Source: a candidate division FCPU426 bacterium
GTDB taxonomy: Bacteria > Oederibacteriota > Muellerivitia > Muellerivitales > Muellerivitaceae
Reading direction: 5' to 3'
DNA: 64,000 nucleotides
Assembly: GCA_963771075.1 (NCBI GenBank)
Contig: CAVYSE010000003.1
Coordinates: 192,001 to 256,000, forward strand
Positions 1 to 64,000 of this stretch are shown here, one piece after another. Under the pieces are notes generated by a model. It saw only the letters and a list, made by a program, of their open reading frames with translations. It was not told the DNA's origin and did not search any database. Made by a program: the position numbers and the translations under genes. How positions within the stretch are numbered: position 1 is the stretch's first letter; every line of letters starts with the position of its first letter.

Positions 1-159
1 CTTTGTTTCTCCCACGCATTCCTCAAAGCATCGCGAATTGCGGTAAACCATTCCCTTTCTATCTCATCCGGATTACGTTCCACGGTGTAATCCTGAAGCA
101 TCTCGTGAAAATGGCCTTCAAGAACGGCCCAATACAAAGAAATCGAAGGTAACTGTTTA
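1..159 (-). pseudogene. cas8e: C-terminal part of type I-E Cas8e (Cse1/CasA), separated from the rest of the gene by an IS; runs off the window edge
   Basis: Manual translation of the minus strand gives (I)KQLPSISLYWAVLEGHFHEMLQDYTVERNPDEIEREWFTAIRDALRNAWEKQ, typical of a Cas8e C-terminus. It joins in frame to ...DVKNF at 720 once 160-719 is removed. Confidence 0.85.
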
Positions 160-719
160 ATGAAGCTCTCCCCGGGCTAAAGCCCGGGGTTTCTGCCCTT
201 CGGCATACTCTGGTCACGCTGTTGCTCGCGGATATACTTACGAATCATTTCTTCTTGCACCGTCCCAATACTTTCCGCAAAGTAGCCGTCCGCCCAAAAA
301 CTATCACCCCACAAAAACTCTTCCAGTTCTGGAAACTCCCGCCTTATTTTGATACTCGTCCCACCTTTCAAAACTTGTACTACTTTTGCCACGCTCACCC
401 TTGGTTCAACTTGAATCAGCATATGGACATGGTCCCGTTGAATATTCAACTCACGAATTACCCACCGGTTGACGTGGGCTGCTTCACGAAATAGTTCGTC
501 TAAGCGAACAACCACTTTGCCCAGTAGAATTCGTTTCCTATACTTGGGTATCCAAACCAAGTGATACAACAGTCGGTGCTTGGTATGTGCTCCAGTCCAA
601 TAGTTTCCCATCACCAGAGCATGCCATAACCCCTGGCCTGCGGACCGACAAAATCAGTCGGCCCTCCGGGCAGCCATTCATCCCCAGGCTTAAAAGCCTG
701 GGGTTTTCTGGCAGTTTTG
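160..719 (-). mobile_element. IS200/IS605-family insertion sequence (tnpA only, 560 bp)
   Basis: Subterminal hairpins CCCCAGGCTTAAAAGCCTGGGG (682-703) and CCCCGGGCTAAAGCCCGGGG (170-189). On the minus strand the target TTTAT is at 724-720 and the right end is TTCAT at 164-160. Guide tetranucleotides AAAA and GAAA lie just 5' of the hairpins. No target duplication. Confidence 0.92.
177..614 (-). CDS. tnpA: IS200/IS605 family HUH (Y1) transposase TnpA
   Basis: YHLVWIPKYRK motif, HUH motif DHVHML, LKG..S, FW..GYF, catalytic Tyr in IRKYIREQ. Confidence 0.95.
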   Translation of the reverse strand: MMGNYWTGAHTKHRLLYHLVWIPKYRKRILLGKVVVRLDELFREAAHVNRWVIRELNIQRDHVHMLIQVEPRVSVAKVVQVLKGGTSIKIRREFPELEEFLWGDSFWADGYFAESIGTVQEEMIRKYIREQQRDQSMPKGRNPGL

Positions 720-1963
720 ATAAAATTTTTCACGTCTTCTTCCCTGACTTTTCGGTTGCCATGTGCCAGCGATGCTCGCGCAATAGAACAACAAGCACCC
801 CAAAGCGACCCTTGGGCATCCTCAGCTAGTTGTAGGTATCTTTGAATATCAGAACGGATGTAAACATTTCCTCTTAACGCCTCTGGCAAAGTGAATCGTT
901 CCATACGCCAGAATTCCAGGTTGGCGGATGGGGGCTCATTTTTAAGCCCAAGCACCAATACTGTTAATGGATATTTTCCGGACTTTTTGGTTTTGTAAAG
1001 TTGGATTGCATTCTCCATTACGAGCGGCGCTTTTTCACCTTCACCACCAGGTAGCAAAGAATAAAAACTCCTCCAAAAATCCTTCCTTTCAGAAAATTGA
1101 TTTGGAAGCCAACCTTTCTTGTCCGATTTTCGATAAACAACCATTGGATCCCATTGTCCGGATGGATTCTCAAAACCTTCGCCAGCTATAAATCTCACCT
1201 TTGATACACTTTGTGTTGTTTCGGGTTCCAACAACATAATTCTTGGTTGCCAAGTATATAAATCAGCAAAACCGTTGGCCGACCGCTTAGGCCGGGGACG
1301 GTTTTGAAAATATCGAATTTGTCTTTGGGGCCGCTCCCATTGCGGCAAGTCTTCCTCAATCACGCCTTTCTTTTGCCAAATCAAACAAAAGCAAAGAGTT
1401 TCACCGAGATTAATTCCTATTGGGATACACATAACAGCGTTTGGATTTGGGGATGTGTAATATCCACTTCCTCCACTTACTGAGAAACTCATTGTAGAAA
1501 TAATCCATTTGGCACATTCACTCGGTGAACGGCTACTGGGAAATTTTACGTCGGTATGATCAAAAAGGACTTTATTAGACCTCGAATTGAATTCGGCTGT
1601 TAATTTTGTCCATGGTTCGATTTCTTCTATTGAGATTTTAGGGTGTTGACCAAAAGGAAATTTTTCATCGAACAGAAAGAATCGATCTCTCCATTCTTTG
1701 AGATAGGACCGAATCTTTTTTTCTGGAAACCCTTCCTTGAAAAATGCTTTCGCTTGTTCTATGTCCGTCGGTCCCATCAGTGCGCGATAAAGCACCGCCA
1801 ATAAAAAACGGTGAAGGGCCGCCGTCACCGAAGGCGAAGGGTCTTCTATGACCGCAATTTCTTTGGCCCTTAACAAGGTTTCCTGGATTCCGAGTTCGTC
1901 GCGCTTACCATCCAAAAAGCGCACCGGAATCCAGGGTTCATCAATCAGATTAAATTGACTCAT
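611..1963 (-). CDS. cas8e: Type I-E CRISPR-associated Cas8e (Cse1/CasA), IS-truncated; true cas8e sequence is 720-1963 and the last ~35 codons read into the IS
   Basis: N-terminal FNLIDEPWIPV, LHRFLLAVLYRAL, FFLFD..PFGQ, DLYTWQPR; lies downstream of cas3. Confidence 0.92.
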   Translation of the reverse strand: MSQFNLIDEPWIPVRFLDGKRDELGIQETLLRAKEIAVIEDPSPSVTAALHRFLLAVLYRALMGPTDIEQAKAFFKEGFPEKKIRSYLKEWRDRFFLFDEKFPFGQHPKISIEEIEPWTKLTAEFNSRSNKVLFDHTDVKFPSSRSPSECAKWIISTMSFSVSGGSGYYTSPNPNAVMCIPIGINLGETLCFCLIWQKKGVIEEDLPQWERPQRQIRYFQNRPRPKRSANGFADLYTWQPRIMLLEPETTQSVSKVRFIAGEGFENPSGQWDPMVVYRKSDKKGWLPNQFSERKDFWRSFYSLLPGGEGEKAPLVMENAIQLYKTKKSGKYPLTVLVLGLKNEPPSANLEFWRMERFTLPEALRGNVYIRSDIQRYLQLAEDAQGSLWGACCSIARASLAHGNRKVREEDVKNFIKTARKPQAFKPGDEWLPGGPTDFVGPQARGYGMLW

Positions 1964-2835
1964 GAAACTCCCTCATTCTTTCCCCTTCTCCCCTTCGGCA
2001 ATCCCTTCACTTTCCCCAACTTTTTCTCGTTACCTTTCACCCGCCGCTCTAATTTCTTGACGTCCTCCTCCGGCGGCAAAGCTTCGGGTTGGATGCCCCT
2101 TTTCCCCAGCATTTCCCTGACACTCCGGTTGTTCTGGACATGCTCATCGGTTATGGGCGGCTCACCCCGCAAGTCCTTCTGCTTGACGTTGTGGTTGGTC
2201 ATTTCGGCGGCCAGGTTCTTGGCCGCCAAAGTCACCGTGGGTAGAAAGTCGGCGAGCGGGCGGTTGGAGGGTACGGCCAGCCGGTCTTTCATGTCCTGGG
2301 TGGCATGGCCCCCAAAAAGGGCGGCGTCACCCTTGGAACGGATGCGGCCAAACCCCTGGCCGTCCACGCCCCGCTCATAGATGTTCTTCGAAAGCTCCGT
2401 TTCGGACTCGCTCAGCTTCCTGCGGGCATCCAAGCGTTCGCGCAGATGAATGCGTTCCTCAAGTATTTCTTGTTTGCGAGTCTGGACCGCAAAATAAGCC
2501 TGGGCAAAGGCGATAGATGGTTTGCGCGGATCGCCATTCTGGGCGATCAGGTAACAGGCATAACGGGTGAGCATAATGTCGTCAATCTCACGTTTCGCGC
2601 CAGACCCGACCGGGACCATTTTGCTGACGTCAGCAAAATGGTCGGCCACATTTTGACCGGCCTTGGAACATGAGGTTTTAGCCTTTTCGACAACTTCAAG
2701 AAAATTACGCCATTGGACGTATCCCAGTTCATCCATTAAATCCCTGGCATACCAAAATTCCACATCGGCGTCAGGCAGGGTGTTCGCCATAGCGTCGAAT
2801 TTGCTTTTCAACCGGACAACCAGGCTTCTATCCAT
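1960..2835 (-). CDS. dinD: DNA damage-inducible protein D-like (BRO-N domain)
   Basis: EFWYARDLMDELGY..WRNF, DHFADVSKMV, LTRYACYLIAQNGDPRK, QAYFAVQTR, RSKGD.ALFGG, RPLADFLPT. Start placed at ATG 2835 (AGGAGAG RBS), overlapping the cas3 stop. Confidence 0.88.
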   Translation of the reverse strand: MDRSLVVRLKSKFDAMANTLPDADVEFWYARDLMDELGYVQWRNFLEVVEKAKTSCSKAGQNVADHFADVSKMVPVGSGAKREIDDIMLTRYACYLIAQNGDPRKPSIAFAQAYFAVQTRKQEILEERIHLRERLDARRKLSESETELSKNIYERGVDGQGFGRIRSKGDAALFGGHATQDMKDRLAVPSNRPLADFLPTVTLAAKNLAAEMTNHNVKQKDLRGEPPITDEHVQNNRSVREMLGKRGIQPEALPPEEDVKKLERRVKGNEKKLGKVKGLPKGRRGKNEGVS

Positions 2836-5503
2836 TAACTCTCTCCTTTGCTCCATAAACCAACCCCAATTCCCCATCCAACTGAACGGAGGTGTCTTCG
2901 ATCCATCGGTTGTTCTTATCCAAAACCAATGGGATGCAATTTCTTAGTAAAGACGATTTCTTCCACCCGTCCGGCACACCTTTTTCCCGCAGGCACTTTA
3001 AGACTATCGCCCGTGAAAGCGACATGGATCGACCCGTTAAAGCCTTTGCCTTGGCGGTATCGGGCTTTTCCCCGGGCTGAAAATCATCCGCAGGAAAAAC
3101 CGGGATCACTGTCACGGATGGTTTTCCCAGGCGGGTTTGGGCGACAAGGGTTGGGTGCAAACCCGGTTCATCCTCATCGGCCCTGATATAACGCGCCGGA
3201 TCATTCCAAGAGGCATCATCCGGAAAACCGATGAAAGCCTGATGCGCCTGGTTTCTGAGAGCGTAATCATTGCCCTCTCCCTTTTCCTCGGCCGCCAACA
3301 ACCTTTCTCCCAAATCCTCAACATCCGCCAGGCCGTCATAAACGTCCCTGACCAACTTATCAATCTCATCGGGTAGGCTTATTGAATTGCGTCCTTTCAG
3401 CAAGTTCCAAGTGCGAAGCAATAGATCCTCCCGATAAACCGCTTTCCACCAAAGCGGACCCGCGAAGGAAGGCGGCTTCTCGCCTCCAAGCCCGGTCACA
3501 TAAAGAAAAGGCTCAGAAACGGGCCTGTGTTCCCTGGAATGGCGCCAAAGGCGCCCGGCCCGTTGAAGGACAAGATCGATGGGGGCCAAATCCGTGACCA
3601 TAACGTCGAAATCCAGGTCAAGGCTTTGTTCAGCCACCTGGGTAGCGATGAGGAATTTGCGTCCCTCCCGGGTTGCGTTCTTCCCGAATAGTTCCAAGGC
3701 CGATTCCTCCCGTGCCTGCCGCCGGTCGGCGGGATAACGGGCATGGAACAAATAAATTTCGGTGCCATCCGGCAGGCGCTTGCCGACTCGTGCTCCGTTA
3801 CGCATCAAAGGTTCGCCATGTGGAAGGGCATGGTAAAAATCTTGGGACCGTTGGACCGTGTTGGCGAGAAACAATCCCCTTCCCTCTTTCGGCAGTCCTC
3901 TTTCCAGGCATTCCCTGACGGAAGCAATATCAGGGGCAACGCCGCGAACCGCGACATTCCTGCGGCGCGAGGGATCGTTTTCAAAGTGTCGTTGTTTCAT
4001 TGAACTTTGCTTGAAAATGGATAGACGTGGATATTCCGCTTCAATTTCAGGAAAATCCGCGCCGACTTGTTGCGCGAGTTTCCGCCGGAAAGCCGGTGGC
4101 AGGGTGGCGCTAAGCAGGATGACCGATGAACCCATGGCCAAAAGCCATTGGATCAGGTGTAAGAGAAGGGTGCCCGTGTAAGCATCGTAGGCGTGGATTT
4201 CATCGAAAACCACGACGCGGTTGGCCAACCCCCAAAGTCGCATGAAGTAATGCCATACGGGCAGGATGGTCATCAGCGCTTGGTCCACCGTACCCACGCC
4301 GTATTCCGAAAGAAGCGCAGTTTTCTTGTGGGTGAACCATTCCCCGGCCCGCACTGAACCATCCCCTTGTTGGTCATAAACTCGGGACAATCTGAGTTTT
4401 TCAAAAGCTTCGTTTTGCTTGGCCGATCCATGGACAAGCTGGAGGTCCAGGGTTCTTCCCGGATTCATGGAGTTCAGGAAATCCAACGTGCGAAGAAACA
4501 TGGCATTGCCGGTTGCCTTGGTCGGCAAGGCAATATAGAGGCCGCGATGCCCGATGGATCTTTGAAGCTCCAAATGGGCGTAAAACGCCGCTTCGGTCTT
4601 CCCCTCACCCATCGGGGCTTCCACCAACAACACGCAAGGTTCCTTGATCCCCTTGATTTCGTCCGCAACTGCTTCCTGTAAAGGTCTCGGGGCGAATCCT
4701 TGGATATATCCAAAAACATCTCCAAGCGGCCTTCTGGACGCGGCCAAGGGTTGCCGTGAAAACCAACCGATCGAATCCAATACGCCATCTGCCAGTTTTT
4801 TTCGGCTAATCCACCATTTTTCCAAGTCTTCGCAATCCTCCGGTGTCCCGAACTTGAAATGGTTTTCGTCCGATCCGATCCAATCGGTAAAGCTGGTCAA
4901 GCCGGAGAGCAACATGAAATCGGGTCCCGACAAATTGGTTTTGGTGGGTGTTTTTGAGGGTTTCAGGACGGAACATAAGGCCTCAAAAATTTCCCGGCGG
5001 GCTTCGGTCCAATCCGGGCCGCCCAAGGCATGGCGGTTACCCATCAAATTTTCCAAAGTATTCGGGCTTGCACGTAAGCCGTGGTGGCAACCGACGGCAT
5101 CCGCAGCCAAATCGGCTATGTCCTCGGACCAACCACGTTCTTGTAAAAACTCGGTCAAAGCAATTTGGCTTGCAAAGGCGTGATTGAACTTTGAATCCGG
5201 GATTCGTGGAGGGGTCAGTTTATTCTGTGAAAGCAAAGCATTGGCGCCATCCCACTTCGATTGGAAACCAGGGGTGGCCTTTCCCAAATCATGGCATGCA
5301 ATGAGAAGCAGTAGCCAAGGTTTGGCTACCTCCCATGGAAGGCCGGTTATTTCGGCCATACGCAGGCGTGTCGCTTCCGGTTCCCGCTGGAGAACGGCGT
5401 CGGCACATGAAGCCACGTCCAATAAATGCAGAATGAGGGGATGCCAGGAAGGGATGCCTTGGTCAGCCGTTTTGGCCCACAAATGAAAAAAACTCTTAGC
5501 CAT
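2828..5503 (-). CDS. cas3: CRISPR-associated helicase/nuclease Cas3 (HD + SF2 helicase)
   Basis: LWAK, HLLDV, HDLGK HD motifs; APMGEGKTE Walker A, DEIH, LSATLP, QRAGRLWRH. Confidence 0.97.
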   Translation of the reverse strand: MAKSFFHLWAKTADQGIPSWHPLILHLLDVASCADAVLQREPEATRLRMAEITGLPWEVAKPWLLLLIACHDLGKATPGFQSKWDGANALLSQNKLTPPRIPDSKFNHAFASQIALTEFLQERGWSEDIADLAADAVGCHHGLRASPNTLENLMGNRHALGGPDWTEARREIFEALCSVLKPSKTPTKTNLSGPDFMLLSGLTSFTDWIGSDENHFKFGTPEDCEDLEKWWISRKKLADGVLDSIGWFSRQPLAASRRPLGDVFGYIQGFAPRPLQEAVADEIKGIKEPCVLLVEAPMGEGKTEAAFYAHLELQRSIGHRGLYIALPTKATGNAMFLRTLDFLNSMNPGRTLDLQLVHGSAKQNEAFEKLRLSRVYDQQGDGSVRAGEWFTHKKTALLSEYGVGTVDQALMTILPVWHYFMRLWGLANRVVVFDEIHAYDAYTGTLLLHLIQWLLAMGSSVILLSATLPPAFRRKLAQQVGADFPEIEAEYPRLSIFKQSSMKQRHFENDPSRRRNVAVRGVAPDIASVRECLERGLPKEGRGLFLANTVQRSQDFYHALPHGEPLMRNGARVGKRLPDGTEIYLFHARYPADRRQAREESALELFGKNATREGRKFLIATQVAEQSLDLDFDVMVTDLAPIDLVLQRAGRLWRHSREHRPVSEPFLYVTGLGGEKPPSFAGPLWWKAVYREDLLLRTWNLLKGRNSISLPDEIDKLVRDVYDGLADVEDLGERLLAAEEKGEGNDYALRNQAHQAFIGFPDDASWNDPARYIRADEDEPGLHPTLVAQTRLGKPSVTVIPVFPADDFQPGEKPDTAKAKALTGRSMSLSRAIVLKCLREKGVPDGWKKSSLLRNCIPLVLDKNNRWIEDTSVQLDGELGLVYGAKERVNG

Positions 5504-5788
5504 AGTTTGAGACCCTTGAAATATTTTCAGAGTTGTCGGCGGCGGTTAAGCGGATCACATACAGGTCGAGCACGGGCATAAGGGCCTCGCACATAATTCG
5601 GAAGATGAAACACACTACGCCCGGGAGTGATTTTAGGAAAGGTTTTTTTCGCACTTAAAAGAGGGCAAATAGCAGGAGTTAGCGGCTTTTCGCTTGATGG
5701 AACAGATCACTATATTTCCCAGGCAGCTTCACCTGCCCCCGCTGCAAAAAATCCTTCTGACGTTATGGCGGGGAGCCCCATAGAAGTC

Positions 5789-6769
5789 TCACCGGTTCAC
5801 CGTGCTCATGTCCGCGTAGCGGGCGCCCGCCGTCACCCCCGGGGGGAAAACCTCATCCAGCAGGTTCAGGTCTTCCCGGGTCAGGGTCACCTGAAGGGCC
5901 CCCACGTTCTCTTCCAGCCTTTTGCGTTTTTTGGTTCCGGGAATGGGAATGATATCCTCGCCCCGGGCCATGACCCAGGCCAGGGCCAGCTGGGCGGGAG
6001 TGCAGTTTTTCTCCACCGCCATTTCCTCCACGTGCCTTACGAGTTGGAGGTTCTTGGCGAAGTTGTTCCCCTGGAACCGGGGATGCTTCAAGCGCCAATC
6101 ATCCTGCGGAAGGTCCTCCGGCTTTTGAAAGGCGCCGGTCAAAAACCCCCGGCCCAGGGGACTGTAGGCCACAAAGGCGATTCCCAGTTCCCGGGTGACC
6201 CGGAAGATTTCCTGCTCGGGATCGCGGGACCAGAGGGAATATTCGGTCTGGAGCGCGGAAATCGGATGAACCTGGTTCGCCCGGCGCAGGGTGTTCACCC
6301 CCGCCTCGGAAAGCCCCAGGAACCGGACCTTTCCCTCCTTCACCAGTTGGGCCATGGCCCCCACCGTTTCCTCAATGGGCGTTTGGGCGTCCACCCGGTG
6401 TTGGTAATACAAGTCGATCGAGTCCACCTGAAGCCTTTTCAGGGACGCCTCACAGCAGGCTTTCACGTATTCGGGCTTCCCGTTGACGCCCAGGAATTGG
6501 CCGTCCGGCGTCCGCATGTTGCCGAACTTGGTGGCCAGGAACACCTGGTTCCTCTTTCCCTTGAGGAACCGGCCCAGCAACTCCTCGTTCGTAAAGGGAC
6601 CGTACATGTCGGCGGTATCCAGGAAGTCGATCCCCAGGTCCAGGGCCCTTTCCAGGGTAGCGATCGATTCCGCCTCGTTGCGGCCCGAATAAAAATCGGA
6701 CATTCCCATGCAACCTAAACCTATTCGTGAAACGCTCGGACCCTTTTGGCCCAAGGATACTTTTTTCAT
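5789..6769 (-). CDS. Aldo/keto reductase
   Basis: [60 protein letters not shown]; start at ATG 6769 after a GGAGGG RBS. Confidence 0.95.
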
Positions 6770-7004
6770 CTTTCCCTCCCAATATTGGTTTGGCCCAACC
6801 GCCATCTTACCCCGGCTCCGGACATGATAATCAAGGCAGATGAATCGGCGCCTTCGCCCCAAGGACATTTCATGTCAACGCCATGTTAAATCTTTGCGTT
6901 TTTTCCTTTTTCATAACAATTTTAACGACCCTCTCCCGTAACGCTTGATAAAATCCGGACGGTTGGCGGTCCATTTTGAAAATCCACGCACCCCGGAGCC
7001 TTTG

Positions 7005-8195
7005 TTGCGAATCGCCTATTTCACTGAAAGCCTCCCGCCTTTAACGGACGGGGTGGCGAGAACCTACACCCGGCTCGCCGAAACCTTGAACGAAGATGGA
7101 CATGATTTCCTGTTTATTTGTCCCATGACGCCGGCGGAAACCGAGCCCTGGCGGGGCCGGGTAATCCGGGTGCCCTCGGTTCCCTTTCCCCTCTATAAAT
7201 ATTACCGGGTGGGCCTGCCCAATCCATTCAAACTGGACCCGATTTTGGACCGTTTCCAACCCGACTTGATCCAGGTGGCCGCCCCCACTCCCCTTTGCCT
7301 TTACGGGCAAAATTACGCCAACCGCCGGAAAATTCCCACCATCGCCAGCTACCACACGCACTTCGTGGATTACTTTCCCTATTACGGTTACGGATGGGCC
7401 GTCGGCTTGGGATGGGATTGGATGCGCTGGTGTTACAACCGCAGCCGAAAGACCTTCGCCCCGACTCCCGGCGCCATCCAGGAGCTTACCCGGAGGGGTT
7501 TCCGAAATGTGGAAGCATGGCCCAGGGGCATCGACAGTTCCAAGTTCTCCCCCCAATTCCGCAGCCCGGCCCTGCGGCAAAAGCTGGGCCTCGGTCCTGA
7601 ACCTCTTCTTCTCTTCGTCGGACGGATGGTGGGGGAAAAAGACCTGCAAGACCTGGCCGACGCCTCCGTGATCCTGAAGTCGGAGGGATACCGGTTCCGC
7701 CTGGCGTTCGCGGGCGACGGGCCCTTCCGCGCCACCATGGAAAAACAGCTTCCCGGCGATTATTTCGGCGGATTCATCCAAGGCCCGCCCCTCGCCGAAC
7801 TTTACGCATCCAGCGACCTTTTCGTCTTCCCCTCCACGACCGAAACCTTCGGCAACGTCATCCTGGAAGCCTTCGCCTCCGGGCTCCCGGTGGTGGGGGT
7901 GAAAAAAGGCGGGGTCGCGGACCTGGTGGTGGACGGGAAGAACGGATACCTGGCCCGGCCGAAGGATCCGGCCGATTTCGCGGAAAAAATTAAAATCATC
8001 CTGGACAAACCCGCTCTTCAACAAACCCTGGCAGAGGGGGCCCTTCAAACCGCCGCGAATTTCGACTGGCTGGCCATTAACCGTAAACTGATCCAGGAAG
8101 GCGCTCGTTTGGTCCAAGAAAAGGCCCTGACCGGCTCATCCCCCAAGACCCTTCCCCTTTCCGGCGCCGAGGCGGCCAAATTGGCCGATAGTTAA
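7005..8195 (+). CDS. Glycosyltransferase family 4 (GT-B fold, mannosyltransferase-like)
   Basis: RIAYFTES.PP..DGV, YHTHF, FVGR...EK, FPSTTETFGNVILEAFASGLPVV; start approximate. Confidence 0.92.
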   Translation: MRIAYFTESLPPLTDGVARTYTRLAETLNEDGHDFLFICPMTPAETEPWRGRVIRVPSVPFPLYKYYRVGLPNPFKLDPILDRFQPDLIQVAAPTPLCLYGQNYANRRKIPTIASYHTHFVDYFPYYGYGWAVGLGWDWMRWCYNRSRKTFAPTPGAIQELTRRGFRNVEAWPRGIDSSKFSPQFRSPALRQKLGLGPEPLLLFVGRMVGEKDLQDLADASVILKSEGYRFRLAFAGDGPFRATMEKQLPGDYFGGFIQGPPLAELYASSDLFVFPSTTETFGNVILEAFASGLPVVGVKKGGVADLVVDGKNGYLARPKDPADFAEKIKIILDKPALQQTLAEGALQTAANFDWLAINRKLIQEGARLVQEKALTGSSPKTLPLSGAEAAKLADS

Positions 8196-8252
8196 TTTGG
8201 CTCTTTCCCGGATTTGTAGATAACCCTTATCGCCAAGGAAGATAGCCCCCCT

Positions 8253-8275
8253 TCCCCCCTCTTTCAGAGGGGGGA
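8253..8275. repeat. GC-rich palindrome (REP-like or terminator)
   Basis: TCCCCCCTCT-TTC-AGAGGGGGGA, perfect 10-bp stem downstream of the GT4 gene. Confidence 0.5.
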
Positions 8276-8416
8276 GAAAGCGGTTCGCCTTACTACCTTA
8301 TTGGCCACGCTTAAGCTCCCCAAGGTAATTCAGGGCAACTATCTGCAAATTCGTGAAAGAGCCGTTAATTTCACTGGAGATTCGCCCCCGGCCCCTTTCC
8401 CCGTTAAAATAACCCC

Positions 8417-9076
8417 GTGAAAAAAACCATCTTGATTCTTATTTTCCTGTTCCTGATCCCCCCGCTGGCCCTGCCCAAGGAGGAAAAGGAAATACCCGGC
8501 TTCGGCCTTCTGCTCAACGGGGGGGAAAGTGCCTCCAGCGGGTTCATCAACAGCTTCAATGCGGCCCCTGCCGGGGGGTTGGCCATGAGTTACGGTTTTA
8601 ATAACCGCTGGGACGGGCTTTGGAGCCTGGATTACTACACCATGCCCAACCAACCCTTGACCCTCTCCTTACCCTCGCCCTCCAATCCCGTTTCCCAGTC
8701 TTACATCCAACCCACGGATGACGTGGCCATCTCCGTCAACGCGAGGTATTACTGGAACGACAAATGGGACGATATCCACAAAAAATTTAATGTCGATCCC
8801 TACCTGACGGCGGGGTTGGGCCTGGACCTGGTGGTGGACCTCTATCCCCCCGATCCCAACAGCTTCTTTTGGAGCAAACCGTTCGACATCCTCTTGGGGG
8901 TAAACCTGGGGGCGGGCATCGACGTGCCCCTGACCAACGATTTTATTATTTATGGGGAGGGCCTGGACCACTTCATCTTTTGGCAGGGACTGACCCAGGA
9001 TTATGTGGGAAAGGTGGGCATCAAATTCATGCTCGACACGGAGCATGCCGATCCGTTCCGGGGAACGTTGCAGTAA
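8417..9076 (+). CDS. Exported outer-membrane beta-barrel-like protein
   Basis: Signal peptide; amphipathic strands PYLTAGLG, GVNLGAGIDV, VGKVGIKF. Confidence 0.6.
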   Translation: MKKTILILIFLFLIPPLALPKEEKEIPGFGLLLNGGESASSGFINSFNAAPAGGLAMSYGFNNRWDGLWSLDYYTMPNQPLTLSLPSPSNPVSQSYIQPTDDVAISVNARYYWNDKWDDIHKKFNVDPYLTAGLGLDLVVDLYPPDPNSFFWSKPFDILLGVNLGAGIDVPLTNDFIIYGEGLDHFIFWQGLTQDYVGKVGIKFMLDTEHADPFRGTLQ

Positions 9077-9094
9077 ATGATCCAGGAGGGATAT

Positions 9095-9538
9095 TTAATT
9101 GAGGCTCCCCGAATTCCGGGGTTTGTTTTCCGGTATGGGAAGTTTTGTGGCGTGGGGTTGGGCGTTCATCCTGTCTAACAAAAGCGGAACGCTCTTTTCG
9201 GCGGTTGGAAAATCCGGGTAATGGGCGATGAGCCTGCCGAAATCCAGGATCTCAAAAATATTCTCAACTTCGGCGCCCATGCCCACCAAGCCCAAGACCG
9301 CCTGCTGGTCCCGAAGGCGTCGATAGGCCGTCAGGAACAAACTCCAACCTGATGAGCTGATGTAATCCACCTCGGTCATGTCGAAGAGCACGGCTTTTCC
9401 CCGGCAGATGCCGTCCAACGCGTCCAACGCTTTTTCCATCGGAGTCATGGTTTGCAGGTTGAGGGTCCCGGCCAATTTGACGGTGATAAGTTTCTGATGA
9501 TTCGCCGAATGCACGATCATGGCTTCGATTTGTTCCAC
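9095..9538 (-). CDS. STAS domain anti-sigma factor antagonist
   Basis: VKLAGTL, FDMTEVDYISSSG, VENIFEILDF; GTG start with GGGAGG RBS. Confidence 0.85.
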   Translation of the reverse strand: MEQIEAMIVHSANHQKLITVKLAGTLNLQTMTPMEKALDALDGICRGKAVLFDMTEVDYISSSGWSLFLTAYRRLRDQQAVLGLVGMGAEVENIFEILDFGRLIAHYPDFPTAEKSVPLLLDRMNAQPHATKLPIPENKPRNSGSLN

Positions 9539-9874
9539 GGATTGCCTCCCCAGGCCCGCTTGTTCCCGAATGGAATATTCCGATGAGCCTACACGAATCA
9601 GGATGAAAAAGCGCCATCCTAAAAATGATTCAAGAGAAAAGAACCTTCCCCGCATCCGAAGACCCCGCACTTTTGTCACCCCACGACAAATTTGACTTCG
9701 TTGCGGCCTTACCTTTTCTTTTCAACCAGCCGAAACAATTCTTTCCGCGATTCGAAAGCGCTTTTTCAAGGCTTTCCCCTGGAACTCCCTTCATTTTTTA
9801 CACGTTTTCTTTTACTAAAAATCGACTAGAGTGATTTGTCTTTTCCAAGAAAATTTACAAAAAGGATGTATCCG

Positions 9875-12369
9875 ATGAAATACCTTTGGCCATTGGCCTT
9901 TTTAGCCTTGATTTTCCCAGTCTTGGGAATTGCCTCCGATTTGACTCCCGCGGAAACGGATGCGCGGGCCGAAACGATCTTGAAGAAAATGACCCTCGAG
10001 GAAAAGATCGACTACATCGGGGGCTACAACGGTTTCTACGTCCGGGCAATGCCCAAACTGGGTTTGCCAGCCCTCAAGATGTCCGACGGGCCCATCGGGG
10101 TCCGTAATTACGGGCCCTCGACCGCCTATGCCGCCGGAATCGCCCTGGCGGCTTCCTGGAACACGGACTTGGCCCATCGGGTGGGCGGGATGATCGGCCA
10201 TGAAGCCCGGGCCCGGGGCGTTCATTTCATGCTGGGCCCCGGCCTGAACATCTACCGGGCTCCCCTGTGCTCGCGTAATTTCGAATATTTCGGGGAGGAC
10301 CCCTTCCTCGCCTCGCGCATGGCCGTGAATTACGTGGAAGGCATGCAAGAACAGGGCGTCAGCGCCACCGTCAAACATTTCATGGGCAACAACTCCGAAT
10401 ATGACCGCCACAACACCAGCTCCGACATGGACGACCGCACCATGCGTGAGATCTACCTGCCCGCCTTCGAGGCCGCGGTCAAGGAAGCCCACGTGGGGGC
10501 CATCATGAACTCCTACAACCTCATCAACGGCGTCCACGCCACCCAGAACGATTTCCTGAACAACCAGTTGGCCAAGAAAGAATGGGGTTTTGACGGAATC
10601 ATCATGTCGGATTGGAGCGCCACCTATGACGGCGTCGCCGCGGCCAACGCCGGGCTGGACCTGGAAATGCCCTCCGCCAAGTTCATGAACAAGGAAACCC
10701 TGCTACCGGCCATTAAGGACGGTAAGGTCTCGGAAGCCACCCTCGACGACAAGGTGCGCCGGATCCTCCGGACCGCCATTCGATTCGGCTGGCTGGACCG
10801 GGACCAAACCGACCCGGGTTTTCCCCTGTTTAACGAAAAGGGCCGTGACCTGGCCTTGGAATCCGCGGAAGAAAGCATGGTGCTCCTGAAAAACGAGAAC
10901 AGCCTCCTTCCCCTTGCGGCCGATAAGGTCAAAACCCTCGCGGTCATCGGCCCGGACGCCTATCCGGCCATTCCGGTCGGGGGGGGAGCGCCAAGGTGGT
11001 TCCCTTTCAGGCCACCAGCTTTCTGGAAGGACTGAGCCATTGGCTTTCCGGGAAGGGCGTGGTCACCTACAACCGGGGCCTGACCCCCATGGGCGAGATC
11101 TACGACGCGACCCAATTTACGGCCGACGCGAAGGGCAGCCAGCCCGGCCTTAAAGGCGAGTATTTCCCTAACGCCGATTGGGCCGGTGAACCCGCCCTGA
11201 TCCGCCAGGACAATCATGTCAATTTTTCCTGGGATAATTCCAACCGCTGGCCCACCGGCGGTACCTATCCCAATTATTCCGCCCGCTGGACCGGTTACTT
11301 CACCCCCGCCGCCAGCGGCCAATACCGCGTGGCGGTTTCCTCCTTCGGGAACAACCTCTTCCGCCTTTACCTGGACGGAAAGCTCGTGGTGGACCGCGAA
11401 AAGCAAAACCTCCCCTTCGCCCGAAAGGAGGTCACCCTGCGGGGCGGAAAGGCCTGCGCGGTCAAATTGGAATATTCCCAGCGCGATTACAAAGCCATGA
11501 TGAACCTGGGTATCTGCCAGGCCGGCAAGTTGATCGACCCGGCGGTCCGGTCCATCGCCTCATCCGCGGACGCGGTGGTCGTTTGCGTGGGGTTTGACAC
11601 CGGCAGCGAGGCGGAGAGTTTCGACCGGACCTTCCAATTGCCGGAGGGACAAAACGAGCTGATCAACGCCGTCCGGGCGGCGAACCCGAACACGGTCGTG
11701 GTCATCACTTCGGGCGGGGGCGTGGACATGGCGAAATGGATCGACCGGATCCCGGCGGTCCTGGAAGCCTGGTACCCGGGCGAGGAGGGAGGCACGGCCT
11801 TGGCGAAAATATTGTTCGGGGAGGTCAACCCCTCCGGCAAATTGCCCGCCACCTTCGAACGCCGTTGGGAAGACAGCGCGGTTCATGACAGTTATTACGC
11901 GGACGCCGATAAACACGCGCGCTATTCGGAAGGGGTATTCCTCGGCTACCGCCACTTCGATAAAACCGGGTTGAAACCCCTCTTCCCATTTGGTTTTGGC
12001 TTGTCCTACACCCGGTTCAAATATTCGAATCTTTCTTGCACGCCTTCCGAAACAAAGGCGGATGGGCCGGTCACGGTTTCTTTTGATTTAACCAACATCG
12101 GCGACCGGGAGGGCGAAGAAACAGCCGAGGTCTATGTGGGCGACCGCCATTCCCCCCTGCCCCGGCCGGTCAAGGAGTTGAAGGGCTTTGCCAAGGTGGA
12201 CCTGAAGCCGGGCGAGACCAAACGCCTTTCGGTGATCCTCAACCAGCGTTCCTTCGCTTACTACGACGAAAAATCGAAAGGGTGGACGGTCACGCCGGGT
12301 GAATTTAATATCGGGGTCGGATCATCCTCCCAAAACATCGAGCTCAAGGGTAAAGTGTCGCTTAACTAA
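9875..12369 (+). pseudogene. Secreted GH3 beta-glucosidase (GH3 N + PA14 + GH3 C + FnIII-like), split by a frameshift in a G8 run at 10979-10986
   Basis: MTLEEK, SDGPIGVR, RNFEYFGEDP, KHF, MSDW, VLLKNE in frame 1; AWYPGEEGG, NPSGKLP, EGVFLGYRHFD, PFGFGLSYT, ELKGFAKV in frame 2. One extra G restores PVGGGSAKVVPF. Confidence 0.9.
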
Positions 12370-12373
12370 GCAT

Positions 12374-12424
12374 GTTGTAACCGCTGAAAAAGTCGGCTTT
12401 GCCGCCTTTTTCAGCGGTTACAAC
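12374..12424. terminator. Long hairpin between convergent GH3 and nadB (likely bidirectional terminator)
   Basis: GTTGTAACCGCTGAAAAAG / CTTTTTCAGCGGTTACAAC, 19-bp perfect stem with inner CGGC-TTT-GCCG. Confidence 0.7.
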
Positions 12425-12432
12425 TGCGGTTT

Positions 12433-14073
12433 TCAGGGTAAGGCCTTTCGTTTCTCGACGAGGGTATAGTGGTTGAACCTTTTATCCTCTTTCGGGAAAT
12501 CTTCCCGGTAATGGCAGGCCCGGCTTTCTTTCCGCAAGAGGGCGCTGTCAATGATGATATTGGCCACTGCGGCCAGGTTGCGCGCTTCCAGGAAATCCTT
12601 CGTGACCTTGTAGTTCCAATAGTCGTTCCGGATGTTCCTCTTCAAGGCTCCCAGCACATCCTTCGCCGCCGCCAGGCGCCCCTCGGTGCGGGCGATACCG
12701 CATAGCAGGGTCATGGTCTTGCGGATGATCTCCCAGTAATAGTCCACGGTCGCGGGATCCTTGTATTCCTTGGCCCGGCCTTCGTCCCAGGGCGGAACCT
12801 GGAAGCGTTTCCGTTTCATTTTTTTCCGGGCGAAGTGTTGGGCGGCCTTGCGGCCAAACAGCAGGCACTCGGGAGCGGAATTGCTTGCCAAACGGGTGGC
12901 TCCGTGCAGTCCGGTGTAAGCGGTCTCCCCCATCACGTAGAGATTTTCCAGCCGGGTCTGGCCGTTCAGGTCGGTTTGGACCCCCCCGTTGGAATAATGC
13001 ACCGCGTAGACCACCGGCACGGGCTCCCGGCAAAGGTCGATTCCCTTTTTCAGGCAGAATTCATAGGCGTTCTTGAAATCGGACTTCAGCCGCTTGGCCG
13101 GGATCATGGTGCAGTCCAGCCAAAGGTGCTTTAGGCCCAGTCGGCGCATTTCCATGTCTTCCGCCCTTGTCACCACGTCGCGCGTGGCCCCCGAACCCAG
13201 CTTGTGGTAACGGCGGACAAAATCCTCACGGTCGTTCTTTTGCAGTTTGAGGTAGGCCCCCTCGCCCCGCAGGGCCTCGGTGAAAAGGTACCGGCGCTCG
13301 GAGGTATTGGCTTTTTCATCATAGAAAACCGTCGGATGGAACTGGATGAACTCCATATTGACCAAGGGCAATCCCGCCCGATAGGCCATCGCGAACCCGT
13401 CCCCGCTGGCCGAGTCGGGATTGGACGTGTAGAGAAAAACCTTGCCCACCCCGCCCGTGGCGAGGAATACCGCCCCGGCGGAGACCGCCTGGACCTTGTC
13501 CTTATCGGTGTCGTAGATATAGGCTCCGATGCACTCATCCCTGCCCTTCATCTTCAGGTATTTGTTCCTCGTGACGATGTCCACCGCGATGTGGCGCTCA
13601 TGGATGCGGATATTGGGATGATTCCCGACCTTTTGGGCAAGCACCCGCATGACATGGGCGCCCGTACCGTCCTCCACGTGGAAAACACGATTGGAGGAGT
13701 GCCCGCCCTCGCGGTGCAGGTGGAATTTTCCCCTGCGGTTGAGGTCAAAACGGACCCCCTGGCGGCCCAGCCAGAGGATGACATCCGGGTAAAAATGCTC
13801 CACGCAATACCGGACCACCTTCACGTCGTTCAGGTATTTCCCAGCCTCCAGGGTATCCTGAATGTGTTTCTCATAGGTGTCGCCCCCCAGGGGCAACCCA
13901 TCCTCCTGGGATACCGCCGCCAGACCGCCCGCGGTGAGGTGGCTGGCGCCGTCATAGACCATCTTTCCCTTCAGGAAAAGATCCACCTTCTTGCCGGCCT
14001 CCGCCGCCTCCAAAGCGGCCGCGAGCCCGGCGAAACCCGCCCCAATGATGGCGCAGTCCGTTTGTAAGTTCAT
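12433..14073 (-). CDS. nadB: L-aspartate oxidase
   Basis: IIGAGFAGL, REGGHS..RVFH, LATGG, EFIQFHPT, TEALRGEG, HYSNGGV, TGLHGATRLASNS, ESRACHYREDFP. Confidence 0.9.
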   Translation of the reverse strand: MNLQTDCAIIGAGFAGLAAALEAAEAGKKVDLFLKGKMVYDGASHLTAGGLAAVSQEDGLPLGGDTYEKHIQDTLEAGKYLNDVKVVRYCVEHFYPDVILWLGRQGVRFDLNRRGKFHLHREGGHSSNRVFHVEDGTGAHVMRVLAQKVGNHPNIRIHERHIAVDIVTRNKYLKMKGRDECIGAYIYDTDKDKVQAVSAGAVFLATGGVGKVFLYTSNPDSASGDGFAMAYRAGLPLVNMEFIQFHPTVFYDEKANTSERRYLFTEALRGEGAYLKLQKNDREDFVRRYHKLGSGATRDVVTRAEDMEMRRLGLKHLWLDCTMIPAKRLKSDFKNAYEFCLKKGIDLCREPVPVVYAVHYSNGGVQTDLNGQTRLENLYVMGETAYTGLHGATRLASNSAPECLLFGRKAAQHFARKKMKRKRFQVPPWDEGRAKEYKDPATVDYYWEIIRKTMTLLCGIARTEGRLAAAKDVLGALKRNIRNDYWNYKVTKDFLEARNLAAVANIIIDSALLRKESRACHYREDFPKEDKRFNHYTLVEKRKALP

Positions 14074-14324
14074 TCCTACTCCCCGAAAAAAGCGGTAAAG
14101 GCAAATTGAAAGGGTAACGACCCGATCAAATATTGAACCACAAAGATCACAAAGTACAGGAGGTAAAAACAAAAAACCACGTGCCCCCCTGCTCCCCGGT
14201 TGAATTTCGGAGTGACATCAGTGGTGGGGCCAATACGCTTTGGGATAGCCTGCAAGCTGGCGCGAGCGTTATACTTCCATTCGGATATCCACCCGATTGA
14301 TCCAATCCTTCGAAGGAAAACCGC

Positions 14325-15149
14325 ATGTCCGAACCGCAGATCCACCTCGTCGTCGGCACCCCCTGTTACGGCGGCATTTTGACCGGGGATTTCTTCACCT
14401 CCACCCTTCGGCTTCAGGAAGCCTGCATGAAGGCGGGAATCCAGGTGAGTTTCCTGATGCCGTCCGGGGACGCGGTCATTCCCCGGGCCCGCCAAAACAT
14501 CGTTACTTATTTTATGTCCCAACCCACCGCCACCCACCTGCTTTTCATCGACGCGGATATCAGCTTTGACCCCGACCAGGTCTTCCGCCTCCTGCACTTC
14601 AAGGAAGATGTCACCGCCGCCCTCTATCCCCTGAAAAGGTATGACTGGGAAAGGGCGAAAGCCACGGCCCTTCAGGGCGGGGATATGGAAGCCGGTTCCC
14701 TTTCCTATATTTGCGAGTGGGCCAAGCCCGGTGTGGTCCGCGACAATTTCGCCAAGGCCAAATATGTGGGAAACGGCTTTCTCATGATCCGCCGGGCCGC
14801 GCTGGAAAAGATGATGTTTTCCTATCCCCAGCTGCGTTACACCGCCCAAAATGGAAGCGACGACCCCTTCGCCGGCAGCCCCTACCGCTACGCCTTCTTC
14901 AATTGCATCCTGGACGAGGAAACCAAAAGCTACCTCCCCGAGGATTACAGCTTTTGCAAACGGTGGGTCGACATCGGGGGCGATATCTGGGTGGACCAGC
15001 GCAGCCGCCTGACCCATACCGGGCCGATCGCATTCAAAGGGGACATGTCGCGCCGGACGGGCCTCAGCGTTGCCCGGGTCCGGGCCGCGCAAACGCCCCC
15101 GCCTAGCGCCAAACCCAAAACCAAACCACCCAAGTACAAGAGGAGATAG
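14325..15149 (+). CDS. GT-A fold glycosyltransferase-like protein (paralog 1)
   Basis: GTPCYGG, IPRARQ, HLLFIDADI (DxD), GNGFLMIRR, EDYSFCKRW..IGG.IW, LTHTG. Confidence 0.7.
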   Translation: MSEPQIHLVVGTPCYGGILTGDFFTSTLRLQEACMKAGIQVSFLMPSGDAVIPRARQNIVTYFMSQPTATHLLFIDADISFDPDQVFRLLHFKEDVTAALYPLKRYDWERAKATALQGGDMEAGSLSYICEWAKPGVVRDNFAKAKYVGNGFLMIRRAALEKMMFSYPQLRYTAQNGSDDPFAGSPYRYAFFNCILDEETKSYLPEDYSFCKRWVDIGGDIWVDQRSRLTHTGPIAFKGDMSRRTGLSVARVRAAQTPPPSAKPKTKPPKYKRR

Positions 15150-15152
15150 CCC

Positions 15153-15917
15153 ATGTCCCCCCAACGCCCCTACCTCATGATCGGCACCCCCTCCTTCGCC
15201 TCACAACTGACGAACGTCTATGCCACCTCCATGCTTTCCTTCCAAAACGCCTGTTTATCCAGGAACGAGATCGATTTCAACGTGACGGTCCAATGGGGGG
15301 ATTCGCTCATAACCCGCGCCCGTCAGGACATCGTCACGCGTTTCTTGGAAACCCCCGAGGCCACCCACCTGCTTTTCGTGGATGGGGATATAGGTTTTGA
15401 AACCGAGCAGGTTTTCCGGCTATTGAAGTTCGATGTGGATATCGCGGCCGGGGTCTATCCCTACAAAAAGGTGGAATTGGGCAAGATTCGCGCCCTGTCC
15501 CTGGCCGGTCATCCCCATTTGGAATCCGGCTCGCTCGTTTACACCTATGAAGTGGAGGACCCCACCCGGGTCGAGATCAAGGATGGTTTCGCCAAGGTAC
15601 GCTACGCGGGTTTGGGATTCATGATGATCAAGCGGTCGGTTTTTATAAGGATGATGGAAAAATATCCCGAATTGAACTACACCAGCGGGTTTATCCATGC
15701 CGATCCCCTGTCCCAGAGCAAATACCGCTACGCCTTTTTCAATTGCATGGTCGACGAGAAGACCGGGACCTATTTAAGCGAGGATTACAGCTTTTCCCGC
15801 CGCTGGACCGACATGGGCGGGGAGATTTGGGCCGATTTGAACAGCCAGCTCCAGCACGTGGGCCCCATCAACTTTCACGGCAACTTCGCCTCCCAATTCC
15901 AAAATCCAAAAAATTAA
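15153..15917 (+). CDS. GT-A fold glycosyltransferase-like protein (paralog 2)
   Basis: GTPSF, ITRARQ, HLLFVDGDI, GLGFMMIKR, EDYSFSRRW..MGGEIW, LQHVG; collinear with the upstream gene. Confidence 0.7.
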   Translation: MSPQRPYLMIGTPSFASQLTNVYATSMLSFQNACLSRNEIDFNVTVQWGDSLITRARQDIVTRFLETPEATHLLFVDGDIGFETEQVFRLLKFDVDIAAGVYPYKKVELGKIRALSLAGHPHLESGSLVYTYEVEDPTRVEIKDGFAKVRYAGLGFMMIKRSVFIRMMEKYPELNYTSGFIHADPLSQSKYRYAFFNCMVDEKTGTYLSEDYSFSRRWTDMGGEIWADLNSQLQHVGPINFHGNFASQFQNPKN

Positions 15918-15989
15918 CTCGAAGTCATTTCTTACTTTGAATGGCTTCGCGGACTTCGTTCCACATGTCCAAATTTAAAATTTTGGAAT

Positions 15990-16158
15990 TACGCACTTGG
16001 CAAAGTTTGCCAGTAAACCCTCGCCCCTTGAGGGAGAGGGCCGGGGTGAGGGGTGCTTTGCGACAGGAATTCCCCCTCATCCCAACCTTCTCCCTCCCGG
16101 GGAGAAAGGGAACCCATGAAAAACTGTCTTTTACCCTTAATGCTTTGCCAAGTGCATA
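15990..16158. mobile_element. MITE/REPIN-like element
   Basis: 16-bp terminal inverted repeats TACGCACTTGGCAAAG / CTTTGCCAAGTGCATA (1 mismatch) enclosing two inverted CCCTC-rich/GGGAGAGGG palindromic units. Confidence 0.6.
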
Positions 16159-16257
16159 GTCCTGTAAAATTTAATAAGGTCATATGGGATTGGATCACCT
16201 TCTTTAAAATCCTTTAATGATGGTGGCACGAGGGTGAAAGAGGTTTTGAAATAGCTT

Positions 16258-17502
16258 CTATTGGCTTTTGTTCAAGCCGGTGATTTTTAATAATACAACC
16301 CCATGGGCGGGCACATCGGCGGCATAGCGGTCGGCAAAAGAACCCGCATCGGCGTGTTTCCAAAGGTCTCGCACCTTGGCGGTCTTTGACTTAATTCCCA
16401 CAACTTTCCAGACCGCGGTCATGTTTTGGTTGTTTTCCGTGCGATTTAACAAGGCAACTGCCCCCGAATTTTCGCCCGATAGTTCCTTTGAATATACGTC
16501 CAAACCATTTCCATCCTTCCAAACCTCAATACATTGTTTACCCAAGGGGTCCTGATCCACCGCGATGACCTCCTTGTTTAAGAGAATATCTTTTGTCTTT
16601 GCGGACATGCTTCGTAAGTCATTGCCCGCTATCAAAGGTGAGGCCATCATGGCCCACATACTGAAATGGGCCCGGTTTTCCGAATCCGATAAACCCTGCG
16701 ACCCCACCAAATCCGATTGGGTATCAAAGACACGCCCCTGTTGAAGATCAGGAACATAGGAACAACCCACCACGAGCATATCCGGGTCATTCCAGTGATT
16801 GGGCCCCGCATATTGGGCGTATTGTTCGTTTAAATCGATGATTTGGAGAATGGCGCCCCAACTATCCGTGATATCTCCCGTGGTCCGCCAAAGCTGACCC
16901 GTACGAGGCATCCAATCCTTGAATTCCCAGGCGCAAATGCTGAATAGGATGGGTCGGCCTGTCGCCGCGAGGGCATCCCTCATTCGCCGATAATCCCCTG
17001 CCTGGGTTGTGGTGAAAACGGGATTGCAGTTGTCATATTTTAGGTAATCCACCCCCCAAGCCGCGAAATCCTTGGCGTCCGTGGTCTCAAAACCGTAGGA
17101 CCCTGGACATTTCCCAACACAAGTTAATTTTCCCCTGTCTTCATATATCCCGAATTTCAAGCCTTTCGAGTGGAGATAGTCGGAGAGAGCCTTAAATCCG
17201 TTTGGAAACCGTCCGGGATCGGGTACCAAATGACCTTTGTCCCGCCATGGTAAAGCCCAGCCATCGTCCAGGTTAACGTATTGGTAACCCGCGTCCCGCA
17301 TGCCGGATTGGACCATGGCATCGGCCGTTTCCCGAAGCAGGGCCTCGTTCGTTTGGTCTTTAAAAGTATTCCAGGAATTCCACCCCATCGGAGGAGTTCT
17401 CGCAAGGTCTCGAGCCGAAATAGTAGGCGGTTGCTGGCATACACAACCCGTTTCTAAAAGAAGGAGCACAGCAATGATAAGAAAACCTAAAAACTTATTT
17501 AT
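16258..17502 (-). CDS. GH27 alpha-galactosidase, probable lipoprotein
   Basis: TPPMGWNSWN, YVNLDDGW, DYLKYDNC, WRTTGDI, WNDPDMLVVG, HFSMWAMMASPLIAGNDL; start ambiguous (ATA 17502 with RBS or GTG 17469). Confidence 0.93.
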   Translation of the reverse strand: MNKFLGFLIIAVLLLLETGCVCQQPPTISARDLARTPPMGWNSWNTFKDQTNEALLRETADAMVQSGMRDAGYQYVNLDDGWALPWRDKGHLVPDPGRFPNGFKALSDYLHSKGLKFGIYEDRGKLTCVGKCPGSYGFETTDAKDFAAWGVDYLKYDNCNPVFTTTQAGDYRRMRDALAATGRPILFSICAWEFKDWMPRTGQLWRTTGDITDSWGAILQIIDLNEQYAQYAGPNHWNDPDMLVVGCSYVPDLQQGRVFDTQSDLVGSQGLSDSENRAHFSMWAMMASPLIAGNDLRSMSAKTKDILLNKEVIAVDQDPLGKQCIEVWKDGNGLDVYSKELSGENSGAVALLNRTENNQNMTAVWKVVGIKSKTAKVRDLWKHADAGSFADRYAADVPAHGVVLLKITGLNKSQ

Positions 17503-17543
17503 AAAAGCCTCCCCGTCGGAGACAAGGCTTAGGACTTTTAATT

Positions 17544-17762
17544 TTAGACGGTTATTTTTTTCACCGTATCCGTCTTTAAAATCACTTCCCCGGCTTCGTT
17601 TTTGATTGAAAAGTTATAACCAAATTTGGCGCCGTCGGCGCTTTTGCCTCGGATTACATCCCCCACTTTATAACGTCCGGCCGGATTAGCGACACGGGTG
17701 ACCGTGGCCACCACGTGGACCGGGTCAAATTCCAACGTGATCATTGCCGTTTCGATAATCAT
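17544..17762 (-). CDS. Small hypothetical protein (72 aa)
   Basis: ATG 17762 preceded by GGAGG; protein-like composition. Confidence 0.6.
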   Translation of the reverse strand: MIIETAMITLEFDPVHVVATVTRVANPAGRYKVGDVIRGKSADGAKFGYNFSIKNEAGEVILKTDTVKKITV

Positions 17763-17882
17763 AAAAACCTCCTTTTTCAGATACCCAAATTCGAAGCCAA
17801 TCCTTCTATACGTTGTCCGCGAACGGTCCCCAACATGGACAAGTAACATTGAATGAATTATACATCCCAGATATACCGGTAT

Positions 17883-17917
17883 AAAAAAAGGGCCGCCCCC
17901 CAAGGGGAACGGCCCTT
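17883..17917 (-). terminator. Rho-independent terminator of the glutamine synthetase gene
   Basis: AAGGGCCG...CGGCCCTT stem followed by a T-run on the minus strand. Confidence 0.8.
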
Positions 17918-17938
17918 CAAATCACTTCTTTTTGCGGA

Positions 17939-20107
17939 TTAGTACTGGAACAGCATCTCCCGGTACTTCGGCAGAGGCCAAGCTTCGTCATCCACGATCG
18001 CTTCCAGGCCGTCCACGATCTTCCGGACCTTCAACATGCCCGGAATCACGTTGTCCTTAAAGGCCGCGGCGATATGGTGCAGGCTCGATCCGCCATTGGC
18101 CTTCCCCAGGGTGGCATCCAACTCTACGATGGCCTCGTAAAGATCGCTGGCTCCCTTGGCCACCTCGTCCAGCAGGGTGGTCTGCCCCTTCTGGGCGGTC
18201 TTGGAAACCGACTGGGTCAACTGGATGGTCTGGGCCAACTTGTTCTGGTAGGAAAGAACCGCGGGAAGAATCTGGTTCTTGGCGATGTCCACCGTGGCCG
18301 CGGCCTCGATGTTAACGATCTTCACGTACCTTTCCCACATGACTTCCTCGCGGGCGTCATATTCCTTCTCGTTCAGGACCTTGTACTTGGAGAACAATTC
18401 CTTGTATTCCTTCTTCGGCATGGCCTTGAGGGCGTCCACCGTGCTCTTCAGGTTCGGCAAGCCCCGCTTGGCGGCTTCCGCGTGCCAAGCCTCGGAATAG
18501 TTATTGCCGTCGTAGATCACCTTCTTGTGTTCCTTGATCTCCTCTTGCAGAACGGCGGCCAGGGTCTTGTTCAAGTCCCCGCCCTTTTCCAGCTTGGCGG
18601 CAATGCGGTCGATGGACTCGGCCACGATCGTGTTCAAGATGGTGTTGGGCCAGTAGATGGCGGCGGTGGACCCGACCGCGCGGAACTCGAACTTGTTGCC
18701 GGTGAAGGCGAAGGGCGAGGTGCGGTTACGGTCCGTGGCATCCTTGGGCAGGTGCGGAAGGACGGATACGCCCAACTGCATTATTCCGCCCTTTTTGCTC
18801 GAGGAGGCCGAACCCTTCTCCAATTGGGCGACCACATCGGACAACTGCTCGCCCAGGAAGATGGAGAGGATGGCCGGGGGAGCCTCATTGGCGCCCAAAC
18901 GGTGGTCGTTGCCGGGCCCGCAGATGCCGATACGCAGAAGCTCGGCGTACTTGTCGACCGCCGAGATGGTGGCGACCAGGAAGGCCAGGAATTGCGCGTT
19001 GTCATGCGGGGTATTGCCGGGGTTCAACAGGTTTTCGCCCTCGTCGGTGGCCATGGACCAGTTATTGTGCTTGCCGCTTCCATTGATGCCGGCGAAAGGC
19101 TTCTCATGGAGCAGGCACACCAGGCCGTGGCGCAAGGCCACGCGGCGCATCAATTCCATCACGATCATGTTGTGGTCCGCCGCGACCGAGGACTTCTCGA
19201 AGAGGGGCGCCATCTCGAACTGGGCGGGCGCTACCTCGTTGTGGCGGGTCTTGGATGGAATTCCCAAACGCCACAATTCGCGGTCCAGATCCATCATGAA
19301 GGCCAAAATGCGCTCGCGGATGGCCCCGAAATAATGGTCTTCCAGTTCCTGCCCGCGGTAGGGCGGCGCGCCGAAGAGGGTGCGGCCACCGGCGATCAGG
19401 TCCGGGCGTTGTTCGTAATATTTGCGGTCGATGAGGAAATATTCCTGCTCCGGGCCCATGGTCGTGAAAACGTGTTTGGCGGTCTTGTTGCCGAACAGGC
19501 GAAGAAGACGAACCGCTTGGGTGGAGAGGCTTTCCATGGAGCGCAAGAGGGGGGTCTTCAAGTCCAGGGCTTCCTCGGTGTAGCTCACGAAGGCCGTGGG
19601 GATGGTCAGCGTGGCGCCGTTCACTTCCTGCTGAATGAACGCGGGGGAAGTCGGGTCCCAGGCGGTATATCCGCGGGCCTCGAAGGTGGCGCGGGTTCCG
19701 CCCGAGGGGAAGGAGGAAGCGTCCGGCTCGCCCTTAATGAGGGTCTTGCCGTCGAACTCCGCGATCGCCCCGCCGTCGGAGTTTGGCTCCAGGAAGGTGT
19801 CGTGCTTTTCGGCGCCGATGCCGGTCAAGGGGATGAACCAGTGCGTGTAATGGGAAGCGCCGTGCGCCAAGGCCCATTCCTTCATGCCTTGGGCGACCTG
19901 GTCGGCAATGGAAGCGTCCAAAGCCTCGCCCTTCAAGGTCGTGGCGCGGAGCTTCTTATAGACGTCCTTCGAAAGGTAGGCTTTCTGGGCGGTGTCGTTG
20001 AAAACGAGGGACCCGAAAATTTCCTGCGCCGGCTTAGACTTATATTCTTCTGTCGGCTGTTGTTCTCCGCCAAGCATGAGGGCTATTTTTTTACGGGCGT
20101 TTCCCAC
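17939..20107 (-). CDS. glnA: Glutamine synthetase type III
   Basis: [95 protein letters not shown]; 722 aa. Confidence 0.96.
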
Positions 20108-20494
20108 GAATTTCTCCTTAATTTTAATTTACGGCAGGCCCATACACTAAAAGCGTGTTAAGCGAAAGTAAATGAAAAGGATAAAAAAAATTGAAATTTA
20201 GGTTCCCCTCCGACAATTCCGTTTCTCGGACCCTACAGAGATGTAAAAACTTACGTTTATGGGCGGATGGGAAAAATGGAGTTGGCAAATAAGAGCCTAA
20301 TCCCCATTCCCAAACGGGGAGGGATAGCCGGATGAAAGGTCCAGCCGCTCAATGACCAAAAGTAGAAATAAAAACGCCCGAGTCCGGGGCCTGGAAAGCC
20401 ACGAAATCAGGCGTGATCTTCATGATGTGGATTGAAGGCCCCAAAAAACTTGTTGTTCTTGGGGCCTTGGTTGTGAAAAATCCCTTTCCCTTAA

Positions 20495-21769
20495 TTACTT
20501 CGCGAAGGGGTTGCTATAGACCGCCTGCTTGCCCAACTCGGCCTCGATCTCCAGGAGCCGGTTGTACTTGCAGATGCGCTCGCTGCGGCAAGCCGAACCC
20601 GTCTTGATCTGGCCGCCACCCATGGCCACCGCCAAATCGGCGATAAAGGCGTCCTCGGTCTCTCCCGAACGGTGGGAGATGATGTAGCCCCATCCAGCCT
20701 TCTGGCACATCTGGATGGTCTCAATGGTCTCGGTGACCGAACCGATCTGGTTGAGTTTGATCAAGACCGAATTGGCGGCCTTTTCCTTGATGCCCTTGGC
20801 CACGAACTGGGTGTTGGTCACGAATAGATCGTCCCCGACGATCTGGATCTTGTCGCCCATAACCTTCGTCATCTCCTTGAAGCCGGCCCAGTCGTTTTCG
20901 GATAAACCGTCCTCGATCGAGACGATGGGGTACTTGTCAATCCAGGCCTTCCACAGATCGACCATCTGCTGGCTATTTTTCTTGCCCTGGCCCGACTTGG
21001 CCATGTCATAGGCGTTGTTCTCGAAGAAGGAACTGGTGGCCGGGTCCAAGGCGATGGCCACATCCTGGCCGGGCTTGAGGCCGGCGTTCTTGATGGCCTC
21101 GACGATGACCTCGCAGGCTTCCTCATTGCTCTTCAGGTTAGGGGCGAAACCGCCCTCGTCGCCCACGCCTGTGGCGTATTTTTGCTTGTGCAGGATGGCC
21201 TTGAGGGCATGAAACACTTCCGAACCCCAGCGCAGGGCTTCGGCGAAGGTAGGAGCCCCGATCGGCATGGCCATGAATTCCTGGAAGTCCACGCTGTTGT
21301 CGGCGTGAACTCCGCCGTTGATGATATTCATCATGGGTGCGGGCAGGCGCTTGGCGCCGGTGCCACCCAGGTAGGCGTAAAGGGGAACCTTGGCCTCGAT
21401 GGAGGCGGCGCGTGCCACGGCCATGGAGACGCCCAGGATTGCGTTGGCGCCCAGTTTTCCCTTATTGGAGGTTCCGTCCAACTCGATCATGCGGTAGTCC
21501 AAATTGGCCTGCTTGAAGGCGTCCATCCCCTTGACGGCCGGGTTGATGGTTTTGTTCACATTTTCCACCGCTTTCAATACACCTTTGCCGCCAAAACGCT
21601 TTTTGTCGCCATCGCGCAATTCCACGGCCTCATGCTCGCCCGTGGAAGCGCCGGAAGGCACCGAAGCGGAAGCGACCACGCCGCTTTCCAGTTCCGCGAA
21701 GACCCGAACGGTTGGATTTCCCCGCGAATCAAGAATTTCCAAGGCTTTGACGGAAGATATCTTTGACAT
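20495..21769 (-). CDS. eno: Enolase
   Basis: [57 protein letters not shown]. Confidence 0.98.
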
Positions 21770-22017
21770 TTTTCAACTCTCCTTTAAACAGGTGGATGCC
21801 GCTTCCCGACATCTTATTCTTATGCCGTTTCCGGCCAATATGACTTGAGTCTTACAACGATCCGACAAATTTAAGGGTACCTCTAAAAAACGGCTTTAAA
21901 ATTTTGTCGGCATGTGGTGAATATTTATATGTTCCCTTCATGTTTTCAATAATGAATCATCGAAAGGCACCTGATTTTACACAAACTTTTCCCCGACCGA
22001 GGGGGATAAATTGAAAT

Positions 22018-22386
22018 TTAATCCAGTTTCGGGGTTTGGGTATGTTTGCCAGATTCATGATGATAATGAAGAACCTGGATATCCTGTATCGTCACCAAAC
22101 AATGCTTAGGAAGCATTGGCTCAACTGCGTTAAGGGCCTTGTGAATCTCCTTGGGATTGTCCACCACCTCAATAATCATAGGTAGGTTCTCGGTAACTTC
22201 GATGATCCGCCCCGTGTGCATGTGCAGGGAGGATCCAAACCCCTCGATTCCCTTGAAGACCGTCGCTCCCGCCAACTTTAGCTCGATCAGTTTGTCCATG
22301 ATGGCCTTATAAACCAGTTTGCCCTCATATTTCTTGTCTTCGTCCACAAAGATACGAAGGATTTTGCATTTCCCCACGATGGACAT
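22018..22386 (-). CDS. DUF190 family PII-like protein
   Basis: LRIFVDE, AGATVFKGIEGFG, LPMIIEVVD; ATG 22386 with GGAGG RBS. Confidence 0.85.
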   Translation of the reverse strand: MSIVGKCKILRIFVDEDKKYEGKLVYKAIMDKLIELKLAGATVFKGIEGFGSSLHMHTGRIIEVTENLPMIIEVVDNPKEIHKALNAVEPMLPKHCLVTIQDIQVLHYHHESGKHTQTPKLD

Positions 22387-22559
22387 AACGGCCTCCCTTT
22401 GGAGTGATAAAGGCTCGTTCAACGGTTCCTACTTTACCACTCCGGTCAAACCGCATTGAAATTATCGGCCTTCCAATTAAGCACCTGAAAACGCTCATTG
22501 AGGTCCCAGCCCCCAAGTGTTAATTTTAAAGGCTGGCGGATTCTTTCAGGAGGCGGTTC

Positions 22560-23498
22560 TTGAAGCGCATCTTTGGCTATCGAATCTTATTCCTTACCCT
22601 AATGGCACTCTTAAGTGGGGCCGGATGCACTTCCCTCTATATGCAAAGCACCTGGCTGAACCGGGACCTTTCCATAAACGGGAGCGCCCAGGACATTCCG
22701 GGGGGAGTCAATACCCTTTACGGGGATAAGATCTACCTGGGTGCCTCCAATAACAGCCTTTACCTCTGGCTCGCCTTGGTCATTAAGGATTCGGAAGGGA
22801 ATGTCTATTCCAACTATTCCCATGCCATCGCCTTGGACGGACTGACCGTTTGGATCGATCCCGAGGGCGAGGTGGCCAAGACCATCGGCATCCGCTTTCG
22901 GGGCTTGAGCGAGGCCGGAAGCCTTCAAACCATCCCCGCACCGCCCGACGCCCCCGACCAGGGCGGGCAACATCCGCTGGCGGTAGACCTCGCCTCCAAT
23001 GACCTGGAGATCATCAACGAAAAAGGATTCAGCACCTCTGCTTCCACCTGGTACCTGCGGCGTTTTGGGTTCGAGGCCAAAACCTATTACTGGGACAAGA
23101 ACTTCGTTTGCCTGATGAAATTGCCCCTGAAACCGGGAAAAGGTTCGCCCTTCCCCGCCGCCCTGGCCCAGAGCAAAACCCTGGGGGTTGATTTTGAGAG
23201 CGGGCATTTGGAAATTCGCAGGCCGAACAATATTACCCGCAGTGTCGTCCACAGCGGAGCCGCCACCCTCCAACAGGGAGCGGACGTGCCCATTTTGACC
23301 CCGATCATGAAGCCCATGCCCGGTGGCGTCGGTGGGATAGCTGGGGCTATGCAGGCCCAAAGCACGCCGGTCCTAGGGAACGTCGTGGGGGGGCCTGGCG
23401 CGGGCGAGGCTAGCGAGGACCCGGATAAATTGAGCTATTGGTTAAGTATCGATTTGGCATCGAAAAATGGGGCGGTCGCCCCGGCGGCCAAACCCTAA
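22560..23498 (+). CDS. Hypothetical lipoprotein
   Basis: Basic n-region, hydrophobic stretch and lipobox-like GAGC; GGAGG RBS. Confidence 0.65.
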   Translation: MKRIFGYRILFLTLMALLSGAGCTSLYMQSTWLNRDLSINGSAQDIPGGVNTLYGDKIYLGASNNSLYLWLALVIKDSEGNVYSNYSHAIALDGLTVWIDPEGEVAKTIGIRFRGLSEAGSLQTIPAPPDAPDQGGQHPLAVDLASNDLEIINEKGFSTSASTWYLRRFGFEAKTYYWDKNFVCLMKLPLKPGKGSPFPAALAQSKTLGVDFESGHLEIRRPNNITRSVVHSGAATLQQGADVPILTPIMKPMPGGVGGIAGAMQAQSTPVLGNVVGGPGAGEASEDPDKLSYWLSIDLASKNGAVAPAAKP

Positions 23499-23551
23499 AC
23501 GGGTTATACGATCCCTGAGATTGTTTCTTGTTGATGCGGAACATATCTTCA

Positions 23552-23980
23552 TTAAGTCGAGGAGGTTACGGGATCCTCCAAAAAATCTCCGGCCCAGCCT
23601 GGGTTCAATTCCTCTTTTTGGGGGTTGGTCCCTTGGACCGGGTCTCCATTCTGGTCGGCGGTTCTTGAATCAGGCCTGGTTTTATTTTGGATTTCTTTCG
23701 TTAGGTTCCTGGATGCCTCATCCAGGGCCTTTTTGAGCCTGAAAAACCCTATTCGACCGGCATAACGCTCACCCAGTTCCCTTATCAGCCCCTGCGACCC
23801 TTTCAGGTTCGTTCGGCTCCAGGGCCCGCAATAAAGGGCCGCCGATTTGGACCATTCATTAAATAGCCGGGCCCAATCCATGACCTTATGATTCGGAAGC
23901 GGCTGACTCTTGCCAAATTGTGAGATCAAGGAATGTAGCTCCCTATCCAGGCTCGGGTAAAAATCATTCGGATCATCCAA
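23552..23980 (-). CDS. Hypothetical protein, CGPWS-motif family (paralog 2)
   Basis: TTG start at 23980 with GAGGAGG RBS gives MDDPNDFYPSLDRELHSLISQFG, aligning with the upstream paralog N-terminus. Confidence 0.7.
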   Translation of the reverse strand: MDDPNDFYPSLDRELHSLISQFGKSQPLPNHKVMDWARLFNEWSKSAALYCGPWSRTNLKGSQGLIRELGERYAGRIGFFRLKKALDEASRNLTKEIQNKTRPDSRTADQNGDPVQGTNPQKEELNPGWAGDFLEDPVTSST

Positions 23981-24026
23981 TGGATACCTCCTCGTCCAAT
24001 GAAAAAGTGCGGGGATTGTTCCCGGT

Positions 24027-24473
24027 TTATCTCGCAAGGCTTGCTTTTCCCGGGCCTTTACCAGGAGTTTTCGCGAAAGCCTCATCCCAATTGAACCCCA
24101 TTTCATCCTTCCGGGAGACCATCGGATGAGCGGAAACATAACCCAACGCGAAATTTTCCAAATTGGGCTTCAAATCTTTCTTGAGTTCATGGGCGATGTT
24201 CCGGTAAGCCTCGCCCATCGCATTTCCCAGCGACAAATGGCCCGCTCTCCCGGAGGTGGCAATCTCCATTTGGCGGACGATATCGCGCGCGCGCACCAGG
24301 CTCAATTGGCTCCAGGGCCCGCAATGCTTCACGGCCGATTCGGCCCAGCGCAGAAAAAACTTCGCCCAGTCCAGGACCTCCTCGTTGTCGAACCCCTCGC
24401 ACATCCCGAAGTGCATGATCAATACGTTTAATTCATCGTCCAAAACTTCCAGGAAACTCTTCGAGGATTCCAT
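24027..24473 (-). CDS. Hypothetical protein, CGPWS-motif family (paralog 1)
   Basis: GGGGAGGA RBS; shares LDxEL, DWA..F..W..SA...CGPWS and GR.G...L with the downstream gene. Confidence 0.75.
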   Translation of the reverse strand: MESSKSFLEVLDDELNVLIMHFGMCEGFDNEEVLDWAKFFLRWAESAVKHCGPWSQLSLVRARDIVRQMEIATSGRAGHLSLGNAMGEAYRNIAHELKKDLKPNLENFALGYVSAHPMVSRKDEMGFNWDEAFAKTPGKGPGKASLAR

Positions 24474-24571
24474 GCTTCATTCCTCCCCTTTCGGCGACAT
24501 GCCAACCATGACGGGAGATTTTGAAACCGTTTCTTTACCCAGTCCCGTCCGAGGGTATGGGCATCGATAAC

Positions 24572-24586
24572 GCAAACCTCGTGCCA
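24572..24586 (-). promoter_or_regulatory. Sigma54 (-24/-12) promoter candidate
   Basis: Minus strand reads TGGCACGAGGTTTGC, an exact TGGCAC-N5-TTGC match, ~100 bp upstream of ATG 24473. Confidence 0.7.
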
Positions 24587-24921
24587 CATAAGGGAAGATT
24601 AATTAAAGGGATTCGCGATTGAGACCAACGGGAAACAGGGTAAATCCTACCCAAAAGGACATCACGACCCGTTACGAGGTTCAGGACGGACGAAGGCGAA
24701 CACAAACGGAAACCGGCTATTCGGCTTCCCCATATTATCGGCCTTTACTGCAACCCGATCCTTGAATACCATTTCGATTAGGCAGACGAACACATGTTTT
24801 AAGACCAACGGGTGAGCGGAAGGACAGGAAAAAGGGCGAAAGGGTCTATCTGAAATTGACCTGGATAGAAACCCATAATCGGCTCTGGTGGATTCCAAAC
24901 GGGAAATCATGCCGACATCGA

Positions 24922-25851
24922 TTACCGGTCGATGTCGCCTTCGGATTGGAACCCATCCGCGATCACGGTCGATTTCATGTTATTGACGTCCACCAGCAGG
25001 GGTTCCAACAGGATGCTGGGCACTTCCATTTTGCCGTTGTGAACCCTTTTGGTATCGGTAGGAAGGGGATCCTTATTCCCAAGGGCCACCGCCATTTCAG
25101 CGGCCACATGGGCCAATAAATGGACGGGTTTATAAACGGTCATGCTTTGGGTGCCCGCAGTCATTCGTTTGCAGGCCCCCATCTCAGCGTCCATGCCCGT
25201 GACCAACACCTTTCCGGCCAAGCCACGCTCCGACAATGCGTGGATAGCGCCCTGGGCCAGGTTGTCGTTGGTGGCCAGGACCGCGTCCACTTGGTTTCCG
25301 GCCCCATCCAGGGCCTTTTTCAGGATGGCGTGGGCTTCGGAGGGCAGCCAATCCTTCGCTTCCTGCTCCGCCACGATCTTGATGTCGCCGCGGGTAATAT
25401 AAGGCTGAAGGATATTCATCTGGCCTTGGCGGTAAAAGACGGAATTGTTATCCGCCGCTGGACCCCCGATGATCACGTAATTTCCCCGGGGTTTCCGTTT
25501 CACCAGGAAACCCGCTTGAAGTTCCCCGACCTTCACGTTGTCAAAGGAAACGAACAGATCCAGTGCGCAGTCCCTGATGAGTCGGTCATAGGCGATCACC
25601 CGGATTCCTTCCTTGCGGGCGAATTCCACAAGGGGAGCCGAAGTTCCCGTCAGGGATGAGAGGATGACCAGAACATCCGCGAACTTGGTCACCGCCTGGA
25701 GGGCGGCCGGGTCCAGGCTGTCCGAAGCCTGGTTGCTCGCCTGGAACATCACGTTCACGCCCAGGGACCTCACCTTCTCCACGAACAGCCGCCGGTCGGT
25801 CTGCCACCGCTCTTGCACCTGGCCCAGTGGCACAATGAGTTTGACCCGCAT
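24922..25851 (-). CDS. XylF-like sugar-binding protein lacking a signal peptide
   Basis: ERWQTDR, AYDRLI, SFDNVKVG, DNNS, NDNLA, TGMDA, TVYKP. Confidence 0.85.
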   Translation of the reverse strand: MRVKLIVPLGQVQERWQTDRRLFVEKVRSLGVNVMFQASNQASDSLDPAALQAVTKFADVLVILSSLTGTSAPLVEFARKEGIRVIAYDRLIRDCALDLFVSFDNVKVGELQAGFLVKRKPRGNYVIIGGPAADNNSVFYRQGQMNILQPYITRGDIKIVAEQEAKDWLPSEAHAILKKALDGAGNQVDAVLATNDNLAQGAIHALSERGLAGKVLVTGMDAEMGACKRMTAGTQSMTVYKPVHLLAHVAAEMAVALGNKDPLPTDTKRVHNGKMEVPSILLEPLLVDVNNMKSTVIADGFQSEGDIDR

Positions 25852-26079
25852 TCGCTTACCCCCGAACCCTTCACGGTTAAATGTATGTTCATTATATAGA
25901 GGAAGGAATATCAGGGGGCCCGCCCAATCGACTTAGACGGTCTTTTTATCCGTTAAATTACCAATTCAATTATTCAAAGAGGGGCCGCTGGAATAAAAAC
26001 GGCGTTAGGAGCCAATTTAAATGGCCGCTAACGCCGTGGAAAATTAAACCAAAATGGAATCAGCCAGTCAGGTCATTCC

Positions 26080-27402
26080 TTAAATACAGTTAAAGTTCAG
26101 GTCCGCGCAGATCTGGTAAACCTCACCCGAATGGGTGCCTACACCCGAAGGGGTGGTCCCGCCTGATTTCAAGATCACGCCCGACGGCATATCGACGATC
26201 ATCTTGGAAGCCGTCACGCAAAGGTGGCCGGAATTCATGGAGAGGTAAGGCTCGGTCAGGTTGTCCGGCCGGGTATCGGAAAGGGCGTAAAAATGCTCTT
26301 CCAGGGAATGGTCCGTGCCCTGGGTGGAGGGCTGGAACAGGAATCTTTTGCGTTCCGGGATGTGCAGGCTGCTACATACCGTTTCGCTAACCTGAATGCC
26401 CCGGCTGTCCAACAGGTAAAGGCATTCCAGGCCCGGATAATCGTCCATGATCAGGCGAAATTCCTTTTCCATCCCGGAAACCGGCACATCCTTCAGCCTT
26501 AAAAATAGGGCGTCCGCGAGTTTCTTGACCTTATTTTTCAAGCCCCACGTCTGGTTCGCCCTGATCTCCAATCGGCGGCGGAAGCGGTGGGCCAAAAAGG
26601 CCATCCGGGCCCTCAAACCCAGGGAGGGGTCACTGTGGTATTTATCCTTTTGGGTGAAATAACTCCCCTGGAGTAGGTCCGAGCCCAATTCCAGGGCGGT
26701 CAAGGCGTCCTCCTCATTGTCCAATCCCCCGGTAACCACCACGATGCCTAATTCATGGGCCAGCTTCACCGCTTCGATAAAATGGGTCCGCTTCTCTGGA
26801 TTGCGGGCCAGGCCCTGTACCATCCCATCCTCCAGCTTGATCAGGTCGGGATTGAACTTCATTAAAAGGTCGCGGTAGGGGGCACCATCCAGCACGTTCT
26901 TCAAGCAGACCAGGTAATGTTCGTTCTGGTGGTCATGGATGAACCGTAGGACCAGGTCGGTGTCCATTTTAGGGGCCAAGGGAATCTCCACCACCAATTG
27001 CTGGGGGGCCAGACCGTGTTCCGTCACCTGCCGGCGCAGGTAGCCCGAACCCACCGTTCCTTCCACCAGGATGGTTGGTTCCACTTCCATGAACAATAGC
27101 AGGTTGGGTTTATTGATGGACAGGCGCTTGAAGCCCTCCAGTCCCCTCTCTCGAAAAAGGCGGTTCAGCTCAAGTTTGACCTGAAAATCATCCACGCCCT
27201 GGCTCCGCAAAAGCCCCTCCGAGCCCACCAGGTCGAAAGTTTTGGGATCGACCCCACGGTAATGGGCTTCCAACCCGACCACGCCCATCTTTTGGACGGA
27301 AAAAATCGGCTCGTAAAAAGAAGCGACGACTTTTTCCGCCAGCATCATGAACGGCTCACTCAGCTTTTTGCCGTCTTTGACCGGCGTCGAATTCGAGTCC
27401 AT
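26080..27402 (-). CDS. Degenerate EAL-domain protein with C-terminal PDC/Cache-like (YkuI_C-like) domain
   Basis: FYEPIFS...GLEAHYRG, LVVEI, PDLIKL, LGSDLLQG; C-terminal YLLDSRGIQVSET, GTDHS, TEPYLS..SGHLCVT. Confidence 0.8.
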   Translation of the reverse strand: MDSNSTPVKDGKKLSEPFMMLAEKVVASFYEPIFSVQKMGVVGLEAHYRGVDPKTFDLVGSEGLLRSQGVDDFQVKLELNRLFRERGLEGFKRLSINKPNLLLFMEVEPTILVEGTVGSGYLRRQVTEHGLAPQQLVVEIPLAPKMDTDLVLRFIHDHQNEHYLVCLKNVLDGAPYRDLLMKFNPDLIKLEDGMVQGLARNPEKRTHFIEAVKLAHELGIVVVTGGLDNEEDALTALELGSDLLQGSYFTQKDKYHSDPSLGLRARMAFLAHRFRRRLEIRANQTWGLKNKVKKLADALFLRLKDVPVSGMEKEFRLIMDDYPGLECLYLLDSRGIQVSETVCSSLHIPERKRFLFQPSTQGTDHSLEEHFYALSDTRPDNLTEPYLSMNSGHLCVTASKMIVDMPSGVILKSGGTTPSGVGTHSGEVYQICADLNFNCI

Positions 27403-27450
27403 GGCACCCTCCCCAGGTGATAAAAATGTTTGATTTCGCGTGAAGTTAAA

Positions 27451-27465
27451 GCATTTACCATGCCA
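27451..27465 (-). promoter_or_regulatory. Sigma54 promoter candidate upstream of the EAL gene
   Basis: Minus strand TGGCATGGTAAATGC (GG-N10-GC), ~50 bp upstream of ATG 27402. Confidence 0.45.
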
Positions 27466-27698
27466 TTGCAAGGGATGGCAGAAATCATCTCAATGGTTTA
27501 AAAAATGGCGGAAATAATCAACTTATGGTTGGGATAAAGAAATATTCAGGGGAAATCGGAACGGAAATTGTTATGAGTCTGAAGTGTTAACGAATGATTG
27601 GTTGCACATTTCTACATATCTGTCGCCCAGAAATGGTTTTGGAATATTGTTCCCGAAGAGGAGCCTACGGCGTGTGTGGCATTCGTCTTTTTGCGTGG

Positions 27699-28043
27699 TT
27701 ATTTTTCGATGGCCGAATAAGTTGATAAAAAATCAGAAGCGGCTTCCCGCTCGGTCTTATAAACTTTAAAAATGTTGGTCAATTCCATTAATTCGAAAAC
27801 ATGAAAGATCTCATGGGTCATGCCCGAAAGTTTGAGGTCCCCCCCGTTCCTTCGAAAATTCTTGAGCTGACTGACCAAAACGCTGATCCCATCGCTGGTC
27901 ATAAAGGTGAGTCTTTCGAGATCCAGGATCACTTTATATTTCTTGAGCAGAAAAAGATTTTCGAGGAAGGAGGTAAGGTCGTCGGACGAATTGCCATCCA
28001 AGGTCCCTGTTAGGGCCACCACCTCGATGGAGGTATTCGACAT
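27699..28043 (-). CDS. STAS domain anti-sigma factor antagonist
   Basis: LTGTLD, VILDLERLTFMTSDG, GGDLKL, VFELMEL. Confidence 0.88.
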   Translation of the reverse strand: MSNTSIEVVALTGTLDGNSSDDLTSFLENLFLLKKYKVILDLERLTFMTSDGISVLVSQLKNFRRNGGDLKLSGMTHEIFHVFELMELTNIFKVYKTEREAASDFLSTYSAIEK

Positions 28044-28362
28044 TGCCTTACGGCGGGTAATCAACAATTGCCCCATGGACGTACCCTCTTTCCGCTCCCC
28101 TTAAACGGCAACCTAACCGACGACATGATAACCCAATCCTGGATATTGAAAAGGAGGGATATATCCGATATTTAAGAGAATCGGGGTGGGAACCCCAAAA
28201 TTGCACAATGAATGGCCGAACTTTCGTCCCGATCGAATCGATCCTTCCTAAAAGACCGGCTCAGTCCAGGGAATAGGCCTCATGATGCCCGTGGGGGTGA
28301 CACCGGATTAGACTAACTGGGAAAGGAAAATGCCTTACATTCCTAAAAAAGGAAGGCGGGTT

Positions 28363-28929
28363 TCAACGCGAGGCATCCTGGAAGGCCGGGGTCATATCGG
28401 TGATTTGGATTGTAATTTTTTTATTGGGGTTGGCGTCGGGATGGTCCGTCCCATAGTAAAGGAGCCTCAATATCCTTAAGGGGTGGTCGTCGGGAAGATG
28501 GGGTTCGCCATGCGCGTTCTTAGTGACGGCACCTACCAGTATGCAGCCCTTCGATTCTTCCGTCTTGTCGCCCCAGTGGATCAAAACCCCGCTTTTGGGG
28601 TGATTATCCCTTCCCACGGCATTCGCGATCTCGATCAAGAAATCGCCCTCTTTTCCCAATGCCCCATCAGGCCCCGCGACGATCTTTTTGTCCGCTTTCG
28701 TGCGCAAATATCCCCGGTAGGTCCCGGCTTTCACGCACCAGTCGTTGTTTTCGTAGGTGGCCCCGATTTTGGCTCCGTCCACGTAAAGGGTGCCGACGAT
28801 CAGTTTGCCCACCAGTTCTTCACGGAAAATTTGGATCGCGAATTCGTTCGGTTCGCCCGAATGTACGGGTATTCTCAACGCGAAGAGAGCGCACAAGAAA
28901 AAGGAGAGGGCTAATAATATGTTACGCAT
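28363..28929 (-). CDS. Secreted DUF5675-like protein
   Basis: Signal peptide; GTLYVDG, GVLIHWG....SKGCILVG (H...C motif). Confidence 0.7.
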   Translation of the reverse strand: MRNILLALSFFLCALFALRIPVHSGEPNEFAIQIFREELVGKLIVGTLYVDGAKIGATYENNDWCVKAGTYRGYLRTKADKKIVAGPDGALGKEGDFLIEIANAVGRDNHPKSGVLIHWGDKTEESKGCILVGAVTKNAHGEPHLPDDHPLRILRLLYYGTDHPDANPNKKITIQITDMTPAFQDASR

Positions 28930-28998
28930 GGTTCTCCCCGATTATTCCGGACCGCCCGGGAACCGATTCCCGGTTCCCTAATTTTACCCCATTTTCCA

Positions 28999-29256
28999 TC
29001 AACCTTTGGGAAACACGCACCGTTCTCTTTGCTGATACACAAAAACCCAGCCCACATTCCATTCCGCGGGTACTTGGGCCGAAATGAAATAAACGCCGGT
29101 CGGGACCGGGTTGCCCGATTGATCGTTCCCATCCCCAGCCAACCTCACTGCGGATGGGGCCGTCACGTTTTGGCTCCACAAGTTTCTGACTACGGCTCCC
29201 GAATCGTTATAAATGCCGACGTTCAAGGGACTCGGAAAATATTGATCCGTCAACAC
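28999..29256 (-). pseudogene. Orphan FlgD-Ig-like/C-terminal domain fragment
   Basis: VGIYNDSGAVVRNL...GDGNDQSGNPVPTGVYFI resembles the FlgD-like repeats of the neighbouring protein; no signal peptide and an upstream in-frame stop. Confidence 0.5.
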
Positions 29257-29555
29257 GATGGTCAGCTGGGAGGGTACACCGGAAAACGTCGCACAGGGTT
29301 TGATGCTGTGCTTGAAAACAGGATCTCATCCCCCCGGGGACCCGCAAGTCACCGGGAGCACTAGGGGCAAATTCAGCCTGGATGGCTAGTTAACCGCTAT
29401 GAATGGTCGTGAACTTCTTAGGGCCCTACCGCCCTGCCAGTTGATCTATCTCGCGACCTATGCCACCGGAAAATGGCTGGCAGGATCCTGAAAAAATCTT
29501 GAAGGGTATTTTGACTTCCCTAACCTTATCCAATTGCATTGGTTTAAATCTCTAT

Positions 29556-32500
29556 TTACCGAACCACGACGATCTTGAGGCTCTTGCGGCCCGCCAAGAC
29601 CCCTTGAGGGTCGCGGGCCTCCAATAGCGCGAAATAAAGCCCACTGGCCACCCCAGAAGCGTCCCAAAAAGCCAGGTTTGAACCTGCCGGGCCGGACAGG
29701 TTTCCCACAACCAACTCACCGGCCGCGTCATAAACCCGCCCCTCCAGGGTGAGACTCAGTGCGGAATCCGAAACGAACTGGATTCGGTAGCCCGATTTCG
29801 GATTCGCCAGGTTTGGCCTTGCCGTCAGGTTCCCCAGCCCCGCGTTCGGGTTGTCCGACAGCACCATCACATGGGCCGACAGCACTGTTTCCCCTCCTTC
29901 GCCGTCCTTCGAACTGACTTGGATGAAATACTGCCCCGATGGCACGATCACCCCGTTGTCCGCGGTCCCATCCCATACGACCGTGGTCCCGCCACCGATC
30001 GTGAGGGTGACTTGGGTCGGGAGGTTCCCTTTCGGTGGTCCGCTTGTGGGCTCAAAACTGGACGTGGATAACTGCAGCTGGGCGTTCGGGGCCGGTCCGG
30101 CGCTTCCCGCATAGGCGTAGAGATTGCGTACCACTTCCCCGGCCTCGTTGAAAATCTTCACCGTCAACCGGGCCACCGTGCGGTTAACCATCACCGACTC
30201 GGTCACGCTCGTCACCGAGCCCAGGCTGCTGATACTTTCCACCTTCACGAAATACTGCCCATTCGGCACCGGAACTCCGGAGGCGTTCATGCCGTTCCAC
30301 ATTTCAATCGGAACCCCCTCGAAATAAACCGTGGTAGAGCTGCCCGGTCCGCTCACCGCCGTGATCGTGTCCGAGCTGAGGGTGAAGCCGTTGATTGGCT
30401 GGGCGTATTGGCTCACCGGCAGGGTCGCCACCCATTCCCCCGCCTCGTTGTAGACATCGATTTTTACCGTGAATTGCCCCGTCGTTCGCAGGCTTGCGCA
30501 GGATGTGACGGGGCCCGATCCCGAATAGGACATCACCGCGCAGTTCTGGATTGCCAGTCCGCCCGGCACCAGGTCCTTCACCTTCACTTGATAAGTCATC
30601 TGGTATTGTCCCGGGAACAGGGGGGATGGCATCTGCCAACTCAACATCGAGACTGCCGGGTCGTAGCTCGCGGCGGCGCCTGTGGGTATGTTCCCGAAGG
30701 ATTGGAATGTCAGGTCGTCCGGCAAGGGGTCGGTGACCAGCAGGTTGGAAAGACCACTTCCCGTCACATTCAAGGTGAGGGAATAAAGCACTTCCCCTCC
30801 TCCCTCAACGCTGGATGCGGAGGACTGCTTGATCAGGGTCGCGCTACCCGGTGGGGTCGCCGTCGCTGTGGAAGTCAAGGTCGCGGTCACGGTCGGGGTC
30901 CAGGTGAAGCTGGAAGTGAGCGTCGAGGTCGGGGTGAAAGTGGAGGTTCGGCTCGGGGTCATCGAGGGGCTCTGGGTCATGGATGGGCTACTCGTGGGAG
31001 TCAAGGTGGCAGTGGAGGTCGGGATCGGTGTGGCCGTGGACGTCACGGTCGACGTGGACGTCACGGTCTCCGTAGACGTTACCGTCGGCGTGGAAGTCAG
31101 GGTCATCGTGTATGAGACTGTCAAGGTGAGGGTGGGGGTAGCCGAGGACGAAGCGGTTCGGGTGACCGTTTCGGTCACGGTGGCCGAAAGCGTCATCGTA
31201 TCCGTCGGGGTCAAGCTGAAGGTGGTGGTTGCGGTCACGGTCGGAGTGAAGGTGGGGCTGGGCGTCGCGGTGAGGGTCGGAGTTGGGGTCACGGAAGGGG
31301 TATTAGGGGGCGTCACGGTCAAGGTCGGAGTAGAGGTCAAGGTATCGGTCGGGGTCGCCGTAGAAGAATCGGTCGCGGTAAGGGTGGAAGTCGGAGTATC
31401 GGTCGGAGTGAGGGTCGGGGTATCCGTAATAGTTGGGGTCAGGGGAAAGGTGTTTGTCCAGGTCGCGGTGAGGGTCAGGGTGGGCGTTTCGGTGACCGTC
31501 GGGGTGACTGAATTGGTGGGTGAATGAGTTGGGGTCATCGTAGGGGTGGATGTAAAAGTGGGTGTTTGGGTGTTGGTGGGAGTCGGGGTGGGTGTCATCG
31601 TTGGGCTAGGAGTCGAAGTATTTGTCGGAGTCACCGTATAAGTATGGGTGGCCGTCAGGGTGTTCGTTACAGTATCGGTGGGGGTCACCGTGGCGGTGTT
31701 GGTCACCGTTGGAGTATTGGTAATCGTTGGGGTTAAAAGGAAAGTTTGGGTCCAGGTCGGGGTAAGGGTCACCGTCGGGCTTAAGGTGGGGCTGGGCGTT
31801 ACCGTCGGGGTATAGGTAGTCGTGGGAGTCGGGGTGCGGGTGAGCGTATTCGTGGGGGTCGGGGTCGGCGTTTGGGAAGGCGTATTTGTCGGTGTAAATG
31901 TAGGTGTATTGGAATTGGTAGGCGTAGGGGTTGGGCTGGGCGTGTTGGTGGGTGTATTGGTTGCGGTGGAGGTAGGGGTGGAGGTGTTCGTCGGGGTGGT
32001 CGTTGAAGTGGGTGTTAGGGAATAGGTCGGCGTGTGGGTCGGCGTATCGGTGGGCGTGTTGGTGGGGGTACGGGTAGGAGTCGGGGTTGGAGTGGTAGTG
32101 AAGGTGGGGGTCGGGGTTGAGGTAGGGGTGGAAGTGTTCGTTGGGGTGGTTGTTGAAGTGGGAGTAATGGAATTGGTCGGTGTGGGGGTCGGCGTATCGG
32201 TAGAAGTAGGCGTTGGAGTCGGAGTGTTGGTGGGGGTGGGAGTGGGTGTATTCGTGAGGGTCGGAGTGGAACTTGGGGTGGGAGTAGAGGTATTCGTGGG
32301 AGTTAGGGTAGGTGTGCGCGTGGGGGTCTGGGTCGGGGTGTTCGTCGGTGTGGGTGAGCAGGGGTTGGACACCACATAGGAAAGGGTATAAGCAATGCCG
32401 TCCCAGTTTAAACTGGCGTTATCATCCGATATCGCCAAAACATTGCTTCCGACAATAAAATCAGAGGTTGGAAGGGTCAACGAGGTACAGGTGCTGAAAT

Positions 32501-33707
32501 TAACGGCACTTCCATTGACGGAATTGCCGTTGACGAAAATACTAAAGGTCTCCCCGTTCTGGTTCCCGTCATCCCCGGCAATGTTGAGGGCCGCTGAGGT
32601 CACGACCGTCCCCGGGGGAACGTTAAAATTTTTGACGTAATAAAAATAGCCATCCCCCAGGTCCGTATCTCCAGCGTTAGCGGCCGAAGAAATCCAATAG
32701 GGGGTGAGACCCGACCCCGTGATATTACAGGCCGCCGCCGCCCAATTGGTGGCAACAGGATTAACAATCACAGCCGAAGACCACCCGGACGCGGTGTGAT
32801 AATCGTAATTCGCCGAGTTCCACGCATTGCCATTGCCATCCGGGGGAGGTTTGGACGGAGCGAGTAAGTTGGGGTCCACCTCATTCGTGGAGTCGCTCAC
32901 GACAAAAAGAGTGGCGCTCGCGCCACAGGGTAACGGTGTAGGCGTGAGGGTGATCGTGGGGGTCAGGGTAATGGTGGGGGTCAGCGTGATGGTGGGCGAC
33001 TTGGTGGGAGTTCCAGTGTTCGTGCGGGTGGGGGATAGGGTGGGAGTGCTGGTGAAGTGGGTAGGGGTGAAGGTGAGTGTATTCAGGGTCGAACATACGT
33101 CGATGGCGGCACTGCCAACGACCGTGCTGCCCCCGCACAGGTAGGTGCTGTTCTGGATTCCAACGACGTCGACGGTGGCCCAGTTCCCCGAGACCGTGGC
33201 GGGGACCGTGACAGTCTCGATTAAAGTGACGGGATCCGTGGTCGCGAGGGATCCGGTATTCTCCGCCGCCGTGCACCCTCCCGGCCAGGCAATGGTCGAC
33301 GCGTTCCCAAAACCGATACTGTAGTCGTCGGTCGCGTATTGCTGGTTGGCGGGCCCAAAGACCGCCGTGACAGCGATGGCCTCACCCACGGTCACGCACC
33401 CCGTGGGCGCGGTTACGGTGATGGTCGTGAACTGTGCCAGGGACCGGGTGGGGGAAATAACCAAAAGGCCGGAGAGGACGAAAACCATGGCGAGCGGGGA
33501 AAGCGCTTTTATTCCCCGGTATAAAAAAAAGGAAACATCACATGATGAAATTTTTTGATTTGACCCACTGTCGAAAAAAATGGGCGCGGCCCATAAACGC
33601 TTTATAAACGGGCGGGCGATCGATCCGTTAAACTTGGCGACCCACATGGACAGCCTCAAACCGATTTCATTCGGGTATTTAGTTGTAGGTGTTGTTAATA
33701 ACTTCAA
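29556..33707 (-). CDS. Large secreted surface protein: N-terminal beta domains, Thr/Pro-rich stalk, DUF11-like domain, two FlgD-Ig-like domains, Por-like C-terminal domain
   Basis: TPT repeats over ~500 aa, VTDPLP motif, twice VYNEAGE/IFNEAGE...W[ND]G...V.P.GQYF, terminal ASGLYF...KIVVVR; true start probably near 33490-33540. Confidence 0.85.
30855..32355 (-). repeat. Low-complexity Thr/Pro coding repeat
   Basis: Strongly G/T-skewed plus strand; duplicated block [17 protein letters not shown] about 150 nt apart (~31965 and ~32115). Confidence 0.9.
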
Positions 33708-34074
33708 ATCAGGGCTTCAACCCCGATATATAGACTTTAGCAGTTTTACCACCCTATTCAACAACACGAGAAAGTTTCAATAAGTTACATTTTCACGATA
33801 ATTATCCTTTGGTTATTGGTTTTACTTGTTTTTTTTGAAAATATTTTTGGGAAAGAATGAGCCCGTTGTTCGAGAAAGTAAGAAAAAGGTCAGCGGTGCG
33901 GCCCTCGGGCAATCCCAAGGGCTCCACGAAGTCCTGCTTTGTTAACCTAACCTTCGGAGGAAACGCCTTTCATCAACAGCTAATACCGGGGTTTTCAATT
34001 CCGTGTTCTTAAAAACGGAACGAAATGCCTGGGGATAAAATAAAATTCGTGAAAGGCTTCCCCTGTTTATTTTC

Positions 34075-35400
34075 CTAGATTTCATAATGAACCCTGCACG
34101 CCAGGATGCCCACCGGCCCCCGGTCCTGGTTATAGGCCGGATGATTGACACCCTGCAGATCAAGGGTTAAGCCGAATGAGGGGATGGGTTTGTAAAGGTA
34201 ATAAAACTCGAACACTTCCTCGGGAGCGTAATTCAAGGCGCCGTCCCCGATGTCAAAATCGGTACCGCCCGCCGCCAGGTAGGCCTGGTGTTGGGCGGAA
34301 ATCCCGGCGATGGCTAACGCCAGACCGGCGTTGTCCCCGGCGCAACCCCAGGCTTCCCCCCTCGCGGAAAAACCAAGGGAAGCCACCTGGTCCACGGCGG
34401 TATACATCCAGGTTTCGGTTTGGCCGTCATTCCAGCCCAATCGTGCGAAAAGTCCATAGTTCGCGCTCAGTAACTGCTCCCAGTTAAGACCCAGCCCGAA
34501 TTTATCACTGTATTGCTGGACCGCCGTCACGTCAGGCAAGGTGCCCGGGCTTGAAGCCATGGCGCTCAAGGCATCCGTGTACCTTCCCATGCGGGCGGCG
34601 TTGTCATAGACCAGGAATCGGAACTTCCCGGCTCCCCTATCGGTACCATAGCGCCATTCCAACTCGGCATTTTCCGAATGGGCTTGCGCCAGATTGGTGT
34701 CGTAAACCGAACCGTTGGGCTGTGTCGAGACCATGGCCTCGCAAAATCGGAAGGCCCAATCCTTTTGATTAAGATCCGCGACGATCCCGACCGTGTAACC
34801 GTGGGTGTCGGCGGAGTAATCCCAGGCCGCGTTACCCCCAAAGGTCAGGTTCATGAACTGGGTGCGGGCGTCATGGGCCAAGGCATTGTTATCGAAAAAA
34901 TCCCCTAAGGCAAATTTCCCCGCAGTGAGTGTGAGTCTGGAAATATCTTCCTTGCAAGAAAGCTGGTTTTGGTCGTCGTCGATCTTTTCCTGTTCACCAC
35001 CTAATCCGAGGACCTGTTGGAAATAGATCCGGGACTGGTTATAGGTTGGGTTGGGGGTGCCCACCTTGGAGATCTCCCCGTTGGGGAATTCCCCGATTCC
35101 CGTCACGTTGCTGAACCCGCTCCCCGCCGGGACTTCGGGGTCGGCGTATAAAGAGCCCCCGTCCCAAACCTTGAGGCCGAGAAATAGGGTGGCGGTGAAA
35201 GAGGCGTTCAATTCACTGCCGGGATCCAAGCTGGTGGTGCGTGAGGTGTATTTCGCCGAAAAGGGTGGGTGGAATTCGGGCAATAGGGTCGTTTGAAAAT
35301 GAACGTTGTAAAGTTCGGGGGTAAAGGGCTCGGCGGACTCATCCGCCCGAAGAGCTGGGACCCATCCCACGCAAATTAACAAAAAGAGAAGTTTTTTCAC
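34075..35400 (-). CDS. OprB-family carbohydrate porin (high-affinity Mn2+ porin-like)
   Basis: Signal peptide; TATLFLG, PE...G.GFS...G...FPNGE, FFDNN..AHD.RTQFMN, AWDY.ADT.GYT, GWNDG, GDGALNY.PE, PAYN.DRGP. Confidence 0.85.
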   Translation of the reverse strand: MKKLLFLLICVGWVPALRADESAEPFTPELYNVHFQTTLLPEFHPPFSAKYTSRTTSLDPGSELNASFTATLFLGLKVWDGGSLYADPEVPAGSGFSNVTGIGEFPNGEISKVGTPNPTYNQSRIYFQQVLGLGGEQEKIDDDQNQLSCKEDISRLTLTAGKFALGDFFDNNALAHDARTQFMNLTFGGNAAWDYSADTHGYTVGIVADLNQKDWAFRFCEAMVSTQPNGSVYDTNLAQAHSENAELEWRYGTDRGAGKFRFLVYDNAARMGRYTDALSAMASSPGTLPDVTAVQQYSDKFGLGLNWEQLLSANYGLFARLGWNDGQTETWMYTAVDQVASLGFSARGEAWGCAGDNAGLALAIAGISAQHQAYLAAGGTDFDIGDGALNYAPEEVFEFYYLYKPIPSFGLTLDLQGVNHPAYNQDRGPVGILACRVHYEI

Positions 35401-35529
35401 GAAAAATCTTTCAGGATTGGCTTAAAGGAAACGGAAGACCTTGGGGCGCACACACTATAAGAGAGGTCAACGGATTATTTAATTCTAAAATACGCAGTTT
35501 ACAATTTATTAACGGAATGGCCCCAAAAC

Positions 35530-35555
35530 AAAAAGCCGCCCAAAAGGACGGCTTT
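35530..35555 (-). terminator. Rho-independent terminator of rubrerythrin
   Basis: AAAGCCG...CGGCTTT stem with T-run on the minus strand. Confidence 0.7.
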
Positions 35556-35581
35556 CTGTTCGGGGCTTTAAAACTTATGAA

Positions 35582-36085
35582 TTATTTCACTTCGGCATAG
35601 GCTTTCTTGTTGGCCTTGCAGATGGGGCATTCATCGGGAGCCTCGTCCCCCTCGTGAGTGTGGCCGCAGACCTCGCAAACCCAGGTCTTCTTGGCGGGCA
35701 GGTCCTTCCCCTGTTCGACTGCCTCCAATGCCTTTTTATAAAGGTCATAGTGGCCCTTCTCCGCTTCCAGGGCGTACTTGAAGGATTTCACCGCAGCAGG
35801 CGCGAATTCCTTCTCGGCCAGGGCCAGGAAACCGGGATACATCTTTTCAAACTCATAAGCCTCGCCTTCCATGCCCGCCTTCAGGTTCTCGGCGGTGGAT
35901 TTCACCATCCCTAGGGCTCGAAAATGATTGAGTGCGTGAACCGTCTCGGCATAGGCGGCGGCACGGAAAATGCGGGCGACTTGCATTTTCCCCTCGGTTT
36001 CAGCCTTCTTGGCGAAAGCGGTGTACTTTCGGTTGGCTTGGGATTCCCCCGCAAAGGCTTCGAGCAGATTCTCTTTCGTGGCCAT
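35582..36085 (-). CDS. Rubrerythrin
   Basis: AFAGESQANRKY, AETVHA, GEAYE...MYP, EKGH, CEVCGH...CPIC. Confidence 0.95.
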   Translation of the reverse strand: MATKENLLEAFAGESQANRKYTAFAKKAETEGKMQVARIFRAAAYAETVHALNHFRALGMVKSTAENLKAGMEGEAYEFEKMYPGFLALAEKEFAPAAVKSFKYALEAEKGHYDLYKKALEAVEQGKDLPAKKTWVCEVCGHTHEGDEAPDECPICKANKKAYAEVK

Positions 36086-36183
36086 AAACTCTCCTTGAAC
36101 GGTTCTCTCCCCAAATCGCACTTGAATACCATAGAGACATTGGGCGAAGGGCATTATGACCCCGCTCAGTAACCATTGATCGT

Positions 36184-36992
36184 TCAACCCTTTGGTTCAA
36201 GGGTTTTTGGCATATTTAATGGAGCGGCGAAATAGACCAATCCCTGCGCCAATCCGCAAGCCATGAGCCCGAGGGTAAAAGCCCGGAAGATACCGAGCGG
36301 AACCAGGGTCATGGATAAGACCCCGCAAAAGACGCAAAAGCCGGCCATGCCCCTCAAACTGCCGTTCAAAAGCCGGGCCGCCCCCAGCCCCGCCCTGCCG
36401 AGCATGGGCAAAGGCCGCAAGAACGGCCGTCGCCACGGGAAAAGGCGCCAACGCCCCGCTATAGGCGGGACCCAACTGTCGTGCCACACCCGTTAGGCAA
36501 ACCACGAGGAAAGCCGTGGACACCATGCGCAATGGAATGTCCGTCCAGTCATGGGAGGCAGGAGCTTCTTTGGAAGCGGCGGTAACACGGGGCATCAACT
36601 TTTGTGCAAGGCCCAAGCCACCGAGGGCGATGAGAAAAGCTGGAGCCAAAGGAATGGAAAAAAATACCAGGAAATACTCCGCGATTAAAAAGGAGATCCA
36701 GCCGGCGGGCAGGGTTACGAACCATTTTTGCCGAAGGCTCACCCAGCTATAGGCGCAGGCGAAGCAGCCGAACCCCACCCCGCCCAACAGGGTTTCTTTC
36801 GCCGCCTCAGCCGCGAATAGCGATCCCTGTTCGAGGGCGAAGAAAAAAAGGATCGGACCCGCCACGATGGGAAAGGTGCTGATCCATCCCGAGACCCCCA
36901 GGCCCCATCGGCGTCCCGCCAAGGAGGCAAGGGCCACGAATAGCGGCGCCAAGGTACACTTAAAAAATAGAATGGAAATGGGCCTGCTCCAT
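36184..36992 (-). pseudogene. Polytopic membrane protein with apparent frameshifts near 36383 and 36981
   Basis: LAGRRWG..VSGW...FP..AGP and LGP..SG.LAPFP repeats. Removing one G at 36381-36385 gives HARQGGAGAARLLNGSLRG. Removing one C near 36981 links ATG 36992 to ISILFFKCTLAP. Confidence 0.65.
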
Positions 36993-37065
36993 ACCTGGAA
37001 TTATCACGGATATTATCGGATTGAACTGTTCTTAGGAAAGAGAAGCGCAGGGAAAAAAGGCTCTT

Positions 37066-37791
37066 TTATTTGGTCACGATGATGATCTGTACGGGTTTGA
37101 TAACGGGGAGCGGGTAGGATCCCCTCCGATGGGGATGGAAAACCGCGTTAGGCCTTCCCGGAGCGGGGGAATATACCTGCCCGGACTTGGTATCACCCTG
37201 GTAGGGCCCGCCATAATCGCCTTTCAACTCACCCGGCCTTTCGCCCTTGGGATCGACCACATTGCCATCGGCATCACAAAGGTAATAGGTCCCATCGCGG
37301 TAAAGGCATAAACGGTTATTATCGTCCGACCCTTTCCACCACCAGTTTCCATTGTAGTATCCCAGCCAACGGCCATTTTCTTTTTCCCTTGCCCAAAAGG
37401 TTCCTTGATATTCCAAGACCCATTGGAATTGGGTGTCGTTTTGCCAACCGATCCAATCATTTCCCTGCAGATCGATGTAATGGCAATAGGGTCCCTGGTC
37501 GTTCTGGTGCCAATACAGATGTTTTGGTAAGCTCTCTTCGTTCATTTGGCTCGAGAGTTCGGCCTTGAGTTTGAGTAATTCTTCCAGTCGATCGTGAGCA
37601 GGGAGCTGAACGGCCAATCGGGCCCGGATCAGGTTTCTCTCCCAATCCAACCTGGGAACGGGAGGCTCCTCAACCTGGTTGAAAGCTGGCGTCTCGAATA
37701 ATATTTGGGTTTTTTCAGGTTGGGCAAGGGAGGATTGGCCATTGACGAAAGTGGGAAAAAGGATGATCAGGGAAAATAAATAACGGTTCAT
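37066..37791 (-). CDS. Secreted Trp-rich hypothetical protein (paralog of 57797-58519)
   Basis: Signal peptide; YCH..D..NDW.GW, WVL, RWL.Y..G.WWW, YY.CD. Confidence 0.75.
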   Translation of the reverse strand: MNRYLFSLIILFPTFVNGQSSLAQPEKTQILFETPAFNQVEEPPVPRLDWERNLIRARLAVQLPAHDRLEELLKLKAELSSQMNEESLPKHLYWHQNDQGPYCHYIDLQGNDWIGWQNDTQFQWVLEYQGTFWAREKENGRWLGYYNGNWWWKGSDDNNRLCLYRDGTYYLCDADGNVVDPKGERPGELKGDYGGPYQGDTKSGQVYSPAPGRPNAVFHPHRRGSYPLPVIKPVQIIIVTK

Positions 37792-37945
37792 GGATTACCT
37801 CTATATATTTTAGACGTCATTAAAACGCCTCGAGTTTCGAAAAAAATAAGCTCAAGGTTTTGATAATAAATACAAGGTTTCCGAGCGGATGCCGAATACG
37901 TTTTATAAATGCATGGCGGTTCGTAATTCAATTCAGGGAAATCCA

Positions 37946-40900
37946 ATGAATCCAGTCAAACCATTCCTTTTAATGGCTTCCCTGGCGATGACCCCCATTT
38001 CCCTTTGGGCCCTTTCCCCCATGCACGCCTTTTACGACCTGGTGGTGGGCCAGGGGGTGACGGGATTCGCGGATGGCGCTTTTACCGAGGCCTGTTTCCA
38101 ATACCCCTGCGGGCTCGCCCTCAACGGGGATGGGACGCGGCTTTTCGTGGCGGATGAGGGAAACAACCGCATTCGGCTGGTGCTCCTCAACCAGGGAAAC
38201 GCCGTGACCACCCTGGCGGGAACGGGCGAGAAGATGGACCGGGACGGCCCGCTGGCTTCCGCCGCGTTCAACGACCCCCGTCTCGTGGTATGGATTCCTT
38301 CCAACCAATTGATCGTCTATGAGGGTGCGGGCTCCCGTCTGCGGCGGGTGGATCTCAGCGGAGGCCAGGTCCAGACCCTCCTTCAGCCTCAAGCCCCCGA
38401 ACTGGGCGGTGTCACCCTGGTGGATTGCAATGCCATGGTATACGACCCCTCGACCCAGGACCTTTATCTTTCCCAACCTGATCAAAATCTCCTCTGGAAG
38501 ATCGACCTGGCCGGGCCCAGCCTTTCCGTCACCCATTTCAAGACGCCTGCCCCCCTCCTCTCTCCCGATTGCCTTTGCCTTTACCGCGGGCACCTTTATG
38601 CTTCGGACCAGTCATCCTCCAAAGTATTTCAAGTGGATTTTTTACCCAAACCCCGGCATGCCCGCACTCTGAAAGTAACCCCTTTCGCGCAGGGCAGCAA
38701 GGTCCAGGCCCTGGCCGCCAATGGAAACGACCTGGTCGCCCTGCAGGACGATCCTAAACCAATAGTCTGTCTCAACTCGGGCCGCGCCGTCATTTCACCG
38801 ATGATCTGGGACCAACCCGTATATTATTCAGCAGGATGGGTCTTCGCTAAACCCTCGGATTGGTTCTCGACCTCCACATCCCCTTGCCTGATCCCCGACA
38901 CCCCGCATCCGGGCCAGTATTTCCTGGCGGAATTTGACCGCAACGAGATAATCCATTTTCGGGATGTGGAATACCAAGACCTGTCCGCAGAAAACACTGA
39001 AGCCCAACCGGGACTCATGCCTTACGGGCATTCGATGGAAAAAACCCCGGGGACCTTCCGCGTCCTTCTCGTGGCGGACCACCGTTTCCATGAGCCCCTT
39101 TCCGTGAATTCCACTACCGGCCAATTGCCCGGCCGATCCTTGAGCGCCCCACCCCCCGATCCCACCAAACCCCAACCCACCTCGGTTCCCTATCCCGATG
39201 TGATCCCCGATGATTTCTCCGCCACCAGCGCTTTTCCCTTATTCTCCCTGGCCATGCGCGCCGAATTGTCGCTCAACACCCGCGCCGCCCTGAAAGACGA
39301 TCCCCTTTCCTATGAGGTCTTGGCCCTGGACCCGGCGACGTTCGATCCTGCCCAACTTTCGGAGCTTATCTCAAAATACCACGTGGACCTGGTCCTGGCG
39401 GTGGAATCCTCCTCCCAAACGCCGGTCCCTTCGGAAGAATGGCTATCCCAGGCCTGGGCCGGTTTAAAGGCATCTCCAGGTTGCCGGATGGTGGTCAGTT
39501 TTTTCCCTGGCACGGGCGCCGTGGCGGATAGCGGCGCGGAAAGAGATGAAACCTTTTGGGCAAACGCCTGCGCGAATCAAGGTATTCCCCTCCTCGATTT
39601 GACCGCGTCCTGGACCGCCTTGAGGGCCTCTTTCTTTCCGGTATCCCCCGCCCCCGGGGAAAAATTGAACATCAAGGGGTTGTTTCTTTTGGGCTGGCTC
39701 CTTTCACGGGAGATCGCGGCACACCAGGGCTTCTCCCATACCGAGGCCGGCATTAGCGAACCGCTTCCCGGCCCCATGCGGCAATTCCTGGACTTGGCCG
39801 CCGGGGAGGGCCCGCCGGGCTACCGGGACGGAGCTTTTCCTTCCGCCCTCCTGGACGGCCCGGGAGGCCTGGCCATGGGCAAGGACGGTACCACCCTGTA
39901 TGTGGCGGACCGGAAAAACCACCGGATTCGAACGGTGCGGCTAAACGAAAACAATCGCATGGATACACTCGCCGGATCGGGAGATCCGGTGGAATTGGAC
40001 GGGACCTTCCCCGAGGCTTCCTTTGCCGACCCCGCCCTGATCGAGGACCTTCCCGATGGATTGGTGGTTTTGGAAGGCCTTAGCGGCCACCTGCGGTTCT
40101 TGGACCTTAAAAGCCGAAAGGTATCCACTTGGAAAGTCCGGGAAAAGGGCGAACCCTTGCCGCCGGACCGTTTGGCCGGTGTCTACAGTCTCTGCTACGT
40201 GCCCCGAGACCATTGCCTTTACCTGACCCAACCCTTGCAGGGTTTGCTCGAAAAGATTTCGTTGGACGACCTGGAACTCAAGGTGGTTCTGAAAAAAAAC
40301 AATCAGGCGCCCCTTCCCAAAGCCCTTTGCCTTTACCAAGGGTCCCTGTGCCTTTCCGACCGGCAAGGTTCCCAGGTTTTCAAATACAACCCCGAAGCCA
40401 ATCCCGCATCAGCGCTGGTTACCGTCGGCAAATGCGATGTATGCACAGCCCTAGCCGCTTCCAAGGACCGGCTATATGGCATCAGTGGTGAAAATCCCAA
40501 TTGGGTCCGGGTGGCTCCACCCCAGACGGACCTGCCCATTTCCCCTTGGTTTTACGGGTTTCAAGCGGTGAATTACAACTTTCCGATCTTCGAGGGCAGT
40601 CTCAGGGAAGAGGACCCTGCGCCAGGACTGGTGGCGGACCCCAGGGATGACAAGAGGCTGTTGCTGGCCTCACCCGGACTGAACCAGATCCTCAGCCTGC
40701 GGGATTATGATTTTCATGAATATTTGGACCCTTATAATTCCACACCCGACGGAATCTCGGACTTCGACTATCCTTCCACCAAACCCCCGGGAACCTACCG
40801 GTTGATGATTTGCGGTGATTCCCATATCTACCGAAACGACAGCGGAACCTGCCACATGGATGCAATGGCCAAACGCCTGGAAATTCAGTTGAACACGGAA

Positions 40901-41662
40901 GCCGCCCTCGAGAACCTGCCCACCCGTTTCCAGGTCATGAACCTCGCTCTGCAGAACGGGGATGACCAGCCTCCCTACTATTACCCCGCATTCCTGGCGC
41001 CCAAACTGGCCCAAAAATACGATGTGGACGAGATCTTGCTTTGCCTCAACGCCGAGATCAACGAATCCAACTTGGCCCCATTTCACCAAAGACCCCTGGG
41101 AAATGATGAAGTGCCCCTTTGGGAAAAAGACGCCGAATTTTTGCTGGAACCCTTTGAAAAACGCGTCCCGAAAGGAAGGATCGGCGAATTTCTAAAGCGG
41201 CATTTGAGCTATTACGGGCAGAAACCCTACGTCGACATGCATTACGCACAGGTGGTCCAGGACCCGAAGGATCGGGAAGAAGTGGCCTATATGTTCAGCC
41301 GGCCAGTGCTCAAACTTAAAAAAGAATTGGAGAAGATAAAAACCAGGTCGGGAGAGCCGGTGAAGGTGCGCCTTTGCTATTTCCCCACGGGGCCGAACGG
41401 GTTAAAAACCCAGGTGGAACCCTACCGAAGTCTTTGGAAAAGCGTGGCCGACCAGGCGGGGGTATCCTTCGCGGACTTGACCGAACCCTTTTTGGCCCTG
41501 CGGCCCGATTATTTCCCCGTGGCGGAAATATGCGGAGCTTCCCATCCCACGACCGGCGGATACGTGTTCAAGGCCCTGTTACTTTCCGATTGGCTTATCC
41601 GGGAAAAATGGATCCCCTTTGAACCCATCGAAACAGGGAAGAAAAACCAAACAAGCCCCTAA
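37946..41662 (+). CDS. Secreted protein with two tandem modules, each an NHL-repeat beta-propeller plus an SGNH-like domain
   Basis: Signal peptide; G..DG...A.F..P.GLA...DG..L[FY]VAD..N.RIR occurs twice; K.PGT[FY]R.[LM] twice; GDS and H motif only in module 2. Confidence 0.75.
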   Translation: MNPVKPFLLMASLAMTPISLWALSPMHAFYDLVVGQGVTGFADGAFTEACFQYPCGLALNGDGTRLFVADEGNNRIRLVLLNQGNAVTTLAGTGEKMDRDGPLASAAFNDPRLVVWIPSNQLIVYEGAGSRLRRVDLSGGQVQTLLQPQAPELGGVTLVDCNAMVYDPSTQDLYLSQPDQNLLWKIDLAGPSLSVTHFKTPAPLLSPDCLCLYRGHLYASDQSSSKVFQVDFLPKPRHARTLKVTPFAQGSKVQALAANGNDLVALQDDPKPIVCLNSGRAVISPMIWDQPVYYSAGWVFAKPSDWFSTSTSPCLIPDTPHPGQYFLAEFDRNEIIHFRDVEYQDLSAENTEAQPGLMPYGHSMEKTPGTFRVLLVADHRFHEPLSVNSTTGQLPGRSLSAPPPDPTKPQPTSVPYPDVIPDDFSATSAFPLFSLAMRAELSLNTRAALKDDPLSYEVLALDPATFDPAQLSELISKYHVDLVLAVESSSQTPVPSEEWLSQAWAGLKASPGCRMVVSFFPGTGAVADSGAERDETFWANACANQGIPLLDLTASWTALRASFFPVSPAPGEKLNIKGLFLLGWLLSREIAAHQGFSHTEAGISEPLPGPMRQFLDLAAGEGPPGYRDGAFPSALLDGPGGLAMGKDGTTLYVADRKNHRIRTVRLNENNRMDTLAGSGDPVELDGTFPEASFADPALIEDLPDGLVVLEGLSGHLRFLDLKSRKVSTWKVREKGEPLPPDRLAGVYSLCYVPRDHCLYLTQPLQGLLEKISLDDLELKVVLKKNNQAPLPKALCLYQGSLCLSDRQGSQVFKYNPEANPASALVTVGKCDVCTALAASKDRLYGISGENPNWVRVAPPQTDLPISPWFYGFQAVNYNFPIFEGSLREEDPAPGLVADPRDDKRLLLASPGLNQILSLRDYDFHEYLDPYNSTPDGISDFDYPSTKPPGTYRLMICGDSHIYRNDSGTCHMDAMAKRLEIQLNTEAALENLPTRFQVMNLALQNGDDQPPYYYPAFLAPKLAQKYDVDEILLCLNAEINESNLAPFHQRPLGNDEVPLWEKDAEFLLEPFEKRVPKGRIGEFLKRHLSYYGQKPYVDMHYAQVVQDPKDREEVAYMFSRPVLKLKKELEKIKTRSGEPVKVRLCYFPTGPNGLKTQVEPYRSLWKSVADQAGVSFADLTEPFLALRPDYFPVAEICGASHPTTGGYVFKALLLSDWLIREKWIPFEPIETGKKNQTSP

Positions 41663-42216
41663 AAGGAATTTTTAACCAGCCGGCTGATTTCCTTGAATTC
41701 GGTGGTTCCCGCCCGTTCGGTCCACTCGAAAAGTGCGGCTTCGGCGGTGGTGAGGACAACCCCGGCCCTTTCCATTCGTTTGAGGCCCCATTCACCGTCC
41801 ACCGAATTACGGGTTCCCATGGCGTCCACCGCCCCATAAACCTCAAAACCCATGGCGATCAGGTCCAGGGCGGTTTGCATGACGCAAACATGGGTTTCAA
41901 TACCCGCTAATAGCACCTTTTTGATCTTGCGGTCTTGGAAAAAAACGCCGACCGGGTCCAATGAGGCACAGCTGAAATCCAGCTTTTCGAGAGGTGGCTC
42001 CAATTTTGCGAGAAGATCGGGATGGGTCTTGCCCAAACCCTTGGGATATTGCTCAGTAGCCAATACTGGAATTCCCAGGACTTTTGCCCCCTCCACTAAT
42101 AGGGTTGTCCGCCCGACAATCTTTTCAAAACCGGGAATGACCGCCAGCAGTTTTTCCTGCAGGTCGATCACGAGAAGCCCCGTATCGGTACGGTTCATTA
42201 ATCGGTCGCTTCGCAT
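41659..42216 (-). CDS. Isochorismatase-family hydrolase
   Basis: LLVIDLQEKL, TEQYPKGLGKT, K..FSC, GIETHVCV.QTALDL. Confidence 0.92.
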   Translation of the reverse strand: MRSDRLMNRTDTGLLVIDLQEKLLAVIPGFEKIVGRTTLLVEGAKVLGIPVLATEQYPKGLGKTHPDLLAKLEPPLEKLDFSCASLDPVGVFFQDRKIKKVLLAGIETHVCVMQTALDLIAMGFEVYGAVDAMGTRNSVDGEWGLKRMERAGVVLTTAEAALFEWTERAGTTEFKEISRLVKNSF

Positions 42217-42252
42217 ATGAATCCCTTTCTTGAACAACCACATACCGACCGT

Positions 42253-43029
42253 TTATTTCTTGAAGGCTACCGCCAGGGGTTGAAGATAACCCGTTTCATT
42301 GGGCATAAGCCACCGTATATCCCGAAAACCCGTACGTTTCATCAGGCGGGTTGTTTCCAGGCGGCTCAAGGCCCGGTAATAGGCCTCATGGACTTCGGTC
42401 TTCCAAACACCCTTGAGCCGCCGAACCAAAAACAATTGCATTTTGTAAACATTGGACCCTTTTTTCCAATCCCAGGCCTGGAAATAGATGCGTTCCCCCA
42501 ATCGGTCCCTGTAAACCGCGGGCTTTCTTGGAGCCATGGGCCGTTCTTTTAAAATTAGATCGTAATCCCGGATGCCGAGTAAGAACATACCCCTTGGTTT
42601 TACCTTCGAATATATATTTTTCAAACCCAGAAGTAGATCCCGGTCGGTCAGAAGATGAGGAAGGGCGTTTTCACAAGAGATCACAACATCGAATTGGCCT
42701 TGGACCCGGGTAGTTAAATTCCGGAAGTCGGCCACGCCAAAGGTGATCTTGACACCCATATGCTTTGCCCATTTCCGGGCTTGCTGGACCGCTTTGGGAC
42801 TCAGGTCAGTGGCGTGAACATCATAAGCACGGCGGGCAAGCCCTAGGGCCTGGGTGCCGATGCCACAGGAACAATCCAAAAGGGAGAGCTTTTTTGAAGT
42901 GGGGTGGAACCGGCGGATAACCTTATTTAAAACCACACCCTGATGGGGCACTTCCCTAGCGAAATCTTGAAACATCAAACGGTAATGGGGTGCCAAATCA
43001 TCGTAAAATTTCAGCGCCGAGCGGTTCAT
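42253..43029 (-). CDS. Class I SAM-dependent methyltransferase
   Basis: FYDDLA..Y, LDCSCGIGTQ, DLSP, ADFR, NALPHL. Confidence 0.9.
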   Translation of the reverse strand: MNRSALKFYDDLAPHYRLMFQDFAREVPHQGVVLNKVIRRFHPTSKKLSLLDCSCGIGTQALGLARRAYDVHATDLSPKAVQQARKWAKHMGVKITFGVADFRNLTTRVQGQFDVVISCENALPHLLTDRDLLLGLKNIYSKVKPRGMFLLGIRDYDLILKERPMAPRKPAVYRDRLGERIYFQAWDWKKGSNVYKMQLFLVRRLKGVWKTEVHEAYYRALSRLETTRLMKRTGFRDIRWLMPNETGYLQPLAVAFKK

Positions 43030-43051
43030 ATCATTCCTCAAGAAGAACATA

Positions 43052-44051
43052 GGGGTCAGGTCTTCATTTTATATTATCTATCCGGGCCTTGAACCTCGTC
43101 TCTCCCTCCATCCTCTTCTTTACCATCGCTATCCGGTTCCCCACGGCCGAATATTTTACACCAAATTTTTCCGCGATCTCTTTCAGGCCTAGGTGCGCTC
43201 TTTTTCGTAGAAGGTACATACCAACGTCCCTCGCCTCGTTGGCCTTGTGGAACTTAGTCGTGATTTCCTTTTCCTCAACCTTATATGCTTTCGAGACCTT
43301 TTGGATAACATCTTCCGCCGTATGTTTCTCGATCCGATGGTGTTTCATCGGTATTTCCGGGTCTTTCTTATCCAACAACCCCTTTAATTTCTCCTTTAGA
43401 CCCTCACCCCCGTAATAAACCCCACCCTCCATCTTTTCCCATGGCGATTCCTTTTTTCGCAACCCTTCCAATACGAACTTCCGATAGGCTCTTTGGGCTT
43501 GCTTGGATTGCCTGCCAAATTGCCCCAATACCCAATCCACCTCAAACCAAGGTTCTTTCTTCTCGATCCCGGCCGTCGCCCGATAGCTGCTCCACTTCCA
43601 TTTCCGGGGATGTTTCACCAACCGCGCTCTTACCGGGTTCAAGACCACATATCGGCACAACTCCAACAAATGGGTTCCCTTTTCCACGTGGATCGCCTTA
43701 TAACGGCCTTGAAAGAGATGCCCTACCCGGTTATTCCGCCGATTGAATTTCTGGGTATAAACACCATTCAGGTGCCGTATGGCCCGTGACAAGTTGGCTT
43801 CCGGCGTCTCCACCAACAAGTGGTAATGATTATCCATCAATACCCAGGCATGGCACATCACATGATGATCCTCCACGACTTGGGCCAATACCCACAAAAA
43901 CAATTCCCGGTCCTTATCCGACCGGACAATGTTTTTCCGCTCGTTCCCCCGCGAGGTAACGTGATAAACAGCGCCTTCATAATGCACTCTTAACGGTCTA
44001 GCCATTTGCGGATCTTATCACAAAGTTAATATAAAATGAAGACCTGACCCC
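43052..44051 (-). mobile_element. 1000-bp element with perfect 25-bp terminal inverted repeats carrying a Y1/HUH transposase
   Basis: GGGGTCAGGTCTTCATTTTATATTA at 43052-43076 and its exact reverse complement at 44027-44051. Confidence 0.85.
43064..44005 (-). CDS. RAYT-like Y1 (HUH) transposase with C-terminal DnaA-C-like HTH
   Basis: YHVTSRGN, LMDNHYHLL (HUH), GHLFQGRYK, RYVVLNPVRA, WSSY; C-terminal ARDVGMYLLR...LKEIAEKFG..YSAV. Confidence 0.9.
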   Translation of the reverse strand: MARPLRVHYEGAVYHVTSRGNERKNIVRSDKDRELFLWVLAQVVEDHHVMCHAWVLMDNHYHLLVETPEANLSRAIRHLNGVYTQKFNRRNNRVGHLFQGRYKAIHVEKGTHLLELCRYVVLNPVRARLVKHPRKWKWSSYRATAGIEKKEPWFEVDWVLGQFGRQSKQAQRAYRKFVLEGLRKKESPWEKMEGGVYYGGEGLKEKLKGLLDKKDPEIPMKHHRIEKHTAEDVIQKVSKAYKVEEKEITTKFHKANEARDVGMYLLRKRAHLGLKEIAEKFGVKYSAVGNRIAMVKKRMEGETRFKARIDNIK

Positions 44052-44097
44052 GTTGTTTACGGGGCGGTGCGGCTGGCGAAGGGCGTTAATTAAGAAA

Positions 44098-44574
44098 CTA
44101 ACGTTCGCAGTCTTGGGGCATCAATTTCCGGCCCTTTGGGAAATCGCACCAACCCTTTTGCTTCGCGTATTCCAATACCATCGGGATGCGTTTTTCGAAC
44201 ATTCTTTTCCAACCGGCCCCCATGACTTTCTTGATGAGGATCCCTTTTAACCCCTTAATGCCATCATGAACCAGGCTCAACCGGGTTCCCTTGCCTTCCT
44301 CTTGGAGGGTCCAGGTAATGATGAATGGGTCTTTCCCCTCGTCATTGCCGCATTGGCTCCAGGACAGTTGATGGGGCTTGTCGATTTCCAAAACGACACA
44401 ACGGGCGATCCCATCCCAACCCATCATGGGTTTCGCCTTGAATTGAAACGGATACCCTTTTTCGGCTTTAAAGTTGTTCTCCATCAGCCATTGGGCTAGG
44501 GACTCGGGATTGGTTAGGGCGGTCCAAACGTGCTCGATGGGGTAGGGATAAAATGATTCCAATTCAATCTTCAT
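44098..44574 (-). CDS. SRPBCC (Aha1-like) domain protein
   Basis: IEHVWTALT.PE.LAQWLM, VLEID.P..LSWS, GTRLSLVH, GW. Confidence 0.88.
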   Translation of the reverse strand: MKIELESFYPYPIEHVWTALTNPESLAQWLMENNFKAEKGYPFQFKAKPMMGWDGIARCVVLEIDKPHQLSWSQCGNDEGKDPFIITWTLQEEGKGTRLSLVHDGIKGLKGILIKKVMGAGWKRMFEKRIPMVLEYAKQKGWCDFPKGRKLMPQDCER

Positions 44575-44659
44575 AGGTTTAAATCCTTCCCCAAAATTCC
44601 AATGCCGCGTACATGACTTCTCTTAATCGGGGCACAAAGGGTCTTTGAATAATACAAAG

Positions 44660-46948
44660 CTAAAACAAAAGGTCCAAATTCAATCCGCCATAGAAACTTT
44701 GGCCCACTCCCGGCTCATAGTAGGCGCCGTTGGTTGCGTTGAAGGCCGCATAGGCCGAGTAAAGCTGGTTCAGCAGGTTCTCGCCTCCGGCGTAAGCGTT
44801 CAGTTTCAGGAAACTTCCCAACGCGTGACGGTAGCCCAGCTTCGCGTTGAGCAATTCATAGGCGTTGTTCCAGACCCTATTGCCGTCGGTGATGGGGTAG
44901 CTGTCGACGAACTGCAAGTTCGTATCGAAATATAAGCCCGGCTCGGTTTCCACCTCCAGCCCCATATTCGCCTGGTTTTCGGGGTTTCCCGTAAGCTGGT
45001 TACCGGAATAATCATTCCCATTGTTCGTGTATTGCGTGAAAACATAATGTTGATAGCTGTAAGCGACCCATGGTTTTAAAAGCGAAAGGAATTGTCCAGG
45101 GGCGTCCACCCAACGCCAGGAGAGGGAGGCCTCCAGGCCCTTGTGGTTGGTTCCCGCCGCGTTGACATATTCCGTGAAATTGGGGGCGATTGTCTGCTGG
45201 ACCAATTCTTGGGTCGCGTCTAGGTCGTATAAAGACACGTCATAATCCAGTTTTTTGTCCAGCCAACGCCCCCGAACCCCTATTTCATACTGGGTTCCCA
45301 ATTCGGGGAGAAGGTTCGTCAAAAGTTCCCCGTTAAATGGGTTTTTCATTTCATCGAAAGTGGGAGGGGAAAAGCCCTGGCTGATATCACCGTAAACCGT
45401 GAAAGCCCCATCCCATACATGGGAAAGGGCCACCCGGAAACAGGTCGTGGGGGCAAAATCCACCTCATTACTGCTGTCGGCGGTCGATAAAAAGAGGATA
45501 TAACTGGTCGTGTTATAGTTCATCCCCGCCGTAAAAAAGGTATTTTTCTCCAGGGTCGCGTCGGCCTCCAGGAAAAGGTTGGCGTGTTTTTCCGTACCCT
45601 GGACCGCGTAACCCAAGGAACCTTTCGTCCCGTCATCGTTATAGTAGTAGTTGTAGGTCGAATATTCGTTCATCAGCTCGCCGCCGCCGGTGAAGCGGGT
45701 CTCAACGTCCCCCAGGTCCGCCTTGAATGACCATTGGGTCCTGCCTCCGGCATTCTGCATGGTTTTATAGAGATAGGCGGGTGTGGTTTCGGTGTCGGCA
45801 AAAGCCCGGTCCAGGGTAAAGGACGAGGCGTAAAGGCTGGTCTCATTTTCCCATTGCTCGTTGAAAACATAATGGTTCGAAAGGCCGAAACGGGTCCAGA
45901 GCTCATTATGGTGGAGGTTGAAAAGGCTGTCCGCGGCGTTTCCCGCCAGGGGGTTGGCCGTGAATGCGGCCAGGGTTTCCGCGGTGGCGATCTGGGCCTG
46001 TTCGTCGGTTTGGTTGGCCAGGACCGTCAGGGTTTCCTTGTCGGTGGGATAAAAGGTGCCGAGCGCCGTGGCGAAATGGTGGTAATCGTCCGTATGGTTG
46101 ACATAGCCGTTGAACCATTGGCTGCCGTAGTTTAAGAGGATGGCGGCGTTGCCCAGATCCGCCTTGACCGACTCCTCGGCACGGTAAAGCCCATAGGAGC
46201 CGGCAAGGCCCGAGGATTCCAGAATGGTCTCACCGGCCGGGGGCCGGAGAGTGTTGAAAAGCACATCCCCTCCCACTCCAGCGCCGTAAAGGCTGGAATC
46301 GGGCCCCTTGATCACTTGGGCCTCCCCTAATATGTCCAGGTCTAATCCTTCCAACCGGGCGAAACCGTCCGCCTCGTTCAGCGGGATATTGTCCACATAG
46401 ATACCCACGTTCCGGATGCCGTAGCTCGACCTCAAGCCTTCGCCCCGGAGGGAAATACGGGAATCGACCATGAAAGCCTGATCCACCCTTACGCCCGCCA
46501 CGGTGTTCAGGACCGGGGCCAAGTTGACCCGATCTCCAGAGTCCAAGTTTTTTTCGGTGAGGAGGGAAAGATTACCGGGAGTCTCCAAGAGTTTTTGATC
46601 CATCCCATAAGCCCGGACAACCACCTCGGGAAGGGTGAGGCTGGAGGGTTTGAGGGTTAGGGTCTTATCCCCGAACCACCCCTGAACCGGGACCTCCAAA
46701 ACTTGGTACCCTTCCAGTGAAAATAGGACAACCGGCGTTTGCGCGTCCGCCTGGATCTGAAACCGGCCGTCCTTGCCGGTTTGGGCGGTTTGCGCGCCGC
46801 TCACCACCGTTACCCCAGGCAAGGATGTTTGTAGGTAGGAATCGATCACCCTGCCCGAGAGGATGGTTTGGGAAAAAGCGGGAAAAACGAACGGGGTCCT
46901 GATCATCAAAATGAAAATACAAAACAAAAACTTTATCTTGAGCCCCAT
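44660..46948 (-). CDS. TonB-dependent receptor with N-terminal carboxypeptidase-regulatory-like domain
   Basis: LSGRVID...LPGVTV, LPEVVV, plug motifs ISLRG, VIKGP.SSLYG, L.PE.G..YEIG.R, ENLLN..Y, terminal F. Confidence 0.93.
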   Translation of the reverse strand: MGLKIKFLFCIFILMIRTPFVFPAFSQTILSGRVIDSYLQTSLPGVTVVSGAQTAQTGKDGRFQIQADAQTPVVLFSLEGYQVLEVPVQGWFGDKTLTLKPSSLTLPEVVVRAYGMDQKLLETPGNLSLLTEKNLDSGDRVNLAPVLNTVAGVRVDQAFMVDSRISLRGEGLRSSYGIRNVGIYVDNIPLNEADGFARLEGLDLDILGEAQVIKGPDSSLYGAGVGGDVLFNTLRPPAGETILESSGLAGSYGLYRAEESVKADLGNAAILLNYGSQWFNGYVNHTDDYHHFATALGTFYPTDKETLTVLANQTDEQAQIATAETLAAFTANPLAGNAADSLFNLHHNELWTRFGLSNHYVFNEQWENETSLYASSFTLDRAFADTETTPAYLYKTMQNAGGRTQWSFKADLGDVETRFTGGGELMNEYSTYNYYYNDDGTKGSLGYAVQGTEKHANLFLEADATLEKNTFFTAGMNYNTTSYILFLSTADSSNEVDFAPTTCFRVALSHVWDGAFTVYGDISQGFSPPTFDEMKNPFNGELLTNLLPELGTQYEIGVRGRWLDKKLDYDVSLYDLDATQELVQQTIAPNFTEYVNAAGTNHKGLEASLSWRWVDAPGQFLSLLKPWVAYSYQHYVFTQYTNNGNDYSGNQLTGNPENQANMGLEVETEPGLYFDTNLQFVDSYPITDGNRVWNNAYELLNAKLGYRHALGSFLKLNAYAGGENLLNQLYSAYAAFNATNGAYYEPGVGQSFYGGLNLDLLF

Positions 46949-46981
46949 TCGACGCCTCCCCTGATCAGGAAATATAAGAGA

Positions 46982-47164
46982 TCAGCTTGGCTTCTTCTTA
47001 TAAACGTTCAAGCCCACCTTCTCGTCCCTTTCGGGCACCGTCACGTTTCCTTCGGTTGAGGCCACGATAATGGTCTTGCCGCTGGAGGAGGGGCCATATT
47101 CCTTCGATAGGTCCACCTTGATGGTCAGGATGTTCCCTTCCACCTTCATATCGACATTCTTCAA
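46982..47164 (-). CDS. Small conserved hypothetical protein (60 aa)
   Basis: KNV.MKVEGNILTIKVDLSKEYGPSSSGKTIIVASTEGN...GLNVY; TTG start after GGAGGTG. Confidence 0.75.
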   Translation of the reverse strand: MKNVDMKVEGNILTIKVDLSKEYGPSSSGKTIIVASTEGNVTVPERDEKVGLNVYKKKPS

Positions 47165-47265
47165 AACGCACCTCCTCGTATTCGGGTAACCGCAAATGGG
47201 GACTATTAAACAACGCAGGGGGTAGGGTTTCCATTCAAACCCCCTTCCCCAAGGAAAGGGCTGAA

Positions 47266-50200
47266 CTAACGCAGAATCAACAACTTCAAGACCCACCGCT
47301 TCCCATTTGCCGTGACGACCAGGTAATAAAGGCCGTTGGAGAGGGGTTTCCCATCCGAGGCCGTCATGGGAACGGTTAGGACGGAACTTCCGGCTGGAAC
47401 GGAAGGTACCGTTTCATCCCCGACCTTCCGGAAGGATAGGGTGAAAACCTGGATTCGGACACTGCCAGCCGAGGCCAGGAATACTCGAAGGTTCACGGTC
47501 GAACCCACCACCGGATTGGGATAGATCACGGGCTGGGGCAACGCACCCGAAACAGTCGGTACGAAGGTGGCGGTGATGGTCACAGTTAAGACCGGAGTTG
47601 GAACGGCGGTCGGAACCAGCGTTGGCGTGAAGGTATGGGTGGGGGGTATGGGGGTGGAAGTCGCGACCGGGGTGAAGACGGGGGTGGGAGTAATCGTAAC
47701 CGTGGAAGTGAAGACCAAGGTCGAAACTGGCGTAAGGGTTTGGGTAGAAGTGGAAGTGGCCGCCGGAATCATCGTCGAAGTCCGCGAAGGAGTAACGGTG
47801 GATTGGACCATCGTCCAGGTGGGGCTTACCGTGTCCGTTAGGGTGGGCAGGGCCGTTTCGGTGGAGGATGGAGACGGACTGGAGGTCAGTGTGGGCGAGG
47901 GCGTCAAGCTGGGGACCGGGGTAGCGGTCGTCGTGGCGGAGGGAGTGGCACTAGCCGTAAAAACTGGCGTTTTGCTAAAGGTCCAGGTCAGGGTTGGGAC
48001 AGTCGTTAGGGTGGGCAAGGTCGTATCAGTGGAGGATGGAGACGGACTGGAGGTCAACGTGGGAACGGTGGTGCTCGTTGGCGTGGAACTAGATGGCAGC
48101 GTGGGCGAGGGCGTTAAGCTGGGGATTGGGGTAGCCGTCGTCGTGGCGGAGGGAGTGGCACTGGCCGTAAAAACTTGCGTTTTGCTAAAGGTCCAGGTCA
48201 GCGTGGGGAGAATTGTTTGGGTGGGCGTGACCGTGGAGGTAAAGGTGGAGGAATAAGTGGGGGTGGGCGAGGGAGTTGGTGTGGATGGGAGGATCGCCGT
48301 TTCCGTAGGACTGTTGGTGACCGTGGGAGTGGAGGTGGTGGGTGGGACAGGACTGTTCGTTTGAGTCGGCACAATTGTCAATGAGGAGGTGGATGTGGGT
48401 GTGTCGCTGGGCAGGGAAGTTTTGGTCGAGGTCGCGGTTGGACTCAAGGTGGTTGTATAGGTGGGGGTCATTGTGTTTGTGGGTGAAGCCGTCGCGCTAA
48501 ATGTGGAAGTTCCCGTTTGGGTCCAGACAGGGGTTCGGGTGGCCGTTTGGGTTGAGGTAGCGGTGGAAGTCGGGACGGAAGTGGATGTGCCAGTCGCCGT
48601 GTGAGTGGGGCTCATAGAAGGAGTGGGGGATGGGGACAAGGTCGGGACCGCGCTCGCCGTGGAGGTTAGGGTGGGAGTTGAGTTTTTGGTCGCCGTCCAA
48701 GTGGGGATGGGGGTCTGGGTATAAGAAACTGTCGGCGTGTTGGTCCCCGTAGCGGTACGGGTCGGACTGGAGGTAACCGTCCAGGTCAATGTAATCGTGA
48801 ATGGAACGGTGGCGGTTTGGGTCAGGGAGGGGGTTGGACTGAGCGTGACAGTAGGGGTAAAGGATGTTGTCCGGGAGGGTGTCCCGGTAAGGGTGAAGGT
48901 TCCCGTTAGGGTCGGCGTTCCGGTGCGGGTGCGGGTCACCGATGGGGAAAGGGTCTGGGTGGAAGTTGCCGCCGGACTGCCCGTGGGAGTGGGGCTCGCG
49001 CCGGCGATGAGCCCATAAACCACCAGGCTGTTGGCGGTGGGAACGTAAACCTTCCCATTGACGACACTCGGCGGGGCAAACTTGACGTTGGCGGCCACGG
49101 CCGAGTCACGGGTGGAGTTTTGCCCGCTGTTGTAAAGAACGGTGGCCAGATTGGTGGCGTCGTAGGCATAAAGGACCACGGGAGTACCCGGATCGAGGGC
49201 CCAAACAATGCCGTTGGTGGTTCCGTTGGATGAGACGCTCGGGACACAGCCGGTTGAAAAGGACCCCGACGCGCCATAGCTGGCCGCGGACTGGGAAGAA
49301 GGGGTCGTTACGTATTGGCCGTTGGCGAAGGTGAAGGCTTTCAGGGCCGCGCCCGACATGCCCCAATAGACCCAATCGGTGGTGCCGTTGCTGTAGAGGG
49401 CGGGGGTGGTATAACCCTTTCCGCCGATAGCGGGCACGGTCTGGATAATATTGTTGGCGGTCGCGCTGAACTCGCCCATTTTGCCGGTGTCCGCGTCCAC
49501 CACATAAAGATCGCTGGGCTTGTCCGCGCCGATCATGATGTTGGGGTGGGCGGATGTACCCCAGGAAGCGGGAAGCAGGCATTGGCCCGCTGATCCGACG
49601 TCCTGGTCTCCGCTGCTCATGGAGGCCTGGCTCATGGGAGCGAAATAATCGAGCGCCGTCACGGCGTTCCCTACGGTATTAAGCTTGAGAAAGCACTGCC
49701 CATAGTCCGAAACCGGGCCCGTTTGATCGAAAGTACCATTGGCCGAAAGAAAGTAAAGGTTTCCGGAGGAATCCACCGAGGGGCCGTCCCCCGATTCCCA
49801 GAAAGAGGACTCGCTTCCATTGGGAGCAGAATTAAATACGGAAACCTGTTGGGTGATGTTGGAAGCGTTGTAGCCGATGACCCATCCGTAATAGTTTCCC
49901 GCAATGGTGTCGCTATCGCAGTGGCCGGTCCAACTGGTATAAACCACCCCGCTGACCAAGGCCAGGGCGCACCTTTCCTTGTAGGCACGGGGCCGGAATG
50001 TGACCGTGCTGCCGCCATCGCCCGTTCCCGGCACGGAGCCCCCGATGGTCTGGGGACCGTTGAACTTCTCCAACCCCGAGGTAATATCCAGCGCGTGAAG
50101 AGTCTGGGAATAGGTCGTGACCCCCGCGGAAACGGTCTTGGTCATCGCCACGAAATAGAGGGTACCAGTGGAAGGGTCGATGACGGGAGTGTCGGTGATG

Positions 50201-50622
50201 CCGATCTCCGGGGTGATCTGGGAGCAATTGCCCACGTCCGCCTGGGCCACCGTCATGGTGACGCCACCGATAAAGCTGTCATGCCAGTAGGTCACCCCGG
50301 CGCTATCCGCGTCGAAGGCGTAGGCGCTGTCGTTCTCGGTGACCACATAAACCACATTATGGGTACCGCCCCCGATGGAGACGCTGGGCATGTAGAGGGG
50401 CTGGGCGTAAACCTGGCCGTCCACGGCGTTTGAAAAAAGTTTCCCGAATTGGGTGCTGTTGACGTTGGATGGGGTGAGGAGGGTCTCGTTTTGATTCCAC
50501 CCGTCGCGGGCCTGGTCATTATGGTAGGTGGTTAAGGAAGTCTGGGCCCAAAGGACAGGCCCGTAAAGGTAAAGCAAAAAAAGGGGCCCGAAATTGAATA
50601 CCGATTTTTGATAATGGGCCAT
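47266..50622 (-). CDS. Secreted PQQ-like beta-propeller protein with Thr/Pro/Ser stalk and Por/T9SS-like C-terminal domain
   Basis: TYHND..R.G.N..ET.LTP.NV, VDGQVYAQPLY, GITDTPVID, KF.PP.V.NGKVYV; terminal IYPNP...NGLYYL...KLLILR. Confidence 0.85.
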   Translation of the reverse strand: MAHYQKSVFNFGPLFLLYLYGPVLWAQTSLTTYHNDQARDGWNQNETLLTPSNVNSTQFGKLFSNAVDGQVYAQPLYMPSVSIGGGTHNVVYVVTENDSAYAFDADSAGVTYWHDSFIGGVTMTVAQADVGNCSQITPEIGITDTPVIDPSTGTLYFVAMTKTVSAGVTTYSQTLHALDITSGLEKFNGPQTIGGSVPGTGDGGSTVTFRPRAYKERCALALVSGVVYTSWTGHCDSDTIAGNYYGWVIGYNASNITQQVSVFNSAPNGSESSFWESGDGPSVDSSGNLYFLSANGTFDQTGPVSDYGQCFLKLNTVGNAVTALDYFAPMSQASMSSGDQDVGSAGQCLLPASWGTSAHPNIMIGADKPSDLYVVDADTGKMGEFSATANNIIQTVPAIGGKGYTTPALYSNGTTDWVYWGMSGAALKAFTFANGQYVTTPSSQSAASYGASGSFSTGCVPSVSSNGTTNGIVWALDPGTPVVLYAYDATNLATVLYNSGQNSTRDSAVAANVKFAPPSVVNGKVYVPTANSLVVYGLIAGASPTPTGSPAATSTQTLSPSVTRTRTGTPTLTGTFTLTGTPSRTTSFTPTVTLSPTPSLTQTATVPFTITLTWTVTSSPTRTATGTNTPTVSYTQTPIPTWTATKNSTPTLTSTASAVPTLSPSPTPSMSPTHTATGTSTSVPTSTATSTQTATRTPVWTQTGTSTFSATASPTNTMTPTYTTTLSPTATSTKTSLPSDTPTSTSSLTIVPTQTNSPVPPTTSTPTVTNSPTETAILPSTPTPSPTPTYSSTFTSTVTPTQTILPTLTWTFSKTQVFTASATPSATTTATPIPSLTPSPTLPSSSTPTSTTVPTLTSSPSPSSTDTTLPTLTTVPTLTWTFSKTPVFTASATPSATTTATPVPSLTPSPTLTSSPSPSSTETALPTLTDTVSPTWTMVQSTVTPSRTSTMIPAATSTSTQTLTPVSTLVFTSTVTITPTPVFTPVATSTPIPPTHTFTPTLVPTAVPTPVLTVTITATFVPTVSGALPQPVIYPNPVVGSTVNLRVFLASAGSVRIQVFTLSFRKVGDETVPSVPAGSSVLTVPMTASDGKPLSNGLYYLVVTANGKRWVLKLLILR
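47836..48208 (-). repeat. Internal tandem duplication in the Thr/Pro stalk
   Basis: Near-identical blocks ~47891-47998 and ~48101-48208 (PTLTWTFSKT.VFTASATPSATTTATP.PSLTPSPT) plus a repeated PTLTSSPSPSST. Confidence 0.85.
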
Positions 50623-50806
50623 TTACGGATGCCCCCTCCCCAAGGGCTCCGGCACTTCAATGCCGGTTTGATCCACCGGCGGTAAGTCACTGGCTCGCCG
50701 AAGAAAATTCCTGGCAAGAAATTACCATCTTTTCAATAAATTTGCGCTGGATGGCCGGATTATTTTGGGAAACCGGTTAAACAGCCGGTTCAATCGTTCA
50801 ACCGTT

Positions 50807-51928
50807 TCAAGAAAGATGAACCCCTATCAGATGACCCAATCCATAAGTGAGGGCAGCCGCTAAAAGGCCTAAGACCAGCTGCCGGGTACCCGAAAACCAA
50901 ACACCCTTTCCCGTGAAAAGGGTGCCCAAGGCCCCAAACCCAAAGAGCGCTAGGGCGCTTAATCCCAGGCTGGCTAAAACCGTCGTGGACCCCGACAGGA
51001 AAAAGAATGGGCAAACCGGAACCAAGGCCCCCGCTGAAAAGAGAAGGAAGGAAGTGCCCGCGGCTTCCCAAGGACTCCCGCCCCGATCCTCGGGGTTCAA
51101 TCCCAGCTCTTCCCGGGCCAGGGTATCCATGGCCCGGGCCTTGTCCGAGAGCATGTAGCGAGCCAATTTCTCGGCCTCCTCCGGCGCCATTCCCTTGGAC
51201 TCATAAATGAGTTTCAATTCTTCCACTTCCCCCTCGGGATTTTTATCGAATTCCTGCTCCTCGACACGGATCTCACGCTCCGCCAGCTCGTTGGAATTGG
51301 TGACCGAAAGCCATTCACCCAGGGCCATGGAACAGGCCCCCGCCAAAAGCCCCGCCAAACCGGTGAGAAGGATGTAATGATTGTCCACGGCCGCTCCCGC
51401 CACACCCATCACCAGGCTCATGTTGGAACAGAGCCCGTCATTGGCCCCCATCACCGCCGCACGGAGCGTGTTGCCTCCCACGTTTTGGTGGCGCCCCTCC
51501 ATGGAGGCGACCTGGCTGCCGGTCTTTCCGGGTGCGATGTTCAGGATCTCATCCAAAACCCGGTCGTGCCCGTGTTCTTCCGCCACCATGAGCGTTCCTT
51601 TGGTTTCGGGCTGGGGGGCGTAAATGTTTCGATCCGCCTTTTCAAGGCCGGAGATAGTGCTTAAGACCAGGTTTGGGCCGAAGGTCTTCGCGATCCAAAT
51701 CAGCACTTTGGCGCGCCAGGAGGGCTCACGGAGCGGCACCTTTCCCCCGGCCTGGGTGATCTGGGCTTCCCAAAAGTCCCTGTGCTTGATCTCGATCTCC
51801 GCCAGATTGGCGTACACTTTCGAAAGCTGGGGACTTTTTTCCACCTGGGCCAAGGTTTGGTATTGGACCGCGCTATCCACCTCACCCCGCCAATTTTCCA
51901 AATAACGGTTCAAATCATTTTTCGCCAT
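50807..51928 (-). CDS. VIT1/CCC1 family transporter with N-terminal ferritin-like domain
   Basis: E...A..Y..LA, LAEIE.KH, LRAAVMGANDGL, GLLAGACSMALGEWLSV, AREELG, SPWEAA..SF. Confidence 0.92.
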   Translation of the reverse strand: MAKNDLNRYLENWRGEVDSAVQYQTLAQVEKSPQLSKVYANLAEIEIKHRDFWEAQITQAGGKVPLREPSWRAKVLIWIAKTFGPNLVLSTISGLEKADRNIYAPQPETKGTLMVAEEHGHDRVLDEILNIAPGKTGSQVASMEGRHQNVGGNTLRAAVMGANDGLCSNMSLVMGVAGAAVDNHYILLTGLAGLLAGACSMALGEWLSVTNSNELAEREIRVEEQEFDKNPEGEVEELKLIYESKGMAPEEAEKLARYMLSDKARAMDTLAREELGLNPEDRGGSPWEAAGTSFLLFSAGALVPVCPFFFLSGSTTVLASLGLSALALFGFGALGTLFTGKGVWFSGTRQLVLGLLAAALTYGLGHLIGVHLS

Positions 51929-52031
51929 GGGGTCTCCGTAAAAAATCAGGTTTTGGGAGACATTATAGGGTCCATCTAAAAAAAAGGTTTCCGATGTACT
52001 TCCCCGCATTAAAGCCGGGTAAAATAAAACC

Positions 52032-53303
52032 ATGCTTTCCAAAATAATATTCTTTCAACTGTTTTGCCTCGCGGCCCTTTCGCTTCTTTGGGGCTGTTCC
52101 GGCTCAGGGAGCGTGGGTAAGGACCAAACCTTCCAGGAAATTGCCTTCCCGACACCCACCACCACAACCTTGCCTTCCCCCACACCAACGTCCATTACCC
52201 TTGCCGGCGAACCCACTCCCGCGGACACTCCCGAGCCCCTGGAATATGTGGTGGAAGAAGCCAAAGGGACCGTTCTTTTGGTACAAAACGGCAAGGCGCT
52301 ACCGGTGGCATTGGAGGAGGAAGAGACGGTTCAGGAGGGTGACGAGATCATCACAAAGGAAAACTCCCAAGCCACCCTTTCGTTGGATGAAAATACCCTT
52401 ATCCGCTTGGGGCCCGATAGTGATTTACGATTGACCAAGCTGGGACCCAATGAGACCAACGGTTTCATCAGCCGATTGGAATTGATCGGGGGGAAAATCC
52501 TGAGCGAGGTGGAAAACCTGACCGCCAGCCAGTCCACTTTCGAGGTCAACGCGGGAGGGGTCGTTTGCGGGGTCCGGGGCACGGCCTTTGAAGTATTGAA
52601 ACAAGGCCAGGAGGTCCACACCAGCACCTTCCACGGGCTGGTGGAAATGCGCAAGGGCCGTTTTATTCAGAAAATCAAGGCCAACCAACACCTGGCCTTT
52701 TCTTTCAAAAGAGGTTCCTTCCTGGGAAAGCGAACCTTGAATGAACAGGAAAAAGCCCGCTACTCGGATTGGAACCGTCATTTAGTTTCCTATAAACAAA
52801 AAGCTGTTGAACGAAAACAACTCCTGGAATCCTTGAACCGGCTCTCTCCCTTGGAAAAATCGAGGGTTCTCGATCAAATGCGGCAAGTACCTCACCGCCA
52901 ACGGCTCAAAGTCCTTAACCACACCCTTCATAAAAGGGCAACGACTTCCCGGGGTCAAGCCTTCGCGCCAAGCAAGCCTGTTCTTCATCCCAATCCAGGA
53001 CGAAAAACCCAAGTTCAAAAGTTAAAGGGTGAGACCCACACGAATCACTCAAAGGGAGCAGGTTTCAATCATCAAGCGGGGCGTCCAAAGGAAAGCTCAG
53101 CGGCCGGGAAAACCCAGGGGAACTCAATCGCGAAACGCCCAATGGCTCGGGCGCAACATCAACCCGGGCCCGCGCCCCCAAAAGGGGTGGTCGAGCCAAA
53201 ACAACGCAAACCCAAGAGAGAATTTCGGGTTCCTCGCCCAAATGGGGCTCACCCGAATAAGGCCAACGACCACAAGGAAAAGAAGCTAAAAGAAGATAAT
53301 TAA
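52032..53303 (+). CDS. FecR-domain lipoprotein with basic low-complexity tail
   Basis: Lipobox LWGC; GDEIIT..NSQATL.L, IRLGPDS, GVRGTAFEV. Confidence 0.8.
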   Translation: MLSKIIFFQLFCLAALSLLWGCSGSGSVGKDQTFQEIAFPTPTTTTLPSPTPTSITLAGEPTPADTPEPLEYVVEEAKGTVLLVQNGKALPVALEEEETVQEGDEIITKENSQATLSLDENTLIRLGPDSDLRLTKLGPNETNGFISRLELIGGKILSEVENLTASQSTFEVNAGGVVCGVRGTAFEVLKQGQEVHTSTFHGLVEMRKGRFIQKIKANQHLAFSFKRGSFLGKRTLNEQEKARYSDWNRHLVSYKQKAVERKQLLESLNRLSPLEKSRVLDQMRQVPHRQRLKVLNHTLHKRATTSRGQAFAPSKPVLHPNPGRKTQVQKLKGETHTNHSKGAGFNHQAGRPKESSAAGKTQGNSIAKRPMARAQHQPGPAPPKGVVEPKQRKPKREFRVPRPNGAHPNKANDHKEKKLKEDN

Positions 53304-53310
53304 GAAACCC

Positions 53311-53676
53311 TTAAACCGGACTGGGAACCTTGATTCTTCTGGGTTTACGATGGACCACCGCCGGTTTTTCAGATGGGTCTTCTTGCGGTTTGGCGTCCAA
53401 TAGTTCGGTGACCTCTTTCAGATCCACGATTGGATGACTTTCCACATGGAAATGCTTGGAATCGAATAAAGCATTCAGAAAATTCTCCTGATCCAGCCAG
53501 TTGTCAGCTTGCATAATCAAAAACCCGCCCCGAGCGTCCGCCATCAATCCACCATCCACCAGCCGGCCCGATTTCTTCAAGGCATATAGGATGAACAACA
53601 TTTCATCACGAAGCCCAGGCTTCGCCGACTCATAAAGCGCCGAATCCAACTCTGGTATACGTACATAAAATCTCAT
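53311..53676 (-). CDS. Hypothetical protein (possible YCII/MIase-like ferredoxin fold)
   Basis: GGAGG RBS; SGRLVDGGLMADARGGFLIM...VESHPIV. Confidence 0.6.
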   Translation of the reverse strand: MRFYVRIPELDSALYESAKPGLRDEMLFILYALKKSGRLVDGGLMADARGGFLIMQADNWLDQENFLNALFDSKHFHVESHPIVDLKEVTELLDAKPQEDPSEKPAVVHRKPRRIKVPSPV

Positions 53677-53821
53677 AAAAACCTCCCCCGGAATAAATTC
53701 ATAAAATTTAAAAGTGGTTATGAAAAAGATGGCTTCTTCAGAAGCCTTAAAGCGGAGTTGCCTCCGCGGAGGGAGGAACCATTTCAGCGGTTCCTTTGGT
53801 TCAAATTTCTATTTAATAAAG

Positions 53822-53836
53822 GCAAATTGCATGCCG
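53822..53836 (-). promoter_or_regulatory. Sigma54 promoter candidate
   Basis: Minus strand CGGCATGCAATTTGC (GG-N10-GC) in an AT-rich region ~145 bp upstream of ATG 53676. Confidence 0.4.
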
Positions 53837-54065
53837 TTTATCCGTTTTTAAAACTATTGATACTTGTTTCAAGGTTTAAGGTTAATCTTAAACTTCCATT
53901 CAAAAATTCAAGTTTTCCGTTAAATCAAATTATTTTGACGGTTCTTCGACAAGTAGCGTGATTCACTCAAATTTTTAACCAATTATTTTTCATGCACTGT
54001 GGGATTTTTTTCATTACAGGTCGGTAAATCGCATATTTTTTGGCACTTTTTTCCCATTTCTGCTT

Positions 54066-55214
54066 TCACCCTTTTCCGACTTCCCATTTCCGAATCCATT
54101 GGTTGACAGGTTTTTCAAAAAATCGGTTCGAAATCCAAGCGACGAGGATAAGAGAAGCCATGAACAGGCTCAGATCCAATCCTATTCCCCGTTCTTGGAG
54201 AATGGGAGAGAGGATGTATAAAACGATCATGTGCAATAAATAAATTCCGTAACTTAGTTTTCCTGGGATAGCGAGGATCCGGATCAAAGGGCCCTGAAAA
54301 AATGGAAGGGCCAGTCCACCGAGCAGAAAAAGGCAAAGCCCGAATGACAAACAGGTCGGTGCCCAAACAAGATTCCAAGGGCGGTCCATGGACGTTCCAA
54401 GGTAAACAGAGGTAAGAACCACCATCCCTCCCACCACCAAACGCCAGGATTTACTTGGGTTAATCCGCAAGTATGTCCCCCACTTCAACCAGACCAAATA
54501 AAGGATGGAACCCCAGGCAATGCAATCAAATATGCCCGGAGTAGACATATAGCCCAATAAACGTCTTTCGGGATAAGCATAAGCGGCGTAGGCACGAAAG
54601 CCTGGGCCTACTAAACAAACCGTGATTAGAACAAGGGTCAATCGCTTTGTGTTTTTAAGGGACTTCAGTATCCATGGATAAAAAAGATAGAACTGCTCCT
54701 CGATGGAGAGAGACCAGAGCAGATCCCAATGGAATCCCGTGCCAAAAAACAAACCCTCTCCCAGCGCCCCCAACCAATTGAAAGTGAAGGTGAAAACCGA
54801 TAGCCAAAAGAGTGTGTTGAAAGCGTTCGGCATGGCAAAACCAACGATCCATCCCTTTTGGTTCAGGGGCGCCAAAGAATAAATGGCGAGGCCGATGGCG
54901 ATAGAAAGAAGAAAAAGCGGAACAATCCGGCCTAAACGCCGGACATAAAATCGGCGTGGAGAAGCCCCAAAAAGTCCGCCCGGCATTCGATCCAGTAGCC
55001 GTGTGATCAGAAAACCGGAAACCACGAAAAACAGAAATACGCCATAAACCCCGTTCCGGGCCAACGCAAGCCAAAATTGAAGGATCAAGGGGTTGGAGGG
55101 CGGCCTGACCAGCGTGGATAGGATCAAATGCATTTGAACCACGAGAAAGATCGCAAGGGTTCTCGCCAGGTCAATCACCGGCAGAATTTCATCCTTCTCG
55201 GGGGATAGGGCCAA
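54066..55214 (-). CDS. Acyltransferase family 3 (OafA-like)
   Basis: D..RTLAI..V...H, GVFLFFVVSGFLIT, FYVRR..RIVP, WSLSIEEQFY, GKLSYGIYLLH, FFEKP. Confidence 0.93.
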   Translation of the reverse strand: MALSPEKDEILPVIDLARTLAIFLVVQMHLILSTLVRPPSNPLILQFWLALARNGVYGVFLFFVVSGFLITRLLDRMPGGLFGASPRRFYVRRLGRIVPLFLLSIAIGLAIYSLAPLNQKGWIVGFAMPNAFNTLFWLSVFTFTFNWLGALGEGLFFGTGFHWDLLWSLSIEEQFYLFYPWILKSLKNTKRLTLVLITVCLVGPGFRAYAAYAYPERRLLGYMSTPGIFDCIAWGSILYLVWLKWGTYLRINPSKSWRLVVGGMVVLTSVYLGTSMDRPWNLVWAPTCLSFGLCLFLLGGLALPFFQGPLIRILAIPGKLSYGIYLLHMIVLYILSPILQERGIGLDLSLFMASLILVAWISNRFFEKPVNQWIRKWEVGKG

Positions 55215-55340
55215 GGGGAACCTTTCTAAAATGGATCAACCTTTTTATTTAACATTATCCTTTCCCTTTTCGGAAGGTATTTTGTTCTCGGTGATTGTTC
55301 GACGCCTATCCGTGCCTGATTGTGCGAGAATAGGCGTGTC

Positions 55341-57800
55341 ATGAGCCCCAACCTGATTCCCCTTCCTGTGGATGCCCTACTTCCAAACCTTACCAAGGTT
55401 TTGGAATCTTTTCCAGCGGCCGTTTTGACCGCCGAACCAGGCGCGGGCAAAACCACAAGGGTCCCACCAGCGCTGCTTTCAACCCCTTTTTTGCGGGAAA
55501 AGGAAATCTGGGTCCTCCAGCCCCGCCGCGTCGCCGCCAAGATGGCCGCCCTGCGGGTATCCGATGAGTTGGGGCAACAACCGGGCCAACAGGTGGGCTA
55601 CCAGTTCCGTTTCGAAAAAAAGACCGGTCCGGGTACCCGTTTGATCTTCATGACGGATGGGATGCTGATCCCCCTGGCCCAATCCGATCCGTCCCTTTCT
55701 CGGGTCGGGGCGGTCATCCTGGATGAGTTCCACGAGCGAAGCCTGGCGTTGGACCTGGCGCTTGCCTGGCTTAAAAACTTGCAATTGACCCGCCGGCCTG
55801 ACCTGAAGATTATCGTTATGAGCGCCACCCTGGACACGGCCCCCGTCTCCCAATATTTTTCCGACTGCCCCATCCTGAGAAGCCCCGGCCGTGTCTTTCC
55901 GGTGACGGTGGAATACCATCCCTTTCCCGGCCAAGCGGACCCGTCCCAAAAGGTCCGGTCAGCGGTTAAGCTATTGGTGTCCCGGGGTTTGGCCGGAACT
56001 TTTTTGACCTTTCTGCCGGGATTGGGTGAGATCAAACGCGCCCTCCAAGCCCTCTCGGGGGAGGGTTGGGAGGTTCTTCCCCTCTACGGAGACCTGTCCC
56101 TGGAGGAACAGCAAAGGGCCCTCCAGCCTTCAATGGGGATCAAGATCATCCTCAGCACCAATTTGGCCGAGACTTCCCTTACGGTTCCCGGGGTTACGGC
56201 GGTCATTGACTTAGGGTTGAACCGACAGGCTCGGGTTTCGCCCTGGTCCGGCATGGAACGTCTGGTCACGGTTACGGCCAGCCAGGCTTCCGCCGCCCAA
56301 AGAGCCGGCCGGGCGGGGCGCCTGGCACCCGGGGTTTGTTTGAGACTCTTTACCCAGTTTGACTTTGAACACCGGGCCGCGTTCGACCTGCCCGAGATTT
56401 CCCGAAGCGATCTTTCCAAAACGATCCTGGATCTCAAGGGGCTGGGGGCAGGGGACTTGAATGGCTTCCCCTGGTTTTTATCCCCGCCTCCTGTCGCCCT
56501 AGAATCGGCTCAGGATCTATTGCGGGACCTAAGCGCCCTGGATTCCTCTAATACCCTGACCCCCCTGGGACGGCAAATGGGGCGACTTCCCCTTGCGGTC
56601 CGCTTAGCCAGGTTTCTTTTAGCGGTTCAGGAACTCGCGAAAGAAGACTCTTCCTCCATCCGATGGGCTTGCCGCCTGGCGGCGATGCTTCAGGAAGAGG
56701 AATCGGATTCGGTGGACCTAATGGAAGAATTAAAAAAATCAACCGGGGGCCATGAGTTCCAACGCCTGGAAGACCAGCTGGCCAATCTCATGAACGCCGG
56801 CCCCAAGCCTAAAGGATACCCCGATCAGACCACCCAAACCCTCTTGGCCCAGGGTCTGTTGAAGGCATTCCCCGACCGGGTTGCGAAGGTCCGGGAAAGC
56901 GCCGGATCCAAGTCCCGGGATAGGAAGGGAAATCAACGGGAACTGGTCCTTTCCCAGGGCGGCACCGTCACAGCTCCCGATGGGGCCCTGACCCGGTCCC
57001 ATGACCTTTTCGTGGTGGTCGAAGCCCAGGAATTCACCGATCGCTCCCAAACCTTGGCCAGGGCACGTGCCCTCTGTCCGATCCAGGAGGATTGGCTTTT
57101 GGATTTTTTCCCCGAAAGATTGCGCGAGGAAAAGGAATTGGAATGGAACACGCAGACCCATAGGGTGGAAGGTTACAAAAGACTTTTTTACCGGCAGTTG
57201 GTTTTGGAGGAGAAGCCGCTGGCCCCAAACGAGTTGGGGAGAGAGGGCCAGGAAATGCTTTACCAGGAAGCGCTAGCCGCAGGTCCCTCCGCCTATGCCG
57301 ACCCCGAGGAACTGGCAGCTTTCATGAACCGCCTCCGCTTCGCGGGAAAAAAAACGGGAAGACCGGATTTTCCACTGGAGGAGCAGGTTCGGGAGAAGCT
57401 TAAGGAACTGTGCGAGAACAGGCGAAGTTTTGAGGACCTAAGGTCGTCGGGCTTGGTTGAGGCCCTTCGTTCCAGCCTGTCCCCGAAGGAACAGGCTCTG
57501 CTGGAGAAACTGGCCCCCCCTTCTGTTGTACTTTCCTCGGGACGGAGAATGATGGTTCATTACGAGGAGGGCAAACCGCCCTGGGGCGAATCCCGCATCC
57601 AGGATTTTTTCGGAATGAGGCGGGGACCCCGCGTGGGGGAGGAGGCGGTTGTGCTTCATCTACTTTCACCGGCCAAACGGCCGGTACAGGTCACCAGCGA
57701 CCTGGCCGGTTTTTGGGAAAAACATTACCCGCAATTGAGGAAAGAACTCTCCCGTCGCTACCCTCGGCACAAATGGCCGGAAAACCCAATGGGAGTTTAA
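55341..57800 (+). CDS. hrpB: ATP-dependent helicase HrpB
   Basis: AEPGAGKTTRVP, QPRRVAA, DEFHER, MSATL, STNLAETSLT, QRAGRAGR, LLSPAKRPVQVTSDL.GFW, RYPRHKWPE. Confidence 0.95.
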   Translation: MSPNLIPLPVDALLPNLTKVLESFPAAVLTAEPGAGKTTRVPPALLSTPFLREKEIWVLQPRRVAAKMAALRVSDELGQQPGQQVGYQFRFEKKTGPGTRLIFMTDGMLIPLAQSDPSLSRVGAVILDEFHERSLALDLALAWLKNLQLTRRPDLKIIVMSATLDTAPVSQYFSDCPILRSPGRVFPVTVEYHPFPGQADPSQKVRSAVKLLVSRGLAGTFLTFLPGLGEIKRALQALSGEGWEVLPLYGDLSLEEQQRALQPSMGIKIILSTNLAETSLTVPGVTAVIDLGLNRQARVSPWSGMERLVTVTASQASAAQRAGRAGRLAPGVCLRLFTQFDFEHRAAFDLPEISRSDLSKTILDLKGLGAGDLNGFPWFLSPPPVALESAQDLLRDLSALDSSNTLTPLGRQMGRLPLAVRLARFLLAVQELAKEDSSSIRWACRLAAMLQEEESDSVDLMEELKKSTGGHEFQRLEDQLANLMNAGPKPKGYPDQTTQTLLAQGLLKAFPDRVAKVRESAGSKSRDRKGNQRELVLSQGGTVTAPDGALTRSHDLFVVVEAQEFTDRSQTLARARALCPIQEDWLLDFFPERLREEKELEWNTQTHRVEGYKRLFYRQLVLEEKPLAPNELGREGQEMLYQEALAAGPSAYADPEELAAFMNRLRFAGKKTGRPDFPLEEQVREKLKELCENRRSFEDLRSSGLVEALRSSLSPKEQALLEKLAPPSVVLSSGRRMMVHYEEGKPPWGESRIQDFFGMRRGPRVGEEAVVLHLLSPAKRPVQVTSDLAGFWEKHYPQLRKELSRRYPRHKWPENPMGV

Positions 57801-58519
57801 TAGCTTTTCATCCCCATGCCCGGACTCATGCCGCCCATGCCGGAATGTTCCGCTGGATTTTCATCCTTGGAGGAAACGGGCGTTTCCTTGACGATGGGTT
57901 TGGTGACGACTTCTTCCTGGCCGGTGGTTCCCAGGTTGCTGCCCAAAACGCCCTTGCCGTCGCAGGCGTAATAATGGTTGTCTTCCAAAAGGACCTGAAT
58001 TGGATTTTGTTTATCTTCCCCCTGCCACCACCAGGTTCCCTGGTCGTAATAAAGCCACCGATCAGCGAACCGATCATGGAACCAAAAGAGCCCGCCGCGG
58101 GAAAGGACCCAATGAAATTCCGGTCCCGTTCGCCATCCATACCAATCGTTGTCACCGTCCCGAAAATGGCAATACAGGGTGCCATTGATTTCATGCCAAT
58201 TGGCCTGTTGGGATTTGGTATCCAGTTTGTTGAATCCATCGATCAATGTCAGGGCGGCCGAATCAGCCAATTTGTCCATCAAAGAACCACGGGGAATATG
58301 ATCATCCGTATCCACATTAATGGCTTTTCCGGTCGGGCCCTTTTTGGGCGCTCGGGGAAGAACACGGTGGTCGCCGTCGCTTAATTTGACGTGGGGCTTT
58401 AACACCAGGGGAGTGGAAAAGGGGGTTGCCGTGGCCGTGGGAGAGTCCTCCTGGGCCCATCCGGTTCCGAAAAAAGCTAATAGGGATATGCTGAATAATC
58501 CCGCTTGGAAAAGTTTCAT
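57797..58519 (-). CDS. Secreted Trp-rich hypothetical protein (paralog of 37066-37791)
   Basis: Signal peptide (GWA|QE); YCH..D..NDW.GW, FHWVL, RWLYY..G.WWW, YYACD. Confidence 0.75.
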   Translation of the reverse strand: MKLFQAGLFSISLLAFFGTGWAQEDSPTATATPFSTPLVLKPHVKLSDGDHRVLPRAPKKGPTGKAINVDTDDHIPRGSLMDKLADSAALTLIDGFNKLDTKSQQANWHEINGTLYCHFRDGDNDWYGWRTGPEFHWVLSRGGLFWFHDRFADRWLYYDQGTWWWQGEDKQNPIQVLLEDNHYYACDGKGVLGSNLGTTGQEEVVTKPIVKETPVSSKDENPAEHSGMGGMSPGMGMKSY

Positions 58520-58652
58520 CGTTTTAGTCTCCTGATTGACTTTGAAAAATGGCCGTTAAACGTGGGGCATTATGCCCTTCCGACCTTAAATAAAAAAGGC
58601 TTTGTTACCTATTGGACGGTTTGGGAGACCGATCGGTTCCCTTTGGGAATGA

Positions 58653-58886
58653 TCAAAAAAGGTGAAGATAGAATAGGAAACCAAAGACTAATAGCGCTAT
58701 CACAACCCAGGCCGTAATCCCAATCCATGGTTGGGGTTTGGAAAGCAACCCCTGTGAAGGTCCGATCGTTTCCCCTGTTTCCTCGGCTTCCCAGGCATCC
58801 GGCACCTTCCAACCACACTGGGGACAGGGTGCCCAGTCATAGGGCATTTCGGCGCCACATTCCAGGCAAACACTCTCCGACATCAT
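58653..58886 (-). CDS. Small zinc-ribbon membrane protein
   Basis: CLECG...CPQCG plus a C-terminal TM helix; AGGAG RBS. Confidence 0.7.
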   Translation of the reverse strand: MMSESVCLECGAEMPYDWAPCPQCGWKVPDAWEAEETGETIGPSQGLLSKPQPWIGITAWVVIALLVFGFLFYLHLF

Positions 58887-58923
58887 TACTCCTTTATTAA
58901 GAGACTATAACAAAACCTAATTT

Positions 58924-59034
58924 CACCACAGGCCGCCTTTGGCGGCCACAGAGGCACAGAGAAAAACCTTTCTAAACTCAAGGAATCTTAAACCAATTGT
59001 CCGGGTTTACTCTGTGTCTCCGTGTCTCTGTGGT
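58924..59034. repeat. REP-like inverted pair of CCACAGAGGCACAGAG-type repeats
   Basis: CCACAGAGGCACAGAG (58946-58961) facing CTCTGTGTCTCCGTGTCTCTGTGGT (59010-59034), plus a GGCCGCC-TTT-GGCGGCC hairpin. Confidence 0.7.
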
Positions 59035-59233
59035 AAAGATTGGGTTTTGTTAGAGATTCTAAGTCTGGAATCGGCGCGGTATGAAATTGTTCTTTTTTAC
59101 CCTTAAACCAATATAAATCCAATCCATTGAGTTTTTAATCTTTTCAGTGACTCGAAAAGGCCGAAAATAATAAAGAACGATACAATATTGAAATCATTTC
59201 CTGGCATGGATGGTGATTTTCAAGCCATAAATT

Positions 59234-62200
59234 TTGAAGGGGAGGCGTCCCACGTTATCTCAAATTCAAATCCAAGTTCACCGTTCAGTTATTCTGATGG
59301 TTCTCATGCTTTGGGTAGGTTTGATCCCTTCTCTCTTCGCCCAAAATATTGCCTTTGTCACCACCAATGCGGGGGACGAAAGCGTCACGACCTTCGGCGG
59401 TTCCCTGGGTTATGCCGTCACCGCCTTAAACGCAACCGGAAATATCGGCAATATCGATTTCTTTTCCCCAAATCTTTCCATCACTCTCACCCAATCCTTA
59501 CCGGCCCTGACCGAAAGTGTTTCCTTTATTGGTACCAGCCCGACGATCATAGGCCAAACGGGCGCCCCCGCCCAGCTCCTGTTCCAAGATTCATTTATCC
59601 TTACGACCGGGCTCACCTTGGAGACCCTTGCTTCCCCCGTCACGGGGTATGACGCGTCAGTCACAGCCTCAAACTGGGACATCACGTCGGGAAACTTTTT
59701 AAACCTCAACTCCGGCGCGGGAAACGACCTGACCACGATCGGAGGAAACGCCGTAACTGGATATAGCGGTGGTACCGCGGCAGTGACCGTGAACACCTGG
59801 AGCTTGGATTCCTCCGCGGGAGTGGTGGTCAATGGGGGAAACGGTGGTTCGCTGACCGATACCAGTGGTTCAGGCGATCAGGGAGGTTATGGCGGCAACG
59901 CTCTTTTGACCGGAAATTCCATCACCCTGAACGGGGCATCCATTTTCCAGATAACGGGTGGCCGGGGTGGAACCGCTGCCGACAACGGCACGGGGACTCC
60001 CACCGGGGGTTTGGGTGGAACGAGTTCTATCGCGTTCACTTCCGTGGGGGACAACGGTTCCGCCATGTACATCAACGGTGGGCAGGGTGGCCTTGGCTCT
60101 ATGGGCGGGGATGGGGGGGCCGTTTCCCTCACCTTTAATTCCCTTACAGGAACCGGGGGCGCGATTATCCAATTGACGGGGGGAAACGGTGGAGCGGGAG
60201 CTTTCTCCGCGGGCAATGGAGGCATTGCCCTAGTCCAGGGTTCTTCCGCCACATTCACCGGATCTAATTTTTATTTAAAGGGAGGAAATGGGGGTGACTT
60301 GACCTCATCCACTGGGCCCTCCCCCGCATTGGGTGGCAATGGCGGAGACGCAGAATTAAACCTGTCATCCCTATCCTTGGACTCGTCCTCTTATGCGAGT
60401 CTCACGGGCGGCAATGGGGGTATCGGTGGTTCGCAGAATAGCGTGGGCCAGGGGGGCAATGGCGGCAATGTGGTCATGAATGTCGGTTCCATGACAACCA
60501 GCAACAACATGACCTTTTACATATCGGGTGGAACGGGCGGCGCGGATGGTAATAACGCCTCCAACGGAAACGGTGGCGCGGGAGGAAGCGCTTGGGTGAC
60601 CCTTTCCAGCCTGACCCTCGGCTTAAACTCGAATTTCAACGTCAATGCAGGCATGGGGGGGGCGGGAAGCCCCGGCGGGTCCAGCGGAGCCAACGGAACT
60701 TGCTCAGTGGCCATCACCAACCTTTACGGGAGTGGAAATATCAATTTAACCCCCGCTAACAACGGAACCCTTTGGCTCAACAGCGGGCTTTTCTCCGGCA
60801 ATATCGCAACCGCGAATCTCATTCAAAACTCGGGTTCCATCACCCTTGACGGGGCCACCAACCTTTCCTCCGGCGCCACCTTTTCAGGAAGCCTCTATGG
60901 TAGCGGCACGATCAGCACCACCACCGCGAGCGGAACGGTTCAAGTGGGCAATGGGCTTTACACGGGCAATCTGAATGCTGGAAATTTTTTAGTCTCAAGT
61001 TCGAATTTTTTCACCCTGAACGGAACCGCCAATGTATCCACAGGAGCCATCTTGAACGGATTCCTCATTTTGGGAAACTTAGGAGGTAATGGCGTCCTTC
61101 AAGGCTCCGTTAGCGTAGCGCAAGGAGGCGGGCTAATAGGTTACGGCACAGGAAGTACAGTCAATGGAACTGTCATCAATTCAGGATTAGTTGCTTGCGC
61201 CTATTTACCTATGACGGTTACCCAATTCATCCAAAACCCAGTTGGCACCCTTAATATCCCCATTGGCCCAAATAACATGTCCGGTTTATTACGGATCGCC
61301 AATGGCGCTCAATTAAACGGAGATCTCAACCCGAGTTATGCCGGGGGCAATTACGGTTTCCGGGATCAGTATCAAATCATATCTGGCGCTCCTGTCACGG
61401 GAACCTTTTCCCAAGTGCAAATATTCGTACCCGATATGGGCGGAACAGTCCTTTACGGCGCCGATGCGGTTACCCTCGTTTTAATTCAAGACCACACACC
61501 TTTTGGCTCCTACGCAATAAATACAAATGAAATGTCGGTGGGTTCCGCCTTGGAAGCATCTTTGCCAACCTGCTCCGATGCCTTTCTCGCCAAGGCCATT
61601 GAGTTAAACAACCTTCCCTCCGGACAGGCGACCGCCTTAAACCAAATGGGCGGGGTGGTTTACACCGCCCTACCGGAAGCCCTGATCGACCAAGTCCAAT
61701 TCGAGGATGGTTTGATCTTCAACCACCTGGGAACAGGCGCTTCGGCGTCTCCCAACCTGGCCCGGCTATCACTTTTGGGAAATTCATTGGGAGGATATGC
61801 TTCTTCCTCCTCGACACCCGGCTCCCAAACAATGGCCTCTTCCTCATCCGTTTCCCCCGGAGGATTTTGGCTGGAAACCGCCGACAGTTTCGGGTCTTCC
61901 AACGCGACCTCACAGGTATCTGGCTTCAACCTCTCCAACTTCGGGTTCATCGGCGGCTACGATTGGTACCTGGACCCCGCTTGGACCCTGGGGCTTTTGG
62001 GCGGATATCTTCAAACCGGCGTAAACCCGGCCGACGGTTCCGCAACGGCTAATATTTCCGGCACCCAATTCGGCCTCTACGGCAAGGGGACCTTCGACAA
62101 CTTCGACGTCGCGCTCCTGGGTGGCTATGTGGCGGACCAGTTCAACGTGTCTCGTACGGTGGTTTTAGGTTCGGACGTTAACAACCTCAACGGTTCCTAT

Positions 62201-62689
62201 GGCGGGGGTCAGTTCCAAGCCGCCCTGCAGATGGACCTACGCCTCAGCGACGCGGGTTCCACCTTCCGCCCATTTGGCGGCTTTCAATACGACCATCTCA
62301 CGGAAAATTCCTTTTCCGAAACCGGATCGGACAGTTTGGCCCTGTCACTTCCAGCTCTCGCCTATGATTCCGCCCGCGTATACGCGGGGTTGGAAGAAGC
62401 CTGGAAGTTCAGCCTGGGAGCCGACACCCAGCTTTCCCCCCGCCTTCACGCGACGATTAGCCAAGACCTCGCCAGCCTGAACCCCTCTCTCCGAACTGAT
62501 TTTGCAGGGGCACCGGATAACCCATTTTCAATCTCGGGTATCTCGCCGGATGGGACCAACTTTGGGATTGGGGGCGGCCTAAGCTTGGCCTTGGGCCCAG
62601 CGTTCAATTGTTTCGCCGACTTCGACGGACATTTCAGCTCAACCGGTAATTTAAGTACGATCAGCCTGGGGATGAATGTGGGGCTTTAA
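59234..62689 (+). CDS. Autotransporter with Gly-rich (GGxGG) passenger domain
   Basis: Signal peptide ending LFA|Q; repeated GG.GG beta-helix-like units; C-terminal barrel (G.D...D..W.LG..GGY, F.E.G.D.L.L); start approximate. Confidence 0.88.
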   Translation: MKGRRPTLSQIQIQVHRSVILMVLMLWVGLIPSLFAQNIAFVTTNAGDESVTTFGGSLGYAVTALNATGNIGNIDFFSPNLSITLTQSLPALTESVSFIGTSPTIIGQTGAPAQLLFQDSFILTTGLTLETLASPVTGYDASVTASNWDITSGNFLNLNSGAGNDLTTIGGNAVTGYSGGTAAVTVNTWSLDSSAGVVVNGGNGGSLTDTSGSGDQGGYGGNALLTGNSITLNGASIFQITGGRGGTAADNGTGTPTGGLGGTSSIAFTSVGDNGSAMYINGGQGGLGSMGGDGGAVSLTFNSLTGTGGAIIQLTGGNGGAGAFSAGNGGIALVQGSSATFTGSNFYLKGGNGGDLTSSTGPSPALGGNGGDAELNLSSLSLDSSSYASLTGGNGGIGGSQNSVGQGGNGGNVVMNVGSMTTSNNMTFYISGGTGGADGNNASNGNGGAGGSAWVTLSSLTLGLNSNFNVNAGMGGAGSPGGSSGANGTCSVAITNLYGSGNINLTPANNGTLWLNSGLFSGNIATANLIQNSGSITLDGATNLSSGATFSGSLYGSGTISTTTASGTVQVGNGLYTGNLNAGNFLVSSSNFFTLNGTANVSTGAILNGFLILGNLGGNGVLQGSVSVAQGGGLIGYGTGSTVNGTVINSGLVACAYLPMTVTQFIQNPVGTLNIPIGPNNMSGLLRIANGAQLNGDLNPSYAGGNYGFRDQYQIISGAPVTGTFSQVQIFVPDMGGTVLYGADAVTLVLIQDHTPFGSYAINTNEMSVGSALEASLPTCSDAFLAKAIELNNLPSGQATALNQMGGVVYTALPEALIDQVQFEDGLIFNHLGTGASASPNLARLSLLGNSLGGYASSSSTPGSQTMASSSSVSPGGFWLETADSFGSSNATSQVSGFNLSNFGFIGGYDWYLDPAWTLGLLGGYLQTGVNPADGSATANISGTQFGLYGKGTFDNFDVALLGGYVADQFNVSRTVVLGSDVNNLNGSYGGGQFQAALQMDLRLSDAGSTFRPFGGFQYDHLTENSFSETGSDSLALSLPALAYDSARVYAGLEEAWKFSLGADTQLSPRLHATISQDLASLNPSLRTDFAGAPDNPFSISGISPDGTNFGIGGGLSLALGPAFNCFADFDGHFSSTGNLSTISLGMNVGL

Positions 62690-62818
62690 CGAAGAAAATT
62701 CCTCGCAACAACTGCTGAACGAAAAGGTAAAATCAACCCTTTCCCATATGGTAAAAGCTGTTCGTTTGTTGGGTTTCGAAATTGTCTTGGATAAACTAAG
62801 AGGATGTAACAACCGTTC

Positions 62819-62892
62819 AACACAGAGGCACAGTTAAGAACTTGAAGAAACCTGAAAATAAGCAGGAATAAAAAAACGCGTCTTTGTGGTTA
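62819..62892. repeat. Degenerate copy of the CACAGAGGCACAG inverted-pair repeat
   Basis: AACACAGAGGCACAG ... CGCGTCTTTGTGGTT. Confidence 0.55.
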
Positions 62893-62950
62893 AAAGGTTT
62901 TATTACCGTCCTCTATACACAACTTATTCTCACCCGCAGGGGAGTTTGAT

Positions 62951-63409
62951 ATGAATTTGCAACAGGGATGGATGGAGCAACGCAAGCATGAACGCGTGGG
63001 CACCTCCATTAAGGTTTCGTACCGTGCGCTCGATAGCAAAGAAAGCTATGAGGCCCTTTCCCACCACCATTACTCCGAAACAAAAGTGGAACACCTGCCT
63101 CATCTCGCCAGTAAATTTCATGTTTATCACGCGGTGACCAAGGATATTTCGGAAGGCGGCCTTTCCTTGATCGGGGACAACCCCTTCCTGGTGGGATCTC
63201 ATGTGGAGATCATCATGATTCTTCCACCCTATAACCGCCCCTTAACCCTCTTGGCGGAAGTGGTAAGAGCCGGGGAATTTTTTCAATCCGGCAAACCCGC
63301 CTACAATGCCGGGGTGAAGTTGGTGGCGGTAAACCAGGAAGACGTCAAAAAATTATCGCAATTCATTTTGGCTGAAAAACTCCGCCAACAAGGCACCACC
63401 CGAAGCTGA
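62951..63409 (+). CDS. PilZ-domain c-di-GMP-binding protein
   Basis: RKHER (RxxxR) and DISEGG (DxSxxG) motifs. Confidence 0.85.
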   Translation: MNLQQGWMEQRKHERVGTSIKVSYRALDSKESYEALSHHHYSETKVEHLPHLASKFHVYHAVTKDISEGGLSLIGDNPFLVGSHVEIIMILPPYNRPLTLLAEVVRAGEFFQSGKPAYNAGVKLVAVNQEDVKKLSQFILAEKLRQQGTTRS

Positions 63410-63528
63410 AGCTTTTCACACTAGCCAAGGCATCAAGAAAAACAAATAAATGATTCAGGTTTAAGCCCTTTTCTCCATTCCAGCTTTTCGTAGACCTGTG
63501 TGCCTGGGTGGTAGATATTCTTCGATGT

Positions 63529-63942
63529 TTATTTCTTATCCGGAATAAAACTCACCGCGGCGGAATTGATGCAATAGCGTAACCCCGAAGGCGCTGGTCC
63601 ATCCTCGAAAACATGGCCAAGGTGCCCCCCACAGCGGGGGCAAAGCACTTCCGTCCGATCCATCCCGAATGAATGGTCTTCCTGAGTGGCAATATTTTCG
63701 GGGTAAACCGGTCCGAAAAAGCTGGGCCAGCCTGTTCCCGAGTTGAACTTGGTTTTGGATTGGAAAAGCTCCAGGCCGCAACCCGCGCAGACGTAAAGTC
63801 CGTTGTCGTGGTTGTTCCAATAGAGGCCCGTGCAGGCCCTTTCTGTGTCATGACCCCGCAAGATGCTGTACTGCTCGGGCGTCAATATCTTTTTCCATTC
63901 CGCATCGGTCTTCACCACCTTATCGCCTTTGTATTTCCCCAT
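63529..63942 (-). CDS. msrB: Peptide-methionine (R)-S-oxide reductase
   Basis: [47 protein letters not shown]. Confidence 0.96.
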
Positions 63943-64000
63943 ATAGCACCTCACCTTTTCGATTGGTTCACTCTTCACCCTGGTCGAGAAAATAGCCGCA

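Follow-up and report, generated by a model that had tools for sequence, protein, structure and literature searches.

Elements of the IS200/IS605 type move by a peel-and-paste mechanism that is tied to the lagging-strand template (PMC5027513). For the tnpA-only element ISDra2, excision occurs at ~2.6e-3 per cell, whereas a reporter gene is hit by transposition at an overall rate of 3.8e-10, which places the rates for the two directions ~seven orders of magnitude apart, and excision is ~tenfold higher after UV or gamma rays (PMC2806898). When TnpA acts without TnpB the donor site loses the element, and it is TnpB or IscB that returns such elements (bioRxiv 2023.03.14.532601). Knockouts of cas genes by insertion sequences are already known and are usually regarded as permanent: 28 curated and 163 predicted natural insertions, from 20 IS families and 57 genera, have been collected (PMC10359306), and IS256, which is also responsible for phase variation of ica, knocks out csm/cas6 genes of S. 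epidermidis under plasmid selection (PMC3784566). In 2013 the same study speculated that alternating IS insertion and excision might regulate CRISPR immunity. A literature search, most subscription papers being beyond its reach, found no report of a cas gene from which an IS200/IS605 element excises, and PMC3119797 and bioRxiv 2023.04.27.538605 contributed nothing specific.

The locus described here carries a 560-bp tnpA-only IS200/IS605 element inside the type I-E gene cas8e (window 160-719, minus strand), the window being the whole stretch of 64,000 nucleotides that was analysed (G000:C3:192001-256000). To our knowledge, there is no cultured strain of the species.

The element and its ends

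The source genome (G000) holds three copies of the element, 100% identical and in unrelated flanks: one in cas8e (C3:192160-192719, the window copy), one inside a PDC-S73 gene (C7:207265-207824) and one upstream of a Thr/Pro-rich gene (C18:273907-274466). Because three identical copies have different flanks, the element ends are fixed without any model. All three have TTTAT just before the element and TCAT as its last bases, and none has a target duplication; the 560-base skip found in environmental contigs is equally clean. At cas8e the target word TTTAT lies at 720..724, outside the element, and the right cleavage word TCAT, with which relatives of the element likewise end, at 160..163 (both minus strand). 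The pentamer is the target word at 6/6 element sites known in the species and also at 8/8 full-length relatives of the element, aligned from base 2, a count that leaves out three G027 copies with a different or missing left end.

The sole gene within the 560 bp is tnpA (177..614, minus strand), which encodes a Y1 HUH transposase of 145 aa from a GTG at 614, with an in-frame ATG at 611-609; the product matches NF033573 (144.3 bits, cut-off 55) and PF01797, and the HVH motif is present. Neither tnpB nor iscB is found in the element, a genome-wide search with the TnpB domain PF07282 gave no match in the source genome (96.7% complete), and the element has no match in the plasmid collection. On the basis of its sequence, the element is classed as a new tnpA-only member of IS200/IS605.

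Folding with DNA parameters places a hairpin at each end, at 682..703 on the left and 170..189 on the right, and each is preceded directly on its 5' side by a putative guide, AAAA at 704..707 and GAAA at 190..193 (all minus strand). Under the IS608-type rule for pairing between guide and cleavage word, AAAA pairs with TTAT and GAAA with TCAT. The guide match alone is weak evidence, the words being A-rich and of low complexity. Both end hairpins are kept in relatives of the element at 80-82% identity, and the left guide is shifted in one of them (L117). Two short, internally deleted derivatives, L120 (G001) and L121 (G024), keep both ends and have no tnpA. A terminator search on the cas strand gave none at either end hairpin and two weak ones within the element, and GC skew, considered for lagging-strand orientation, was uninformative, its signs being mixed across five sites.

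A preliminary description made from the window had already placed a tnpA-only element of this length at these positions, with exact ends, an intact transposase gene and matching guides. The three identical copies and the NF033573 match bear this out, and the pairing holds, with the refinement that the target word is a pentamer.

Interruption of cas8e in a type I-E locus

The insertion breaks the 507-codon cas8e after codon 415, leaving a 5' part of codons 1-415 at 720..1963 (minus strand; TIGR02547 152 bits; T. thermophilus CasA E 1e-51) and a 3' part of codons 416-507 at 1..159, continuing to G000:C3:191880 on the same strand. Scripted removal of 160-719 yields an open 507-aa frame that reads ...DVKNFIKQLPSISLYW... 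and ends at G000:C3:191880, which lies 120 bases outside the window on its left, so that the restored frame predicted in the preliminary description was obtained; the same 560-base skip exists in DNA from two environmental runs. The closest 16 intact Cas8e relatives that were read out have 503-532 aa, 15 of them within 503-513. Both cas8e pieces match in 36 of 83 related loci and are contiguous, in frame and stop-free in 35 of those 36.

In its broken form, cas8e is read as a 450-aa fusion frame (611-1963), composed of 415 Cas8e codons and 35 from the element, the stop of which overlaps the ATG of tnpA. This stop-start overlap could link the production of TnpA to the cas operon. It is missing in all three related element types and its chance expectation is ~one in six, and on the sequences compared it is best read as chance. 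That host translation is coupled to tnpA as a conserved feature was rejected, since the arrangement is absent from the related element types.

Residue 415 of Cas8e aligns with residue 411 of an intact relative, the model of which has a pLDDT of 89 and a TM score of 0.85 to T. thermophilus CasA. Helices 415-434, 441-467 and 472-496 of this modelled relative all lie after the break, and the sole invariant column of a 29-row alignment falls within the same part. The C-terminal four-helix bundle of Cas8e contacts Cas11 and flanks the Cas3 site (PMC5965380). As judged from the model, the truncation would therefore take away most of the C-terminal helical bundle, and with it the Cas11 contact and part of the Cas3 landing site. 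Given the predicted loss of most of the bundle, a loss of CRISPR interference is likely, and interference is likely to be disabled in the lineage of the source genome.

Read leftwards, the locus comprises cas3, a DinD-family gene, cas8e with the element, cas11, cas7, cas5 and cas6e, followed by a PDC-S02/PD-DExK-like gene, a small HTH gene, cas1e, cas2e, a leader and 44 repeats. The eight cas genes (cas3, cas8e, cas11, cas7, cas5, cas6e, cas1e and cas2e) are all above their family cut-offs and only the cas8e frame is split. The intact cas3 (2828..5503, minus strand), with HD and helicase domains, encodes the sole Cas3 above cut-off in the genome. The DinD-family gene (1960..2877, minus strand; NF008573 362.6 bits, cut-off 242) sits within the cas operon and overlaps both cas3 and cas8e. 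A second cas1 lies on another contig (G000:C1:44697-45656). As regards a second interference system, a search that covered Cas9 and Cas12 only through the TnpB domain gave that single Cas3 above cut-off and no RAMP-family match in the source genome.

The array is made up of 44 repeats of 29 bp with spacers of ~32 nt, and spacer 35 of 43, the ninth from the leader, contains an IS30 of 1,055 bp flanked by a TAA duplication (G000:C3:183946-185000). By inference, the 34 distal spacers could be cut off by this insertion. A second IS30 copy (C27:41712-42766) differs from the array copy by one base. Inactivating lesions across the downstream cas genes had been named in the preliminary description as a sign of simple decay: the neighbouring cas genes are open and carry no further lesion, and the array is broken by IS30, so that the sign is present in part.

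Alleles in environmental DNA and in relatives

Six of 18 public runs, none of the 18 recorded as RNA, were compared (X1-X6), as contigs only, and the results hold for the pieces listed; run depths were low, and rare variants are lost from contigs. Two of the six (X1 and X2, from two studies) contain the exact IS-free cas8e allele, the joint 18159>18720 lying on single contigs of 627 nt and 240 nt in which no other letter differs. None of the pieces listed from the six runs bridges the filled cas8e junction and none holds the circle junction; X3-X6 list no joint at the cas8e site, which proves nothing on the allele there. The preliminary description had envisaged CRISPR-off and CRISPR-on alleles held in one population, with the donor joint and the circle junction as their traces. 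Both alleles do occur in nature, filled in the source genome and empty in X1 and X2, and the IS-free joint is there; a shared population did not follow, and the circle junction was not among the listed pieces. The direction of change is not readable from the alleles, because the product of scarless excision is identical to a site that was never hit.

In three runs, loose ends place the element at further TTTAT words, each of which is unoccupied in the source genome: C10:10457-10461 in X1, C9:126481-126485 in X3, and C10:4178-4182 or its twin on C17 in X5. Given these different sites across runs, the element is mobile and its sites vary between populations. The site in X3 (C9:126481) falls between pilin-like and pilM-like genes, named by eye, that in X1 (C10:10457) within a 1,144-aa Thr/Pro-rich frame, and the C18 copy precedes a further Thr/Pro-rich gene; among the six sites of the element, surface genes thus recur. 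The IS30 shows similar behaviour: in X1 its flanks match neither site of the source genome, and in both X1 and X2 it has the base of the C27 copy, not that of the array copy.

X2, which has the empty allele, shares spacer 40, the fourth from the leader, and so this array lineage is present in a run with the empty allele, if on separate contigs; spacer 40 in the source genome has three bases that X2 lacks. The canonical type I-E PAM is AAG. For spacers 37 and 42 (L001:11123-11154 and 11432-11463), AAG stands on the 5' side of the match, read along the crRNA strand, in run contigs, the target of spacer 42 being found in X1, X5 and X6 and that of spacer 37 in X5 and X6, both within longer non-array sequence. 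The presence of these targets indicates that the system acquired spacers against elements still present in the runs. Exact matches to spacers 42 and 37 were absent from the viral_contigs collection. The phage collection gave one weak match, at 74%, which was taken as chance.

Among 163 cas8e-relative loci (1.74 Mb), none contains the transposase or the element. This survey favoured long matches to residues 1-415, over which its members are at most ~60% identical, and because long matches were favoured, copies broken earlier in the gene rank lower in it. Recurrent insertion into cas8e was accordingly not seen in these loci or in the listed pieces of the six runs, a sample that covers few strains of the species. 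The homologous codon has TTTAT in 3/55 cas8e relatives. Close kin gave a cas8e match in 3/60 relatives, the best at 53% and none of the same genus, and for that reason no sister genome shows the insertion site.

Origin and fate of the insertion

The locus is probably best explained as a recent, likely revertible knockout of cas8e by a mobile element in an IS-rich lineage, and is unlikely to represent an evolved switch. The tnpA-only element would have inserted, likely recently, after TTTAT in cas8e and cut the gene at codon 415, likely disabling interference. By analogy with the family, TnpA would cut the top strand, in single-stranded form, at TTAT and TCAT, the element would be released as a circle and the donor site would be resealed precisely, more often after DNA damage. 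A change from OFF to ON by precise excision is therefore expected on the behaviour of related elements; a route from ON to OFF appears to be missing, to judge from the lack of TnpB, the 10,786 TTTAT sites in the genome and the absence of the element from all 163 loci. Given that there is no TnpB to return the element and that there are ~10,800 target words, reversion would act as a one-way ratchet to CRISPR-on. The filled allele would then be a transient state, with dispensable defence and surface genes collecting insertions of many families.

The genome is indeed rich in mobile DNA: 15 repeat families picked by hand, some of which are not insertion sequences, account for 71 near-identical copies. 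In a loose test, 30 other copies split a frame of at least 200 aa, and of the 20 that were scanned, from six transposase families, four split frames that are defence-like at E 1e-8: PDC-S01 by IS110, HsdM (a match below cut-off) by a RAYT-like Y1 element, GmrSD by IS256 and a PDC-S37/DUF4011 helicase by IS4. Among the remaining scanned frames are those of a TonB receptor and of two NHL-repeat proteins. In addition, the C7 copy of the present element splits a 776-aa Mrr/nSTAND3 gene, which matches PDC-S73, a candidate defence system, and lies in DNA of 31% GC (G000:C7:206094-208984), bringing the defence-like genes split by mobile elements to six including cas8e, five besides. There are 17 further Y1_Tnp matches in the genome, mostly in frames of ~317 aa (e.g. 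C15:1646-2674); these RAYT-like elements appear mobile, since near-identical 1-kb families exist and one interrupts hsdM. A reverse-transcriptase-like frame, recognised by eye, is carried by a 2-kb element (G000:C3:171335-173323) of which there are ten near-identical copies, with three of these clustered on C5.

Two observations count against the knockout as a passing accident: the assembly consensus is the filled allele, though the element should excise, and two of the three copies in the source genome lie in defence genes. With 27 of the TTTAT words inside interference genes, the chance of at least one of three copies falling there is 0.75%, and the 14-kb CRISPR locus has taken two IS hits versus 0.23 expected (P for two or more, 0.022); both figures were calculated after the fact and take no account of purging from essential genes, and they lean to selection for weaker defence. 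Such selection is the main rival and is still alive, if on balance unlikely: the CRISPR-off allele would have been favoured in the lineage, for example by keeping a useful plasmid or island targeted by the array, with IS30 as a second step of loss. The two hits, the six split defence-like genes, the filled consensus and the published cases in which cas genes were knocked out by an IS when a plasmid was selected for (PMC3784566, PMC10359306) all speak for it. Against it, every other cas frame is intact, and none of the 42 intact spacers matches the assembly at up to five mismatches, nor does the split spacer 35 at up to three, blast giving no full-length spacer match in the source genome beyond the array; at 96.7% completeness, however, the assembly could lack a targeted plasmid. 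The same result gives no support to self-targeting as the cause of the knockout, which the preliminary description had offered as an alternative, as no spacer, intact or split, matches the host assembly. A filled allele created by misassembly around a three-copy repeat is extremely improbable. The filled junction is seen in the source genome only, the listed pieces of the six runs never bridging it, and the three extra bases of spacer 40 relative to X2 hint at base errors. However, the element follows TTTAT exactly, its two ends are whole and not one base has been gained or lost, in the middle of a 440-kb contig, and obedience to the target rule argues against a misjoin, which would have no reason to obey it.

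An evolved, stress-triggered bet-hedging device, in which cas8e retains the element until replication stress or operon induction provides single-stranded DNA and TnpA for it to leave, is a reading of low probability. Filled and empty alleles both exist, the empty-allele run X2 shares a spacer with the source genome, AAG-flanked targets of spacers 37 and 42 are present in three runs, the DinD-family gene precedes cas8e, the stop of the fusion frame overlaps the ATG of tnpA, and damage raises the excision of ISDra2 (PMC2806898). Nevertheless, such a switch would have no route back to OFF, recurs in none of the 163 loci, in which the target word is not conserved, and leans on a stop-start overlap that the three related element types do not have and that chance would give about once in six; the filled allele and the circle junction are both missing among the listed contigs of the six runs, which drop rare variants. 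Of the reversible immunity switch put forward in the preliminary description, an idea that the 2013 speculation had anticipated (PMC3784566), the intact transposase and the exact ends stand and the return to OFF does not. A more specific proposal, held to be just as doubtful, is a self-repairing knockout in which induction of dinD-cas drives ribosomes through the truncated cas8e onto the tnpA start, making the excision enzyme under the same stress. If this were true, the lineage would live CRISPR-off and open to useful DNA, with damage or phage attack releasing CRISPR-on revertants, and the same element would toggle further defence and surface genes across the population.

As it stands, the preferred reading is that of an ordinary recent insertion, the value of which lies in its setting: a scarless element, an otherwise complete type I-E system, both alleles in field DNA and spacer targets in the runs together make a clean natural substrate on which to measure the return of immunity by excision. 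The element resembles IS608, ISDra2 and ISGst in its Y1 TnpA, its subterminal hairpins, the lack of a duplication and its insertion 3' of an AT-rich word (PMC5027513, PMC2806898, bioRxiv 2023.03.14.532601), and its TTTAT is the motif given for GstTnpB2 too (bioRxiv 2023.03.14.532601). Unlike the IS605 subgroup, which has tnpA and tnpB, it is without tnpB or iscB, in a genome in which no TnpB was found.

The IS30 in spacer 35 resembles ISC1359 in a plasmid-matching spacer of S. solfataricus (PMC4390879), with the difference that spacer 35 has no target found in the source genome. Among the collected natural insertions are cases like the present one, in which a cas gene is broken by an insertion sequence while the rest of the locus is complete, and other defence genes are hit as well. 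The curated cases were, however, chosen by target duplications, which this element does not make, and the main text of that study is without the terms IS200, IS605 or 'excision', though IS200/IS605 may still be among its 20 families (PMC10359306). The IS256 knockouts of S. epidermidis consist of many independent insertions selected in the laboratory, whereas here there is one site, an element of a scarless family, and both alleles in field DNA (PMC3784566).
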